NCBI GenBank assembly: GCA_000146045.2 | Contig: BK006937.2 | Coordinates: 192,001-256,000 of the forward strand | Direction: 5' to 3' | DNA length: 64,000 nt | Origin: TPA_inf: Saccharomyces | Taxonomy: Eukaryota | In this document: positions 1 through 64,000 of the stretch, in pieces | How positions within the stretch are numbered: position 1 is the stretch's first letter | Layout of the letters: each line of letters starts with the position of its first letter | Program-made: the position numbers and the translations under genes | The notes under the pieces: generated by a model | What the model saw: the letters and a program-made list of their open reading frames with translations, nothing else | Told to the model about the DNA's origin: nothing | Databases searched by the model: none

Positions 1-1018
1 CTTCCGCTTCAGTATCTAGGTCTGCTATTAGCACAGTGTTCAATTTATCCATATCAATGTCCACTTCCTCTTCTTCAGAGTTATCAGAGTTTTGTAATTG
101 GCATTCGGGGTCTAACTCCACTATCCCATAATTTGAAGCAAATGCAATATTCTTTGCGTTTATCATTAACGGTACTGACTTAGTTTGGTCGCAAATAATT
201 TCATACGTTTCTCTTATGGTGGCACTTCTTCCTCTTGTTCTTATAGTCATTCTTAAATCGGACGCACGCTCATCTATAAATGCTCTAGGTAACTTTACGC
301 TCTGTAAAGCGTACATCAAAGAATTCCAACACAAATCGAAGACTGGACCAGTGCGACTCAAGACTACAATTTTCGCATACAAAACGTATGACCATTTTCT
401 TTTCATTTTCAGGTTTGTTTCATTCAGCGTATCATCTTCTAATTCATCGGGATACAAGACGGAAAACGTACCGTCTTCATTCGCACTACGAACACCAGCT
501 TTTACCTTCAAGGCTTTTTTAGGCAATATCCTAGAGTGCAATATGGAATCGTGTAGTTTTTGTGATATAGTCATTTCTTCATCGGTGCAAGCGCCCACTC
601 TACCTCTTTCAACTTCCACCACCGGATAGACAGAAGCATAATTTGCAATTATGTCCTCCTCTTTGGTCACTTCGAACAATTCTTCCTCACCGAAATCATC
701 CAAATCTTTAATCGCGGCGCTAGTTTCTTCTATTATTCCACCCGTAATAGAAGTTATGACTATGGTTTTCCCACTTTTCAAAACATTTGAGCCTAAAATG
801 TTGTTTTTAGTGTCTATATTACCAGCATCCGCATAACGCGATAAAGTATTATTTTCTATAGCAACATCTCTAAATTCTTCATATTTTCTTAGACATGGCC
901 TGATTCCTAGGGATAAGTGTCTTTGTAAAGACAATTCTGGAGATATTCTCGCAAGAACTTCAGGTGGAAAAGTAATTGGGTGTATCTCAATAGTTTCTAA
1001 CGTGGTACTTTCAGCCAT
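1..1018 (-). CDS. RRP43: Exosome non-catalytic core subunit (RNase PH-like), 5' part of gene only; the CDS continues beyond the window start
   Basis: Minus-strand frame open from the ATG (rc CAT at 1016-1018) to the window edge. The translation starts [22 protein letters not shown]. Its position just upstream of RBK1 matches YCR035C. The plus-strand ORFs 216-629 and 651-836 are antisense artefacts. Confidence 0.8.
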
Positions 1019-1296
1019 TTCCAATATTAGATGCCTGTGAAACTACTGTCAAACTTATTTGTGTAACAATACTCATCGTCTAATTTGTCCATTATTGTTA
1101 TATACTCTGTCATAAAAAAAGAAAGAAAAATCTTATACTTTCGTCGACTGTGATTTGAAAATCTCTCCAGATCAAACGGGAATAAAAGGGTTTATATCCG
1201 AAGGTGGCCAGAACAATCATGAAGCAAATAGGATAAAAATAGCCAATAAGATGTTTGTTGTCTTTCATCCCAAAGTTCCAACAGCATATTTCAAAG

Positions 1297-2298
1297 ATGG
1301 GTATTACAGTAATAGGTTCTCTAAACTATGATTTGGACACATTTACGGATAGATTACCTAACGCTGGAGAAACTTTCAGGGCTAACCACTTCGAAACACA
1401 TGCTGGTGGTAAGGGATTGAACCAAGCTGCGGCCATTGGTAAATTAAAAAACCCCAGCAGCAGATATAGTGTTCGAATGATTGGTAATGTTGGAAATGAT
1501 ACATTTGGTAAACAATTGAAGGACACTTTATCCGATTGCGGAGTCGATATCACTCACGTCGGTACTTACGAAGGCATTAATACGGGTACCGCTACCATAC
1601 TAATTGAAGAGAAAGCTGGTGGCCAAAATAGGATATTGATTGTAGAAGGTGCTAACAGCAAGACTATTTATGACCCGAAACAGTTGTGTGAAATTTTTCC
1701 AGAGGGCAAGGAGGAAGAAGAGTATGTTGTTTTTCAACACGAAATTCCTGATCCTCTTTCCATTATTAAATGGATACATGCGAACAGGCCGAATTTTCAG
1801 ATCGTATATAACCCCTCACCTTTCAAGGCCATGCCTAAGAAAGATTGGGAGTTGGTAGACCTTTTGGTCGTTAATGAAATTGAGGGTCTTCAAATCGTGG
1901 AAAGTGTATTTGATAATGAACTTGTTGAAGAAATAAGGGAGAAGATAAAGGACGACTTTTTAGGAGAATATCGTAAAATTTGTGAGCTTTTGTATGAAAA
2001 ACTCATGAATCGAAAGAAAAGAGGAATTGTGGTTATGACTTTGGGTTCGAGAGGGGTGCTTTTCTGTTCGCACGAAAGCCCTGAAGTACAATTCCTTCCG
2101 GCTATTCAAAATGTTTCGGTTGTTGATACTACAGGAGCTGGAGATACTTTCCTGGGCGGTTTGGTTACTCAATTGTATCAAGGAGAGACCTTGTCTACGG
2201 CTATAAAGTTCTCTACATTAGCTAGTTCATTGACCATTCAAAGAAAAGGTGCTGCTGAAAGCATGCCACTGTATAAAGATGTTCAGAAAGATGCATAA
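1297..2298 (+). CDS. RBK1: Ribokinase (pfkB carbohydrate kinase family)
   Basis: pfkB motifs [10 protein letters not shown] and [12 protein letters not shown] are present. The track ORF starts at 1255, but the known 333-aa protein starts at [12 protein letters not shown] (ATG at 1297). Confidence 0.9.
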
Positions 2299-2413
2299 AA
2301 TCTACTGCAATTTTTTACTTTTAGTTTGTTAAATTTTAGTTTTCGTCATATATATAAAGTTTAAAAAGGTACAAAGAATGCAGTAATAAGAAATGTAATT
2401 ACATGAGGGCAGT

Positions 2414-5185
2414 TTAAGTGCTACCTTTTAAGACGGAAGAACTAATACCATAACCGAGAGTAATTACGCAGACAAACGCTAACAACGAAGCAGGAACACC
2501 TCTGGAGATAAAAGCGCCTACAGTTAGCCATCTATTACCCTTTTTATCGGTCATAGAAATAGCAGTAACGTTTGGAAATCCAGATGAAGCCAACCCCATA
2601 CCGCATGAGGCTAACAAGGCGCAACCGAACACAAGAATTGGAGCTGCCTTTGGATCGGATAATTTGTCACCAACTTCTTGCACCAAGGGAATAATGATGA
2701 TTGCTGACACAGTATGTGAGACAAAAGTGCCCACAACTAACATTAAAATACCGAAAATACATAAGATAGCAAAAACACCATCGTTCTGAATTTTCTTTTG
2801 TAATGCTCTTGCAATAGTTACCAACAAGCCTGAAGATGAAACTGCCTTACCAAGGGCTATACCACCCATAGCAAGAACAACAATTGACCAAGGGAATGTG
2901 TTGAAATCCTTTGTTGATAGTAGACCTGTACCAAAAAACAGGACTATCGGTATTACTGCAATTTCACCGGACGATCCAAAAGCACTTTCTATTTGTGACT
3001 CTACACACCATAGAAGAATAGTAGCAATAGTTACAATGATGATAAAATATTGCTTTATAGTAAATCTGGTCCTTATTGGTTTAAATTTTTCCAGTTTAGT
3101 TTTGCCTATTTTAAAGGTGAGTATCATCAAGGCCCAGGAGCACAGCATCGATAGAATACCTGTAGGCAGAGCGACAGCAAAAAATTGCCCCCAGCCGATT
3201 CCATAAGGTTTTAAGTACTGCATGGAGATGATATTCTGTGGCGAAGAAATAGGTGAAGCCATACCACCAATATCTGCCGAAAGTGCAACACCCATGACTA
3301 ATGCCTTAGCAAACGGTGAAGTGTAGTCCAGCGGATCTAGTAAGGGTGTTAATAGAGAATATGTCAATACTGGGGAGGCAACGTTGGAAATCCACATCGA
3401 AAGAAAGAATACAACACTCATTGCCATTAAAAGGACATTTCTTGGCTTGGTACCTGCAAGGGCCAATAACCACGATGCCAAAACTTTCGCAACGTTATAT
3501 TGCGACAAGGCTTCACCCAATGTGAAACCTGCTAATAAAATCATAATTGTTGACGACCACATTGTACCTAAGATTTCTGTAGAGGCAGCTGCTGCTCCCA
3601 TTACCTTACCGTCATCGTCTTTTAGTACCCTAAAAAGGACAGTTAGAAGGGGAACCAATAAACCTGTGATGTGTAATGGAATGGCTTCACTAGCCCATAA
3701 GAAAGCACAGCATTCTACCAATGCCATACACCGGTGTTCGACAGGGTCATTGAAAGTTTTAACACCCAACAAAACACCTGTGACAATGATAATGAAGCCT
3801 ATTTTCATTGCTCTTTTCCCAAAAAATAGCTTAGGAACTGCCAAATTTTCAATTTTAGTAAACTTCAAATTAATTGGCTTAGGCAATGGATACTTGAAAT
3901 ATTCAATTTGAAGCTTTTCTTGCATAAGTTTCTCAGCTTCATCTTCAATAGTTATTATATCGTTATTTTGCGAAGAGAGGCCCAACATGTCTTTCCATGT
4001 GTTGCTTCTTTCCCAAACAATGTGGTCGTGCAGGTACGACTTTAACTCTTGCTTGCATGAATCTACGTTCCCAGGCTGACCCATGAGAACAGCATAAAAT
4101 TCAATAAGTTGTGCAATTTTACTGTTTAAACTGCTTAAAGTTTCATGCTGGAAGATGTAGGTGTCTTTGAAAAATTCTTCACTTTCTATTAATTCTTGCC
4201 TAGTGTTCATGTGCAATACTTTATCAGACTTCTTAGTAATTTTACTGAAACCCATTCTGTTCAATTCGATAAAAGATTTCAACTGGCAAAGGTCTATGTA
4301 AAGATTTATTATTGTCTGTTTTAATAATGACTTTTTCTGAGATTTAATGTTAAATTGCGAATAATTCAAGAGGGCGGTATTGTCGGTAGTGTCAGCAAAC
4401 ACGTCAACGTCATCATCTTCATCCATTTCTTCTTCGCTGTAATCAAACCTATTTCTCAATTCACTGTCGATGTTTGAAGAGTGTATTTCAAATGGGTTAT
4501 TAGATGAATGTGTCTCTGATGTACCAGAAATAATTTCTCTTAAAGGAGGCAATGCTTGAATTTCAGGATTGAAAGTTTCATTCAATCTTGTTACAATGCC
4601 TTCCTTCTCCAAATCATTAATCAAGTGGTCAAATCTTTCATAGAACTTAGCTTCCATTCTTTTGTAGAAATCATCTACTTTCAATTTCTCGTCGCTCAGG
4701 TTAGTTACGAATGTATCATAAGAACTGAAGAGCGTCTTTCCCTCGCTACTCACAGATGAGCTGCGTGATTCAAAGAATTTCTTACGTATAAAATTCTTAT
4801 TGAAAGAGGTGGTTTTCCCTTGAGGAGATAACTCGTCTAACTCAATTGTTTCCTCGTTAATATTGTTCCCATCTATGGCCTTTTCGTCGGAGTCTCCCCT
4901 TTTGCTTCCTGAAGGTGTTTTAGAACCAAAGAGCTTACGCTTGAGTTTATGTGTAAATCTTCTTTTCGATGAAGATGGTTCTCCTGCAGCTATGTTGCTT
5001 TCTATATCAGCGATTGGACCTGGAGTCTGAGAGTCAGCGTCATCGTTTAAGTCACCGGTTGGCGTTTCTTGTTTCAATTCATCTGTCTGTAATGTGTAGA
5101 TCAAATTTTTCAATTCGTTATAATCTAGGTAATGATTCTGCCATTCAGGGACAGCGTTGTATTTGAGAAAGTGTGAGAATCTCAT
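2414..5185 (-). CDS. PHO87: Low-affinity inorganic phosphate transporter with an N-terminal SPX domain and a C-terminal multi-TM anion permease domain
   Basis: The protein begins MRFSHFLKYNAVPEWQNHYLDYNELKNLI, an SPX signature. The C-terminal half is hydrophobic with many TM segments. The start was taken at the MRFSH ATG rather than the track's upstream MCLE. Confidence 0.9.
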   Translation of the reverse strand: MRFSHFLKYNAVPEWQNHYLDYNELKNLIYTLQTDELKQETPTGDLNDDADSQTPGPIADIESNIAAGEPSSSKRRFTHKLKRKLFGSKTPSGSKRGDSDEKAIDGNNINEETIELDELSPQGKTTSFNKNFIRKKFFESRSSSVSSEGKTLFSSYDTFVTNLSDEKLKVDDFYKRMEAKFYERFDHLINDLEKEGIVTRLNETFNPEIQALPPLREIISGTSETHSSNNPFEIHSSNIDSELRNRFDYSEEEMDEDDDVDVFADTTDNTALLNYSQFNIKSQKKSLLKQTIINLYIDLCQLKSFIELNRMGFSKITKKSDKVLHMNTRQELIESEEFFKDTYIFQHETLSSLNSKIAQLIEFYAVLMGQPGNVDSCKQELKSYLHDHIVWERSNTWKDMLGLSSQNNDIITIEDEAEKLMQEKLQIEYFKYPLPKPINLKFTKIENLAVPKLFFGKRAMKIGFIIIVTGVLLGVKTFNDPVEHRCMALVECCAFLWASEAIPLHITGLLVPLLTVLFRVLKDDDGKVMGAAAASTEILGTMWSSTIMILLAGFTLGEALSQYNVAKVLASWLLALAGTKPRNVLLMAMSVVFFLSMWISNVASPVLTYSLLTPLLDPLDYTSPFAKALVMGVALSADIGGMASPISSPQNIISMQYLKPYGIGWGQFFAVALPTGILSMLCSWALMILTFKIGKTKLEKFKPIRTRFTIKQYFIIIVTIATILLWCVESQIESAFGSSGEIAVIPIVLFFGTGLLSTKDFNTFPWSIVVLAMGGIALGKAVSSSGLLVTIARALQKKIQNDGVFAILCIFGILMLVVGTFVSHTVSAIIIIPLVQEVGDKLSDPKAAPILVFGCALLASCGMGLASSGFPNVTAISMTDKKGNRWLTVGAFISRGVPASLLAFVCVITLGYGISSSVLKGST

Positions 5186-5310
5186 TTCGAGGCACAATAA
5201 TAGCCGCCTTTACCGTAGTTTTGCTGCACCTTTATCTGAGAGCTGACTGCTTTTTTGGTGTGAAACACTGTTTTCTGGTAATAATTTTTCAATGCATCGG
5301 ATTACTTTTC

Positions 5311-5318
5311 CCACGTGC
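5311..5318. promoter_or_regulatory. E-box CACGTGGG (bottom strand), a high-affinity Pho4/Cbf1-type site 127 bp upstream of the PHO87 ATG
   Basis: The top strand reads CCCACGTG. Its reverse complement CACGTGGG is the extended Pho4 motif. Confidence 0.5.
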
Positions 5319-5620
5319 GAAATCATCAATTAATTAGATTGAAAAAAGGGTAAGGGAAAATAAGAAAGAGGCGGTAGCCTAAAGATACGGTAATTGAAAC
5401 GTTTCCTATGCACAATCTTAAACCTTTTTAGGTAATTGATTAAGTTGACTGTAATATCTGTAAAAGATTACATCTAATTTACGTCTGGTTTCTTATCAAA
5501 AAATATTATCTACTGTAGTTATGCAAGTATTCTTAATTTTCAGTACTAAACATGAATATTAATTATTTGTGAGCGTACAAGAAGCAAAAGGAAGTCATCT
5601 TTCTTTGAACAGTTCTGTTT

Positions 5621-7549
5621 TTAGGTAAGCCTTGGAACCTTAGCTATACTGACTTGATACGCCCTGTCTTTGTTGTCGTTATATAAAGTGTGCACCTTTA
5701 TCATAGCCCCTAATAAGCTTCTTGCAGTAGTATTTGAACAGTGTATATCTTCATATTGCTTTTGTTGTAAATATTGCGCAAAAGCGACTATCTTTGTGAT
5801 TTGGTTGAACTTTTGCATATTCACGTTATTACCATCTTTAGTGAATGTATCGTTTCCGTCTCTTATGAAGGTAATGTCCCTGATAAGCAGTGATGTAAAA
5901 GGTACACAAGGAAGCTGACTGTGGAAAATATGTTTAATTGTTCTTCTATAAACGTTGTAGTTGTTGTTTGGATGTACGACGACTTTTAGGCGCTGAAAAA
6001 GGTGGTCTGATTTAACATCTATCGGGAGAGATAGTCTTTCTATTGAATGATTTTGCAATGATGTAATGATTGAAGCAAGTGAGTTTAAGTTTCGTAAGTA
6101 TAGACAAGACAGTGCAACTTGTAACCAGTAGGAAATGGTGTGCGTTTGCTGCAAAGTTGTCTCAAGAACGTAGGACGATAACTGGTTGGAAAGCGTAAAC
6201 ACGGAGTCAATTGTTGTATCGTTGTGTTTGAAATGTCTTGTGAATTCTATTGTTTCAATATCCAAGTAAAGAGAAGATTCTAAGAGAGTCAATGTCTTTG
6301 CAAGTGACCATGGAGATACGTTTAGAGCGAAGGCTTCGACTTCTAGAAGTTCACCCTGTTTCCATTGGAAAAGTAAATCACTGAGGTCAGTTGCACCGCA
6401 CAATTCATCATTTGCGTTCGTTTTGTCTATCTCGTATTGGAGAAATAAGTTTTCGTAGTCCAGGGGCGGTTTATTTTCTTCGATTTCCTTATCAGTTAGA
6501 CCAATGTAATGAATCTTCAATTGCCTCGTTCTTTTTTTGTTTATAAACAGCTGAACTATGTCTGCAAACAGTTCTTGGTATTCATAATATTCAGCCAAGT
6601 GACTGTACCAAAAATTGAGGATATCTTTTAATGTTGTCTCACTATCTTGCCAATAAGACTCTACCCAGATTTGTATTAGACGAGGGACGGAGTGATTTTT
6701 GTGTTTGTTTTTATTAATTGTGGGATAGGATAGTAGCAACTCTTGGAGGAGAGCATTGTCAGTTGTCCAGTCTCTGAAGTTAAGTAGTAAGTTTGCGGAG
6801 TCAAAGGGGGATGGCTTTTGCCATTTGTGAGAGTTGTGCGGCAGCATCTTATTCAAATAGAGCTGTATTCTGAAGACCTCTTGTAGAACATCATCCATAC
6901 TAAAAAGTAAATCGTCCTGTCCCATTACGAGCTGTATTAGTGCTGTGACCCTCTGTATATTTACGTTGCCATGAAGAAGGTAATGGGCGATATTTTGATA
7001 CAATTCCTGAGTTGCATGTTGGATTGAGTTTACGAAGGGTCGCCAGACGGCCAGAAACCTCCAGGCGGAGTTAACAACTAGTAATACGGCATCCATGTTT
7101 GCATCAGCGCCGAGCCTATACCAGTCACTGAGTAGACGTTTTCTTGCTCTTTTTATGTCCTGACTTCTTTTGACGAGGGGGCATTCTCTAGAGACACAGG
7201 CAGTTGCTTCCAGCAACTGCCGTACGGCCGTTCTCATGCTGTCGAGGATTTTTTTTGGGACGATATTGTCATTATAGGGCAGTGTGTGACTTATGAATTG
7301 TTGTAGAAGGACGTCTGTGATGTTGGAGATATGTATTTTGTTAACTCTTCTTGAGACGATTTGGCCCTGGATAGCGAAGCGTGCGGTTACAAATAGGTCG
7401 TCTTGTTCAAGAAGGTAGGCGAGGACATTATCTATCAGTACAAACATCTTAGTAGTGTCTGAGGAGAGGGTTGATTGTTTATGTATTTTTGCGAAATATA
7501 TATATATATATTCTACACAGATATATACATATTTGTTTTTCGGGCTCAT
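5621..7549 (-). CDS. BUD5: Ras-family GEF (Cdc25-like) for Rsr1/Bud1, used in bud-site selection. The N-terminal extent is ambiguous (alternative ATG at 7447).
   Basis: A C-terminal RasGEF-like domain is present. The location abutting MATalpha2 is diagnostic. The first 34 codons run through a (TA)n low-complexity tract. Confidence 0.85.
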
Positions 7550-8178
7550 TCTTTCTTCTTTGCCAGAGGCTCACCGCTCAAGAGGTCCGCTAATTCTGGA
7601 GCGATTGTTATTGTTTTTTCTTTTCTTCTTCTATTCGAAACCCAGTTTTTGATTTGAATGCGAGATAAACTGGTATTCTTCATTAGATTCTCTAGGCCCT
7701 TGGTATCTAGATATGGGTTCTCGATGTTCTTTGCAAACCAACTTTCTAGTATTCGGACATTTTCTTTTGTAAACCGGTGTCCTCTGTAAGGTTTAGTACT
7801 TTTGTTTATCATATCTTGAGTTACCACATTAAATACCAACCCATCCGCCGATTTATTTTTCTGTGTAAGTTGATAATTACTTCTATCGTTTTCTATGCTG
7901 CGCATTTCTTTGAGTAATACAGTAATGGTAGTAGTGAGTTGAGATGTTGTTTGCAACAACTTCTTCTCCTCATCACTAATCTTACGGTTTTTGTTGGCCC
8001 TAGATAAGAATCCTAATATATCCCTTAATTCAACTTCTTCTTCTGTTGTTACACTCTCTGGTAACTTAGGTAAATTACAGCAAATAGAAAAGAGCTTTTT
8101 ATTTATGTCTAGTATGCTGGATTTAAACTCATCTGTGATTTGTGGATTTAAAAGGTCTTTAATGGGTATTTTATTCAT
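7546..8178 (-). CDS. MATALPHA2: Homeodomain transcriptional repressor alpha2 of the MATalpha idiomorph
   Basis: Full-length 210-aa match, [28 protein letters not shown]...[18 protein letters not shown], including the homeodomain WF..N.R motif. It is transcribed divergently from alpha1. Confidence 0.97.
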
Positions 8179-8323
8179 TTTTTCTTGCTTATCTTCCTTT
8201 TTTTCTTGCCCACTTCTAAGCTGATTTCAATCTCTCCTTTATATATATTTTTAAGTTCCAACATTTTATGTTTCAAAACATTAATGATGTCTGGGTTTTG
8301 TTTGGGATGCAATTTATTGCTTC

Positions 8324-8343
8324 CCAATGTAGAAAAGTACATC
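8324..8343. promoter_or_regulatory. a1-alpha2 (haploid-specific gene) operator in the alpha1/alpha2 divergent promoter
   Basis: CAATGTAGAAAAGTACATCA fits the hsg operator consensus (C/T)ATGT-N9-TACATCA, with 20-bp spacing of the half sites. Confidence 0.75.
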
Positions 8344-8441
8344 ATATGAAACAACTTAAACTCTTAACTACTTCTTTTAACCTTCACTTTTTATGAAATG
8401 TATCAACCATATATAATAACTTAATAGACGACATTCACAAT

Positions 8442-8969
8442 ATGTTTACTTCGAAGCCTGCTTTCAAAATTAAGAACAAAGCATCCAAATCATACAGAAA
8501 CACAGCGGTTTCAAAAAAGCTGAAAGAAAAACGTCTAGCTGAGCATGTGAGGCCAAGCTGCTTCAATATTATTCGACCACTCAAGAAAGATATCCAGATT
8601 CCTGTTCCTTCCTCTCGATTTTTAAATAAAATCCAAATTCACAGGATAGCGTCTGGAAGTCAAAATACTCAGTTTCGACAGTTCAATAAGACATCTATAA
8701 AATCTTCAAAGAAATATTTAAACTCATTTATGGCTTTTAGAGCATATTACTCACAGTTTGGCTCCGGTGTAAAACAAAATGTCTTGTCTTCTCTGCTCGC
8801 TGAAGAATGGCACGCGGACAAAATGCAGCACGGAATATGGGACTACTTCGCGCAACAGTATAATTTTATAAACCCTGGTTTTGGTTTTGTAGAGTGGTTG
8901 ACGAATAATTATGCTGAAGTACGTGGTGACGGATATTGGGAAGATGTGTTTGTACATTTGGCCTTATAG
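8442..8969 (+). CDS. MATALPHA1: Alpha-domain transcriptional activator alpha1 of the MATalpha idiomorph
   Basis: 175-aa match, MFTSKPAFKIKNKASKSYRNTAVSKKLKEKRLAEH...YWEDVFVHLAL. The HO cut site lies inside its 3' end, as in MATalpha. Confidence 0.97.
   Translation: MFTSKPAFKIKNKASKSYRNTAVSKKLKEKRLAEHVRPSCFNIIRPLKKDIQIPVPSSRFLNKIQIHRIASGSQNTQFRQFNKTSIKSSKKYLNSFMAFRAYYSQFGSGVKQNVLSSLLAEEWHADKMQHGIWDYFAQQYNFINPGFGFVEWLTNNYAEVRGDGYWEDVFVHLAL
8845..8880 (+). other. HO endonuclease recognition/cleavage site at the Yalpha/Z1 junction
   Basis: The sequence ACTTCGCGCAACAGTATAATTTTATAAACCCTGGTT matches the canonical MATalpha Y/Z HO site (core CGCAACAGTATA). Confidence 0.9.
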
Positions 8970-9173
8970 AGTGTGGTCGTGGCGGAGGTTGTTTATCTTT
9001 CGAGTACTGAATGTTGTCAGTATAGCTATCCTATTTGAAACTCCCCATCGTCTTGCTCTTGTTCCCAATGTTTGTTTATACACTCATATGGCTATACCCT
9101 TATCTACTTGCCTCTTTTGTTTATGTCTATGTATTTGTATAAAATATGATATTACTCAGACTCAAGCAAACAA

Positions 9174-12100
9174 TCAATTCTTAGCATCATTCTTTGTTCT
9201 TATCTTAACCATAAACGATCTTGATGTGACTTTTGTAATTTGAACGAATTGGCTATACGGGACGGATGACAAATGCACCATTACTCTAGGTTGTTGTTGG
9301 ATCTTAACAAACCGTAAAGGTAAACTGCCCATGCGGTTCACATGACTTTTGACTTTCCTTTGTTTGCTAGTTACCTTCGGCTTCACAATTTGTTTTTCCA
9401 CTTTTCTAACAGGTTTATCACCTTTCAAACTTATCTTTATCTTATTCGCCTTCTTGGGTGCCTCCACAGTAGAGGTTACTTCCTTTTTAATATGTACTTT
9501 TAGGATACTTTCACGCTTTATAACAATATCAAGTTTACCTTCTTCATTACTATTCATCTTCGCCACAAGTCTTCTCTCCCTTGGTGTTTCCAATCTAACT
9601 ACAAAACTGTTGATTAGGGTGTACATCACCCTAACAAGATCATGTATTTGCTTCCTCTGGTACAAGCTAAGAACAGGTAAATTCAAAACATCCCAGAGTA
9701 ATATCTTCAAAGGGCTATACCCTTTAAACATATCTCGGCATATTTGTATTAACCCACTAATATTTTGACGGCCAATCTTTTCTATTTTTATTTTCATATC
9801 ATCGACGTAATGACCACTTAAAAACAACTCAATATCATCCTCACTTTTTATATTTTTAACTTCATTGTGCACAGATTGGACGGAGGACTTAATATCGTCA
9901 CTTATGGTATCCAAACTACCATCCATAACAACTAGATTTACACATTCAGAAAGCACATCAACACTTTTATCCCTAATATAAGAATCCTCATGGAAGCAAA
10001 GTATTTCAGTAAACAAAACAAGGGCATCCTTGTTTTTTAAACCACCTTCTAAAAGCATGATTTTCAAAACCATTAAAAACTCATTCTGAAAGCTTTCCCT
10101 GGAAATATCTCCGTTATTTATACCTAATGTTAATGTATGCATTATCATTCCTGTCAATTCCGTAAAGTCATAAGCACCCACTTTATGCAATTTGTACTTA
10201 GCATACATGATAGTAGTCTTAATCAAAGACTCGTATGATGAAAGCCAATTCACCAAATTTTCGTACCTCAATAACTGAGTCTTAACTTTTTCCATATATG
10301 CTTTATCTTTATACTCATTTAAAGCAACTTTAACAACATTTTCAATCAAGCTGCGGACGTACGCATCATCACTGTATTTATTTTCACCATTCTCATTATA
10401 AACAAGAATATCCAGTAAAAATTGCTTCACCAATTTTGGACATTTACCATTTTCATTTTTCACTTTAGCCAAATATTTGGGAATATTACACTGTAAGAAA
10501 TACAACTTAGGATTCTCAAAGTTATTACTCTTTGGAATATTAGAGTCTTCTAGGCAAAACAAAATCTGAAAAATCTGAATTAAATGCTTAACACCGCCAG
10601 TAAAATCCGGATCATATACGTATTTACTAAGCGCTTCGCACGCCGCGAGTCTTATGCCAAAAAAGTAACGCTCGTCGATCGCCGTTCTAAACAAAATACT
10701 TGAATAAACAAGTGATTTCACACCACCATTAACAACGACGTCCTCATAATATCGTATGGCTTCTAGTTGGGCCTCTATGTCCCCATCTTGTCTCAACTGA
10801 GAAGAAAACATGTAATCCGGCTGATTAATGTGCATTTGGCAAATCCATTCCAGATCAGAGTCTATGCGTATCCACTCAAATGCTTCGTTTTGCTTAAGCA
10901 ATTCATTACTCTCAGACGTACGATTAAATTCCGTCAAACTGAATCGGGAACACTCTTCGGGCGACATGTATACATTTCCTAGACAATTCACATCCACAAC
11001 AATAGGCTTCTCCTCATTATTGTTTTCAACACCATTTTCATCATTTGCACCACCACCTCTTTTCCTTAATCTTCTGTACTTTGTATTGTACTGAATATCT
11101 ATTTTTGTGAATGTATCTTTGATTTCCACAATATGCTCATACGGAGTACCATCGTGTTCATGGATCCTTATAGTCATCGAGCCCGTGAAGCATTCGGTTC
11201 GGTTCAAATCTGGATGTTCTAAGTGGTCTAGTGCACTTTTGAAAAATCCTTCCTCCCCTACCACTTTTTCGTGGCCAAGTTCTTCATCTTGAACTTGCCT
11301 TATACCCAGTTCTATAACCATCCTCTTCCTATTAAATCTTTGGGTGACACGTAATATGGGTACCCCAGACCCATATACCCATTCGTTGAAAAAATTCTCT
11401 AATTTACTTTTATTAACTCTTTCGCAAACATGTTGAAAATGCGATGAAGTCAACGAATTATTCGGTAAATCACCAGACATAGCTTGAAGGAAAATTTTAG
11501 GTAATACTCGAGACATACCGAAAGATCGTTCTGTTTTAGTCATCCTTCTGTCAAGTATGTGTAGTATCATCGGTGCCTTCAATTGTATAAAGGACAAATC
11601 TTTAGAAGACCAAGATATTGGCCTAGAACTGCCGGTAAAAGTGCTCCCAATAGGCGGTTTCTCGAAGTCTTGTTCCACAATCGCCTCACTATTACGCTTT
11701 AATTGATATTTATACGTGTTATTACCCATTAATTTTTTGGTTACCTGAAACACCATATAACCAGCAATACCAAGACAGCACCAGTAGTCGTTCATATCTA
11801 AAGGAGTTATATTCACACAAGACCATTGGTTAGCAAGTGCCCATGCTAACTCATTCGTAGTACTGAATGCTTTATCAATAACTTCTAGAGGGTACAATAA
11901 TCTGGTATTACAAATGCCTAATGCTGCAAAATCCATATGCTTAGAAGGTGCGGTAGGTAAAAACACCATAGAGTAACAAGTGAAAGGATAAGACCCAAAT
12001 TCTTTCGAGTAGAAATCTATAATTTTTTGGCAGACAACTGTCGAATTTATAACTGTTAACTCATCTGTTTCCTGCGTCGGAAGTGTGAAAATTTGAATGG

Positions 12101-13397
12101 GTATAATATCCGAACCAATGTCGTCATCCATAGTATCGTTAACATTGTCCACAACATTCTCTCTCAACTTGTCTTCCTCTACTTCGTCCTCGGCATCAAC
12201 ACTTGGAGGTGATATCAAAGGTAAAGACCATGAATTAAAGGCGCCTATAGCCCAACCAATGTGATGTGGAGCCACAGGATTAATTATCTGAAATATGCAT
12301 TTTTTTTTCGTCAAATCAATCGGGTGCGGAAGTTCTTTAATATTTGAATATTCTGAACAACACACAATCACATCCCTCAAACTCGGATTGTTGCTTTCCT
12401 CAATATTCCGCCTTTCCTCTTCCCCTTCCTCTTCCTCTTCGTCACTTTCGCCTTCCTCTTCTTCTTCATCATTATCTTGTGCATCTTTGCTTTTACTATT
12501 TTTGCCTTCTTCGTCATTTTTCAAGTTAGAATCCTTATCTTCGTCTTTGATAACTCTTGCCGGCTTCCCCTCTTCCTCTTCATCGTGCTCAGGCGTATCC
12601 TCCTTCTCTTTTTCACTCTCTTCTCCATTTTGTCCGATTAATTTCGAAGTACCTATATTTTTAACCAATCTCGGTACGCTGAATTCTAACTCCCATGTAG
12701 ATTTTTCATCAAGCAAATCGACACATGGGACCCAATATGATGCAGAACTGCAAATCTCACCATTTGAAGTGTAAACGTTCCATAACCAGGGCTTGTCAGC
12801 ATACACAGTATCGAATTTAATACCCGACTTTGGGTTTCTGATTTCATATTCAATTTGTAATGTAATTGGAGTGAAAACAGATTCTTGAAACCCAGGGGTA
12901 GTCTTAATTGAAGGAGTAATCGGAGTGTAATTACTTAATGCATTGGCGTCCTCCAAAGATATTTTGATGGAAGATGGTATTTTTATAGTTAACTGGGATT
13001 TAGAGTCCGTTTCTGGGTATTCATTCAAGCTAGCAAACTTAGATCTCAAAAAATGTGACTGTTCAATGGAATTGTCGCTGTATAATACATTTTGTGAAGT
13101 CAATCCATTCAAATTTGTTTGAAGTGGGTCGTCATGAATAAATTGATCACATCGACGATTTTCGACCAGAACATCTTTAATAGTCATTTCCTTGCAATCA
13201 AAAGTTACATATTCTAGGTTTTGGATCAACGGAATGATTATTATAGTAGCGCTACCGGTAATGCAGTGAGTAGCTAGATCTATATCCAACGAGATTTTTT
13301 CATGGGCAACTCTAAAATTTCTAAACTTCATCTCATGCAAAGTGCTAGATTCACTAACAATGGCTCTAGGAGTGGCGTTTTTGGAAAAGGACATCAT
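9174..13397 (-). CDS. TAF2: TFIID subunit TAF2 (M1-aminopeptidase-like fold, acidic Glu/Asp tract, basic C-terminal tail)
   Basis: A 1407-aa ORF lies immediately distal to MAT. It has an acidic block EEEEGESDEEEEEGEEE and a K-rich C-terminus. Position matches YCR042C. The start was taken at the MMSF ATG (13397) rather than the track's upstream start at 13406. Confidence 0.88.
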   Translation of the reverse strand: MMSFSKNATPRAIVSESSTLHEMKFRNFRVAHEKISLDIDLATHCITGSATIIIIPLIQNLEYVTFDCKEMTIKDVLVENRRCDQFIHDDPLQTNLNGLTSQNVLYSDNSIEQSHFLRSKFASLNEYPETDSKSQLTIKIPSSIKISLEDANALSNYTPITPSIKTTPGFQESVFTPITLQIEYEIRNPKSGIKFDTVYADKPWLWNVYTSNGEICSSASYWVPCVDLLDEKSTWELEFSVPRLVKNIGTSKLIGQNGEESEKEKEDTPEHDEEEEGKPARVIKDEDKDSNLKNDEEGKNSKSKDAQDNDEEEEEGESDEEEEEGEEERRNIEESNNPSLRDVIVCCSEYSNIKELPHPIDLTKKKCIFQIINPVAPHHIGWAIGAFNSWSLPLISPPSVDAEDEVEEDKLRENVVDNVNDTMDDDIGSDIIPIQIFTLPTQETDELTVINSTVVCQKIIDFYSKEFGSYPFTCYSMVFLPTAPSKHMDFAALGICNTRLLYPLEVIDKAFSTTNELAWALANQWSCVNITPLDMNDYWCCLGIAGYMVFQVTKKLMGNNTYKYQLKRNSEAIVEQDFEKPPIGSTFTGSSRPISWSSKDLSFIQLKAPMILHILDRRMTKTERSFGMSRVLPKIFLQAMSGDLPNNSLTSSHFQHVCERVNKSKLENFFNEWVYGSGVPILRVTQRFNRKRMVIELGIRQVQDEELGHEKVVGEEGFFKSALDHLEHPDLNRTECFTGSMTIRIHEHDGTPYEHIVEIKDTFTKIDIQYNTKYRRLRKRGGGANDENGVENNNEEKPIVVDVNCLGNVYMSPEECSRFSLTEFNRTSESNELLKQNEAFEWIRIDSDLEWICQMHINQPDYMFSSQLRQDGDIEAQLEAIRYYEDVVVNGGVKSLVYSSILFRTAIDERYFFGIRLAACEALSKYVYDPDFTGGVKHLIQIFQILFCLEDSNIPKSNNFENPKLYFLQCNIPKYLAKVKNENGKCPKLVKQFLLDILVYNENGENKYSDDAYVRSLIENVVKVALNEYKDKAYMEKVKTQLLRYENLVNWLSSYESLIKTTIMYAKYKLHKVGAYDFTELTGMIMHTLTLGINNGDISRESFQNEFLMVLKIMLLEGGLKNKDALVLFTEILCFHEDSYIRDKSVDVLSECVNLVVMDGSLDTISDDIKSSVQSVHNEVKNIKSEDDIELFLSGHYVDDMKIKIEKIGRQNISGLIQICRDMFKGYSPLKILLWDVLNLPVLSLYQRKQIHDLVRVMYTLINSFVVRLETPRERRLVAKMNSNEEGKLDIVIKRESILKVHIKKEVTSTVEAPKKANKIKISLKGDKPVRKVEKQIVKPKVTSKQRKVKSHVNRMGSLPLRFVKIQQQPRVMVHLSSVPYSQFVQITKVTSRSFMVKIRTKNDAKN

Positions 13398-14260
13398 GAA
13401 GTCCACCTATTTATCCTGTTGTCACCTCTTCACTGTCCAAAACTTCATCAAAAAATACTTTTACATCCGTTCCATTTTACTATAGTTTTCATCTTACGCA
13501 ATTTACCAATTGCCCCATTCGGCAAAAGTATTTAAGTGTTACCCGGTTACTTAAGGTAATACCAAAAATATTCACTATATTGAAAGTTCTATGTATTTTA
13601 TTGAATTAAATAAGACTGATTTTGTAGCACGATATCCGCAAGAATGATTCACAACCATTTTAGATGTCTGCAGCTTTTTTTTTTTTGATTTTTTTACTAA
13701 TTTTAGTGCGATTTTAGAATAACTCTTGGATTAAATAAATAAAAAAAATACAATTATCACTCAGATTTTGAAGCAATCTGATAAAAATTGCAGCATATTA
13801 TTATAACAATTCTAGTTCACTACAAACAGCACATTATCAAGAAACTTATGTTTGATGGACAGTTTCTTCAAATAATTGAATGCAGTAAAAAATAAAAAAA
13901 ATAACCATGGAATATGTTTCTAAGAATTCGCAATCCTTGTTTATATAACTATAGCTTTTTTTATGTTATAAGAAAACATTTATTCCTTTAACCAAAAGGA
14001 AAAAGGTAACAACCCCACTTACCCCTCTGTCAATAGTTAATCATTTTATTATTTTCAACTTTAAACATCCAAAAAAAATAAAATAAATTAAATTAAAATC
14101 AAATAGAAAATGCATTATTACTATAATAATATCTCTATGTAGACATATACATATTATTTCATTGCTTTTTGTAATAAACGAGGAAAATGGTGGGATAAAA
14201 AAATGCATTGTTATTCCTTCGAAACCAGCAGTAATAAGTCGTCCTGAGAACGATGTAGAT

Positions 14261-14644
14261 TTAGATCTTTACATGTTGGTACTCTAAATCACCTCCTTCC
14301 ATCTTAAAGTCGTCCTTCTTCTTGCTCCAATCAAACTTGCTTTTCTTGCTGCTGGGACACCAATTTAAACTTATTAACCAGATAGTAAACAAAATCATGA
14401 AACAACAGAAATAACACCAAAAATGATCGTAAACGTGACCCCTTATGATATCACACACTGAATAATCATACACTTCATCGTCTATAACCAGTCCATAATT
14501 GAAATAACCGAGTCCGTATTTCAATACAGGTTTATATCCACCTTCATCGGTAAACGTACTTGGACTCAAAACTGTGCTTAGATCATTAGTTCCTTGGAAT
14601 GCATGTTCTCTCAATAAGGAAGCATCAAGTGGAGCTGGGATCAT
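14261..14644 (-). CDS. Small (127 aa) protein of unknown function with one hydrophobic segment (YCR043C-like)
   Basis: An intact ORF with a plausible TM segment (FWCYFCCFMILFTIWLISL). The only support is position and ORF integrity. Confidence 0.55.
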   Translation of the reverse strand: MIPAPLDASLLREHAFQGTNDLSTVLSPSTFTDEGGYKPVLKYGLGYFNYGLVIDDEVYDYSVCDIIRGHVYDHFWCYFCCFMILFTIWLISLNWCPSSKKSKFDWSKKKDDFKMEGGDLEYQHVKI

Positions 14645-14876
14645 CCTTTGCCAAAGTACGTTAAGAGCGCTTTCACTGCCTACTGTTGCCCCAAAAATTT
14701 CTTGGCCTTATCTTGGCACAAATATTCTTTTGCATTTAGTTCTATACATACAGAAAGAGCGAAAAAAAAGTGAAAAATAAACAGAATGTGATAACGGTAA
14801 AAGAAAATCAAAAATAAACAAAAAAAAATACATATATAACTATTATTCATGATAGTAAACAGGTGAATTAAGATAT

Positions 14877-15950
14877 TTAGTACAATTGTCTATTACCCCA
14901 ATAGGCATAATCCTCGAGGAAAAAGTCGTACAATACCCACGAGGGCCATATTGTGCACAGATGCCATAGCGCATGGGCATCAATCTGCCATTCGTAACTA
15001 AAAAAGTCAAACAGTTCCAATGACATGGCCATTGTGGTTACAATCACAAGAAGAATTGGAATGACACACAGTTTGAAGATTTGCCGCTTGAAGCTGGAGT
15101 ACGCGGTTTTCTTGAATTCGCCCATTAGCTTTTGCTTTTGCAGAGCATGGTAGTTTTGGCATGATAACATTATCAATAAAATATACTGTAAAACACCGAA
15201 AAAAATGTTGAATCTCATGTTGTATGTGTACGACCAGTCAACATAGAGTCTCAAGATGTGCAGGGCAAAGATTGCCGCAACTGACGCAGTGAACGCTTGT
15301 GCTATCTTGGGGTACAGGAACATGGAAGTCATTCTTGCAAATATTGCATGAAACCCTGTTAGGACAGTTAAACCTGCGAAAAAGTAATCTAGCTTCTCCG
15401 TTATGATCAAATCACGACAGTGAAAGACCGAGCTTGCTGTCCAAGCCAACATTCCCGCCACAGTAACGTAAAGGTAGTTCCAAATCAGTATACTTCTGCT
15501 GTTTTTTCTCCTCCTATCTCCCTCTTCGCGTATGATTCTAGAAAACTTTACAAATCCCTTATAATGTGGAATAAAGTTACCTATACTGAATATCGTCGAG
15601 AAGAATTCCTGAGTCCCCAATACTCTCAAAAATGGCCATTTCCCATGGAATTGGTATATTTCTTCCTCTTCGTCAATTCTCCAGCGCGTAATGATGTGCT
15701 GACATTGGTAATCACAATCTGAGATACAATCCCAGAACAATAACTTAGAGTACAAAGGCGGGGTATCGAAAAACTCAATATCATGAAACATGTTGGTTTC
15801 AGGGTCAATGTAGTTTATTTGGGAATTCGGACATCTTCTGTTATACTCGCACGCATACGTACAGTCTATAAACTCATCTAAATTATCTCCTGGAGAGCAT
15901 GTCACTAGGAAACAGTGAACAAGTAGGGTCACAACCACAGCTAACCTCAT
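14877..15950 (-). CDS. PER1: ER protein of the PER1 family (GPI-anchor lipid remodelling), multi-TM with an N-terminal signal peptide
   Basis: N-terminal signal-like MRLAVVVTLLVHCFLVTCS, a Cys-rich lumenal segment and a C-terminal TM bundle with conserved His residues. Position matches YCR044C. Confidence 0.85.
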   Translation of the reverse strand: MRLAVVVTLLVHCFLVTCSPGDNLDEFIDCTYACEYNRRCPNSQINYIDPETNMFHDIEFFDTPPLYSKLLFWDCISDCDYQCQHIITRWRIDEEEEIYQFHGKWPFLRVLGTQEFFSTIFSIGNFIPHYKGFVKFSRIIREEGDRRRKNSRSILIWNYLYVTVAGMLAWTASSVFHCRDLIITEKLDYFFAGLTVLTGFHAIFARMTSMFLYPKIAQAFTASVAAIFALHILRLYVDWSYTYNMRFNIFFGVLQYILLIMLSCQNYHALQKQKLMGEFKKTAYSSFKRQIFKLCVIPILLVIVTTMAMSLELFDFFSYEWQIDAHALWHLCTIWPSWVLYDFFLEDYAYWGNRQLY

Positions 15951-16134
15951 ATTTCTTGCCACACTTCTGTTTCTTTTCTCCCGAAGGGTATGGTTTCACA
16001 CCTTAGGTTGCTCTTTTATTCGCTTTATGAAAAATGAAAAATGAAAAGTACAAGAATACGCAAGAGAAGAGCGAAAAAACTAATGTTGACATGACATTAT
16101 GCAATAATTTATTTATGAGAGAAAGAGAAAAACA

Positions 16135-17610
16135 CTACAAATTTTTCATAAAATCACGCCTCTTCAATCGAATCTCACCAAGAGGTAGTGTGACATCGTT
16201 ATTCCAACCCCACAGTTTTGAACCAGATTGAAGATTCTCAGACATAGGAGTTTGTAAAGTGGCATTGTACTCCTCCAGTTCCTTAGCAATTGCCTCTATG
16301 TTCAATCGAGGGAACGTTTCGTCGTCATATGGATCGTCCAGTTTATCGACGCCGTTGTAAAGAATCTGGTTTGGCGTAGAAGGCTTGAAAAACAACGTTC
16401 TTCTATGGAAAACATTACGCGTGGACAAATACTCAATCTCCTGTGCTATCATTTCAGGCTCAATTCCCTTCGAGAGTAGGATCGCTGCAACTCCGGTGAC
16501 AATGGGCGTCGACATAGATGTACCTGACAAAATTAAAGTGTCGTTGTAGTTCAGATGAGATAGCGACTCAATTTCCACGCCTGGGGCAAAGATGTTTACA
16601 CAGGGCCCCCAATTGCTGAACTTGGCAATCGTGTCAATGTGGTCATCAAAGGCCCCTACGGTGATAACGTTTTCTGCAGACGCAGGTGAGGCCCAGTAGG
16701 CGTCTAAATTGAAGTTCCCCGCCGCGGCAACAAATACAATACCTTCTTCAATGGCCCCCTCCACTGCCATGTTGATTATGGGGCTCCTGAAACTCCCTAG
16801 ACTTAGATTGGCCACGCATTTTTTACCCTGTGGGCGACTGACCTTTGTGCAATGTTCCACGATGAACTCCAGACCACTAAGAACGTTACTGGCCTCGCCA
16901 GACCCGTCTTTGCCCAAGACTTTGACCTCCACAAGATTGACCCTCTTTGCCGCTCCATACGTTTTGGAACCTACGAGTCCCGCCACGTGCGTTCCGTGGC
17001 CATTCTGGTCGCCAAACCCTTCTTTGGTCAAGTCAATCCCCTGGATGACTCTGTCTTCGAATTCCGGATGGTCCGCGAAGATACCCGTATCCATGATATA
17101 GGCGTTGACGTCTTGACCTTGATAGTCGTGTTCATAGTAGTAATTGAACCAGCTTTTGTAGCGGTCCTTGTCCCCAACGTCGAATGGGAGTTGGTAGTGG
17201 CGGGAAATCCGGGCCAAGTGACGGGGTGCGTCTGGTTGATACGTTATATTTTGCTCTTCCTCGACGTCTTCGTACGAGTATTTGGCGGTAGCGTTAAACG
17301 TATAACTCGACTCGGCGCTATTTACACTGTCGCCTTCAAAAGCTTCGAACCTGAAGTTGGGCACAATATCAGCCACCAGTGGGCTTTTCTTCAGCTTGTT
17401 CACTAAGTTCTTGGACAGGTTCATGGTCACGCCGCGGAAGGATCCGATGGAGAATTTCTTCTCAATTTTGTTGTCGATGAACTGTCTCCATGACCTGTTG
17501 GAATTCGAAGTGAATTGTTGGAATGCTGTGGGATTTTTGAACCTCACCAAATACTCCTCTGCGTATGCGAGGTTGACCAGCAAAGAGATGAGTATGCACT
17601 GTGGCTTCAT
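16135..17610 (-). CDS. RRT12: Subtilisin-like serine protease (S8 family), sporulation-related
   Basis: The catalytic triad motifs are visible: DTGIFADHPEF (Asp), HGTHVAGLVGS (His) and GTSMSTPIVTG (Ser). An N-terminal signal peptide is present. Confidence 0.85.
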   Translation of the reverse strand: MKPQCILISLLVNLAYAEEYLVRFKNPTAFQQFTSNSNRSWRQFIDNKIEKKFSIGSFRGVTMNLSKNLVNKLKKSPLVADIVPNFRFEAFEGDSVNSAESSYTFNATAKYSYEDVEEEQNITYQPDAPRHLARISRHYQLPFDVGDKDRYKSWFNYYYEHDYQGQDVNAYIMDTGIFADHPEFEDRVIQGIDLTKEGFGDQNGHGTHVAGLVGSKTYGAAKRVNLVEVKVLGKDGSGEASNVLSGLEFIVEHCTKVSRPQGKKCVANLSLGSFRSPIINMAVEGAIEEGIVFVAAAGNFNLDAYWASPASAENVITVGAFDDHIDTIAKFSNWGPCVNIFAPGVEIESLSHLNYNDTLILSGTSMSTPIVTGVAAILLSKGIEPEMIAQEIEYLSTRNVFHRRTLFFKPSTPNQILYNGVDKLDDPYDDETFPRLNIEAIAKELEEYNATLQTPMSENLQSGSKLWGWNNDVTLPLGEIRLKRRDFMKNL

Positions 17611-17913
17611 GACCAGTGTTTTTTTGCTGTTTTTCTTGGCGGATGTTAGAGGATGTCTAGCACTTGAGTATACCTCTATATGCTGTGTAAAATAGAAAAT
17701 AAAAAAGCCAATGAGAACAATATTTTGTGTCGTTTTTTTTATTTTCGCTTCAATTCTCTATACACGTACGTCATCACTACGGGAAACCAAAAAAAAAAAA
17801 AAGAAAACAGTACAAAAAGGTTTACTTTACCCATAGTTAGTATACGTAGATTTTATACACGCACTATTTTTCTTATATACAGGAGATGGGTGGCCACAGA
17901 ACCCGCGCCTAGC

Positions 17914-18444
<531 letters not shown>

Positions 18445-18717
18445 TCAGCAGCTGCTCAGAGGGAAGACTCGATTCTTCTTCTTCTTCTTTACTGGGAGTT
18501 CCAAAGCACCAAAATTGAAAACCAAGAAAAAAAGGAAAATACATCACTACATAAAAGTGCGCGGAGCCATTGACCACTCACATACAGATATAAGTGTATA
18601 TATACAAGTATACATATACAAGTATACATGTAGAAGGAGACAGAGACAGAGGGAAATGTATAAGTGTGTATTTTTATAGTATACAAAAGAATATGCGTGT
18701 GAGGATGTGTGTTTCTT

Positions 18718-19545
18718 CTAGAACCTGTGTCTTCTTTTCCTCCCGGTGAACTTGGAGTCCTTCGCAACTTTCCTCCCACGTCTTTTCATGAGCTCCTTCT
18801 TTCTTAGAATGAAACTCTTGGCAGACTCCTTGTCTTTGCCTCCCTTCAAGCGCTGGCGCAGTTGTTTCTTCAAGTTGACGTTCTCCTCGTCCATGGTCAC
18901 ACCGTCCAAATTCACCTGCTCCTCCCCCTGCGGTGGGGCCCCACTGCTCAACACAAGGTAGTACTTCTTATTCTTTTTAGACTCTGGGTCGTCCACCACA
19001 AGCCCGCCACTGAACCCTGCCACCTTGGCAGACTGCAGTATGTCGTCCACCTGGTCGTCGTTTTTCGGGTAGAACTGGGCCACAAATTTCCCTCCCTTCT
19101 TCAGTGCAGCATACAATGTGTTGAAAAACCTCATCAACCGCTGTTTAGGATCGTTGTATGAAGTGTCCGCATTGCACAGCCATTGGATCGCACTGATACT
19201 AATAGCCGCGTCAAACGAGCCCGCCCGGAACGGTATCCCGGTGCCCATATCCTGCAACATCAAGTCGCCCTCCAGCTCTCTACTAAGACCGGTCGCAAGC
19301 ATGCTGGGCGATATATCCAAACCACACCACACATGGTCTCCCTCCTGCGTCAAAATCTCCCCAGACAGTCCGGACCCGCACCCGATATCCAGAATGAAAC
19401 TGCACGGCTGCAGATTCAAAAGCTCCAACGCCCTCAGCGTCATCTTCGCCTGGATATGCTGCACTCTGGTCGAACCCGTGTACTTGTGTGCTTCGCTATC
19501 ATTATAGAAAATCTCCGGTGGTGCCAACTCCTCAGGACGTGACAT
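18718..19545 (-). CDS. BUD23: SAM-dependent 18S rRNA (m7G1575) methyltransferase
   Basis: Class I methyltransferase motif I, ILDIGCGSGLSG, and a basic C-terminal tail. Confidence 0.9.
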   Translation of the reverse strand: MSRPEELAPPEIFYNDSEAHKYTGSTRVQHIQAKMTLRALELLNLQPCSFILDIGCGSGLSGEILTQEGDHVWCGLDISPSMLATGLSRELEGDLMLQDMGTGIPFRAGSFDAAISISAIQWLCNADTSYNDPKQRLMRFFNTLYAALKKGGKFVAQFYPKNDDQVDDILQSAKVAGFSGGLVVDDPESKKNKKYYLVLSSGAPPQGEEQVNLDGVTMDEENVNLKKQLRQRLKGGKDKESAKSFILRKKELMKRRGRKVAKDSKFTGRKRRHRF

Positions 19546-19928
19546 TATTTCTTCTCTGATATATTTCCTGTGTTTCCGTACCGCACCTTTTTAGCACTAC
19601 TTTTTTACTATGCTCTTCTTCTTCTGCTTCTTCTGCTTTTTTCCTCTTTATCACACTATGTATGTGCTGCTCATCTCTTCTTTTTATCGATAAAATTGAA
19701 AAATGTGAGATGGTGTAGAGTGAAAAAAAAAAAAAAATCTGGCTTGGCCATCAAATACCCGGCCGTGGTTGGACTCGTTTAGCGAACAATAGCACCCAGC
19801 AGACCCTGGCAACATGCGGATGATATAAGAAGGACGAGCGTGGTGGAGGAAAGGGGCGCCATTGGCACACTCACGCAGGTGGTTGTTCAGCACGGCTTGC
19901 AGCAAGAGCGCCAAAACAGATTGCAAGA

Positions 19929-21761
19929 ATGACGGAGACTAAGGATTTGTTGCAAGACGAAGAGTTTCTTAAGATCCGCAGACTCAATTCCGCAGAAGCC
20001 AACAAACGGCATTCGGTCACGTACGATAACGTGATCCTGCCACAGGAGTCCATGGAGGTTTCGCCACGGTCGTCTACCACGTCGCTGGTGGAGCCAGTGG
20101 AGTCGACTGAAGGAGTGGAGTCGACTGAGGCGGAACGTGTGGCAGGGAAGCAGGAGCAGGAGGAGGAGTACCCTGTGGACGCCCACATGCAAAAGTACCT
20201 TTCACACCTGAAGAGCAAGTCTCGGTCGAGGTTCCACCGAAAGGATGCTAGCAAGTATGTGTCGTTTTTTGGGGACGTGAGTTTTGATCCTCGCCCCACG
20301 CTCCTGGACAGCGCCATCAACGTGCCCTTCCAGACGACTTTCAAAGGTCCGGTGCTGGAGAAACAGCTCAAAAATTTACAGTTGACAAAGACCAAGACCA
20401 AGGCCACGGTGAAGACTACGGTGAAGACTACGGAGAAAACGGACAAGGCAGATGCCCCCCCAGGAGAAAAACTGGAGTCGAACTTTTCAGGGATCTACGT
20501 GTTCGCATGGATGTTCTTGGGCTGGATAGCCATCAGGTGCTGCACAGATTACTATGCGTCGTACGGCAGTGCATGGAATAAGCTGGAAATCGTGCAGTAC
20601 ATGACAACGGACTTGTTCACGATCGCAATGTTGGACTTGGCAATGTTCCTGTGCACTTTCTTCGTGGTTTTCGTGCACTGGCTGGTGAAAAAGCGGATCA
20701 TCAACTGGAAGTGGACTGGGTTCGTTGCAGTGAGCATCTTCGAGTTGGCTTTCATCCCCGTGACGTTCCCCATTTACGTCTACTACTTTGATTTCAACTG
20801 GGTCACGAGAATCTTCCTGTTCCTGCACTCCGTGGTGTTTGTTATGAAGAGCCACTCGTTTGCCTTTTACAACGGGTATCTTTGGGACATAAAGCAGGAA
20901 CTCGAGTACTCTTCCAAACAGTTGCAAAAATACAAGGAATCTTTGTCCCCAGAGACCCGCGAGATTCTGCAAAAAAGTTGCGACTTTTGCCTTTTCGAAT
21001 TGAACTACCAGACCAAGGATAACGACTTCCCCAACAACATCAGTTGCAGCAATTTCTTCATGTTCTGTTTGTTCCCCGTCCTCGTGTACCAGATCAACTA
21101 CCCAAGAACGTCGCGCATCAGATGGAGGTATGTGTTGGAGAAGGTGTGCGCCATCATTGGCACCATCTTCCTCATGATGGTCACGGCACAGTTCTTCATG
21201 CACCCGGTGGCCATGCGCTGTATCCAGTTCCACAACACGCCCACCTTCGGCGGCTGGATCCCCGCCACGCAAGAGTGGTTCCACCTGCTCTTCGACATGA
21301 TTCCGGGCTTCACTGTTCTGTACATGCTCACGTTTTACATGATATGGGACGCTTTATTGAATTGCGTGGCGGAGTTGACCAGGTTTGCGGACAGATATTT
21401 CTACGGCGACTGGTGGAATTGCGTTTCGTTTGAAGAGTTTAGCAGAATCTGGAACGTCCCCGTTCACAAATTTTTACTAAGACACGTGTACCACAGCTCC
21501 ATGGGCGCATTGCATTTGAGCAAGAGCCAAGCTACATTATTTACTTTTTTCTTGAGTGCCGTGTTCCACGAAATGGCCATGTTCGCCATTTTCAGAAGGG
21601 TTAGAGGATATCTGTTCATGTTCCAACTGTCGCAGTTTGTGTGGACTGCTTTGAGCAACACCAAGTTTCTACGGGCAAGACCGCAGTTGTCCAACGTTGT
21701 CTTTTCGTTTGGTGTCTGTTCAGGGCCCAGTATCATTATGACGTTGTACCTGACCTTATGA
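19929..21761 (+). CDS. ARE1: Acyl-CoA:sterol acyltransferase (MBOAT family)
   Basis: MBOAT signature FYGDWWN with a downstream conserved His, and multiple TM segments. 610 aa. Confidence 0.9.
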   Translation: MTETKDLLQDEEFLKIRRLNSAEANKRHSVTYDNVILPQESMEVSPRSSTTSLVEPVESTEGVESTEAERVAGKQEQEEEYPVDAHMQKYLSHLKSKSRSRFHRKDASKYVSFFGDVSFDPRPTLLDSAINVPFQTTFKGPVLEKQLKNLQLTKTKTKATVKTTVKTTEKTDKADAPPGEKLESNFSGIYVFAWMFLGWIAIRCCTDYYASYGSAWNKLEIVQYMTTDLFTIAMLDLAMFLCTFFVVFVHWLVKKRIINWKWTGFVAVSIFELAFIPVTFPIYVYYFDFNWVTRIFLFLHSVVFVMKSHSFAFYNGYLWDIKQELEYSSKQLQKYKESLSPETREILQKSCDFCLFELNYQTKDNDFPNNISCSNFFMFCLFPVLVYQINYPRTSRIRWRYVLEKVCAIIGTIFLMMVTAQFFMHPVAMRCIQFHNTPTFGGWIPATQEWFHLLFDMIPGFTVLYMLTFYMIWDALLNCVAELTRFADRYFYGDWWNCVSFEEFSRIWNVPVHKFLLRHVYHSSMGALHLSKSQATLFTFFLSAVFHEMAMFAIFRRVRGYLFMFQLSQFVWTALSNTKFLRARPQLSNVVFSFGVCSGPSIIMTLYLTL

Positions 21762-22070
21762 ACTGCCACCATACCACGTGTGTCCCTCGCAAGCCCTTGA
21801 TAGATATACAATAGGGAATGGGCGTCCGCTCCACCGTGGTCAAAGACAGGGGCAAAGAGCTCCTAGGTCTATATATATATCTATATACATATTTATATAT
21901 ATTATTAGAACTTTACAATATAGTATATACCATTCATTGTTTAAGTTTCGGGTAATACTTTTTTTTTCCTTGTCATAACCCCAAAAATTTTCGATGCCTT
22001 TGATATAATTGAGAACAAGAAGAGTTTGCAGGTGACAAAAATCGATGATTATAGGTGTTGTGACGACAAA

Positions 22071-22739
22071 ATGAACGCTAATATATGGGTGGCTGCTTCA
22101 GATGGTAATTTGGACCGAGTGGAACATATCCTCCGCGAGAGTAAAGGCGCCATGACCCCGCAATCCAAGGACATTAACGGCTACACTCCAATGCATGCTG
22201 CCGCCGCATACGGCCACCTGGATTTGCTGAAGAAAATGTGCAATGAGTACAATGGAGACATTAATGTGTTGGACAACGACGGCGATACCCCGTTGCACCA
22301 TGTGGAGGATGTGGCCACTGCCAGGTTGATCGTGGAAGAGCTGGGTGGAGACTTCACTATCAGGAATGTGGAGGGCCAAACGCCATACGACTCGTTCGTC
22401 GAGAACGGTGAAGATGGTGAGCTAATCGAGTACATGAGGATTAAGTCCGGCGTGGCCGATGTTCACGGAGTGGACGGCGTGCAGGGTGAGGGTGTCATCG
22501 ACAGCAAATTGCTGGAAGAGTTCAAGGACAACGTGAGATACACCTTGGAAAATGACCCTGAGGAAGGAGCCGATGAGGCCACTCTGCAACGCAGGAGGCA
22601 GTTGGAACAGATCATTACGGGAGACAACGCTGAGGAGGAGTTGGAAAGGTACATCCGTGCTATGGTCAGAGAGCAGATGCTGGGCCAGGGCTCCATGGCG
22701 GGTTCCGGGGACGAACCAGATTCCAAGAGAAGAAAATAA
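22071..22739 (+). CDS. Ankyrin-repeat protein of unknown function (YCR051W-like)
   Basis: ANK repeats [20 protein letters not shown] and [19 protein letters not shown]. The start was taken at MNANIW (22071), giving 222 aa, rather than the upstream in-frame ATG at 22026. Confidence 0.75.
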
Positions 22740-22993
22740 CGACCCAGCACAAAGGCTCTTACAGCTTGCTAAAAGAAATTGAACGCGACGCTACATGAAC
22801 TACTTCTTTCTCTTACATAGTCTTTTCCCTTATGTATCTTTTCTGTACATTAATAGACGTTCTTACAAGGTAAAATTTCACCGCGTTTTTAAATAGAATG
22901 AAAAAAACGTTGTAGAGTGAAAGAAAAGCAACAAATATACAGTTCACAAGGCAGCTTCGTATAGTAATACAGCACGAAAAACAGCTCATAGAA

Positions 22994-24445
22994 ATGGTAA
23001 CACAGACCAATCCGGTCCCTGTTACATATCCAACGGATGCTTATATCCCCACGTATCTGCCCGATGATAAGGTCTCCAATCTGGCAGATTTGAAAAAATT
23101 GATAGAAATGGATTCCAGACTAGATTTGTATCTGACAAGAAGGAGGCTGGATACGTCCATCAATTTACCTACAAACACCAAGACCAAGGACCATCCCCCC
23201 AATAAAGAGATGCTGAGGATTTACGTCTACAACACTACGGAAAGCAGCCCTCGCAGCGATTCTGGCACCCCAGCGGACTCAGGCAAGACTACATGGACAC
23301 TGAGAATAGAAGGTAAGCTTCTGCACGAGTCCGCAAACGGAAAGCACCCATTTAGTGAGTTTTTGGAAGGTGTCGCGGTCGACTTTAAAAGACTGAAACC
23401 GCTGGGCATGGGCAAGAAGAGGAAACGCGATTCGTCATTGAGCCTTCCTTTGAATCTGCAACAACCCGAATACAATGATCAAGATAGCACCATGGGCGAT
23501 AACGACAACGGCGAGGATGAGGACAGTGCAGAGGCAGAATCCAGGGAGGAAATTGTAGACGCACTGGAATGGAACTACGATGAAAACAACGTTGTGGAGT
23601 TTGATGGTATCGACATCAAGAGGCAAGGCAAGGATAATTTGCGATGCAGTATAACCATCCAGTTGAGGGGTGTCGACGGTGGAAAAGTACAGTACTCGCC
23701 CAACTTAGCTACCTTGATAGGTATGCAAACGGGCTCCGTTAATGACGCGGTTTATTCGATCTACAAGTACATTTTGATCAACAATCTGTTTGTTACGGAA
23801 CAAACAGAGGCTCAAGATGGTTCCAACGATGCCGAAGACAGCAGTAACGAGAATAACAATAAAAACGGTGCTGGTGACGATGATGGCGTCGAGGGAAGTA
23901 CTCCAAAGGATAAGCCCGAATTGGGTGAAGTGAAGCTAGATTCACTCTTACAAAAGGTATTGGATACAAACGCCGCGCACCTCCCCTTGATGAATGTTGT
24001 GCAAACCGTGAACAAACTGGTATCACCCCTACCGCCCATCATCCTAGATTATACAATTGATCTTTCCAAAGATACCACCTATGGTGCTACCACCTTGGAT
24101 GTAGATGTGTCGCACATTCTCCACCAGCCTCAACCCCAGCCAAATTTACAAAAAGAGGAAGAAACAGATGCTGAAGACACAGCAAAACTACGTGAAATCA
24201 CAAAGCTTGCCTTGCAGTTGAACTCTAGTGCTCAAAAATACCAGTTTTTCCACGAACTGTCTTTGCATCCAAGAGAAACGCTGACTCACTACTTATGGTC
24301 TTCCAAGCAAAACGAGCTTGTGCTGCAGGGCGACCAATACTTCAATGAAGATGCTGCAAGAACGAGTGACATATACAGTAACAACAACAATGACAGGTCA
24401 CTAATGGGCAATATCTCACTACTGTACTCCCAAGGAAGACTATAA
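22994..24445 (+). CDS. RSC6: RSC chromatin-remodelling complex subunit (SWIB/MDM2 domain)
   Basis: 483-aa ORF. Position matches YCR052W. Confidence 0.85.
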   Translation: MVTQTNPVPVTYPTDAYIPTYLPDDKVSNLADLKKLIEMDSRLDLYLTRRRLDTSINLPTNTKTKDHPPNKEMLRIYVYNTTESSPRSDSGTPADSGKTTWTLRIEGKLLHESANGKHPFSEFLEGVAVDFKRLKPLGMGKKRKRDSSLSLPLNLQQPEYNDQDSTMGDNDNGEDEDSAEAESREEIVDALEWNYDENNVVEFDGIDIKRQGKDNLRCSITIQLRGVDGGKVQYSPNLATLIGMQTGSVNDAVYSIYKYILINNLFVTEQTEAQDGSNDAEDSSNENNNKNGAGDDDGVEGSTPKDKPELGEVKLDSLLQKVLDTNAAHLPLMNVVQTVNKLVSPLPPIILDYTIDLSKDTTYGATTLDVDVSHILHQPQPQPNLQKEEETDAEDTAKLREITKLALQLNSSAQKYQFFHELSLHPRETLTHYLWSSKQNELVLQGDQYFNEDAARTSDIYSNNNNDRSLMGNISLLYSQGRL

Positions 24446-24696
24446 CATCACTGTATGATCTCATTCTTTCTGCAATTATTGCACGCCTCCTCGTGAGTAG
24501 TGACCGTGCGAACAAAAGAGTCATTACAACGAGGAAATAGAAGAAAATGAAAAATTTTCGACAAAATGTATAGTCATTTCTATCAATAACGTATACACGT
24601 TTTTTTAATACTATCTATATTGTGTATCTTATATTTTTCCATTTGGTAGTATAGCAGCAAATATTTGTTCTTAGACGGCCACCATCCCTCACACCA

Positions 24697-26241
24697 ATGC
24701 CTAACGCTTCCCAAGTTTACAGATCTACCAGATCCAGCTCTCCAAAGACAATCTCTTTTGAAGAGGCTATCATTCAAGGTCTGGCCACTGACGGTGGTCT
24801 TTTCATTCCACCAACTATTCCACAAGTGGACCAAGCCACTCTTTTCAATGATTGGTCAAAGCTCTCCTTCCAAGACTTAGCCTTTGCTATCATGAGACTA
24901 TACATTGCCCAAGAAGAGATTCCAGATGCTGATCTAAAGGACTTGATCAAGAGATCTTATTCTACTTTCCGTTCTGATGAAGTCACCCCCTTGGTGCAAA
25001 ACGTCACTGGTGACAAGGAGAATTTGCACATTTTAGAATTATTCCACGGTCCTACCTACGCTTTCAAAGACGTTGCTTTACAATTTGTCGGTAATCTTTT
25101 TGAATACTTCTTACAAAGAACCAACGCCAATTTACCTGAAGGCGAGAAAAAGCAAATCACTGTGGTCGGTGCTACTTCCGGTGACACTGGTTCTGCAGCC
25201 ATCTACGGTTTAAGAGGCAAAAAGGACGTTTCCGTTTTCATCTTATATCCAACCGGTAGAATTTCCCCAATTCAAGAAGAACAAATGACCACCGTTCCAG
25301 ATGAAAACGTCCAGACTTTGTCTGTTACCGGTACTTTCGACAACTGTCAAGATATCGTCAAAGCTATTTTCGGTGACAAAGAATTCAACTCTAAACACAA
25401 CGTCGGTGCTGTTAACTCCATCAACTGGGCAAGAATCTTGGCCCAAATGACCTATTACTTTTATTCATTCTTCCAAGCCACCAACGGTAAGGACTCCAAG
25501 AAGGTCAAGTTCGTTGTGCCAAGTGGGAACTTCGGTGATATATTGGCCGGTTATTTTGCCAAGAAAATGGGTTTGCCTATTGAAAAACTGGCCATCGCTA
25601 CCAATGAAAACGACATTTTGGACAGATTTTTGAAATCTGGTCTATACGAAAGATCAGACAAGGTTGCTGCTACTTTATCCCCAGCAATGGATATCTTAAT
25701 CTCTTCTAACTTTGAAAGACTACTATGGTACCTAGCTCGTGAATACCTAGCTAATGGTGATGATTTGAAAGCCGGTGAAATCGTCAACAATTGGTTCCAG
25801 GAATTGAAGACCAACGGTAAGTTCCAAGTTGACAAATCCATCATTGAAGGCGCATCAAAGGACTTTACATCAGAAAGAGTTTCCAATGAAGAAACATCTG
25901 AAACAATCAAGAAGATCTACGAATCATCTGTAAATCCAAAACATTACATCTTAGATCCTCACACAGCTGTCGGTGTTTGCGCCACAGAAAGATTGATTGC
26001 AAAAGATAATGACAAGTCCATCCAATACATTTCTCTATCTACCGCTCACCCAGCTAAATTTGCCGATGCTGTAAACAATGCATTGTCTGGATTTTCCAAT
26101 TATTCATTTGAAAAGGATGTTTTGCCTGAGGAATTGAAGAAACTATCCACATTAAAGAAGAAATTAAAATTCATCGAAAGAGCTGACGTTGAATTGGTCA
26201 AAAACGCTATTGAAGAAGAACTTGCTAAAATGAAATTATAA
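24697..26241 (+). CDS. THR4: Threonine synthase (PLP-dependent)
   Basis: PLP-lysine motif HGPTYAFKDVALQ and overall threonine synthase architecture. 514 aa. Confidence 0.95.
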   Translation: MPNASQVYRSTRSSSPKTISFEEAIIQGLATDGGLFIPPTIPQVDQATLFNDWSKLSFQDLAFAIMRLYIAQEEIPDADLKDLIKRSYSTFRSDEVTPLVQNVTGDKENLHILELFHGPTYAFKDVALQFVGNLFEYFLQRTNANLPEGEKKQITVVGATSGDTGSAAIYGLRGKKDVSVFILYPTGRISPIQEEQMTTVPDENVQTLSVTGTFDNCQDIVKAIFGDKEFNSKHNVGAVNSINWARILAQMTYYFYSFFQATNGKDSKKVKFVVPSGNFGDILAGYFAKKMGLPIEKLAIATNENDILDRFLKSGLYERSDKVAATLSPAMDILISSNFERLLWYLAREYLANGDDLKAGEIVNNWFQELKTNGKFQVDKSIIEGASKDFTSERVSNEETSETIKKIYESSVNPKHYILDPHTAVGVCATERLIAKDNDKSIQYISLSTAHPAKFADAVNNALSGFSNYSFEKDVLPEELKKLSTLKKKLKFIERADVELVKNAIEEELAKMKL

Positions 26242-26375
26242 GATCTTCCTTTTTAATGAATATATTTTATCTTATATAACATATAGAATTCTATAATTAA
26301 TAGAGAGTATGAAGTACGATTATCCTTAATGTTAATCAAAGTGAATCATGATTGCGAGAGTAAGGAACCATAAAA

Positions 26376-28067
26376 TTAATCTTCATCTATGCTAATAATC
26401 TCAGAATTCTCGTTCCCAGGGTCTTCTTCTTTAGATACTAATCTAACTTTCCCGCCCTTTTCAACTGATATTTCAAACCCAGCTTTGCTCAATGCATCGT
26501 CTTGAACAACGTCTTGAGCTTCCATTTTTTTGACATATTCCTGATTCTTGGCATTATTCTTTAACAAAAACTTCAAGCAAACAATAGATCTTTCCTTGAT
26601 AAACGGATCATTATCATCGATGACACAATTGGAAAGAATTAATGCAAGACCACCTAATTCTCTTATTTGATCTTGGATTTCAGGATGTGCATACACTAAC
26701 GATGCCAATATTTCGATTATTACTAATTTACAATGGGGAAAATTATCAGCCCTAATAAAGGATTCGTTGGTATTAACACGGTTGAAAATTAATAACCGGT
26801 CCTCGATTTTGTTACCTTCATGATCTGTGATTTTAATTTCATTCACCGTATCACCGTTTCCTTTCAAAAAATTAATCCTCAACAAATTCTTTTGGAAAGT
26901 ATCCAAGAGAGATACCAATATTTTCACAGAGTCATACGAAATTAAGAATTTTCTAACATGATTGAATTTGCACAAGTCAGAAATTATGTCCAGGCAAGAA
27001 AGTAAAGTGGAGTGTAATTGGATGGCAACTGAAGGAGCATAATCGTTACAACTTTTATTGAAAAAGGCAGGAATATCCTTGCATGCAAGACGTTGCAGAA
27101 TGGGGTAGCACCATGACATAATTGCAGTCAACTCATAGGTATTCCAATCTTCTTTACTCGTTACAACCAATTGCAATATCTGCAACAAAGTGGTGAATTT
27201 TCCTGGCTGTCTTTCTTCTAACCCATTGAGGTATTTACCAAAAGAAGCAGTTGTAAGACTTTTGCTAATACATTCTAAGACAGATAGGTCAATAGAAGTT
27301 ATTTCCAATTTTGAATCATCCAGATAGTTTCTGCCCTTCTCAATTAAAAAGGAATTCTCTTGATCCTGGATGAATTTGGCTGTCACTATATCGAAAAATA
27401 TTCTATCCCTAACACAATAATAGTCTTTCTGGGGTGTATCATTATCCCTGAAAAATTCGTTGGAAAATTCATCATTGTTGAGATACGTCTTGAAAAGAAA
27501 TAAATATGGTAGCCAGAAATGCTCTTCTTCTTCACCGTCTTCCAATTTGATCCCATAAGGGTATTGAAGAAATTGTAAAAGAGCTGGAAAAGTAGTCATA
27601 TCCACTGTAGAGTAGTTCTGCTGTATATTGAAAAGGCACGTTAAACATGCGATGTATAGATGTTTGATTAGCGGAGTGTCAACGACATACTCACTAGTTG
27701 CATGCAGAAAACCACGAATTACGAGGTTTTGTAGTAAAAGCTTTTGGGGTATTTCCTGGTTTTCAGCGGCAAGGTTTCTCATCATTAAGATAAGGCCCCT
27801 CACTGTTCTTGTATACGGTATTGAGCTATTCTCATTTAACGACGCTGGCAACAGCATTGCTTCCAAGGTGTCTCTTAATCGTTCCCAAAAAAGCTGGGAG
27901 TTAGCCATTGATTTCCTATGTTCTTCATCATTAAACGTCCTTTGAAATATACGGTTCAGGTTTTCGACGATTGGCTCATAATCCTCGACGCAACATGGGT
28001 CGTTCTTCATCATGGTAATGATTGAATCAAATAAATTGAATTCATCTAGAAAATTGTTCATAGGCAT
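26376..28067 (-). CDS. CTR86: Protein of unknown function (CTR86)
   Basis: 563-aa intact ORF convergent with THR4. Position matches YCR054C. Confidence 0.8.
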   Translation of the reverse strand: MPMNNFLDEFNLFDSIITMMKNDPCCVEDYEPIVENLNRIFQRTFNDEEHRKSMANSQLFWERLRDTLEAMLLPASLNENSSIPYTRTVRGLILMMRNLAAENQEIPQKLLLQNLVIRGFLHATSEYVVDTPLIKHLYIACLTCLFNIQQNYSTVDMTTFPALLQFLQYPYGIKLEDGEEEEHFWLPYLFLFKTYLNNDEFSNEFFRDNDTPQKDYYCVRDRIFFDIVTAKFIQDQENSFLIEKGRNYLDDSKLEITSIDLSVLECISKSLTTASFGKYLNGLEERQPGKFTTLLQILQLVVTSKEDWNTYELTAIMSWCYPILQRLACKDIPAFFNKSCNDYAPSVAIQLHSTLLSCLDIISDLCKFNHVRKFLISYDSVKILVSLLDTFQKNLLRINFLKGNGDTVNEIKITDHEGNKIEDRLLIFNRVNTNESFIRADNFPHCKLVIIEILASLVYAHPEIQDQIRELGGLALILSNCVIDDNDPFIKERSIVCLKFLLKNNAKNQEYVKKMEAQDVVQDDALSKAGFEISVEKGGKVRLVSKEEDPGNENSEIISIDED

Positions 28068-28456
28068 TGTTATTTAGTTATCTTCTTTTTTGATGAATCA
28101 ATAATTTTATAAGGCTTAGTGTAATTGTTCTCCCGATGATAGTATGAAACGGTAGTCGATAAATTTGTGTCAAATTTTTTCCTCATCCCATCAATTCTTC
28201 ATTTTTTCCCTTCCTATTTTTTTTTTTACTGAAGCGATGATGCCTTATATATAAGGAAAATAGCCTCGTCAGTCAAAGGACGACTCCCGTAATGGTAGCC
28301 TCAGTTTATATTAGGCGCTCTCATCATGATGTATATCGATATTGGCGATGATATTTTTTTTTGTTGATATTAAATACAAATGTAATGCTTTATATAGTTC
28401 TATACTTGGGGAATACATGATGTGAATGTGCATAAATAGAGGACAGTGAATATTTT

Positions 28457-31228
28457 TCAAGGAAGCTCTTTCTCATTTTCTTCTTCATCACTGGAATCAT
28501 TTTCATTAGACAAGGGTAATTTGTTATCCTTCCCATTGAAACCAATCCATCCTTCCTCGTCGTCAGATTCCATGACTACATCGTTCTCTTCGTTCTCTTC
28601 GTTATCTTCATCTGCGTCATCTTTTAATAGAACCTCGTCATCATCAGCCGCGCCATCTTCCATGGACCCATCAGTTGATACCAAAAATCTATAGGTGTAT
28701 TTGTTATCAGTAGTGGTATTGACTACTTCCTTAGCCACTCTAACAATAAATCTTTGTATCGACCTCATAGCCGTCGAGAAGAGATATTTGTGTTCATTTA
28801 TGTAACCACCGCTCGCAGATAATAGAGCTTTGATCCAAATTAGGTTAAACTCAATGTGTTGGGATTCAATGGCAAAATCACCGATGAACTTCAGAATCCT
28901 CGGTAAATATATTGCAGGAATATTACTTGCAACCAAGGGGATTTCCTTAATAGGTATGGCTTCATAGACTTTATTGATCAAATATTCTTCATTTAACCTG
29001 AACGCCATTACTAATGCATTTAAAAACTGCTTTTCTCGTAGCGCCTCTACAGTAGAATGGGGGGTGACGTCCACATCCAGATCAAAGGGATCAAATAATA
29101 TCGTGTCATTGGTGGAATATATCAATAAACCTTCCGTTGAAGCAGCGGCAAATGCATTCGCCGTTGGGGAGAATTGCACCGAAGTAACTCTAACCTCTGG
29201 TCTCATTTTTCTTGTGGACAGGTCGCCACCTCTTTGAGACCCTGGTAAAGAATTATCAATACGATCCTCCAAATCTGAATTTTCGCCTGCATCGTCAATC
29301 AAATCTAATGAACCTGCTTCAGTCATTTTCTTACTGTTTAAAAATTCGAGAGTACCATTCAAAGCCATGTTTCTGGACACAATGAATCTTTTTAACAAGA
29401 CTTCATTTGGAACATCATATAGACAAATGGAGTTATTATTACCACCAGCCACAATAGCCATACCATCAAAACTGTAATGTATTGTAGTAAAAAATTTGGA
29501 TCGTTCAGAATTTTTGGCAGTGAACCTATCTTGATTAAACCTACCAGATATTATATCCTTTCTACAGTCAATGTTGCCCACCTGCTTGGCATCTTCTATG
29601 TTGAAAATGGATATTTGACCCTTTAAGGTAGATACTGCAACTTCTTTACCATCTGGTCTCATTGATAAGGCTAAAACATCGGAATAAACTTCTATAGGTT
29701 CTACTTGTTGGCTTCTACCAAATATGGACCAGATTCTAATTGTTTTATCCCATGATGCAGAAGCTAAGACACTGTTCTCTTGACTAAATGAAAGACACGA
29801 AACAGGGCCTTCATGTCCGGACAAAGCATCTAATAATTGACCAGTTTGCACGGACCAAACATGAATGTCAAAATTGTCCAGGGACCCGGCACAAACCACT
29901 TCACCTGATGGATCCACCGCTAAACAATTGAATTGGATTCTTTCAGTACCAGTGAATGTTCTAAAATTACGATACCTGATTAAGTCCCACGCTCTCACCG
30001 TACCATCTAACGATGATGAGAACATGACCTGACCCCTTTTCGCAAACTGTACAGCAGTAACTGAAGAGGTGTGTTCTTCAAAAGTGGCCAAACAAAACCC
30101 TGATGTAATGTCCCAAACTTTGATTTTCCCATCTTCGGATGCTGTCACTACACGTGAACCATCCGGAGAGTATGCAAGACTATTTGTGGAATCGAAATGG
30201 CCCTGCTGCTTCAAGATATACGATTCCGATTGCCATTCGTAAACTAGTAATTGGCCCAGTTTGCTGGAACCAAACGCCAGCCATTCGCCGGTTTGGTTGA
30301 CGCTAACGGTGTTGACTGGGTTTTGCCCCATAGAAAGCTGTTGAATCAAAGTGAAATCAGGCAAATCGTAAAGACGGAATTCCCCACTAGTAAATCCGAC
30401 AGCTAAAAGCCTTGTTGCTGGATGGAAGGTGACACACTTTACTTTGGCTTGGTTTGCGTAAAAAAAATGTTTCTTTGTGATTCTCCAGCTGTATTTCGAA
30501 ATATCTACTTCTTCTTGCTTGTCGTCGTCTTCACTTTCATTGTCGTCGTCATCGGATGGCCTCTTGGTAAATTCCCAGACAAAGACAGCACCGTCTTTGC
30601 TTACAGTGTAGATTTTTTCCTGATCATGACTGAAGAACGCACCCATAACGTAGTCTCTGTGCCCATTAAATGTTGTCGCCGCAAGGTTCTTTTCCTCTGA
30701 ATCTACGGACCATATTTTTGCGCTTAAGTCTTTGGAAGTCGTAAGGATAAATCTGGAATCTTGTGACCACGTCAAAGACGTTATGTCTTGAAAGTGTCCC
30801 GCATGCACCCTATGGCGGACGAAGGGAGCAAACTGTCTGTCTTTATTAACATCTGGAGTCTTCCAAATCTGTAAAAACCTGCCTGAGGCTAATGCAAAGA
30901 GTCTCCCATCAGGGCTGAACTTCACAGCGGAGCATTTTTCTTTGAAGTTGAAATGGTGAAGCACGTTACGGGCTTTGAAATTGACAAGGATGGCGCGACC
31001 GTCCTCGTCAATAGAAATCAGCAATGTGCCTTGTTTGTTCAGATCAATGGCAGCAATATTTTTGCGATGCTCGTATTCAAACGTGAACGATTTGTTGTTG
31101 ATTAAGTCAAACACGCTGACCCTATTCCCCACCGGTGAGAGTAGTTGCTTGCCATCATCGGAAAAGGTGATGTTACCTTGCCTGTAGACCGTACCTAAAA
31201 GGTTAGAGAACTTGAAATCGGATTTCAT
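28457..31228 (-). CDS. PWP2: WD40-repeat UTP-B / SSU processome subunit with an acidic C-terminal tail
   Basis: Multiple WD repeats (GH...WD dipeptides) and an acidic tail DDDEVLLKDDADEDNEENEEND. The start was taken at the MKSDFKFSNLLG ATG. Confidence 0.9.
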   Translation of the reverse strand: MKSDFKFSNLLGTVYRQGNITFSDDGKQLLSPVGNRVSVFDLINNKSFTFEYEHRKNIAAIDLNKQGTLLISIDEDGRAILVNFKARNVLHHFNFKEKCSAVKFSPDGRLFALASGRFLQIWKTPDVNKDRQFAPFVRHRVHAGHFQDITSLTWSQDSRFILTTSKDLSAKIWSVDSEEKNLAATTFNGHRDYVMGAFFSHDQEKIYTVSKDGAVFVWEFTKRPSDDDDNESEDDDKQEEVDISKYSWRITKKHFFYANQAKVKCVTFHPATRLLAVGFTSGEFRLYDLPDFTLIQQLSMGQNPVNTVSVNQTGEWLAFGSSKLGQLLVYEWQSESYILKQQGHFDSTNSLAYSPDGSRVVTASEDGKIKVWDITSGFCLATFEEHTSSVTAVQFAKRGQVMFSSSLDGTVRAWDLIRYRNFRTFTGTERIQFNCLAVDPSGEVVCAGSLDNFDIHVWSVQTGQLLDALSGHEGPVSCLSFSQENSVLASASWDKTIRIWSIFGRSQQVEPIEVYSDVLALSMRPDGKEVAVSTLKGQISIFNIEDAKQVGNIDCRKDIISGRFNQDRFTAKNSERSKFFTTIHYSFDGMAIVAGGNNNSICLYDVPNEVLLKRFIVSRNMALNGTLEFLNSKKMTEAGSLDLIDDAGENSDLEDRIDNSLPGSQRGGDLSTRKMRPEVRVTSVQFSPTANAFAAASTEGLLIYSTNDTILFDPFDLDVDVTPHSTVEALREKQFLNALVMAFRLNEEYLINKVYEAIPIKEIPLVASNIPAIYLPRILKFIGDFAIESQHIEFNLIWIKALLSASGGYINEHKYLFSTAMRSIQRFIVRVAKEVVNTTTDNKYTYRFLVSTDGSMEDGAADDDEVLLKDDADEDNEENEENDVVMESDDEEGWIGFNGKDNKLPLSNENDSSDEEENEKELP

Positions 31229-31365
31229 TGGGATGCGGTTCAATCTGCGGTCTGCTCTCCTGTCTACCTGTTGAAAACGATACTATTATTACTATTATTG
31301 ATATTATACTAGTTATTGTACATACCTAGAACTATACTCGAAACTTTTTTTTTTTTCATCTTTCA

Positions 31366-31384
31366 GCTCATCGCAAAATTTTTC
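31366..31384. promoter_or_regulatory. PAC motif immediately followed by an RRPE-like A/T element in the PWP2 promoter
   Basis: GCTCATCGC then AAAATTTTTCC, about 140 bp upstream of the PWP2 ATG (minus-strand gene). Confidence 0.7.
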
Positions 31385-31453
31385 CAAAAAATTTCAAAAA
31401 GAACTCCCGTCGCATGTGATCAAGGTTACAGGTGCTTGACATAATCATAATGA

Positions 31454-32230
31454 TTACGAGTCGAAGCCGGCCCTGACAACAGCTTCTCTTGCCGTAGAAT
31501 TGATGTGTTTAAACCGGTCGGGACCTATGTGGGCACCGCCGAACCAACGGGCCACCACAACGATGACGTTCCACACATCCATGATGGTGATGAGGTGCAG
31601 CATTCTGGAGCCGGCGGCCGTTTCACCGTCATCATCGGAATCTTGATATGTTGCCGCAGAGCCATCCTGCTTGATTCGCCATGCACTCATGACATGGTTT
31701 GCCTTACGCATCTTGGAGTCGGTCTTCAGTAGGTCTAGCATGGCAAACGCTTGTTCCTCGGAGGTAACATGTGCTGCAAAGGCCATGAAAGTCGAGCCTC
31801 TATCAGTAATGGGGTCCGACGCGGTCCAGCCCTCGAAGGGGTCTGTGGGAATGTCACTCTGCTGGACCGGTTCTGTCTCCTCCTCTGGTTCAACGTACAA
31901 GACACCGTCGAGTTCTGTGAGGAAGTCAAATAGACAGACAGATCCGCGGTGGAAAACAGAGTCCATCACTTCCTGGAACAAATGCTGAAGGTACTTGGTA
32001 TCGTAGAGATCGCGCTTAGCCAAAGAAGTGCAGACACCAACTTCGATGACATTAGGAGCCTCCTCGGAGGGGTAGTGTGTCGGGAAGGAGATCTGCAGTG
32101 TCATGTATTCATGCTGCGGCACTTTCACAACGATGATGCTTCCGTCTTCCTGCTTCTTGGAGAGAAGATCCGGATAGATGGCCTCGACGGCCTCCAGTTC
32201 TTCGACCAACTGTTCGTGATCGTCATCCAT
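31454..32230 (-). CDS. YIH1: RWD + IMPACT-domain protein, a Gcn2 regulator
   Basis: N-terminal RWD-like domain (EELEAVEAIYPD) and a C-terminal Impact domain. 258 aa. Confidence 0.85.
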   Translation of the reverse strand: MDDDHEQLVEELEAVEAIYPDLLSKKQEDGSIIVVKVPQHEYMTLQISFPTHYPSEEAPNVIEVGVCTSLAKRDLYDTKYLQHLFQEVMDSVFHRGSVCLFDFLTELDGVLYVEPEEETEPVQQSDIPTDPFEGWTASDPITDRGSTFMAFAAHVTSEEQAFAMLDLLKTDSKMRKANHVMSAWRIKQDGSAATYQDSDDDGETAAGSRMLHLITIMDVWNVIVVVARWFGGAHIGPDRFKHINSTAREAVVRAGFDS

Positions 32231-32398
32231 TGAGCTTTTCTTTCCTCTCTCTTTTTTTTTTCTTGTTACATATTCCTATATATATGTATATATATCTATA
32301 TATATATATATCCCAGCGTATATGACTGCACAAGACGCAATTTTCTTGAACGGTTTTTTCTTTTCAGCACTGCGAAAGAGAGAGCAACGGTAAAGAGC

Positions 32399-32734
32399 AT
32401 GAGCCAATTTGAAAAGCAGAAGGAACAGGGCAATTCTTTGTTCAAACAGGGCCTGTATCGCGAGGCTGTGCACTGTTATGACCAACTAATTACTGCTCAA
32501 CCGCAGAACCCGGTCGGGTACAGCAACAAAGCCATGGCGCTGATCAAACTGGGTGAATATACACAGGCTATTCAAATGTGCCAGCAAGGACTGCGGTACA
32601 CCTCAACGGCAGAGCATGTAGCTATCAGATCCAAATTGCAATATCGTCTAGAGCTGGCACAGGGAGCGGTAGGTTCAGTACAGATCCCTGTTGTAGAGGT
32701 TGATGAACTACCGGAGGGATACGACCGGTCCTGA
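32399..32734 (+). CDS. TAH1: Small TPR protein, Hsp90 co-chaperone (R2TP-associated)
   Basis: 111 aa with TPR repeats (GNSLFKQGLYREAVHCYDQLI...). Confidence 0.8.
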   Translation: MSQFEKQKEQGNSLFKQGLYREAVHCYDQLITAQPQNPVGYSNKAMALIKLGEYTQAIQMCQQGLRYTSTAEHVAIRSKLQYRLELAQGAVGSVQIPVVEVDELPEGYDRS

Positions 32735-32773
32735 GAAAAGAGAAAGGGAACACTTCTAATTTATCTTTAAAAT

Positions 32774-32797
32774 TATATATATATATATATATATATG
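32774..32797. repeat. (TA)12 dinucleotide microsatellite followed by (TG)3, just 3' of TAH1
   Basis: attatatatatatatatatatatatatgtgtgt. Confidence 0.85.
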
Positions 32798-32863
32798 TGT
32801 GTTTGTATACTCTGTGGGTATTTCCGTGTATATGGTTAATAATAGTAGTATCTTGTCAGTTTT

Positions 32864-32874
32864 TTTTATGTTTT
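32864..32874 (+). promoter_or_regulatory. ARS consensus sequence match, candidate core of replication origin ARS315
   Basis: TTTTATGTTTT is an 11/11 match to WTTTAYRTTTW. It sits in the AT-rich TAH1-YCR061W intergenic spacer where I recall ARS315 maps. Function cannot be proven from sequence. Confidence 0.5.
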
Positions 32875-33562
32875 TCTTCGCGCGTCAACTTTCTACCAAG
32901 AGAAAAACAATATAAGGTCTCCTTACTCTATAGGAGAATAAAACAAACAAAAATAAAAAGCACATCGTAGCGCCAAGAAAATACTGCAAATACCAAATAC
33001 CACAATAATACTACAATTATCTATACACAAGTGTTTTGCCGCTTAAAACTTCGATTTTCATAGTACGAAACTATACACCCTTGGTTTTTCTCTTTTCTAA
33101 ATACATATCTACCTTGTAAAGAATTTCCCGCACATCTTTGCGGGCATACAGTTCATGTATTGGCAACTAACGGAACTAAGGCAACATATCTTGCATATTG
33201 CAATGTTCACTATATAGATGAAAACTTATATCTAGGTTTCACGACACGAGAATAACTAAGAAGCACGATCCATGATATAGAAAAATCAGTTACGACGAAG
33301 CACGGCAAATTAGCCGCCGAAGACCGATATTTTTGCCACCGGTCACAGTTTTCTTTTCCACGGAGCTCTTCGCGGTTTTTTTGTTCCGGATTTTTTTTAC
33401 CGGCTCTTAGCGGACCGTTTTGGTTATAAGGGGAGTGGCAGCGGCGGTAGACACTGCGCTCTATAAGAATACTTGCAAGGGTCTTGTCTATTGTATAATT
33501 CGCTAGTATTTGTTTTGCATTGTACTCTTAATACCCCAACCAAAAACAAAATAGTGAGAGTA

Positions 33563-35458
33563 ATGGTGCGTTTTGTTTCAATTTTAAGTTTATTCGGCTG
33601 CGCGGCGACGCTTGTCACGGCCCATGATGACATGGACATGGACATGGATATGGACATGGATATGGACATGAATATCGATACGACAACGTCTCAATCCATA
33701 GATGTCTCATCCACGGCTTCAATCGTCCCCGTGCCACATGAACCAAAACATTTGCATGGCCTTCCTATACTGCAATCGCCCTCGCTTACCCCTGCGGAGA
33801 GATTGTACTGGGAAAACTACAACACCACAACCTACTTTACTACACAGGCTGGGAATAGGTCTGCCCTTCGCTACCACATTATTACGCTGCTCTTGGTTGC
33901 ATTTGTGCTCTACCCTGTGTCCCTGGCGCTAAGCGCCGCCCGTTCTAGGTGGTACTTACCCCTGCTGTTTGTTAATCTATGCATTTGTATTTCGTCCGTA
34001 ATGGCATTGTCCGTGTTCAAAAATACTTTCCCGGAAGAAGACTGGTATGCGCATAATATCTATGGCACCACTTCTGTGCTACTTCTCGTTTTTATGCTTG
34101 TTCACTTCTTCGCTGCGGTGCTTTCTGTCCCCGTCTCATTAGCATCGAAAAAGGAGTACCGTCCGGTTGACACCATCCCTCTGAATGATCTTGAATCTAC
34201 GCCCGTCATGGTGAATAGTGCACGTGGCTCTCCAAGTCCTTCTTCCAACAGAGACACGTTGTTCTCGCTCTCTTCAGACACCACGACCGCCACGGCCACC
34301 AATAATAATAAACGGAGACGCGCTGAAGGCGAAGACGAGGGTGATAACACCTCCAACCACGACACTTTGCGCGACGAAGACTACGATAATGATGACGACG
34401 AAATTGCTTCCATTGAAGCGCCACCTCTGCTTCCTCAAGACATACCCGTTTTCCGAATCTTGTTTACCAACACGAAGTACCAGATGCTTGCCGCGCACCT
34501 CTCGTGCGTCGCCAACGTGGTCTTTCACATGCTTACCTACCCGCTATTCATGTACATCTTTGTAGACCTAATCATCGGCTTCGCTGTAGGTAACTTGCTC
34601 GGCAAGGGCATCCGCATCTTTAATCTCTTGGCCCACTGGATTAAGGGCGGCGTATTTTTTACTCTGGGCGTTGTCTCTTTAGCAAGATACTGCGGTTTCG
34701 CAGCTAAGTACGGCTGGGCATGGAACAACATCAGCTTCACCTCTCAACTCACACAAACGCGTTCCTCCAATCTTCTTTTCCGGTTTGCTCCTGCGGGGAC
34801 TTTCACCATGGAATTCGTTGAATCCTTCCTCATTTTCTTTTACGGGTCCACCAACATCTTCTTGGAGCACCTGGCAGGAAACGGCGGCGCATGGACTGCC
34901 AAGGATTTACAGCATGTGTCGATCGCGTTTATGTTCATAGGAACCGGATTGTGTGGGCTACTCACGGAGTACAAGCTCAACCATTGGCGATTCGAGCATG
35001 CCCGCAAACGGCCACAGACCGATGTAGTTGCTGCCACACCGGGGTACTCTCCAAACCCGTTCCCCGCTTTCACCATATTTTGGACTGGGATTCTGATGTC
35101 CCAGCACGCACAGTCCTCGCAATTTTCTACTACCATTCACACGCAATGGGGATACTTGTTGTCCTATGGGTCCTTCTTCCGTCTGCTAACATTTTTGATT
35201 CTGTTTTTGGTGCCCAACACCAACAGTGCCGCATCCAAGCCTTTCACGGAGTTGATCACCTCGTTCTGTCTCCTCTGTGGTGGTCTGGTATTTATGGAGT
35301 CCACGGATCAGTCCATTGAAGCCATGGAATATAGGGGGTTTACCCCCATGTTCACTTTCAACCTCAGTGTTGGATTCGTTTCTTTGTTGATGGCTTGGGA
35401 AATGATTTTATTTATTTGGAAAGACTGGCTCATCAAAACCAGGAAAACCAGTCTTTAA
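33563..35458 (+). CDS. Multi-pass membrane protein of unknown function (YCR061W-like). It has an N-terminal signal peptide followed by a (DM)7 repeat.
   Basis: Signal-like MVRFVSILSLFGCAATLVTA, then HDDMDMDMDMDMDMDMN. There are about 10 TM segments and an acidic loop. The start was taken at the internal ATG 33563, giving 631 aa. Confidence 0.8.
   Translation: MVRFVSILSLFGCAATLVTAHDDMDMDMDMDMDMDMNIDTTTSQSIDVSSTASIVPVPHEPKHLHGLPILQSPSLTPAERLYWENYNTTTYFTTQAGNRSALRYHIITLLLVAFVLYPVSLALSAARSRWYLPLLFVNLCICISSVMALSVFKNTFPEEDWYAHNIYGTTSVLLLVFMLVHFFAAVLSVPVSLASKKEYRPVDTIPLNDLESTPVMVNSARGSPSPSSNRDTLFSLSSDTTTATATNNNKRRRAEGEDEGDNTSNHDTLRDEDYDNDDDEIASIEAPPLLPQDIPVFRILFTNTKYQMLAAHLSCVANVVFHMLTYPLFMYIFVDLIIGFAVGNLLGKGIRIFNLLAHWIKGGVFFTLGVVSLARYCGFAAKYGWAWNNISFTSQLTQTRSSNLLFRFAPAGTFTMEFVESFLIFFYGSTNIFLEHLAGNGGAWTAKDLQHVSIAFMFIGTGLCGLLTEYKLNHWRFEHARKRPQTDVVAATPGYSPNPFPAFTIFWTGILMSQHAQSSQFSTTIHTQWGYLLSYGSFFRLLTFLILFLVPNTNSAASKPFTELITSFCLLCGGLVFMESTDQSIEAMEYRGFTPMFTFNLSVGFVSLLMAWEMILFIWKDWLIKTRKTSL
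33629..33670 (+). repeat. (GAYATG)7 hexanucleotide repeat encoding (Asp-Met)7 inside YCR061W
   Basis: gacatggacatggacatggatatggacatggatatggacatg. Confidence 0.9.
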
Positions 35459-35941
35459 CCGCCATAATGGCTTTTCTTTTTTCTTTTTTTTTTCACCCCC
35501 CCCTCATCTTTGAGTGAGAAGCTTATATGCTTTACTTTTCCTCACCTACTTTTTAATTCTTAATTATTAGTTTATCCAGCATTCAGTCAATTCTGAATGC
35601 GTTATCGCTTCCTCAAAATTTATAAAAATGAATAAGCAAGATCTCATTGGAATTGAGTTCAATGACGATTATTGAGGGCCCATACCTGATAAAAGTGAAT
35701 ATATTATGTATAATGACTCTACTGGAGGTTCTCTCTGAGAATGTAAAATAATCCACAAAAGACATGAAAATTAGTTACTCTACATAATGTATAATAAGTT
35801 CTTCCTTCCTTTTTTCTTTTTTTAGTTTTTCTACTCACCATCCTACCTACGCCAAGCTGCTCTACTGTCTTGGATCTGTGAAAAAACGCCTAGAAACATG
35901 TATAAAACCTACCGCTTTAAACCATAATTTCAAATCGAAAT

Positions 35942-36042
35942 GGCACTATGGCCGAGTGGTTAAGGCGAGAGACTCGAATGGAATAAAAAGTTCGGCTATC
36001 TCTTGGGCTCTGCCCGCGCTGGTTCAAATCCTGCTGGTGTCG
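35942..36042 (+). tRNA. SUP61: tRNA-Ser (anticodon CGA) with a ~19-nt intron 3' of the anticodon. This is the SUP61 locus.
   Basis: GGCACTATGGCCGAGTGGTTAAGGCGAGAGACTCGAA[intron]...GGTTCAAATCCTGCTGGTGTCG. Box A TGGCCGAGTGG and box B GGTTCAAATCC are present, as is the long variable arm of a class II tRNA. A T-run follows the 3' end. Confidence 0.92.
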
Positions 36043-36055
36043 TTTAATTTTTTTT
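36043..36055 (+). terminator. RNA polymerase III terminator (T-tract) for the tRNA-Ser gene
   Basis: TTTAATTTTTTTT lies immediately downstream of the tRNA 3' end. Confidence 0.8.
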
Positions 36056-36317
36056 AAATAACATCGTTGATTAAAACAATCCTATTCACTGCAGTCACAG
36101 ACTTAGCACATTTACAACCAGTACAAGATCAATCACACGCGTTGTGGTAGGAACTTTGACGATGATACTGCGTTGGCTCTTGAACGCATAGTACATTTGT
36201 CGTTCACAACGGAAAGTGAAATACTGAAAAAAAAAGAAAAATTTTCTTAGGGACTCATCATCAATGTAAACACCTCTACAGCCGTCAAGACTAGCAAAGC
36301 TCACCTCACAAAACGAC

Positions 36318-36791
36318 ATGCCGCGCATAAAGACCAGAAGATCCAAGCCTGCACCTGACGGGTTCGAAAAAATCAAGCCAACCCTCACAGATTTCGAAAT
36401 CCAACTCAGAGATGCCCAAAAGGACAAGTCGTCTAAGCTCGCAGCAAAGTCCAATGAGCAGCTCTGGGAGATAATGCAACTCCACCACCAGCGCTCTAGA
36501 TACATATATACTCTGTACTACAAGAGAAAGGCCATCTCCAAAGACCTTTACGATTGGTTGATAAAGGAAAAGTATGCTGATAAATTGCTAATTGCCAAAT
36601 GGCGCAAAACCGGGTATGAAAAACTGTGCTGTCTGCGCTGCATTCAAAAGAACGAAACTAACAACGGTAGCACTTGCATCTGCAGGGTGCCTCGTGCACA
36701 GTTAGAGGAAGAAGCACGCAAAAAGGGCACACAGGTGTCCTTCCATCAGTGCGTCCACTGCGGCTGCCGTGGATGTGCAAGCACAGACTAA
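36318..36791 (+). CDS. BUD31: G10/BUD31 family splicing factor with Cys-rich zinc-binding motifs
   Basis: Full 157-aa match to MPRIKTRRSKPAPDGFEKIKPTL...CVHCGCRGCASTD. Confidence 0.92.
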   Translation: MPRIKTRRSKPAPDGFEKIKPTLTDFEIQLRDAQKDKSSKLAAKSNEQLWEIMQLHHQRSRYIYTLYYKRKAISKDLYDWLIKEKYADKLLIAKWRKTGYEKLCCLRCIQKNETNNGSTCICRVPRAQLEEEARKKGTQVSFHQCVHCGCRGCASTD

Positions 36792-36908
36792 CGACTATAT
36801 GCACGTTGCAGTATTGTTCTGGCCATGTAATTATCTCTCTCCCAACGTTTTAGAAGAGGTTTTCGTCTCCTTCGTCAAAGACGACCACTTTCCCATTTTG
36901 GTCATTGG

Positions 36909-36997
36909 AACGCGAAAAAACAAAACAGACGCGAGAACGCGACGCGAAAAAATATATTTTTCCGTTTTTTTTTTTTTTCGGAACAAAGATAACGCGT
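36909..36997. promoter_or_regulatory. Cluster of SBF/MBF-type cell-cycle boxes (CGCGAAA x2, ACGCGT) about 310-400 bp upstream of HCM1
   Basis: CGCGAAAAAA at 36911, ACGCGAAAA at 36942 and ACGCGT (MluI box) at 36992, followed by a T16 tract. Confidence 0.6.
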
Positions 36998-37309
36998 TAA
37001 AACCTGTGGATGTAATAAGGATCTGAAACACTGACTAAAACGCGTCCTCATTTAAAATCAAAAAATTACTTCTTCTCCTCCCTTACGGTGCCCTTTGATC
37101 CTTCTCAAACTTTAAATATATGTTGCATGATTAATTGAAAATCATATAGAGTATATCTTAACAGAGGTTCCAACGCTTTAAATCGTATTCTATTCTTTTC
37201 CCCCCTTTTATTATAGTTACATCTACTATTTGAGCTTCTTTTATTGACCGAAACTACCTCTTATTTCGAAGCAAAAAAAAAAAAAATCAACAAAAATTCC
37301 AACTTTTCA

Positions 37310-39004
37310 ATGATGAATGAAGACATATCCATCATTGATGGCCATAATAGTTTTTTAACGGAAAAAAGCACCGTGCTATTAACCCAAGCCAAGAGAACAC
37401 TAGAAGACGAAAAGGAAATGATTACTCCCCCGAGCTCAACTGTGAGAAAAACAATGAAGGAAGTAAATAAGAGGCCGTCGCATCCCCTCTCACCGGATCA
37501 CTCGTCCCCAATTGCTCCATCTAAGGCCAAGCGCCAAAGATCGGACACATGCGCTCGGTCCAATGGTAACCTAACCTTGGAAGAAATTCTTCAATCTTTG
37601 GAAAGAAGAAGAATAAATGGTGAACTCGCCAAGAAACCTCCATATTCGTATGCAACTTTGATTTGCTTGGCCATTTTGCAATCTCAGGAGGGAAAGCTAA
37701 CGCTATCCCAGATATATCATTGGATCCACGTTCACTTCCCTTATTACAAGCAGAAAGATGCTAGTTGGCAAAATTCAATAAGACATAACTTGTCTTTAAA
37801 TGATGCGTTCATCAAGACTGAAAAGTCCTGCGATGGTAAGGGTCATTTCTGGGAGGTCAGACCGGGTGCCGAAACAAAATTTTTCAAAGGTGAAAATCGT
37901 GGTTATGAATTTGTAAAGGACTCCTTACAAGACATTGGGAAGTATTTTGAAATAGATTCTACACTTGATGAATTAGAACAAGTTGAGAGTGGAGAAGGCA
38001 ATGATGATCTTCCTGACGAGGAAGAAAGAGAGGAAGCAGGGAAATTCCCTTCCATTGAAATTCAATTGAACTCCTCCCCTATACTGAGAGTTTCCCAGTT
38101 ACATCACATACCGCAATTGAAAACAGACAACAGTGTACTGAACCCTCACGAAAACCTAGAATCGATGCGGAACATGATAGAAAACGATGTCAACAATATA
38201 GATTCCTTGGAACCTCCTTATGTCATGAAGAAATATCATACTTCTTTAGGCTTACCGTCGCTGGTGAATGCCAAAGATCATTTCCAGGCGGGTGTGAAAA
38301 ACAATAATATCACCCAGGCAAATAGATTTAATACACTCCCTATAACTAGCGCAAAGTCTCCTCAGAATTTCAGAAAATATTTCACCTCATTCAATTCAAA
38401 TTTTGAAGATTTATCTCCACTTCGAAGTAATGTAGGGGCTGGTTCTCTACTCGACCCACTTCCGTATTCCCCATTGAAGCTGTACGATCAGAAAAATCTT
38501 GCGCTCATGTCGAAACCACAATCTCAGCAATCATATTCCAATTCTCAACTTCCACCTCCACCTTCCTCTCATGGTTCGGACTTACTTAAAACACCCAAGA
38601 TGAGGCATTCCGATGGCTTAGAGAAAACCCCATCGCGGTTGATAAGCACACCTAAGGACGGTAACTCGATTTTGAGGAAATGGCAGACTCCTTCACACCT
38701 TTTTGAAGATTTGTACTGTTCTCCGCTATTTAGAGCTATAGAGACTCCAATCAGGTATATCACGACGCCGGGGGGCACTTTGGAAACCCAAATTTCACCA
38801 AGAAAGTCCTCTGCACCCGATGTCCTCACAAGCGCAACGAATTCCAAATTTGCTTCAAGCGGGCTGTTTGGCGTGGATGTTTATTCTGTTTGGAAGCGCG
38901 CAACTGAAAAGATTTCTGATGGTAACAATACTACGGATAGCAATCAAAAACATCATCCTTATCATAATCACCCTTCCAACGATAGCGGTAATGAAAAGAA
39001 TTGA
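37310..39004 (+). CDS. HCM1: Forkhead (winged-helix) transcription factor
   Basis: Forkhead domain KPPYSYATLICLAILQSQEGKLTLSQIYHWIHVHFPYY...WQNSIRHNLSLN. The start was taken at MMNEDISII, giving 564 aa. The track's upstream start is preceded by an A13 tract and is unlikely to be used. Confidence 0.9.
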   Translation: MMNEDISIIDGHNSFLTEKSTVLLTQAKRTLEDEKEMITPPSSTVRKTMKEVNKRPSHPLSPDHSSPIAPSKAKRQRSDTCARSNGNLTLEEILQSLERRRINGELAKKPPYSYATLICLAILQSQEGKLTLSQIYHWIHVHFPYYKQKDASWQNSIRHNLSLNDAFIKTEKSCDGKGHFWEVRPGAETKFFKGENRGYEFVKDSLQDIGKYFEIDSTLDELEQVESGEGNDDLPDEEEREEAGKFPSIEIQLNSSPILRVSQLHHIPQLKTDNSVLNPHENLESMRNMIENDVNNIDSLEPPYVMKKYHTSLGLPSLVNAKDHFQAGVKNNNITQANRFNTLPITSAKSPQNFRKYFTSFNSNFEDLSPLRSNVGAGSLLDPLPYSPLKLYDQKNLALMSKPQSQQSYSNSQLPPPPSSHGSDLLKTPKMRHSDGLEKTPSRLISTPKDGNSILRKWQTPSHLFEDLYCSPLFRAIETPIRYITTPGGTLETQISPRKSSAPDVLTSATNSKFASSGLFGVDVYSVWKRATEKISDGNNTTDSNQKHHPYHNHPSNDSGNEKN

Positions 39005-39499
39005 CTTTTTTTTTTTTTTTTTTTCATTTTCTTTTCCTCACCGAAAACTAATTATTCTTAATCTGATGGATTCATCGCAAACGGTTGGATGAGTCCTAAA
39101 CTGGGCTGGAGTTATCATATCACATAGCATTTTCTTTTTAATCTTATTGTATTGTCGGGTCAACTAACTTCTTTTCCCGCTCTTCTATGGTATAATCAAT
39201 TGCAGAAGAGGCAGGAAAAAATTGTAATCATAACAAAAATGATACAAATTTTTTTTCTAAGTTTTATATTTTACATATCTTTATTTTTGATCCTTACGGA
39301 TTTTTAATACAGTATTTAGCTGAAGTTTCCATTCACTTCACTTACCTTTTTGATCTCTTTTATTTTTACTTGCCCCGTTGCCTTGCATTTTTCAATAGAA
39401 AGTGAAAAACTAAGTACCACTTGAGCAATGCCACATTAGAAGAAAAACCATCCGCAAGTGAGCATCACAGCTACTAAGAAAAGGCCATTTTTACTACTC

Positions 39500-40963
39500 A
39501 TGGACCACCAAATAACCACTGCAAGCGACTTCACGACTACTTCAATACCGAGCCTGTACCAATTGGATACACTTTTGAGATGTCACATTTGTAAAGATTT
39601 TCTAAAAGTCCCCGTCTTAACACCTTGTGGCCATACATTTTGTTCCCTTTGTATTAGAACACATTTGAATAACCAACCAAATTGTCCTCTCTGCCTTTTC
39701 GAGTTCAGAGAGTCCTTGCTGAGAAGTGAGTTCCTGGTCAGTGAAATAATTCAAAGTTATACATCCCTACGATCTTCCTTACTAGATGCACTAAGGATAC
39801 CGAAGCCTACCCCTGTCCCTGAGAATGAGGAAGTACCAGGTCCTGAAAATTCTTCATGGATAGAACTCATATCAGAGTCTGAAAGTGACAGTGTAAATGC
39901 CGCTGATGATGACTTGCAAATTGTTGCAACAAGTGAAAGAAAACTTGCCAAAAGATCCATGACTGATATATTACCACTGAGTTCCAAACCATCCAAAAGG
40001 AATTTTGCAATGTTCAGAAGTGAACGTATCAAGAAAAAATCAAAGCCAAATGAACAAATGGCCCAGTGCCCCATATGTCAACAATTTTATCCTCTTAAAG
40101 CCCTTGAAAAAACACATTTGGATGAATGCCTAACTTTACAATCACTAGGCAAAAAACCAAAAATTTCTACCACTTTCCCTACAGAGTCAAATCCACATAA
40201 CAAAAGTTCATCCAGATTCAAGGTACGAACTCCAGAAGTCGACAAAAGCTCATGTGGTGAGACCTCACATGTGGATAAGTATTTAAACTCAATGATGAGT
40301 GCAGAACACCAAAGATTGCCGAAGATCAATTTTACGTCTATGACTCAATCCCAAATAAAACAAAAACTGTCATCGTTGGGACTGTCAACTAATGGTACTA
40401 GGCAAAACATGATTAAAAGATACAATCACTACGAAATGCTTTGGAATTCTAATTTTTGTGATTCTCTAGAACCTGTTGATGAAGCTGAACTAAAAAGACA
40501 GTTGTTAAGCTGGGATGTTTCACACAATAAAACCCCCCAAAATAGTAGCAACAAGGGTGGAATTTCTAAATTAATGATAATGAAGAGTAATGGGAAATCT
40601 TCTTCATATAGGAAATTACTTGAAAATTTCAAAAACGATAAATTTAATAGGAAAGGATGGATGGTTATGTTTCGGAAGGATTTTGCTAGGCTTATCAGGG
40701 AAGCAAAAATGAAAATAAAAACAGGTTCATCGGACAGTTCAGGTTCAGTGGGACATTCTAATGATGGAGATGGTGTTGAAAAAGTTCAAAGTGACCAGGG
40801 AACCGAGGATCAGCAAATGGAGAAGGATCAGGACACTGTTATCAACGAAGATAGAGTTGCTGGTGAAAGAAATTTGCCTAACGAAGATTCAACTGATGCT
40901 GACTTATCAAGAGAATTAATGGACTTGAATGAATATAGTAAAGACCCACCCGGTAACAATTAA
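39500..40963 (+). CDS. RAD18: E3 ubiquitin ligase with a RING finger and SAP domain, acting in post-replication repair
   Basis: C3HC4 RING CHICKDFLKVPVLTPCGHTFCSLCIRTHLNNQPNCPLC and a later SAP-like segment. The start was taken at MDHQITTASD (487 aa). Confidence 0.9.
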   Translation: MDHQITTASDFTTTSIPSLYQLDTLLRCHICKDFLKVPVLTPCGHTFCSLCIRTHLNNQPNCPLCLFEFRESLLRSEFLVSEIIQSYTSLRSSLLDALRIPKPTPVPENEEVPGPENSSWIELISESESDSVNAADDDLQIVATSERKLAKRSMTDILPLSSKPSKRNFAMFRSERIKKKSKPNEQMAQCPICQQFYPLKALEKTHLDECLTLQSLGKKPKISTTFPTESNPHNKSSSRFKVRTPEVDKSSCGETSHVDKYLNSMMSAEHQRLPKINFTSMTQSQIKQKLSSLGLSTNGTRQNMIKRYNHYEMLWNSNFCDSLEPVDEAELKRQLLSWDVSHNKTPQNSSNKGGISKLMIMKSNGKSSSYRKLLENFKNDKFNRKGWMVMFRKDFARLIREAKMKIKTGSSDSSGSVGHSNDGDGVEKVQSDQGTEDQQMEKDQDTVINEDRVAGERNLPNEDSTDADLSRELMDLNEYSKDPPGNN

Positions 40964-41124
40964 GGTGTGTATATGTAATCAGGCCTGTTTGTTAGCTTGT
41001 GCACATTTGTTAATTAATAATTTATTTAAAAATGGGCAAAATATAAATGCATAAAAGATGACATAGAGATATGTGCACAAAGCTATGTAATCATATTTAA
41101 CATTAATATATATTATTTCGTTAT

Positions 41125-44100
41125 TCACAATTCGTCATGAAGGCCAGCGTAGTTTACGGTTCCTGCTACTGCATTATCATCGTTGACAATGTTTGTATTC
41201 GAATTATTATTCAAAGGTGCTGCAATTGTTTGCGGAGGGGCCACTGGATTAGGCAAAGAAGTGATCTCCACGTTAAGTGCTGAAATAACTTCACTAGATA
41301 GAGAGACGTCTTCGGTAACATCTACCGTACCAGATGCCTGCATTTCCGTCGTAAGCATTCGGGAAACAGGAGTATTTACATTTTCGCTGATTTTGTGGCG
41401 TACCCCAAACGCTTCAGATGAATCTTTTGATGACTGTACTTCTATCATTATTTCTTTCTGTACAAATCCTGATGCATCAATTGAACTAGCAGATATTTTG
41501 TGAGGGCTACTTACAAAAGATGGTGCTGTTGTGGTTACACCTGGCATCGGCTGAGCTACTGTGCTTGACGCGCTCTCCACGGATAAAGTTCCCTTGCCTA
41601 TATCAGACAGAGCGCCAATTGAAGCACCACTACTACTAAAGATCATAGATGCCATAGAAGTCCCTTCAATATTTGTGGATTCTGATAGGGAAGATTGACC
41701 AACACTCGTCTTAGGTGATTGTACAGCATCAGTGAAAACACTAGTGGGTTCCGAACTGTCAGCCAAAACACTAGTGGGTTCCGAATTGTCAGCCAAAACA
41801 CTAGTGGGTTCCAAATTGTCAGCCAACACACTGGTGTATTCCGAATTATCAATCAAGGCACTGGAGCGTTCTGAATCCTCGGTAGAGAAAGCAATTACTC
41901 TCGAAGTCTTCGTTTCTGTTTTTGAGAATGAGCTAGTTGCCGTCTCCACAATAGCTGATGAAACAGGTTCAGAGATGGAATGAAATTTAGAAAAAGTGGA
42001 ATCTGAGATTGAAGGGATTGATTCAGAAGCAAGAACAGAAGAAGTTACAGTCGATACTTCTATTGACTGGAAGCCAGAGGTTATAGATGAATCAGAAAAT
42101 GTACTCGGATGCGAGGAAATAGAGTCCTGGGATGCTGATGTTGACAAAATTTCTTCATTTGGGATCAAATTAGACGCAACTGAGTCAAATTCGGATGCTA
42201 TAGAAATAGAATGCGTAGGTGTTTCAACCATACGCTCTAATTCTGATGCTATGGGATCAATTTCGGAGACGGGCGAAGAAACCATAGTGTCTGTGGGCGT
42301 CAACAACATTGAAGAAGATGTTGTAACATACTGCTCGGCTTCTGCATTGGAATCTGATGCAGGTATATTCCTATACTCAATTTTTGTAATGACTTCAGTG
42401 ATTATTTTTGTCTTATAAATCTCTCTCGTGGATGCCGGTTTTGAGTTGTCTAGAAAAGATGTGTTGGCTGCATCATTGGTGGGGTTTGTTTGTGTGGTGG
42501 TAACCGCAGTCGCGGTACTTGTGGATAATGCTGTAGTAGGGCTAGTTGTTAACGATGAGGAAAGAGATAATGAAGATGAAGATGAAGACGGCATGTGTGA
42601 TAGCGAAGGTGATTCAGTACTTAAGAGTTTTGAAACGCTTTCTCTATCTGTTGTTATTTCGCTTTCTGATTGTTCTACTATTAACGAGGACAATTTCTCC
42701 TCCAAGTCAGGAGTCGGCTCAGGATATTCTGTGATAGAATTTGAAGATGAGGATAACAAATCTATCGACTCTGAATTCAGTGGAAGCGATGGTTTTTCGA
42801 CAATATTCGGTTCTGTAGGAGAGGCTAGCGGCTTCGTAATTTCAGAGGTAGGTGAAGACACAATTGGTTCATTAGTGACACTCTCTTCATAGAAAGAAGA
42901 AGAAGAAGAAGAAGAAGAAGAAGAAGCTGATGTTGGGATATCTGCAGAAGTGAATTGTGAATCAGCTGATGACGATATCCAAACAAATTTTTGCTCATCT
43001 TCTGTGGTGGTTCTCATAGTGCTAGTGTCAAATGAGGAAAATTCAGTCTCTATATCGCTAGCAACATCTGTAGCGCTGATGATATCTGCACTTTCAGTAA
43101 TGCCTCTGTAATCGTCATTAATAGTGAAATAAGAAGAAGATCCTTGGTCTATGGTAGTGTTTTCCTTGAATTTCGACTTATATATATCATGAGCATGTTT
43201 GTAAATAAAGCCGTGCACATTATGTTTGTAGCCTAGTTGAATAGCGCCAGCCAAAACCACTAACAAAACAAAATTCAAGAAAAATTTCCAAATATTTCGT
43301 AAAATTGATGACGATGTACCGGAAAGCTTCAGAACGTTGATCGTGTTCCCCATAGAAGTGCTTGCCAAATATCTAGAATCTGGAGAAAAAGTAACTTTTG
43401 TTATAGTAGATTCATGTACTCTTGGAACCAACTGAACAAGCTTTAGCTTTTCAACGCTGACGATGGCAACCAAGTTATCGTTAGATGATAATGCAACGAA
43501 CTTCTTATTTGGGGAGACATCCATCGATGTTATTCCATTCAAATCGAACATGAAGGATGCTGTTTTTAAAATTTTAACACCTTTGGAACTCACACCTAGT
43601 TTTAACAAGGAAACTCCATCAGAGTTCGATAATGATGCTGCCACTAATAGCGTATTGTCATTGAGAAACCTGATATTAGAAAGAACAAGATTTTTATCAA
43701 AATCCGTTTTCCTTGCTACAAAATTTCCGTCCCTAACAGACGCTACTTCCAAAGAATTAGAAGTGATATATGACAAAAGAATACCGTTAGGGGCGAAGTG
43801 CAAATCATTAACTTCCCTACCCGTTTCAATTTCGTAATTTTCCGTCAAATTACGCGGGTCAATGATTCTTATCACAGTGGGCACTTCAGAGGACGCAATT
43901 GCAGCTACTGTGGCCCTTTGATTAATGTAAACAAACTTAGTGAAAACGGATGGGTCTGTAGTTCTGTTGAAATCAATACTGGCCACGAATTTTAGATGTT
44001 CTTGTTCAAACACAAACTTCCTCAAGTGGTGGTTAACGTTCTCCATGGAGGAATCATTAAACAGTTCATTGCAACCAACTAGAATCAGGTTATTATTACA

Positions 44101-44322
44101 ATCCAATGAAGTGGGCGCATCGTCAATCGAATCTAATGTGATCTCACGAAACCTTCTAATGTGTTTCTTTTTCTGGAAGTTCACCTTTAAAGCTGTAATT
44201 TTGTTTGGAAACGAGGAATTGAACTGGCCTCCACCACCAGCCACCAGTAGAGTGCCTTCATTTATAAATTTAGCACCATATATCGGATATCCGACGTCAT
44301 AGTTTGCAGAGTTGCCACTCAT
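41125..44322 (-). CDS. SED4: Sec12-like ER membrane protein. It has an N-terminal WD/beta-propeller cytosolic domain, one TM, and a long Ser/Thr-rich lumenal region with tandem repeats.
   Basis: 1065 aa. The TM is FLNFVLLVVLAGAI. The lumenal half is S/T-rich low complexity, with a 10-aa tandem repeat (LADNSEPTSV) and poly-Ser. Confidence 0.85.
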   Translation of the reverse strand: MSGNSANYDVGYPIYGAKFINEGTLLVAGGGGQFNSSFPNKITALKVNFQKKKHIRRFREITLDSIDDAPTSLDCNNNLILVGCNELFNDSSMENVNHHLRKFVFEQEHLKFVASIDFNRTTDPSVFTKFVYINQRATVAAIASSEVPTVIRIIDPRNLTENYEIETGREVNDLHFAPNGILLSYITSNSLEVASVRDGNFVARKTDFDKNLVLSNIRFLNDNTLLVAASLSNSDGVSLLKLGVSSKGVKILKTASFMFDLNGITSMDVSPNKKFVALSSNDNLVAIVSVEKLKLVQLVPRVHESTITKVTFSPDSRYLASTSMGNTINVLKLSGTSSSILRNIWKFFLNFVLLVVLAGAIQLGYKHNVHGFIYKHAHDIYKSKFKENTTIDQGSSSYFTINDDYRGITESADIISATDVASDIETEFSSFDTSTMRTTTEDEQKFVWISSSADSQFTSADIPTSASSSSSSSSSSFYEESVTNEPIVSSPTSEITKPLASPTEPNIVEKPSLPLNSESIDLLSSSSNSITEYPEPTPDLEEKLSSLIVEQSESEITTDRESVSKLLSTESPSLSHMPSSSSSSLSLSSSLTTSPTTALSTSTATAVTTTQTNPTNDAANTSFLDNSKPASTREIYKTKIITEVITKIEYRNIPASDSNAEAEQYVTTSSSMLLTPTDTMVSSPVSEIDPIASELERMVETPTHSISIASEFDSVASNLIPNEEILSTSASQDSISSHPSTFSDSSITSGFQSIEVSTVTSSVLASESIPSISDSTFSKFHSISEPVSSAIVETATSSFSKTETKTSRVIAFSTEDSERSSALIDNSEYTSVLADNLEPTSVLADNSEPTSVLADSSEPTSVFTDAVQSPKTSVGQSSLSESTNIEGTSMASMIFSSSGASIGALSDIGKGTLSVESASSTVAQPMPGVTTTAPSFVSSPHKISASSIDASGFVQKEIMIEVQSSKDSSEAFGVRHKISENVNTPVSRMLTTEMQASGTVDVTEDVSLSSEVISALNVEITSLPNPVAPPQTIAAPLNNNSNTNIVNDDNAVAGTVNYAGLHDEL
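41735..41884. repeat. 30-bp minisatellite (3 near-perfect and 2 degenerate copies) inside the SED4 coding sequence
   Basis: AAAACACTAGTGGGTTCCGAA(C/T)TGTCAGCC x3, then two diverged copies. Encodes repeated ...SEPTSVLADN... on the minus strand. Confidence 0.85.
42893..42926. repeat. (GAA)n trinucleotide microsatellite (~11 units) inside SED4, encoding poly-Ser on the coding strand
   Basis: agaaGAAGAAGAAGAAGAAGAAGAAGAAGAAGct. On the minus strand this is TCT/TTC codons (SSSSSSSSSS). Confidence 0.9.
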
Positions 44323-45213
44323 TATTATGCTAGTTTTTCTAAGTTTAAAAGGAGAGAAAAAAAAGGAAGAGAGGACGTATCGTAGGGAATTGTGATGCTT
44401 GTTGACAAACAGCCTCCGTCGATCGAAGCAGCTATAAGCGTAGGTTACTTGAAGCGTTCACAGTTCTCATTTACACTGTACAATTCTCGAGATATAAATG
44501 AAAATTACTACAACCAAGAAAAAAGGACAGGAGGGCTAAAAGGATAATAAAATAGGGCAGTTACAAATGTGGTCAAAAATACTAGGGCTCAAAATTGCTA
44601 AGTAAGGGCTTGACAGATGTAACATAATACGAAATAAACTGGATATCGTTTAATAATTATCAAGGTGATTTAAATCGTAAATACATAGGCTGGGCCATAT
44701 ACACTAACATGTGTCGTGACCAATGTGCAGCAGATAGACTTGCTCATTAAATATATTCCAGGTAGGATTCTCTAAGGGTTTTTTTTTTTCTCTATAGCTG
44801 TCACTTTTTTTTTTTTCTCTTATCAATCACAGATATAATAAGCATAACATCGGAAAGAAAATAATGATAGGGCAAAAGGGAAAGCATTTCCAGTTGAATA
44901 CAGTATCTCTACTATATTGTTGTTCGCTGAAGACAGCCGTTTCCGGAAAAAAGTGATTGTGTGATCGCAGTTACCCGCACCTTTGTTCAACAGTACATAA
45001 TAAGAATCTGTAGATATAGATGAACTTTCTCTATTACATAAGACTAGCCTAAAAGCCTTGTTTCTATCATTTAAAGGCTTTTGAGACACTCAAATCAGTG
45101 TCAACCTTTTGGATAAGTCAAAGAAAGTACGCCGCTGCTCAGAAAATTGTTATCGTGATTGAGAACTGATCTAGGCATTACAATTAAAGGAAACAAGGGA
45201 AATATTCTATTGA

Positions 45214-46776
45214 ATGTTGCATAAAAGCCCTTCAAGAAAGAGATTTGCTTCTCCTTTGCATCTAGGATGCATTCTAACGCTTACAGTGCTCTGCCTTATT
45301 GCTTACTACTTTGCTTTACCGGATTATTTATCGGTAGGGAAGAGCTCATCCAGGGGTGCCATGGATCAAAAATCTGATGGAACCTTTAGACTTAAGTCTA
45401 TCTACAGGCATGGCGTCGGAGCAAACCATCGGCTACACCAGAGGCTGGAGGTCACTCCAGAAGTTATTTCTGCCGCTGGAATGCTGTATCAAGAAACCAC
45501 AACTCAAGGACAGGATTTCGAAGACCAAGAACCCCTATGGACTACTAATGCCGAATATGCCACCACTAACCCATTCGATTTTGAGTTTGAGCTACGAAGG
45601 ATGCCGCTATTGATGAAGCGGATGAAGGAAAGAGATCCTGAATTCATAGAGTCGTACATTTACGGAGAAACATACATGACGGAGGAGGAAGAACACGCCA
45701 TGTGGATAGATGATGACATTGTGGCACCCAATATCACAGATAGAGGTACAGTAGTGTCGTTAGCATTAATGTCGTCTAATGCTTACGTGAGAATACCGCA
45801 AACGGGAGACTGGCGTAACGTCACGGAGCCGTGGAATGAAACAGAGCCGGAAGATTTTGGTTGGGATGGTGATGGTATACGTGGTCACGTCTTTTACAAT
45901 GAAGTGGAGAATATCGTGGTACTCTCGATAAAGGGAACCAGCGCTCAGGGTTTGCCAGGGTCTGGCGAAGATGAGACAACTGGAAACGACAAGATCAACG
46001 ATAATTTGTTATTTTCGTGTTGTTGTGCAAGAGTGAGCTACCTGTGGACTACCGTGTGCGATTGCTATGTGAAGTCGTATATATGCGATGAGTCTTGCCT
46101 GGAAAAGGAACTGAGACGTAAGGATAGATTTTACTCTGCAGTCGTTGACATATACAAAGGCGTCCTCAAAGAATACCCCGATGCGGCCATATGGGTCACA
46201 GGCCACTCACTGGGAGGCGCATTGGCCAGTTTACTGGGCCGCACTTTTGGATTGCCTGCGGTCGCATTCGAGTCCCCTGGAGAGCTACTACCTTCAAAAA
46301 GACTTCACTTACCATTCCCACCGGGACTTCCCTCATACATGGAGGGTATCTGGCACTTCGGTCACAACGCAGACCCAATCTTCATGGGTACATGCAACGG
46401 AGCTAGTTCAAGTTGCTCACTGGTGGGCTACGCTATGGAAACCGCGTGCCACACTGGTAGAGTCTGTGTCTACGATGTGGTCAACGACAAGGGCTGGAGT
46501 GTAAACATGTTCAACCACAGAATCCACAAAGTCATTGACGAAGTTCTCCTTGGATACGAGCAGGCTGCCAAGTGCGTTGAACCAGAGCCCTGCGTAGATT
46601 GCTACAACTGGAAGTTTATTCCAAGCAGAGACTGGGAATCCTCATCGAGGCTCATTACCAAGACTAAAAGCCACGCTGCACCAACCACGACGACTCGCAC
46701 CACTGCTACTACTACCTCTTCATCTACCTGTGTAGGCCGCAATTGGCTTGGCTTCTGCACCAAATACGAGTTGTAA
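45214..46776 (+). CDS. ATG15: Vacuolar phospholipase/lipase (class 3 lipase; autophagic body lysis)
   Basis: N-terminal TM/signal anchor and the lipase nucleophile elbow GHSLGGALASLLG. 520 aa. Confidence 0.88.
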   Translation: MLHKSPSRKRFASPLHLGCILTLTVLCLIAYYFALPDYLSVGKSSSRGAMDQKSDGTFRLKSIYRHGVGANHRLHQRLEVTPEVISAAGMLYQETTTQGQDFEDQEPLWTTNAEYATTNPFDFEFELRRMPLLMKRMKERDPEFIESYIYGETYMTEEEEHAMWIDDDIVAPNITDRGTVVSLALMSSNAYVRIPQTGDWRNVTEPWNETEPEDFGWDGDGIRGHVFYNEVENIVVLSIKGTSAQGLPGSGEDETTGNDKINDNLLFSCCCARVSYLWTTVCDCYVKSYICDESCLEKELRRKDRFYSAVVDIYKGVLKEYPDAAIWVTGHSLGGALASLLGRTFGLPAVAFESPGELLPSKRLHLPFPPGLPSYMEGIWHFGHNADPIFMGTCNGASSSCSLVGYAMETACHTGRVCVYDVVNDKGWSVNMFNHRIHKVIDEVLLGYEQAAKCVEPEPCVDCYNWKFIPSRDWESSSRLITKTKSHAAPTTTTRTTATTTSSSTCVGRNWLGFCTKYEL

Positions 46777-47054
46777 GACCCATACATCTATTATGACCCT
46801 AGTGTTGTTTTAGGGCCTATGCGCCCTTTTTTTCTTCCATTGTCTGATAAATAATGTATCATTTTGACAACTTAAAGGTTCAGCTAAACGACACGAGAAG
46901 ATATATTAATACTGCTTTAAAGTGAAAGGCGTCAGTCAGGTGCAATTAATAGGTCACATATTCTTTGCTTCAATTGCTCTCTAGCAAACTCACACACTCG
47001 TAGATTGGAAGACCGAAGAAAATAGATAGACTTTCGAATAAGTTCAGCAACAAC

Positions 47055-48011
47055 ATGTGGTTGAAATCCTTGCTGCTCTGCCTGTACTCCTTAGTACTCT
47101 GCCAAGTCCACGCTGCACCTTCATCAGGGAAGCAGATTACCTCCAAGGATGTTGATCTTCAGAAAAAATATGAGCCCAGTCCCCCCGCCACACATCGTGG
47201 AATAATCACTATCGAATACTTTGATCCCGTTTCGAAGTCGATGAAAGAGGCGGATCTGACTTTTGAGTTGTACGGTACTGTCGTGCCCAAAACTGTGAAC
47301 AACTTTGCTATGCTGGCCCATGGTGTTAAGGCAGTTATCGAAGGGAAAGATCCCAATGATATACATACTTACTCGTACCGTAAGACCAAAATCAACAAGG
47401 TTTACCCTAACAAGTATATCCAGGGTGGTGTGGTTGCCCCAGATGTGGGTCCTTTCACCGTCTATGGGCCCAAATTTGATGACGAAAACTTTTACTTAAA
47501 ACATGACAGGCCTGAAAGACTCGCAATGGCCTATTTTGGACCTGATTCTAACACCTCGGAATTCATCATCACCACTAAAGCCGATGGAAATGAGGAATTG
47601 GATGGCAAAAGTGTCGTGTTTGGTCAAATAACTTCTGGTCTAGATCAACTAATGGATGCTATTCAATACACAGAAACAGACGAATATGGAAAGCCTCAGC
47701 ATGAATTACGGTTCCTGTATTTCGTTCTAGAAATCTTAAAAATTAGTAACATCTTAGATTTGCACGCTGCGTACACAGAAAAAGTCGAGAAGTTTAGAAA
47801 TGGCGATGTGTCTGTTGGCTCCACTTTGGAAAACATCTTCCGTAACGATAAAGCCTACACACCTTTAACCACCTCCACTGGAACCACCGCCTATGATTTA
47901 AACCACCCAATTTCCAGAGCCTTGATGTGTTTAACTGTTCTTGGCCTTTGTTTCATTGCCTACAAGGGCATGCACGAAAAGCCTCATACGGTTTCATTAA
48001 GACACAAGTAA
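47055..48011 (+). CDS. CPR4: Cyclophilin-type peptidyl-prolyl isomerase with a signal peptide and a C-terminal TM
   Basis: Signal MWLKSLLLCLYSLVLCQVHA and a cyclophilin core. 318 aa. Confidence 0.85.
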   Translation: MWLKSLLLCLYSLVLCQVHAAPSSGKQITSKDVDLQKKYEPSPPATHRGIITIEYFDPVSKSMKEADLTFELYGTVVPKTVNNFAMLAHGVKAVIEGKDPNDIHTYSYRKTKINKVYPNKYIQGGVVAPDVGPFTVYGPKFDDENFYLKHDRPERLAMAYFGPDSNTSEFIITTKADGNEELDGKSVVFGQITSGLDQLMDAIQYTETDEYGKPQHELRFLYFVLEILKISNILDLHAAYTEKVEKFRNGDVSVGSTLENIFRNDKAYTPLTTSTGTTAYDLNHPISRALMCLTVLGLCFIAYKGMHEKPHTVSLRHK

Positions 48012-48102
48012 GCAACTTCTTTTCGATGGCTTGATGACCACATGGCTATGATTTTAATTAATATATATACATGACAATTATTTTTTTATACATTAGCGAT
48101 AC

Positions 48103-48558
<456 letters not shown>

Positions 48559-48804
48559 CTACCTTGGAGTAAGTTGCTTTAGGTAAACGGGCACTTCTTT
48601 CAAAAGGTTTTCCTTCTTGCTGGAGCTATACTGCTTATAGTACCATATTTTAAATTCATACCAAGCCATTCGTACGCGATGACCATTATAGATCGACCTT
48701 GCGACACCATCATATTTAATATTCAAAAAGAAAAAAATGCAGTTCTATATCACAGTTATATAATATTTATATGTGCATGTATGTTACTTGTCTTTGCACA
48801 TAAC

Positions 48805-50352
48805 TCAATGCGTCCACAATCTTACCATCTTGTCTTTCCCACCACTACACACTCTTTTACCGTCGACACTCCAGTCGACGGTATAAACTTCGTCTTTATG
48901 ACCAGGGAGGTCAACAGAAAGTTTTCTAGTTCTTACATCCCACACTTTCAACGTGGTATCTTTGGAACATGACACCAGTAGTCGGCAGTCCGATGACCAC
49001 GCAACCTGGTATACGCTGGCTACATGCCCTCTAAATGTGGAGATAAACTTACCATCTCTACCGTCCCAAAGTTTGATAGAGTTATCAAAAGACGCTGAGA
49101 CAATATACCTACCATCAGGGCTGAACGCCACATGATTGACTAATTTTTGGTGACCGGTCATTCTTGCTATAGGCTTGGTAGATTTTAGTGGGTTCCATAA
49201 AAACATGGTATAATCATCGCTTGCAGTAACCATCATTTCTTCTGAATTTCCATTCTTTTTACAGATTTTTTCATAATTTTCCAATGCCTTTTTCTGGGCT
49301 TCTTCTGGTGTAGAAGGCTTCTTACCTGTATGATCGAATGCACCAATGCGCAATGCGTAATCTGTAGATAAAGATAAGTGATTAACCCAGTGCGCATGCG
49401 ACTTCAAAATGTTGATACATCTGCCCTGCGAATTGATGTCCCATACACGTACGGTTCTATCGTGAGAGCCACTATACAATAGACCTTGGCCGCCCCATTT
49501 GACACAAGACACTGAATTTGTGTGACCACTCATCGTATACTGGCAAACTCTGCTCACAGTGTCCCAAATCTTAATAGTACCATCCTTAGAAGATGAAGCT
49601 AATCTTGGTTTGGAGCCCGGCTTCACAAGATGTATAGGTTCCCAACTTAAAGAAGTGATCCACTTGGAATGACCTCTGAGAGCATCACCTAGACACTGAC
49701 CGCTTTTTGGGTCCCATAATCTTATGGTATTGTCCATGGATCCCGTAGCAATTACTTCTCCATCGGGGGACCAGGAAACGCAGAGAACCCAATTGTAGTG
49801 ACCCTTTAGAGTATGCATTGGCGTTTGGGTGTCACAGTCCCAAATCCTTGCAGTATTATCACCTGCACCGGTTACCATCCTAGAACTCGTATGTGGTGCG
49901 AAGGCAGAACACAAAATTGTGGAACCGTGACCTGCAATGGCTGATGAACTTCTAGTTACCGGCTTGACTTTGAAAACTGCTCTTGGCGTATACAGTAGCG
50001 TGATCTGATCTTCTGTACTGTTATAGCCTGGTTTTATTAATGAAGAATATAGGTTATCTGTTATATCAATCGTCTTCACAGGGTCACTGGCCTTCTTACC
50101 TTGAATTGTACAGCTGAAGGTATATGGCACTGGATCGTCTGAAGTACCGTTCAATTGATTTAAAAGTTCTTCTAACTGTTTCTCGGAGATAGCACCGGGA
50201 ACTCTCAGGGCGCCACCTACATTGTCACCAGTATCTAAAGCTTGGAACTTGATTGAAACATTGGGTAAATCTTTCGGAATAATAGCTACTTCTCTGGGAA
50301 GTTGAGCCTCTTTCTTTTGTTTCTTAGAAGGTGGAGGAATCAGGGTGGACAT
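48805..50352 (-). CDS. RSA4: Notchless-like WD40 protein with an N-terminal UBL domain (60S ribosome biogenesis)
   Basis: 515 aa with 8 WD repeats (GH..W, WD motifs) and an N-terminal NLE domain. Confidence 0.9.
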   Translation of the reverse strand: MSTLIPPPSKKQKKEAQLPREVAIIPKDLPNVSIKFQALDTGDNVGGALRVPGAISEKQLEELLNQLNGTSDDPVPYTFSCTIQGKKASDPVKTIDITDNLYSSLIKPGYNSTEDQITLLYTPRAVFKVKPVTRSSSAIAGHGSTILCSAFAPHTSSRMVTGAGDNTARIWDCDTQTPMHTLKGHYNWVLCVSWSPDGEVIATGSMDNTIRLWDPKSGQCLGDALRGHSKWITSLSWEPIHLVKPGSKPRLASSSKDGTIKIWDTVSRVCQYTMSGHTNSVSCVKWGGQGLLYSGSHDRTVRVWDINSQGRCINILKSHAHWVNHLSLSTDYALRIGAFDHTGKKPSTPEEAQKKALENYEKICKKNGNSEEMMVTASDDYTMFLWNPLKSTKPIARMTGHQKLVNHVAFSPDGRYIVSASFDNSIKLWDGRDGKFISTFRGHVASVYQVAWSSDCRLLVSCSKDTTLKVWDVRTRKLSVDLPGHKDEVYTVDWSVDGKRVCSGGKDKMVRLWTH

Positions 50353-50437
50353 CTGTATATTGTGTTAGTGTGTGTTTATCGAGGTTACAAATATAAAAAT
50401 CTTGTGATATATGTCTTTTAAAGATACTCTTTTTGAA

Positions 50438-50480
50438 GCTCATCGCATTTTTTTTTTTTTTTTCATTTTAAAATTTTTCA
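50438..50480. promoter_or_regulatory. PAC (GCGATGAGC, bottom strand) plus RRPE (TGAAAAATTTT, bottom strand) motif pair in the RSA4 promoter
   Basis: GCTCATCGC at 50438-50446 and AAAATTTTTCA at 50470-50480, about 90-130 bp upstream of the RSA4 ATG. This is the classic ribosome-biogenesis regulon signature. Confidence 0.7.
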
Positions 50481-50587
50481 CCGGTTTCTCGGGTAACAGC
50501 TCTAAATGAAATCTTGCCTTCATCACCATTATTGAATTACATTACATTATATATCGTAGTATATCATATTTTTAGACGTTGACCACT

Positions 50588-53500
50588 CTATGAGCTTAGG
50601 ATAGGTACTTGATCTTTCTCTGAGTTGCCAAATGCTATTTCACGGATTTGTATCATCCAAGGGTCTATCAGTAGTTCCACAGCAGTAGCCCTCATAGTGG
50701 GGTCTTGAACCAAACACCTTTCCAAGAAGGCTCTTCCCGCTGCAGTCATTTCGTCTCTATTGGGTAGTTGCGGTATTCGACCTGCAGCAACGTGGTACAT
50801 GATGGCCCATTCATTATCCAAGTTAGACCAAGGTCGTCTACCTGTGGCCATTTCTAGCACAACACATCCTAATGCCCATACATCGTCCGCTCCAAGTTTT
50901 CCCTTAACTGCCGAGCCTGAAATAGTCTCTGGAGCCATATACATCGGTGTCCCCATCATTTCATTGAGGGACTTTGTTTCTACTCCAAAATCTTGAACGG
51001 CTGCGTTCCGCACAGTTCTAGTCCTAGATCCTACAACGGTACGTGCCGTACCAAAATCCACATATTTTATGATTCCATTGAAATCCAGCAAGATATTCTC
51101 CGGTTTAATGTCGCGATGCACCACGCCAGATTGGTGCAAATATGCCAAACCTTCTAATAGTTCGAATGTGTACACTTGTGTTACCATTTCATCTTCAATT
51201 CTTCCATGATCCAATAACGAGGCTAAAGAACCACCCTCACAGTATTCCATGAAGATGTTAACTTTATCGCGATGTACTTCGACACCATAGTACTGGACAA
51301 TATTAGGATGGTTTAACATTTCCAATACGGTCATCTCTTCTTTAATCAGGGGAAAAATCTTCTTCATTGTTGTGGTATCGTGTATCTTTATTTCCTTAAC
51401 AGCTAAGATTTCACCGTTTTCCAGATTAATTGCAGAGTATACCTGTCCAAATGTTCCACCGCCAATGAAGCTTCTTTTTTGCCACCTCATTGATACATTC
51501 GATAATGAGGATGCTAGCGATAGTAGGTATTTGTTTCCCTGATCTGTAGCATCCAATACCTTACCCATTTGCCTGGGATTCCTCTTCATAGTCTTTTCCA
51601 ACGTCTTTATAGCTTCCAGTCTCAACCTGCTGTTTATTTCTAGGGTGGCCTCTTCATCAATATTCTCTTCAGTATCAATATTCAATCTTGCCTGTTGCAT
51701 GCCATTTTCAGCTTCAGTGGCTCGTGCACCCATAACGTCGAAATGTGAAATTAATAATGACATACATACTGATACCCTCTCCTTCAGTTCTTGAAATTGC
51801 TTTACATTCAGCGCCAGGATATTATAACCACTAGTCATCTGCATCGCAAAATCCATTGCAAGAACGCACCATCGGAAAGTTCGCTGATCGGTAGGATCAC
51901 ACTCTTCAACAAGGAATTTCAACCAGTTCATTCCTAATTTAACCATCAGAAAGATGATAACGTACTTCCTCTTTGAGCTAAAGGCGTTATATTTAAGGAA
52001 ACTTCTTCCAAAATCCCTTCCAAACATGAATATCGAATTTAACAACTCATTTCCCGGACATTGCTTCATAAAGCTACCTAGAATTCCTTTGTAGTTGTTC
52101 AATACTGTATAAGTAAGTTTGTAATATGCCTTATTGATTTTTTGTAGGGAGGATTCAATTGAATTGAGTGAACAACGTTTCTCTATGAATGAAACAGAAT
52201 CACCTACCGTTTGATTAAACTTGTCGATTTGATAAGTCAGTGCATAATTAGAACCTTGATTGAGTAAAATCAACGTATTTGGGTTACCAATTTTCCCTAA
52301 ATCCATTTCGTTGGATGCAAAAAGGTTGTTACCTGGAAGCTTATATACTGGTCCATCCCAAACTACTGGCTCTCCAGGATATAGTACAACTAGTGCACCC
52401 AATGAGCTCAAAGCAACTTCCAATTCAAAAACTTCATTGTTCTTTTCATCAAGGTGCTGATCAAAAGGGTCTGTTGAAAAATTCTTCTTTTTGGACTGAT
52501 GAGCATGCCTGTCCAAATCACTTGACGAATTTGCTACTACTCGGTAGTAAGGAATTCCTTTGGAATCCTCCCCTTTCGATACTAGAATGTTCAAATCTGT
52601 TTCTTTTGTTGTTATATCATACACATTCAAATTATTTCCAATGTCAAGCTTTGGGACCAAATCACAGCCAATGGATTTATTTCGCAAAATTCTTAAGATG
52701 GTATCATTGTCACAACCTAATAATTCAGGAGCAGCAAACATATATACACCACTAGACTCAAAAGTGTTACCGGAGTATACCAAAAAATAGTGAGCATCTT
52801 TTAACTTTTTAACAAGTTGTGCATTATGATTAATCTGATAAACAGCAGAATTTTGGAACGCCTTGACTAGAATATTGCTGAACCTGTTCAGCTTTCTTTT
52901 CATGGCACCCAAATTTTCGAAAATGGAACTTAGCCATTTTTCTGCTTCTGAAGCGTTAGCAAATGTTGGTGGGAAGTTTTGTTGTTTCAAAAGATAGAAT
53001 TGCAATTTATGTACGAGTCTCAAAGTTAACTTGAGAAATTCATTTGGAATCACGGTTTCTGCACCGTTAATATAGTGACCGGTGTTTTTTAGGTGATCCC
53101 AGTATTTCAAGAGTAGATCGGGTGCTTTGAAATTTTGTTTACTGGAATCAATCAACTTTAAATTCAACAGAAAAAATAAATAACGAATGGCTTCTATTAC
53201 AGTATTTTCGAACGTCGGGTCAAAATCCACATCGAACGGCAAATTGGAGCAATATTTTGTCAGTGTGTACTTCAATTGCACAGAAAGTCGAATAAAAGCG
53301 TTAAAATCATCGATCATTTGATCGATCATCATCATTGTTGGATTTTTAAGCTTTCGTGCATATGACAATCTAGTCAAAATAACTTCTTTGATTAAATAGA
53401 CGGGGAACGCCAGTAGTGATCTTAACCTTTCATAAGGATATTTTATGTTCATCTTTGTCAAAGTTTCTCTGTAGACTATAAAATGTAGTTTCAGTTTGAA

Positions 53501-54583
53501 CATCCAAGGTGATAGCGGATAGAAAATTTTTTTTTGGAATATAGACTCGATGTTCTTTTCCTTCATCAATTGTTCTGCAAGAATCTTCATTTTGCAGTTC
53601 CATTGGGGCACACCATCAAAATCCTCTTGGCAATTATCCGAACTACTTATCGGTGAGAAACGGTTTATCCAGTCGTCCAACTCTTGCCTCCTCAACGTTA
53701 AGTTCGTTTTAAAGTTCAGCCAAGAATTCATTACGTCTATTCTAGCGGTAAATTCTGCAGTATTGGTGATTGGTTTATCCTTATACATTTTTTTCAAGTT
53801 AGGCCAATAAGAGACAACGCTGTGATATCTGTTCATGAGGTCTTGTAAGATGGCCTCCAGTGCATCCAGGCTCAATATCTTGCCCTGTGGAATTTGAAAC
53901 TTCATTATCTCTTCAAAAACGGAATCTGAACTATCTCTTAAATATGTAAGCGACTGTTCCATCTCTTGCATGGTCCTCCCATTCAGCCATGCCTTCAATT
54001 CGAGCCATATCTCATCTGAGAGCTCCTTATTTAACCCTGGTTTCTTGACTTGGTTAGCAATCCTCGTCTTTTCACCTTTAACAATATCTCCCTTCAGCAC
54101 TCTGGCCAGCATTGACTGCCATTTGAACCGTTCGGTCGCAATTTCATTCCAAGCTAGTTCATCACTGTCTGACCTCATTTTCCTGCAATAAGGTGTAGTG
54201 GAGAAAAACTTGACACCTGAGTGCAGGTCTTCATCAATTCTGTCGCCATTAGACAACCGAATAATTTCGTCATCACCGTCGTCTTCCTCGTAGCGGTTAG
54301 TGAGTTTTATGCCCCTCGTGTAGTAGTCATCTAAAGCGGTCTTTTTTAGCTTTTTCAAGTATAGCGATTCATTGAAAACGTATCGGTCCTTAAAAGTCAG
54401 CTGACTGGGGCCGTCGCTTATTGTTTCCGAGCCACCCAATGCTTTCAAATCAGATCTTGATAGTTTATGGCTGGAATGACTTGATAATCTCTTCACGAGC
54501 TTACTTGAGATGGTATGAGGAGCCAGAACTCTCCCGCCTTCAGCCGCTTTTTGTTGCTGTGTATTCAGTATATCCATCATCAT
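50588..54583 (-). CDS. SSK22: MAP kinase kinase kinase of the HOG osmosensing pathway (C-terminal Ser/Thr kinase domain)
   Basis: Kinase subdomains [26 protein letters not shown] and APE. 1331 aa from the [12 protein letters not shown]. Confidence 0.9.
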
Positions 54584-54962
54584 TTTCACCTACAAGGAAC
54601 TACCTTTTATAGCCACCCTAAGTAAAACAACATTAGCTTAGCATCCTCAATTCTTATCGTATGTTGTTGCTGCTATTTTTATCCTATTGTTCCTGGCATC
54701 GCTTTTTTACATAAGGTACCAAGGCAAGAGAAAAGACCCGCGAAATTTTCAATTCGAGACATAGGGTTAATACGAAATATGTTAAGGTCTAGTTTCCAAA
54801 AAATGAAGAAAATGTGATTAGACATCCTGGGGAAATTAGGTTTAAATAGGGCGGGCGCTACAGGGGTTTTCCTAACAAATTTCAATGATAATAGTGGCAT
54901 CATCATCGTCATATCCAGTGTAGGTATGGACTAGAACAGAAAGCAATTTGCAGCAAGACAAT

Positions 54963-55910
54963 ATGACTACGACGGTACCCAAGATATTCGCGTTTCACGA
55001 GTTTTCAGACGTGGCAGAGGCCGTAGCTGACCATGTAGTCCACGCGCAAGACGGTGCATTGGCTCCAAAGAACGAGAGGAAACACTCTGTTCCCAACATC
55101 AGCATGAATGCACTGGATATGACGAGAGAGGCCTCTTGCAAAAGCACAGCATCTGCCGCGGAAGGGAAAAGTGGTAGCAGTGGTAGTGGCAGTGGTAGCA
55201 GTAAGCCCAAAAAGGAGAAACGGTTCAAGATTGCTCTCTCCGGTGGGTCATTGATCGAAGTGCTACACGAAGGTCTGCTAAAACGAGACGATGTACGGTG
55301 GGGAGACTGGGACATTTACTTTGCAGACGAGAGACTTGTACCCTTCAGCTCGAATGAAAGCAATTATGGATGCGCCAAAAGGAAGATTTTGGACCTGATA
55401 GACACGGCGAAGTATGGAACTCCGAAGGTGTACCACATTGACGAGTCATTGATTGACGACCCGCAAGAATGCGCTGATAACTATGAAAAGGTGCTAATCC
55501 GCGGGTTTGCCGGTAGAGATTCCGTCAAACTTCCGATGTTCGACTTGTTCCTGCTTGGTTGTGCCCCCGATGGTCATATCGCATCACTCTTCCCTAACTT
55601 CCAGGACAATCTACGTGAGAAACTTGCATGGGTGGTGCCCGTGGAGAACGCTCCTAGTGGGCCCTCGACCAGAATTTCGCTGACTATACCTGTAATCTGC
55701 CATTCTCACAGGGTTACTTTCGTTGTCGAAGGTGCAACCAAGGCGCCCATCATCAAGACCATTATGGAAAGGCCTGAAAAGGGCCTACCTAGCAGTATTG
55801 TCAACGAAGGTGCTGCTGGTCGTGTATCATGGTTTGTTGACGACGATGCTCTTACGGACGTCCTCGTCACCAAAAAAAAGTATAAATTCCACCAAGGTTT
55901 GTCTATTTAA
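54963..55910 (+). CDS. SOL2: 6-phosphogluconolactonase-like protein (SOL family, glucosamine/galactosamine-6-P isomerase fold)
   Basis: SOL/Pgl fold with a GS-rich insert. The start was taken at MTTTVPKIFAF (315 aa). Confidence 0.85.
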   Translation: MTTTVPKIFAFHEFSDVAEAVADHVVHAQDGALAPKNERKHSVPNISMNALDMTREASCKSTASAAEGKSGSSGSGSGSSKPKKEKRFKIALSGGSLIEVLHEGLLKRDDVRWGDWDIYFADERLVPFSSNESNYGCAKRKILDLIDTAKYGTPKVYHIDESLIDDPQECADNYEKVLIRGFAGRDSVKLPMFDLFLLGCAPDGHIASLFPNFQDNLREKLAWVVPVENAPSGPSTRISLTIPVICHSHRVTFVVEGATKAPIIKTIMERPEKGLPSSIVNEGAAGRVSWFVDDDALTDVLVTKKKYKFHQGLSI

Positions 55911-55922
55911 ACCATGCATGTG

Positions 55923-56004
55923 TGTACATACATACATACACACATACATACATACATACATATATTTATGTATATTTATGTATATATATATATATATATA
56001 TATG
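55923..56004. repeat. Compound microsatellite (CATA)n-(TTTATGTATA)2-(TA)n in the convergent SOL2/ERS1 3' intergenic spacer
   Basis: catacatacatacacacatacatacatacatacatat...tatatatatatatatatatatatatg. Confidence 0.9.
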
Positions 56005-56032
56005 CGTAATTATGCAGATTTCTCCTTGTGTG

Positions 56033-56815
56033 CTACAGCGGGTACTCTGACGCCAGATCATGGCCTCGAGATCGATATACAAACCACTGCATGATAAAGA
56101 TGAAGTTGAATATTAAAGTTACCATTGACAGTCCCACTTTTCCAAAATTTGTCACGAACGTATCCAGACTGAAACCTTGATCGTTAGACAACTGCCAAAT
56201 CAATTGGAGCAGCGAGGCGATACCGCCAGTGACATCTAGAAACACACCCTGAATGGGGAAACAATCCATAGATTTTCTTGTCGAGTTATGCGTCACTTGT
56301 GGGATGTACTTGATTAGTGACATCGATATTTTGAGTAAAAACAAATTGTTGCAATACGCCAGAGTTCTTGAGTTATGCCAATCGTACCAGTAGTTGGAGT
56401 ACATAAATTGTACGGTTAGCAGTGAAAAAATGGCCAGTGATGCGAGTAAAATCCTTAGGTACCATGGATTCATCTTGCGGTGACCTTTACCTGGAAATCG
56501 CCAGATTCTCGCTCCAGCTACCACCTGGGTCAATAAGACAACATTCATCAAGCACCCATGCAGGCAATACCAGAAATCAAATTGCGTCAACTTGGGCCTG
56601 CCCAAGTCAGACTCATCACCCGTCATTTTCCAGCAGTACAATTGCAAAAATATGGATATGACCAGGTAAGAGTAACCTGCCGTATTTAACATGACAAAAT
56701 CCATCGATATCGCGCTCGCTGACTTATGGCGCCAATTGGTGATTATCGGTGGATACATCGATATCGACCATGACGTAACATACACGATACCTAGTATATC
56801 GTCTAACGACACCAT
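56033..56815 (-). CDS. ERS1: PQ-loop (cystinosin-like) 7-TM transporter
   Basis: 260 aa with 7 predicted TM segments and PQ-loop repeats. Confidence 0.85.
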   Translation of the reverse strand: MVSLDDILGIVYVTSWSISMYPPIITNWRHKSASAISMDFVMLNTAGYSYLVISIFLQLYCWKMTGDESDLGRPKLTQFDFWYCLHGCLMNVVLLTQVVAGARIWRFPGKGHRKMNPWYLRILLASLAIFSLLTVQFMYSNYWYDWHNSRTLAYCNNLFLLKISMSLIKYIPQVTHNSTRKSMDCFPIQGVFLDVTGGIASLLQLIWQLSNDQGFSLDTFVTNFGKVGLSMVTLIFNFIFIMQWFVYRSRGHDLASEYPL

Positions 56816-56974
56816 TTTGCTTCGCGTTTGCTTTTGTTTGCTTTTAGTTTTTCTTCCCTTGTTTACATATGGAAACTCACCTTAAAATTTCAAGATTATC
56901 AAAAAATATAAAGGATTCCGCTATTAAAGGGCAATACCACAACCTCAAACCAAATCACCTAAACCAAATCAAAG

Positions 56975-57202
56975 ATGGAAGCGGAAAAACAATCTGATAT
57001 TAAGGGAACCATTGCTTTCGATACTCACGGTAACGTTATAGAGTCTACCGGCGTGGGCAGTCAAAGGATCGAAGATATCGGTGATTTATCGAAAGTTACG
57101 CTGGATGCAGAAGGTTTTGCTCAAGTTCAAGGAGATTCGCTACTCGTACACCTGTACAAACGCAATGATATCACTTTAGCTGTATATACCAGCGCTCAAT
57201 AA
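56975..57202 (+). CDS. Small 75-aa protein (YCR075W-A, an EGO/Ragulator-like complex component)
   Basis: Intact short ORF with a good ATG context (aaagATGG). Position matches YCR075W-A. Confidence 0.55.
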   Translation: MEAEKQSDIKGTIAFDTHGNVIESTGVGSQRIEDIGDLSKVTLDAEGFAQVQGDSLLVHLYKRNDITLAVYTSAQ

Positions 57203-57292
57203 ATTCTTTCCTTCCCTTTCGACATAGCTATGTCTGTATACTATCTAAAAACTAAATATCACAATAAACAAAGTACTAAAATAAACACCCAT

Positions 57293-58045
57293 TTAAATAA
57301 AGCCAGATCCTGACCCTCCAAATCCGCCGGATCCTGAACCTCCAAATCCGCCAGATCCAGGACCAAATGGTTCGTCGTACTTGGATCCAGGCATCCATCC
57401 TGGCGGCATATCTTCCCGTCTTGGGGCAGGTCTTCTATTTGGATCGAAAATCATACCGCCTTGGCTACTTGGATTCCCCAGAGGATTGGGAAGCCCTCCA
57501 GACCAATCCGGATGGCTTGTGCCAACAGGATACAGATCACCATCCGCATACCCTCCTGCTGGGTTAGCGAAGCTCGGTTCAGTTACCGTAAGTCCGGGAT
57601 ATGGGTTCAACGGTGCTGTTCCCTGGTTTTGTCTTGCTTGTGCCTGGTACTCATCGTCAAATTTTGGCATGTCCGCACTACCTGCAGTTTGTCTTTTAAG
57701 TTGTGTCATTATAGGTTTCAGGTCTGGCTCCACAGGTAAGCTTTCTCTTTCTAGTGGCCATTTCAATTCTGTGGGCAATTTAAAATCGCTGTAACCCACC
57801 ACACATGCCATGGTGATCGACGTACCATGACGAATAACAACAGTATACTTGTCATTGTCATCCAGAGTCTGAATCACCACTAGCTCAGAGAGAAACGATG
57901 TTGAACCCTTCTCACTGGGAGAATCTTTAATGCGAAAACTCACTTGGCATGATTTGGTTCCCTCTGTATGGCGTGACACCACCTCAGTTTTACCGATGGA
58001 CTCCAACACTAGTTCTGCTACCAGTTCAACCTTATTCTCAATCAT
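57293..58045 (-). CDS. FUB1: PI31-like proteasome-interacting protein with a Pro/Gly-rich C-terminus
   Basis: 250 aa. The C-terminus is GGFGGSGSGGFGGSGSGF with P-rich repeats. Confidence 0.8.
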   Translation of the reverse strand: MIENKVELVAELVLESIGKTEVVSRHTEGTKSCQVSFRIKDSPSEKGSTSFLSELVVIQTLDDNDKYTVVIRHGTSITMACVVGYSDFKLPTELKWPLERESLPVEPDLKPIMTQLKRQTAGSADMPKFDDEYQAQARQNQGTAPLNPYPGLTVTEPSFANPAGGYADGDLYPVGTSHPDWSGGLPNPLGNPSSQGGMIFDPNRRPAPRREDMPPGWMPGSKYDEPFGPGSGGFGGSGSGGFGGSGSGFI

Positions 58046-58237
58046 TGTTTAACTCTTGCGTTACTATGGTGGTATTATTGATGCTAATACGGGTTTTTTA
58101 TGAAAAAAAAAGGATAACAAACTTATATAAACTTATATAAAAACATATACAATAAATGATCTACAAAGGGTAGGAAATAAAAAATAAGGGAGAAAAAAAA
58201 ATACATGCGTAAGTACATTAAAATTACAGGAAAAATC

Positions 58238-60628
58238 TTACTTTAGTTCTGATATTTCACCATCGCGATACACCAACCCCATAACGTTTAGGAACAAATT
58301 CAAATCTTGGTATAGTTTCTCTTTATTATAAATAATAGATTTTAACTCTGTGTCTAATTCTTGAGACCTCTGAGGTAATACACTCAATTCTTTCTCTTTC
58401 TTTTGTAAGGTCTCCGCCTCGTTAATAGTGGCAAAGATTTCATCACGTACTTCATCAATAATGATTCTCTGGTGGTTTAGCTTTCCACTTAGTGCTAAAC
58501 TAGCTAGGAACTGCCAAATGTATGCTTCATCCATAAACTTGTCATTTTGTAAACGCATGATGTGGTCGTTATATTCCCTTGGAGGGAAAATCAGCTGAAT
58601 CTTACTTTCCAATGAAGTGAATAATTTATCATAAATCTCATTCCATGTGGAGATTTCAGGAGAGGAAAGAATATTAGATCTTGATGAATCTTGCTTGATT
58701 AATGCGGCACGAGAAATCAAAATGGTGATCAAATTTAGACCAATTTTGGAGGTGGTCAAGAACGAAACGTTGTTGTTTCTGATTAACTGTAGCAACAGAC
58801 CCATAATTTCGATAAAATTGGAGTTATTAGACAAAAACGAGACAATGATCTTTAATATGATCATTTGGAACAGATCGACTTTCTTCAATTGTGTCAAAGT
58901 TGGTTTTGGTGTAGTCTTGTAGGAACTCAATATGATGATTTGCAAGTGTGATAATTCATTGAAGATTTTTTGCAGGATTTTCAATTTTTGCTGCTTATCC
59001 AAGAAATTAAAAATTCTAGGCATAATCTTGATACCTTTATCAAATGATAGCATCGAAATGAAAGGGTTTACGTCATATGAACTGTCGTCGATGTGAAGGG
59101 CCTCCCACATTGCAGTGCTGTCAGTTTGCTGGCCATTCCTCAAGTTAGCTTCCAAGTCTAAAATCTCTTCATAAACTGTTTCAATTAACTCAAGAATGAA
59201 TTTTTTGCCCCCAGATTTGTTCAAATTTGTGGCACCATTACCGTTGTTGAACGCGTATGAAGATCTTCTTCTTTGCTTAGAAGCAACAGCAGCGGCAGAA
59301 GAGCCCGTAGAGGAGGACCCTGAAGAGGCCAAGTCCACGTTGGTCAGAGAGTCAGTGACGTCTTTTAGCGCATCGGGGTCAGAAGGCTGTTGTCTGGGGA
59401 TCTGCAGTTGTCTTCTTGGATTCTTGCTGTTCAAAGTGGAAGAGATTTTGCCCAGAACCGTGTTTGCTTGCTTATTATCCTGGCTAGAGTTACCAGCAGC
59501 CGCTTGTTGATCCTTCAACTTAGAAGGTCTTTCCTTAGCCACAGTGACAGCCTTTTCTACTTGACTTTGCATTCTCTGTAGGGCAATATCGGTTCTCTTA
59601 TAGCGACCACCGAGTCTGTGTCCAGAATGTTCCAAATACGCCCTAGCAATCAAACCTTTGTTGGATTCGGACGTGATACCGCCTCTTTGGATAATCTTGT
59701 AGACCTGGAAGTAGAAATCCTCATTGTAAGGGTCCTCAGTGACAATTTGAGACAACTGATATCTGGTGATGAAGTCCTTATCACGAGGAGTCATTAAACC
59801 TGAGTATTTCAAGATTTTCTCCACTTTGGCATGACGAATCTGCAAACGTCTTTGCTCTTCAGGCGACAAATCTCTCTTCGATCTGCGTCCACTTTGCAGA
59901 GGCATTTTAGTTGCGCCAACCACAGGGCCTGGAGAAGGAGTGTTGGACATACCGATGGGTGAAGGCGAAGCTTGAACTGGAACTTGTACAGGACCCATTG
60001 GCATTTGATTCATATTCACATTAACGCCAGGAGGTGGAGGTGGAGGCGCAAATTGTGAGGGACCTGGTTGACCCGACGCAGGCTGCATTGGAAATTGCTG
60101 CTGAGGCGGACCCTGTGGGAGACCCTGTGGATGACCCATGGCGTGGAAATTCATAAACTGTTGCTGCATTTGACGTTGTTGTCTTTCCAAGTCTTGCATC
60201 GACAAGATTGGCTGTAGGGGGGCCATTTGCTGCGGAGCAGGAGCCGGAGCCATTGTACTTTGGGGTGAAGGCGCCATTGCTGGAGGTGGTGCAGTAGACC
60301 ACAAAGATTCCATTGGCTTCAGGTCTAGAGGTCCTGCTGCTGCCGTTCCATCGGTCCTAGGGCCGCTAATTCCTTCTGCAGTAGCTGCAACATATGATCT
60401 AGCCGTGGCACCGACGCCATTACCACCAATTGCGTTGCCGCTGCTGCCGCTGCTGTGAGGATTTCCAAAATCAAAGTCGGTACCAACCTGAACATTATCA
60501 CCAAATGTTTCGTCGTTCAAATAGTCGTTCTCCTCAAGTTCGTGCTCGCCATAGCCCTTGTAACTCTCTTCAAAGTCCAGAGGACCATCCCGCGCATTAC
60601 CGCTATTTTCTAACCCAAAGAAGGACAT
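58238..60628 (-). CDS. PAT1: mRNA decapping activator / P-body scaffold
   Basis: 796 aa with a Q/P-rich middle (QQRQMQQQFMNF..PPPPPPG) and a conserved C-terminal domain. Confidence 0.9.
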   Translation of the reverse strand: MSFFGLENSGNARDGPLDFEESYKGYGEHELEENDYLNDETFGDNVQVGTDFDFGNPHSSGSSGNAIGGNGVGATARSYVAATAEGISGPRTDGTAAAGPLDLKPMESLWSTAPPPAMAPSPQSTMAPAPAPQQMAPLQPILSMQDLERQQRQMQQQFMNFHAMGHPQGLPQGPPQQQFPMQPASGQPGPSQFAPPPPPPGVNVNMNQMPMGPVQVPVQASPSPIGMSNTPSPGPVVGATKMPLQSGRRSKRDLSPEEQRRLQIRHAKVEKILKYSGLMTPRDKDFITRYQLSQIVTEDPYNEDFYFQVYKIIQRGGITSESNKGLIARAYLEHSGHRLGGRYKRTDIALQRMQSQVEKAVTVAKERPSKLKDQQAAAGNSSQDNKQANTVLGKISSTLNSKNPRRQLQIPRQQPSDPDALKDVTDSLTNVDLASSGSSSTGSSAAAVASKQRRRSSYAFNNGNGATNLNKSGGKKFILELIETVYEEILDLEANLRNGQQTDSTAMWEALHIDDSSYDVNPFISMLSFDKGIKIMPRIFNFLDKQQKLKILQKIFNELSHLQIIILSSYKTTPKPTLTQLKKVDLFQMIILKIIVSFLSNNSNFIEIMGLLLQLIRNNNVSFLTTSKIGLNLITILISRAALIKQDSSRSNILSSPEISTWNEIYDKLFTSLESKIQLIFPPREYNDHIMRLQNDKFMDEAYIWQFLASLALSGKLNHQRIIIDEVRDEIFATINEAETLQKKEKELSVLPQRSQELDTELKSIIYNKEKLYQDLNLFLNVMGLVYRDGEISELK

Positions 60629-60844
60629 TGCTAGTGCTTCTTGCTGCTCTTACTTCCGGTTAAAACCTTTGCTTCCTTCAAGGTGTACATGTTTCTTTTC
60701 ATTCACCTTGTTTCTTTCTTTAAAAAGAGGAAGAGGAAAAAAAAAATTTCGTGTAATGCGAGAAGAACAAATAGGGAAGTGATAACAATAGTATCAATAA
60801 CAGGCTGCAATCGGGGCAATTAAGCATCAGAAGAGGGGAATTTG

Positions 60845-62173
60845 ATGCGGCTGGGGAATGCTTATGCGTATTGCAAGCCGTCGCAAAATGTTGGGCTGAA
60901 GCTGGACTTGTTACGGGGTCTTCCAGGGTACGTGGGTCACGCCACGAGTAGGATCAACCGGTTAGAGAACCAGGACAATTACTCCATTAAAATGATGCGG
61001 TCGTGGCCTAATGCGTATGGAAGTGCCCTGAACTGCTCTGTATTCGATGGCCATGGGGAGAAAGGTGCGCAACTGTCACAGTTGTTAGCCGATAAATTGT
61101 GCAGTAGCCTGGATTTCCCTGAACCCTCCTGGGACAAGCAGGACTTGAAGAAGTTGGTACAGGAATATGCAAGAAGGTTTCCCGAGGGAAATTACTGGAA
61201 ACATAAGCTGTCCACGTTTGAAAAATTCTACAACAAGTTTATAAAGAACTGCAACTCGAAACAAGAACTGCTGCTGATGAAGGAGGGCGATAGTGCGATC
61301 CTTGGACAAAATGGTGGCAGGATGATTTTTGATAAAATGGGGAATATTATTGACAAAATTGCACTGCTCACTGAGCTAGACCGTCTGCGATTGTTCTACG
61401 GGTTTGCCAGGTTCGATCTCGACCAATGCTGCGGCCTGGGCACCGCAGCGGGGTCCACAGCGTCGTCCATATTTCTATATCCGTATGATGATCCGAATGC
61501 ACCCATTGATGAGGGGAAAGACGATGACTCGTGGATCATATCGCACTCTGGATTGCTCAAACTCATTGTCACGCAGGTGGGCGACTCTAAGATCATCCTC
61601 TGCGATCAAGACGGGATTGCACACGCATTAACAACAACTCACCACATCAATTCCAGTAGGGAACGACACCGTTTGAGCATAGACCCTTCTCGATTGGACC
61701 CAGACGCCTTTGGAGAGACAAGGTTTTTGAATAATTTCGCCAACACTAGATCGTTTGGTGATGTCGCTGGGAAACCGTATGGTATATCTAGTGAGCCGGA
61801 TATTTTCTCGTTTCTTGTCGGAAATACCTTGCATTTGCCGCGATCTGAAAGGTCGAAGCTGCCCTTCAATGGTGATGAATGCTTCCTGGCGCTTGTCACC
61901 GACGGCATCACCAATAAACTTGCAGACCAAGAGGTTGTTGACCTCATCACCTCTACGGTGAACTCCTGGGGACTGAAAAAGGCGACTCCTCAATTTGTTG
62001 CAGAGGAGACAATCAAATTTATTCAGGCAATAGCCACTAAACACTCAGACAACGCCACTTGCGTGGTGGTTAGGCTTTCCAATTGGGGCAACTGGCCCAA
62101 TGTTGACAGAACTGGCCCCCAAAGAGAAACCAAACTAATGAATGCACAATCTAACGAAACAAAATTAAACTAA
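60845..62173 (+). CDS. PTC6: Mitochondrial PP2C-type protein phosphatase
   Basis: PP2C-like core. 442 aa from the second Met. Confidence 0.82.
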
Positions 62174-62370
62174 ACACCCCCCTGGGTGGAAACAAGTCCT
62201 AGATAATCATCTTTTGTATTTTTTTTCTTCCTTTTATTAGTATGTATACATATATATTACTTTTTATATTCTTTATAGCGCATTTTAAACACCTTTCTGA
62301 AAAAATGCTGAGATTTTTGATGCTAATCGAAAGATTAAAAAAAGGTCTATAGAGGTAAGCCAATAACGCG

Positions 62371-64000
62371 ATGAATAACGGTTCTGGTCGATACTTGCTG
62401 ACTCCCCCAGATGATCTTCACCCCTATGTGCCAAGCTCGAAACCTCAGGAACAAGTATACCCTGATTTCAAGCCTTGGGAGCACACTGCAGCAGAAGATC
62501 AAATCCTAGCAAACTTTGTGGCTAAGGGCTTTTACCATACACCAATGGTAAATTTCGAGTCCATATCTGCGAGATCATCTGTTCATGAATCATTAGTCAC
62601 TCAATCCAACATTCTTTCCCAGCAATTCGACAAAATTATCAAGATTAGAGAAGACCACATTAATAAGATCCCCTCAAATTCCACGACGACATTACACGGG
62701 CCTGGTTTTCAGTTGCCTAATAGAATAACCCTTACTGATCATAGAAAGGAAACGTGGTTGCATGAATTGAGTTCGTCTCACACTTCGCTGGTCAAAATTG
62801 GCAAGTTTATACCTCACGGCTTGAAAAGAAGGCAAGTCATCGAGCAGTGCTATTTAAAATTTATACCATTGAAAAGGGCGATTTGGTTGATAAAGTGCTG
62901 CTATTTTATCGAATGGAAATCGAACCACAAAAAGAAGAGGTCAAATGCTGCTGGGGCAGATGATGCCATTTCCATGCACCTGCTAAAGGACTGGACGGAT
63001 ACCTTTGTATACATCCTGGAAAAGCTCATCTTTGATATGACAAATCACTATAACGATTCTCAACAACTGCGTACGTGGAAGAGGCAGATTTCTTATTTTT
63101 TAAAACTTTTGGGGAATTGCTACTCACTAAGATTGATCAATAAGGAAATCTTTCATCATTGGCTTGTAGAGTTTATAAATAAGATGGAAAACTTCGAATT
63201 TTTGCCATTATCTTTACATATTTTGATGATTTTTTGGAACGACATCTGCCAAATTGATACAAATGCTCCTGTTGCGGCTACAATAACATCAAGTCAAAAA
63301 GAGCCCTTCTTTCTGGTAACAAAAATCACTGATATGCTATTGCACAAATATTATATTGTTTCCAGCAGCAAATCAATGATAAATGACGAGAACTACATCA
63401 TCAATGATATAAAGAAAAACAACAAGATAAAGTTGAATATTCTCAAAATATTATCCAGTTTAATTTTGAAAATTTTTCAAGAACAATCTTTAGAGGTGTT
63501 TATATTTCCCACATCTAACTGGGAAATTTACAAGCCCTTACTTTTTGAAATAGTCTCAAACGCCGACACTAATCAAAATTCTGATATGAAGAAAAAATTA
63601 GAGTTAATTAGTTACAGAAACGAGTCATTGAAGAATAATTCTTCTATACGAAACGTAATAATGTCTGCCAGCAACGCAAATGACTTTCAATTAACTATCG
63701 TCACCTGTAAACAATTTCCAAAACTATCATGCATTCAATTAAATTGTATAGATACTCAGTTCACCAAGCTACTGGACGATAACCCTACAGAATTCGATTG
63801 GCCCACTTACGTTGACCAAAATCCCCTTACAATGCATAAAATTATTCAATTAATTCTCTGGTCCATACATCCATCAAGGCAATTTGATCACTATGAATCT
63901 AATCAACTGGTAGCGAAATTATTACTATTGCGAATAAATTCAACAGATGAGGATTTGCACGAATTCCAGATAGAAGATGCCATTTGGTCATTGGTTTTCC
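62371..64000 (+). CDS. SRB8: Mediator kinase-module subunit Med12, 5' portion (CDS continues past the window end)
   Basis: Starts [44 protein letters not shown]. The frame stays open to the window edge. Confidence 0.85.

Follow-up and report, generated by a model that had tools for sequence, protein, structure and literature searches.

An intact MATalpha locus between BUD5 and TAF2 in a 64-kb window of Saccharomyces cerevisiae DNA

Two divergently transcribed mating-type genes, MATalpha2 and MATalpha1, were identified between BUD5 and TAF2 in the window, i.e., the whole 64-kb stretch of DNA that was analyzed (Table 1). The products of all four genes were exact matches to S. cerevisiae S288C proteins (4/4); furthermore, the alpha2 sequence has an exact entry under the name "mating-type protein ALPHA2" (HMAL2_YEAST) and matches the MAT alpha-2 chains of the PDB structures 1mnm, 1apl, 1yrn, and 1akh. 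A previous reading of this DNA, made from the letters alone (the sequence-only reading), had described a mating-type locus in the alpha configuration, with alpha2 on the minus strand, alpha1 on the plus strand and a 263-bp divergent promoter between them. All of these coordinates proved correct, and the alpha configuration was borne out by the intact alpha1 and alpha2 genes, the Yalpha block and the MAT flanks. Neither alpha gene carries a frameshift, both ORFs being full length and encoding the exact reference proteins.

Table 1. Genes, sites and homology blocks at the MATalpha locus (positions within the window).
Feature	Position	Strand	Basis
BUD5 (642 aa, RasGEF)	5621..7549	-	ORF; exact match to S288C BUD5 NP_009967.2
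W block (730 bp)	6671..7400		Common to HML only; identity to HML copies L004/L001 starts at 6671, to HMR copy L012 only at 7401
X block (703 bp)	7401..8103		Common to HML and HMR; 100% identity to HMR copies L012 and L013, sharp borders at both ends
MATalpha2 (210 aa, homeodomain repressor)	7546..8178	-	Intact ORF; Pfam Homeodomain PF00046, E 4.7e-09
a2-type sub-ORF (119 aa)	7546..7905	-	Translation; starts at an internal Met within alpha2 and shares the alpha2 stop
Yalpha block (747 bp)	8104..8850		Aligns to HML; without match in HMR
Divergent alpha2/alpha1 promoter region (263 bp)	8179..8441		Gap between both start codons; two candidate regulatory sites inside
Candidate Rap1-type upstream activating site ACCCAGACATC	8286..8296	-	Two matches in the window, this one included, vs 0.54 expected by chance
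Candidate a1-alpha2 (haploid-specific gene) operator AATGTAGAAAAGTACATCA	8326..8344	+	One mismatch to CRTGTNNWNANNTACATCA
MATalpha1 (175 aa, alpha-box/HMG-like co-activator)	8442..8969	+	Intact ORF; Pfam MATalpha_HMGbox PF04769, E 9.8e-14; exact match to S288C alpha1
HO endonuclease recognition sequence CGCAACAGTATAATTTTATAAACCCTGG	8851..8878	+	Exact match, inside alpha1, on the Z side
Z1 block (239 bp)	8851..9089		Common to HML and HMR
Z2 block (88 bp)	9090..9177		Common to HML only; HML identity ends at 9177, HMR diverges from 9090
TAF2 (1407 aa)	9174..13397	-	ORF; TAF2 Pfam domains; exact match to S288C Taf2p NP_009971.1

Within the divergent promoter, two candidate regulatory sites were found. 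The first is what we take to be an a1-alpha2 operator, both the consensus CRTGTNNWNANNTACATCA and its role being assumed here from general knowledge; it is the sole match in the window with a single mismatch, the other four having two mismatches, which is the level expected by chance. The second is presumably a Rap1-type activating site, again by a role that we assume, and taken alone it is weak evidence. A scan for sigma-70 promoters and intrinsic terminators follows a bacterial model and was disregarded for this yeast locus.

The HO recognition sequence CGCAACAGTATAATTTTATAAACCCTGG has a single, mismatch-free occurrence in the window and was matched in 0/100 shuffles; its position inside the 3' end of alpha1 is the one that the sequence-only reading had given for an intact site. 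The core CGCAACA occupies 8851-8857 and the 4-nt overhang AACA 8854-8857, the first base of the core being the start of Z1. At the inc positions, which we take to be Z2 and Z6, the window has the consensus bases G and C. In the literature, CGCAACA is described as the 7 nt with which Z opens, located inside MATalpha1 and cut to a 4-bp overhang (PMC7282813); the "stuck" (stk) allele corresponds to a T to A change at Z11 (PMC12405464), and inc sites are mentioned without positions (PMC7591073). The stk change had been singled out beforehand as a mutation worth checking, and the window has T at Z11 (position 8861), so its HO site is not of the stuck type. Moreover, Z1-Z28 of the window recurred unchanged in 26 of 27 further cassette copies (MAT, HML, and HMR) examined. 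The sole exception was one HMR copy (L016, CM029091.1) with the T to A change at Z11, and since this copy showed the stk change, the check was able to detect it. On these grounds, the site appears intact and free of known cleavage-blocking mutations. The same HMR copy illustrates that defective alleles exist, and one might suppose that this MATalpha has decayed or can no longer switch, through a frameshift in alpha1 or alpha2 or through an inc- or stk-type mutation in the HO site; however, each alpha ORF runs its full length and encodes exactly the reference protein, and Z1-Z28 is that of the 26 wild-type copies, including T at Z11. For the positions examined, a decayed or uncuttable locus is refuted by the intact ORFs and the wild-type HO site, and we regard it as highly improbable.

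The block structure was delimited by blastn and base-level definition of borders against HML-alpha cassettes (L004 and L001) and HMR cassettes (L012 and L013), all of these copies belonging to other S. cerevisiae strains and not to the window's own genome. Homology to HML-alpha spans exactly 6671-9177 (2507 bp), and the outer limits named in the sequence-only reading are precisely where this identity starts and stops; homology to HMR is limited to 7401-8103 and 8851-9089. The predicted pattern was thereby recovered with copies from other strains: HML has a counterpart of each of W, X, Y, and Z, HMR matches X and Z1 alone, and Yalpha is matched by HML alone, the Yalpha block anticipated at about 8.10-8.85 kb being measured at 8104-8850. 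The only change needed is one of vocabulary, as "idiomorph" had been applied to the entire 2507-bp cassette and in strict usage denotes the allele-specific Yalpha (747 bp). What we take to be the published sizes of Yalpha, Z1, and Z2 are likewise 747, 239, and 88 bp, and those of W and X (723 and 704 bp) are a few bases apart from the 730 and 703 bp obtained here.

Regarding content, W lies entirely within the BUD5 coding sequence, and X takes in alpha2 over its 3' 558 nt, the a2-type sub-ORF in full and the initial 149 nt of BUD5. Because the sub-ORF falls wholly in X, it is carried by every cassette, and genes with a product identical to these 119 aa have been called at HMR and MATa loci. 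Codons 1-25 of alpha2 and 1-136 of alpha1 lie in Yalpha, with the divergent promoter between them, and Z1 contains the HO site and the remainder of alpha1, namely 39 codons and the stop. Compared with HMRa and MATa, the window shares X (703 bp, 100% identity), Z1 (239 bp, with two differences from HMR, at 9065 and 9081, where the window has C and HMR has T), the Z-side half of the HO site and the a2-type ORF. In contrast, a 643-bp Ya block, unrelated to Yalpha, stands between X and Z1 in these loci in place of the 747-bp Yalpha of the window, the HO site is different in its Y-side half (GTTTCAGCTTTC vs GGGACTACTTCG), and HMR is without W or Z2 homology.

The cassette extends unequally into its two neighbors. 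On the BUD5 side, codons 1-293 of 642 (879 nt, 6671-7549) fall in W and X, in agreement with the proposal that the W/X side reaches into the 5' end of BUD5, and the BUD5 ATG (7547-7549) overlaps the alpha2 stop codon (7546-7548). Existing annotations differ in the BUD5 start, with product lengths of 642, 608 or 538 aa. The RasGEF domain predicted by Pfam (residues 416-581) is outside this shared part. Since W and part of X carry these 293 N-terminal codons, HML has a truncated BUD5 copy, YCL068C, which equals BUD5 residues 35-293. On the opposite side, TAF2, an essential gene, had been said to share its last codons with Z; the stop at 9174 was right, but the overlap with Z2 is limited to 4 nt (9174-9177), i.e., the stop codon (9174-9176) and one more base, the third of the terminal Asn codon, the cassette ending at 9177. 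What Z shares on this side is the downstream region of TAF2, presumably the 3' UTR and terminator of this gene. In the proposed account, Z1 and Z2 would carry this region as far as the TAF2 stop codon, and the overlap with neighboring genes would be a by-product of the extent of the duplicated blocks. Both neighbors had been considered essential, which does not hold for BUD5, as bud5-delta strains are viable and bud at random (PMC8914336).

Cassette sequence alone cannot separate MAT from HML, because HML-alpha copies (HMLALPHA1, HMLALPHA2, and YCL068C) are the same as 6671-9177 except for 1-5 substitutions over the 2507 bp, which take in the HO site and the beginning of BUD5. HML is silenced through its flanking E and I elements. 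One alternative is that the cassette is a silent HML-alpha copy and not the expressed MAT locus. The flanks, however, are those of MAT: in the window, BUD5, full length and with its RasGEF domain, is followed by PHO87, and TAF2 lies at the opposite end of the cassette, whereas HML loci lie near the left telomere, 3-28 kb from the chromosome end, beside a 260-aa truncated BUD5 copy without the GEF domain and genes of the MFS transporter and PALP (CHA1-type) kinds; outside 6671-9177, similarity to HML falls to random. The silent-copy explanation is refuted by these flanking genes, and its remaining probability is practically nil. Placement of the cassette between BUD5 and TAF2, established from ORFs, Pfam domains and exact protein matches, marks the position of MAT, not that of HML or HMR, in accordance with previous descriptions of BUD5 and TAF2 as flanking MATalpha and of YCL068C as flanking HML (PMC4065246).

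The genes, exact proteins, and BUD5/TAF2 neighbors are the same as those of the S. cerevisiae MATalpha locus on chromosome III (SGD MATALPHA1/YCR040W and MATALPHA2/YCR039C), as are the W/X/Yalpha/Z1/Z2 layout and the HO site, with no detectable difference between the reference locus and the window. It is thus almost certain that 6671-9177 represents the expressed MATalpha locus of S. cerevisiae, indistinguishable from the S288C reference. Judging from flanks unlike those of HML beyond 6671 and 9177, the locus is probably actively expressed and free from Sir silencing. It is ordinary, textbook biology, in which everything is already known, and the sequence-only reading was right to call it established rather than novel, since it matches the known S. 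cerevisiae MATalpha throughout. MAT, HML, and HMR are among the best-studied models of recombination, and this picture is unchanged by the present locus. The value of the result is in annotation: it places the window on S. cerevisiae chromosome III around MAT, it types the sequence as MATalpha with base-exact W/X/Y/Z borders, and it corrects two details, BUD5 being non-essential and the TAF2 overlap with Z2 being limited to the stop codon plus one base.

From established knowledge, alpha1 encoded here would act with Mcm1 to turn on alpha-specific genes, and alpha2 with Mcm1 would repress a-specific genes; in a diploid, alpha2 and a1 would together repress haploid-specific genes, including alpha1, through the candidate operator at about 8326-8344. 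With an active HO gene, cleavage at CGCAACA would generate a 4-nt 3' overhang, the Z1 end would invade one of the silent donors, which in a MATalpha cell is normally HMRa, and Ya would be copied across to X, with replacement of Yalpha. It is nevertheless rather probable that the locus is intact but idle, meaning that its source was heterothallic (ho), that the HO site and the W, X, and Z blocks go unused and that MATalpha does no more than fix the alpha mating type stably. In S288C, the ho allele is non-functional, the HO gene being on another chromosome, and the exact S288C matches of all four proteins point in this direction, although such matches are common to many strains; the gene coordinates and the tRNA at 35942-36042 likewise fit 192001-256000 of chromosome III in the S288C reference; if the source was S288C, the HO site would be intact yet never cut in that strain. 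An idle state qualifies the main explanation, that of an intact and expressed MATalpha locus, and does not replace it.

Comparison between strains further shows gene conversion footprints at MAT, with HML as well as HMR as donor. At positions 6944, 7040, 7454, 7518, 7544, 7942, and 8753, variants found in a single strain were common to the MAT and HML of that strain, and two natural MATalpha loci had HMR-type bases at 9065, 9081, and 9090-9107. More tentatively, and with the balance against it, switching-associated co-conversion could regularly reach well past Y, with BUD5 codons 1-293 evolving together with YCL068C at HML, and HMR-templated tracts could extend past the nominal Z1 end into degenerate homology, as the bases at 9090-9107 suggest. 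Co-conversion of MAT-flanking sequences has been described before. This extended co-conversion concerns MAT generally, the window's own cassette being HML-type throughout. On the TAF2 side, a haplotype identical to the window over 9178-12000 (0 mismatches) was found alongside either Ya or Yalpha at MAT.

Elsewhere in the window, a tRNA gene that had been missed by the ARAGORN scan was located with Rfam at 35942-36042 (101 nt); it is longer than a standard tRNA, and we think that it contains an intron.

The DNA holds the reference MATalpha locus of S. cerevisiae, which is already known. Exact-sequence look-up returned alpha1, alpha2 (HMAL2_YEAST), BUD5 (NP_009967.2) and Taf2p (NP_009971.1), all under S. 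cerevisiae S288C names, and the PDB MAT alpha-2 chains 1mnm, 1apl, 1yrn and 1akh matched the alpha2 protein. These matches, together with the ORF list and Pfam, agreed with the sequence-only reading on both mating-type genes and the divergent gap between them; its account of the locus was confirmed as an observation and essentially right as interpretation, with corrections regarding BUD5, TAF2 and the word "idiomorph".

Features of the MATalpha cassette and its neighbours (window positions)
Feature	Position	Strand	Size	Basis or remark
W	6671-7400		730 bp	common to HML only
X	7401-8103		703 bp	common to HML and HMR
Yalpha	8104-8850		747 bp	common to HML only
Z1	8851-9089		239 bp	common to HML and HMR
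Z2	9090-9177		88 bp	common to HML only
BUD5 ORF	5621-7549	minus	642 aa	ORF list; Pfam RasGEF
alpha2 ORF	7546-8178	minus	210 aa	ORF list; Pfam Homeodomain
a2-type ORF	7546-7905		119 aa	nested in alpha2
alpha2/alpha1 spacer	8179-8441		263 bp	
Candidate Rap1-like site	8286-8296			ACCCAGACATC; alpha2/alpha1 intergenic
Candidate a1-alpha2 operator	8326-8344			window's only 1-mismatch match to consensus
alpha1 ORF	8442-8969	plus	175 aa	ORF list; Pfam MATalpha_HMGbox
TAF2 ORF	9174-13406	minus	1410 aa	ORF list; Pfam TAF2 domains; 1407 aa from ATG at 13397

The silent cassettes HML and HMR both lie outside the window, and copies for comparison were taken from publicly available chromosome III assemblies of S. 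cerevisiae, with one chromosome (CP006356.2) giving MAT (L003), HML (L004) and HMR (L012). Exact look-up of the alpha1 protein hit two types of location, both on the same chromosomes of ~310 kb: one has neighbours as in the window, and the other is 3-28 kb from the left chromosome end, next to a 260-aa ORF and to genes of the MFS transporter and PALP types; the latter, having different neighbours, is HML. HMR and MATa loci were returned for the 119-aa nested ORF. By blastn, HML homology spanned 6671-9177 (2507 bp, 1 mismatch) and HMR homology was limited to 7401-8103 (100% identity) and about 8847-9095, the block borders being fixed by base-by-base inspection. In HMR, X and Z1 are separated by 643 bp of Ya, which is unrelated to the Yalpha of the window. 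Thus, the alignment proposed in the sequence-only reading gave the predicted W/X/Y/Z sharing pattern, and its outer limits were right to the base, although "idiomorph", applied there to the entire cassette, fits Yalpha only. The Yalpha, Z1 and Z2 lengths equal what we take to be the published values, and W and X differ by a few bases from the corresponding 723 and 704.

The HO string proposed earlier occurs once, at 8851-8878, with 0 mismatches (0 of 100 shuffles matched), and lies within alpha1. Position 1 of Z is window 8851, and the motif CGCAACA occupies bases Z1-Z7. Classic inc alleles probably lie at bases Z2 and Z6, both of which have the consensus base in the window. CGCAACA forms the core of the HO site and opens Z as its first 7 nt, the site falls inside the coding sequence of MATalpha1, and HO cutting leaves a 4-bp 3' overhang in a degenerate site of ~24 bp (PMC7282813). 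The "stuck" (stk) allele is a T to A change at Z11 (PMC12405464); the window has the wild-type T there, at 8861. Bases Z1-Z28 were identical across all fetched MAT, HML and HMR copies except the HMR of CM029091.1 (L016, GCA_016858165.1; L016:9130-9170), which reads CGCAACAGTAAAATT, i.e., the stk change; this copy is thus the positive control of the HO-site check. A switch using this HMRa as donor would place a poorly cut site at MAT. Separately, the MAT locus of GCA_947370715.1 (L019:9000-9800) has on the Y side of the HO site TGCGGCTCTTCG, which differs from both the standard Ya and the standard Yalpha sequence, and its alpha1-to-TAF2 side is only ~94% identical to the window; this cassette may be a divergent or introgressed alpha type.

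What was observed directly is the gene content and block structure, an HO site of wild-type sequence, flanks specific to MAT, and conversion footprints in the population. Under the established model, alpha1 with Mcm1 would switch on alpha-specific genes, alpha2 with Mcm1 would repress a-specific genes, and in diploids a1-alpha2 would repress haploid-specific genes; in HO strains, a break at base Z1 would be followed by gene conversion from a silent donor, replacing Y. The exact protein matches and coordinates suggest S288C (ho) as the source, and if so, the HO site, though intact, would be unused in this strain.

BUD5 was described earlier as an essential neighbour overlapping W and X. The overlap stands, since codons 1-293 (879 nt) lie inside the cassette, covering the whole of W and 149 nt of X, but essentiality does not, as bud5-delta strains are viable with random budding (PMC8914336). 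The catalytic RasGEF domain (Pfam, residues 416-581) is outside the shared part. Exact-sequence look-up identified the 260-aa ORF of HML as YCL068C, which comprises residues 35-293 of BUD5, then one divergent residue and a stop, a partial BUD5 expected because W and X are duplicated. The ATG of BUD5 (7547-7549) and the stop codon of alpha2 (7546-7548) overlap, so the promoter of the 642-aa form would lie inside the alpha2 gene. The BUD5 start (7447-7549, minus) is annotated inconsistently among assemblies, as 642, 608 or 538 aa.

On the other side, Z was said to cover the last codons of TAF2. An overlap is present, but since the TAF2 stop codon is at 9174-9176 and HML homology stops at 9177, it amounts to 4 nt, namely the stop codon and the third position of the terminal Asn codon. 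Alpha1 and TAF2 converge, with 204 bp between their stop codons; this DNA lies within Z1 and Z2 and presumably holds the 3' ends of both genes. Position 9173, 1 nt past the TAF2 stop, is A in the window, in the MAT locus L002 and in all HML copies; of the five MAT loci other than the window's, four (L003, L005, L008 and L009) have T. Outermost Z2 at MAT is therefore not always homogenised with HML.

We aligned the window cassette with five MAT/HML pairs, each from one chromosome, and found 34 variable columns, the window differing from the HML copies by only 1-5 nt. Strain-private variants were present in both MAT and HML of CP006295 (6944, 7518, 7544 and 7942), CP006336 (7040), CP006298 (7454) and CP006356 (8753). 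On this alignment, such sharing is the signature of concerted evolution, which extends into W, i.e., the BUD5 coding sequence. Furthermore, the MATalpha loci of CP006336.2 (L008) and CP006298.2 (L009) have T at both 9065 and 9081, plus substitutions in a run at 9090-9107, all equal to the bases at HMR, in what looks like the footprint of a past HMR-templated co-conversion with a tract slightly beyond the nominal Z1 end (9089). The window is HML-type at 9065-9107 and throughout the cassette. Moreover, an identical TAF2-side haplotype (0 mismatches, 9178-12000) accompanies Ya in four assemblies and Yalpha in one.

Within the alpha2/alpha1 spacer, the operator and Rap1-like roles are putative, and the two candidate sites are weak as sequence evidence. 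The pattern behind the Rap1-like site, ACCCANACAYY, matches at just one other place in the window, ACCCATACATC at 46778-46788 (plus), which lies 2 nt beyond an ORF spanning 45214-46776. Elsewhere, Rfam reported a 101-nt tRNA gene at 35942-36042 (plus; 43.5 bits), missed by ARAGORN, which we think contains an intron, judging from its length, and which fits the tRNA-Ser(CGA) gene SUP61 of chromosome III.

Follow-up and report, generated by a model that had tools for sequence, protein, structure and literature searches.

The 64,000-nucleotide stretch of Saccharomyces cerevisiae DNA analyzed here (the window) contains the gene TVS1/YCR061W, which is flanked by a TPR-domain gene, presumably YCR060W/TAH1 as judged from its sequence, and a BUD31-family gene. 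The order RWD/Impact gene, TPR gene, TVS1 and BUD31 is also found in S. kudriavzevii, Torulaspora and Naumovozyma. Synteny is partial elsewhere, with the upstream part present at the Nakaseomyces locus and BUD31 located downstream in Kluyveromyces. The syntenic S. kudriavzevii gene carries the name Tvs1p, which, together with the neighboring genes, upholds the assignment to YCR061W made in the initial annotation. In-frame translation from the ATG at window position 33563 reads MVRFVSILSLFGCAATLVTA-HD-(DM)7-NIDTTTS. The features of the coding region are as follows:

33563–35458, forward strand: TVS1/YCR061W coding sequence, 631 amino acids plus stop (open reading frame, Pfam matches and homologues)
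33563–33622, forward strand: predicted signal peptide MVRFVSILSLFGCAATLVTA, residues 1–20 (hydrophobic helix 4–20 in the AF2 model)
33623–33628, forward strand: His21-Asp22, predicted start of mature Tvs1 (crude cleavage rule)
33629–33670, forward strand: (Asp-Met)7 tract, residues 23–36, a hexanucleotide coding microsatellite (GAY ATG)7 (Tandem Repeats Finder; codons)
33671–33682, forward strand: N-I-D-T (AAT ATC GAT ACG), putative relic of two more units (compare GAT ATG GAT ATG; entered by the period-12 array of Tandem Repeats Finder)
33683–33727, forward strand: Ser/Thr-rich linker TTSQSIDVSSTASIV, residues 41–55 (sequence; low pLDDT)
33728–33772, forward strand: His motif PVPHEPKHLHGLPIL, residues 56–70 (conserved; pLDDT ~74–82)
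33815–34123, forward strand: DUF2427 domain, TM1–TM3 (Pfam; TM1 contains H105 near its outer end and TM3 contains Y167 at its start)
33821–33829, forward strand: conserved N-glycosylation sequon N87-T-T, directly before TM1 ('YNTTT' nearly invariant)
34124–34471, forward strand: acidic disordered cytosolic loop, residues 188–303 (pLDDT below 50; 11 Lys/Arg), used as internal control
34556–35425, forward strand: Ytp1 C-terminal domain with a putative TMEM45A-like helical core (carries H358, H436, H451, H515, H526, M512, M596 and E563)

Tvs1 is a full member of the Pfam Ytp1/DUF2427 family, as is S. cerevisiae Ytp1/YNL237W. The protein matches PF10348 (DUF2427; E 4.5e-27, 94.3 bits at a cut-off of 23.8) and PF10355 (Ytp1; E 2.8e-110, 368.3 bits at a cut-off of 25), and both models are matched by 72 of 72 aligned orthologues. 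A homologue search with Tvs1 retrieved 425 homologues, and no domain fusions were found in the long ones. About 11 TM helices are predicted, instead of the approximately 10 first proposed, which place the N-terminus outside and the C-terminus on the cytosolic side. The signal peptide consists of a helix (residues 4–20) with a mean hydropathy of 2.0 and the small residues V-T-A just before His21; its cleavage site was inferred by a crude rule and not by a trained predictor such as SignalP. That a signal peptide precedes the repeat was borne out, only His-Asp standing between the two. By the same crude rule, the first mature residue is His in 21 and Met in 23 of 78 orthologues, and an 'HGD' start recurs in distant fungi, either after a signal peptide or after an Arg. 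The N87 sequon before TM1 supports a lumenal or extracellular placement of the N-terminal segment, and an altered turnover of Tvs1 has been reported in O-mannosyltransferase mutants (PMC6222916).

Tandem Repeats Finder reports a period-6 array of 7.0 copies at 33629–33670 with the consensus GACATG. The units comprise five GACATG and two GATATG, so that the repeat, annotated as perfect, is imperfect in the DNA (88% of the positions match at period 6) and perfect only as protein. A period-12 array runs on to 33675, and the N-I-D-T after the tract reads as two units decayed by point mutation. Since Asp-Met can be encoded solely as GAY-ATG, the tract is bound to be a hexamer microsatellite prone to slippage. 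Downstream of the signal peptide it provides six overlapping MxM units, and the window has no other long M-x-M run; the number of (DM)7 runs expected by chance in the six-frame translation of the window is 1.5e-18. An antisense open reading frame at 33424–33669 was dismissed as merely the mirror image of the repeat. In the AF2 model the tract is disordered (pLDDT below 50), which renders the model uninformative on any site in the tail.

Within S. cerevisiae, alleles of 621, 625, 627 and 631 amino acids carry 2, 4, 5 and 7 DM units, respectively, and tracts interrupted by DV- and DI-forms also occur. The in-frame hexamer repeat, differing by whole units between strains, is a polymorphic coding microsatellite, and the natural allele with only two DM units indicates that a long tract is dispensable. 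All five Saccharomyces loci retain H-(G/D)-(DM)3-7, and the 3' end of the tract decays in every Saccharomyces species. Yeast cell-surface genes with length-polymorphic intragenic tandem repeats likewise carry short in-frame extracytosolic repeats with strain-variable copy numbers. The Tvs1 unit, in contrast, is just 6 bp long and present in 2–7 copies, and what is conserved is methionine chemistry rather than the length of a glycosylated stalk.

Among 120 budding-yeast orthologues, 85 have one or more MxM ahead of the His motif and 51 have MxMxM; the 35 of 120 models without MxM (the initiator Met being skipped) include truncated gene models. In the budding-yeast orthologues, MxM density per 100 amino acids reaches 2.9 in the tail as opposed to 0.063 elsewhere in the protein. 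Between the two methionines D is most frequent, followed by E, N and G, which means that many of the orthologue tracts are no repeats at the DNA level. Mature orthologues are enriched over their first 20 residues in M (5.8-fold), D (5.2-fold), E (2.4-fold) and H (2.2-fold) and depleted of K, R and C, and by the crude cleavage rule the tract starts at a median of 3 residues past the predicted cleavage site. The cytosolic loop, which is also disordered and has an equal Asp/Glu content, provides the internal control: across the 72 aligned orthologues it contains 0 MxM as compared to 143 in the N-terminal tail, Met is 9.6-fold enriched in the tail relative to the loop, and a 12-residue M/H-rich window occurs in the tail of 61 of 72 sequences and in the loop of 3 of 72. 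In more distant fungal homologues, HGD leads into a tail rich in His, Glu, Asp and Met, and the HxHxHG motif is retained. The first reading had offered a length-polymorphic spacer as one option. Length does vary, as the alleles of 2, 4, 5 and 7 units demonstrate, but a Met-x-Met tail is kept across budding yeasts. Nor did the relatives display what would be expected of an absent or unconserved repeat under neutral variation only, since the MxM tail is kept and Met is specifically enriched.

The His motif that follows the tail is similarly constrained. Among 72 orthologues H65 is invariant, whereas H63 and H59 are conserved in 94% and 82%, and distant fungi have HxHxHG..P.L..LNET as the equivalent. 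In the membrane domain, H105 (99% of the 72 orthologues), H358, H451, H515 and H526 are conserved family-wide, all of them near extracytosolic helix ends, and E563, M512 and M596 lie at or near the outer leaflet with these five histidines. On the inner side there is only H181, which has a conservation of 78% in yeasts and varies in distant homologues. Residue 167, a Tyr in the budding yeasts, is replaced by His in 57 of 84 distant homologues. A Met/His-rich N-terminal tail and outer-leaflet histidines are, as far as sequence comparison can tell, traits of the Ytp1/DUF2427 family, and the predicted outward-facing tail, the adjacent His motif and the modelled outer-leaflet histidines would fit a metal site.

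Neither the protein nor the profiles of the family and of DUF2427 retrieved anything meaningful when solved structures were searched by sequence. The only hit, a Ctr1-BRIL chimera (E 0.058), was dismissed as spurious, the disordered Tvs1 loop being aligned with the BRIL insert. According to the structure model, the core of the Ytp1 domain probably has a fold common to human TMEM45A (DUF716; cryo-EM structure 7OQZ), its closest structural match. At the sequence level, no PF04819 (DUF716) match was obtained in Tvs1 or the aligned orthologues, and hhalign gave a probability of 0.1–0.4% for the Tvs1 family against a TMEM45A profile that is shallow and built from mammalian sequences alone. A Foldseek search of the PDB with the Tvs1 model returned nothing below E 0.6, and TMEM45A was not listed. 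TMEM45A has no signal peptide, Met-rich tail or DUF2427 module, whereas Tvs1 has all three. Two motif pairs noted by eye are tentative: H358-x3-G-x2-F-x3-G may correspond to a stretch of TMEM45A starting at H7, and H515-x10-H526 to H142-x10-H153. The DUF2427 module shows weak matches to PF03188 (cytochrome b561) in 5 of 32 fragments (best E 0.015), and the Pfam models of cytochrome b561 and DUF2427 overlap on sponge NOX proteins (PMC9524095). The two His pairs of b561, one per leaflet, are not found in Tvs1, in which all conserved histidines lie on the extracytosolic side and residue 167 is Tyr in budding yeasts.

The promoter carries two regulatory elements:

33332–33340, reverse strand: exact Rpn4 PACE consensus GGTGGCAAA, at −231
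33357–33364, reverse strand: Pdr1/Pdr3 response element TCCGTGGA, at −206

The Rpn4 site is found at the corresponding position in two other Saccharomyces loci, and YCR061W is listed as a reported Pdr1 target (Devaux 2001, cited by PMC5386856). Consensus sites for Mac1, Aft1 and Zap1 are absent from the promoters of S. cerevisiae and seven orthologues. No motif of Mac1, Aft1, Zap1 or Ace1 is conserved; apart from one TTTGCTC in N. castellii, only scattered loose Ace1-like matches were seen. Pdr1 and Rpn4 sites along with a lack of metal-sensor sites point to stress of a xenobiotic or proteotoxic kind. Sensitivity to cisplatin is listed for the ycr061w mutant, and TVS1 is induced by 8-MOP/UVA (PMC2040189). 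Furthermore, MCHM, described by the authors of the study as perturbing metal ions and ROS, induces TVS1, which is required for MCHM tolerance (PMC7718757). The literature searched reports no copper, zinc or iron phenotype of TVS1, and no functional study was found on the repeat, on PF10355 and the Pfam families or on TVS1.

The explanation that we favor, with a probability of about one half, is that (DM)7 represents one allele of a selected, Met-rich, acidic and Cys-free disordered tail that would act like the Mets motifs of Ctr1-type copper importers and of bacterial periplasmic copper proteins. Located at the N-terminus of mature Tvs1 on the lumenal or extracellular side, the tail would capture a soft cation via i, i+2 thioethers, most plausibly Cu(I), for which Ag(I) or Pt(II) would serve as mimics. 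Carboxylates alternating with the thioethers would keep the tail soluble and attract cations, and methionine ligands, unlike histidine, would stay functional at acidic pH. The ion could then be handed from the tail to the adjoining H59/H63/H65 motif and further to H105, H358, H451, H515 and H526, which the membrane domain carries at its outer leaflet. That domain might transport or reduce the ion or take it as its own cofactor. Selection would maintain a few MxM units and not their exact number, while slippage changes the copy number. That the tail binds a metal, which metal this is and that the ion passes to the histidines are what we infer from these patterns. Of Cu(I) and Zn, the two metals initially suggested, Cu(I) would be the better fit to ligands consisting of Met only. 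MxM and MxxM motifs are described as binding Cu(I) and Ag(I) by methionine-only, pH-insensitive coordination (PMC9117721). The cisplatin and MCHM phenotypes agree with a metal role circumstantially. Counting against it are the promoter of the xenobiotic or proteotoxic type, the absence of copper, zinc or iron phenotypes from the literature searched, the two-unit allele, the orthologue models lacking MxM and the missing sequence relation to the Ctr family.

The ectodomain Mets motifs of Ctr1/SLC31 resemble the Tvs1 tail in being extracytosolic, N-terminal, disordered, Cys-free clusters of MxM, and both tails have His-rich versions in other lineages. Ctr1, however, is a trimer with 3 TM helices, its family being marked by MxxxM in TM2 and GxxxG in TM3, whereas Tvs1 has approximately 11 helices and is made up of DUF2427 and Ytp1 domains. 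The strictly alternating Asp-Met dipeptide repeat also sets Tvs1 apart, as does the lack of copper-sensing elements in its promoter. The Ctr Pfam family gave no match to Tvs1 even at E 10 and none in the 72 aligned orthologues. M610xxxM614 in the last TM helix was considered as a Ctr-like filter and rejected as a family feature, being unconserved outside budding yeasts. Cells lacking Ctr1 are known to be protected from cisplatin. The drug is tied to Tvs1 as well but in the opposite direction, as loss of Tvs1 reportedly sensitizes cells (PMC2040189). The Tvs1 tail also resembles bacterial periplasmic copper proteins in combining Met with Asp/His without Cys on the extracytosolic side. These proteins (CopA/PcoA inserts, CopC/PcoC, CusF and the CopB N-terminus) function in an oxidizing extracytosolic compartment and often use short tandem repeats. 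Their folds are unrelated and their motifs usually of the MxxM or MDH type, as opposed to the strict (DM)n of Tvs1.

Several features of the tract would also be expected of a neutral low-complexity spacer, a microsatellite made by slippage in a tolerant disordered linker and devoid of a function of its own: the range of 2 to 7 copies in S. cerevisiae, interruptions without apparent harm, 3' decay in every Saccharomyces species, the pLDDT below 50 and the lack of MxM in a minority of orthologues. We nevertheless regard such a spacer as improbable. The equally acidic cytosolic loop of the 72 orthologues has not acquired a single MxM and has 9.6-fold less Met than the tail, which contains 143. 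Moreover, different genera preserve the tract in codons that are not repetitive and with middle residues that vary; it lies no more than about 3 residues from the N-terminus of the mature protein, and in distant fungi a His-rich tail takes its place. A minor but real share of belief goes to Tvs1 being a redox or hydrolytic membrane enzyme and not a metal transporter. Its outer histidines would then bind a metal of its own, a single b561-like haem or both, and the tail would only bring in or present this metal, or else a metal substrate for reduction or oxidation. The five family-wide histidines with E563, M512 and M596 at or near the outer leaflet are compatible with such a cofactor-loading antenna, as are the recurrent weak b561 matches of DUF2427 fragments with the overlap of the Pfam models (PMC9524095) and the presence of His at both 105 and 167 in distant homologues. 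Regulation by Pdr1 and Rpn4 rather than by metal sensors would suit a stress enzyme.

It is also conceivable, if quite unlikely, that the tail methionines form a sacrificial patch that scavenges oxidants at the outer face and protects the protein or the membrane under chemical stress. The Met-specific enrichment of the tail would agree with this, as would the induction of TVS1 by ROS-causing MCHM and its requirement under this compound (PMC7718757) and the induction by 8-MOP/UVA (PMC2040189). An antioxidant role leaves unexplained the i, i+2 spacing, the strict N-terminal position, the His-rich replacement in other fungi and the adjoining HxHxH motif. The yeast secretory lumen is not known to contain a methionine sulfoxide reductase that would recycle the oxidized tail. 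A role at the level of nucleic acid or translation, in which the seven in-frame AUGs serve as alternative starts for a protein without signal peptide or the repeat serves an antisense transcript, is hardly credible. Gene callers often begin orthologue models within the tract, the first AUG has a G at −3, the orthologue of N. castellii lacks a signal peptide and starts straight with MNMHH, and an antisense SUT458 transcript and dsRNA have been reported at the TVS1 locus (PMC11912912). Against these observations, what most species conserve is the pattern of Met residues past the signal peptide, the codons between the methionines being variable, and the antisense frame only mirrors the repeat.

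Extended to the whole family, the preferred explanation of a metal-capturing tail leads to a bolder and rather doubtful proposition. The Tvs1/Ytp1 proteins might be unrecognized fungal handlers of a soft metal, probably copper, on the lumenal or extracellular side, acting as a transporter or a b561-like metalloreductase in which the Met/His tail feeds an outer-leaflet His site. The DUF2427/Ytp1 family, including TVS1, is kept across fungi, and the curiosity of a (DM)7 tract is turned into a concrete and cheaply testable functional hypothesis, for which the natural alleles with 2–7 units offer a ready dose series. Should the metal hypothesis be wrong, the tract would still be a case of a coding microsatellite that selection for amino-acid chemistry holds in place as its length drifts. 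Should it be true, the core fold that the Ytp1 domain seems to have in common with TMEM45A would imply the same metal chemistry there and provide a first biochemical hypothesis for DUF716/TMEM45.

An ATG at window position 33563 starts a reading frame of 631 codons running to 35458, and translation of the window yields a product with the N-terminus MVRFVSILSLFGCAATLVTA-HD-DMDMDMDMDMDMDM-NID. This confirms the signal peptide and the (Asp-Met)7 repeat claimed in the initial annotation, with His-Asp lying between the two. The claimed coding hexamer repeat was recovered by Tandem Repeats Finder as a period-6 array at 33629-33670 (7.0 copies, consensus GACATG), in which GAC-ATG occurs five times and GAT-ATG twice. 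The adjoining AAT-ATC-GAT-ACG (N-I-D-T) reads, from its sequence, as two more units that probably decayed through point mutation. Given the window composition, 1.5e-18 (DM)7 runs are expected in its six-frame translation, and no comparable M-x-M run occurs elsewhere in the 64 kb. Asp-Met can be encoded solely as GAY-ATG, so any Asp-Met tract is a hexamer microsatellite, which explains an allele series without a separate function for length variation. A minus-strand ORF at 33424-33669 (81 aa, MSISMSISMSMSMSS...) was rejected as a gene, being the mirror image of the repeat. An antisense transcript at TVS1, SUT458, is reported to form dsRNA with the TVS1 mRNA (PMC11912912). The window also contains an intergenic (TA)n microsatellite upstream of TVS1 (32774-32797), a perfect hexamer repeat (AAGAAG)5 (42894-42923) and, in a plus frame, the short run MKMKM (42570-42584).

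That the gene is S. cerevisiae YCR061W/TVS1 is confirmed by its neighbours and by its syntenic counterpart in S. kudriavzevii, which bears the name Tvs1p. Pfam assigns DUF2427 to residues 85-187 (E 4.5e-27) and the Ytp1 C-terminal domain to residues 332-621 (E 2.8e-110). The gene order RWD/Impact gene, TPR gene, TVS1, BUD31 is kept fully or partly in Torulaspora, Nakaseomyces, Naumovozyma and Kluyveromyces. Tvs1 owes its name to MCHM stress tolerance and is found in puncta (PMC7718757). The gene is induced by 8-MOP/UVA, and a database entry cited at second hand places the ycr061w deletion on a cisplatin-sensitive list (PMC2040189); TVS1 also counts among the reported targets of Pdr1 (cited in PMC5386856). 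The searched literature gives no molecular function for TVS1 and mentions neither the repeat nor, in a functional sense, its Pfam family.

In a collection of 15 billion proteins the exact 631-aa window protein is absent and 83 near-identical S. cerevisiae alleles are present; of the alleles listed with the same length, the closest have an interrupted repeat. Among the listed members of the 90% cluster, S. cerevisiae alleles carry 2, 4, 5 or 7 units, 4 being commonest, and two seven-unit alleles are broken by Val or Ile. All five Saccharomyces loci retain H-(G/D)-(DM)3-7, with a 3' end that has decayed differently in each, so the repeat is not absent from close relatives, and the comparison of copy number suggested earlier shows a number that varies and a tract that stays. 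At the S. kudriavzevii locus (L001, 3049-3135), four DM and two DV units precede a second hexamer repeat, (GCC ACG)3 or (Ala-Thr)3, a pattern that points to turnover rather than simple expansion. At different levels, the tract both drifts in copy number and is conserved as a tract.

Across budding yeasts, the stretch that joins the signal peptide to the conserved His motif contains at least one MxM (Met-any-Met) in 85 of 120 orthologues, and MxMxM in 51. The frequency is 2.9 MxM per 100 residues in the N-terminal tail versus 0.063 in the remaining protein. The middle residue varies (D 113, E 24, N 19, G 16), so many of these tracts do not repeat at the DNA level. With cleavage sites assigned by a crude rule, the median start of the first MxM is 3 residues past the cleavage site, and Met or His is the first mature residue in 44 of 78 sequences. 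Over the first 20 mature residues, M (5.8-fold), D (5.2-fold), E (2.4-fold) and H (2.2-fold) are enriched, and K, R and C are depleted. The internal control was the cytosolic loop in 72 aligned orthologues, which is also disordered and equals the tail in Asp + Glu content. Met is 9.6-fold lower there than in the tail, and no MxM occurs in 6,249 loop residues compared to 143 in 2,532 tail residues; what is selected is therefore Met at the tail position, and neither acidity nor disorder. Automated annotation frequently sets the start codon at a Met within the tract (MDMDM...) and so drops the signal peptide, which makes database N-termini of the family unreliable and counts of tract-bearing orthologues lower bounds. 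One example is P0002, a protein model from a further Saccharomyces locus (L006, 1114-1203), whose true start lies 29 codons upstream in frame. The Naumovozyma castellii protein (L009, 1351-1560) starts MNMHH with stop codons just upstream and is truly without a signal peptide; its short tail would have to be translocated with no cleavable signal to guide it.

Modelled with AlphaFold2 on 72 orthologues (mean pLDDT 80.7, pTM 0.78), the protein is disordered at residues 19-47, including the repeat, and in loop 198-284, and its His motif (56-70) is placed with moderate confidence. Four features agree on an outside N-terminus and a cytosolic C-terminus: the Lys/Arg distribution, the signal peptide, an N-T-T-T sequon ahead of TM1 that hardly varies, and the basic C-terminus. 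Cleavage is placed after Ala20 by the -3/-1 rule, not by a trained predictor. The repeat, described earlier as the lumenal or extracellular end of a ~10-TM protein, is accordingly predicted on that side, where the mature chain begins; model helices and hydropathy raise the helix count to 11. H65, H358, H451, H515 and H526 are invariant in the 72 orthologues, and H63, H105 and H436 reach 94% conservation or more. In a 94-sequence alignment with distant fungi, H105, H358, H451, H515, H526, E563, M512 and M596 are still conserved. Judged from model helices and inferred topology, the conserved histidines all lie close to the extracytosolic ends of helices or within an outer loop.

MxM and MxxM motifs are established ligands of Cu(I)/Ag(I) that coordinate by methionine alone and keep doing so at an acidic pH that disables histidine sites (PMC9117721). 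By analogy, (DM)7 may be a flexible tail that captures a soft cation and hands it to histidines, with a probability of roughly 0.5; binding, metal identity and hand-off are all part of that inferred reading. In an extended chain the alternating pattern would put thioethers on one face and carboxylates on the opposite one, and from the tail the ion would move first to the H59/H63/H65 motif, then on to the histidines at the outer leaflet. Distant fungal homologues have a tail rich in His/Glu/Asp/Met (e.g., HEHEHEHEHKHKHNH), often opening with HGD straight after the signal peptide or after an Arg/dibasic site, and then an HxHxHG..P.L..LNET motif, the counterpart of the yeast KHLHGLPIL. Budding yeasts, which tolerate acid, have Met-rich tails and other fungi His-rich ones, a switch that parallels yeast and human Ctr1 (PMC9117721). 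The TVS1 promoter carries two sites spaced by 25 bp:
33332-33340, exact Rpn4 site (PACE)
33357-33364, Pdr1/Pdr3 site (PDRE)
The pair is kept in order in two further Saccharomyces (L003, L006); S. kudriavzevii has a degenerate version of it, and four other genera lack it. No Mac1, Aft1 or Zap1 consensus was found in eight TVS1 promoters, so regulation points to xenobiotic or proteotoxic stress rather than metal sensing, and this is what speaks most strongly against a role dedicated to copper uptake. Pt(II) binds methionine-rich motifs, and the reported cisplatin sensitivity is circumstantially compatible with a soft-metal-binding protein. A length-polymorphic spacer, the alternative offered initially, describes the copy number correctly, but a merely neutral one is rather improbable against a tract that is kept and is Met-specific relative to the loop. 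A methionine antioxidant patch would be more improbable still, and alternative start codons or an RNA-level role are scarcely credible.

An enzyme cofactor or haem-reductase variant is unlikely, though less so than a neutral spacer. DUF2427 fragments give weak recurrent matches to cytochrome b561 (5 of 32, best E 0.015), and a published note has the DUF2427 and b561 Pfam models overlapping on NOX proteins of sponges (PMC9524095). The DUF2427 profile matches no solved b561 structure and Tvs1 has no conserved His pair on its cytosolic side, so a classical two-haem b561 is unsupported. A single outer haem is possible. H105 and position 167 together resemble the outer haem-ligand pair of cytochrome b561; position 167 (window 34061-34063, TM3 start) is Tyr in all budding-yeast Tvs1 and His in 57 of 84 distant homologues (PDLYxxNAHHKxGW). 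The Tvs1 core also resembles that of human TMEM45A, whose sequence was checked against the PDB. Profile comparisons between the two are not significant and Pfam DUF716 has no match in Tvs1, so the relation is at fold level only. TMEM45 proteins are without known biochemical function (PMC13056615).

The gene, its family and the raw sequence are already in the public domain, and Mets motifs belong to a known class of element. New within the searched literature are the recognition of the dipeptide repeat as one allele of a conserved, Met-specific mature N-terminal tail in an unrelated, uncharacterised ~11-TM family, the apparent coupling of this tail to a conserved set of predicted outer-leaflet histidines, and the resemblance to TMEM45A. 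With its central function argued by analogy, the methionine-tail model is a well-supported and easily testable lead for this family rather than a surprise.
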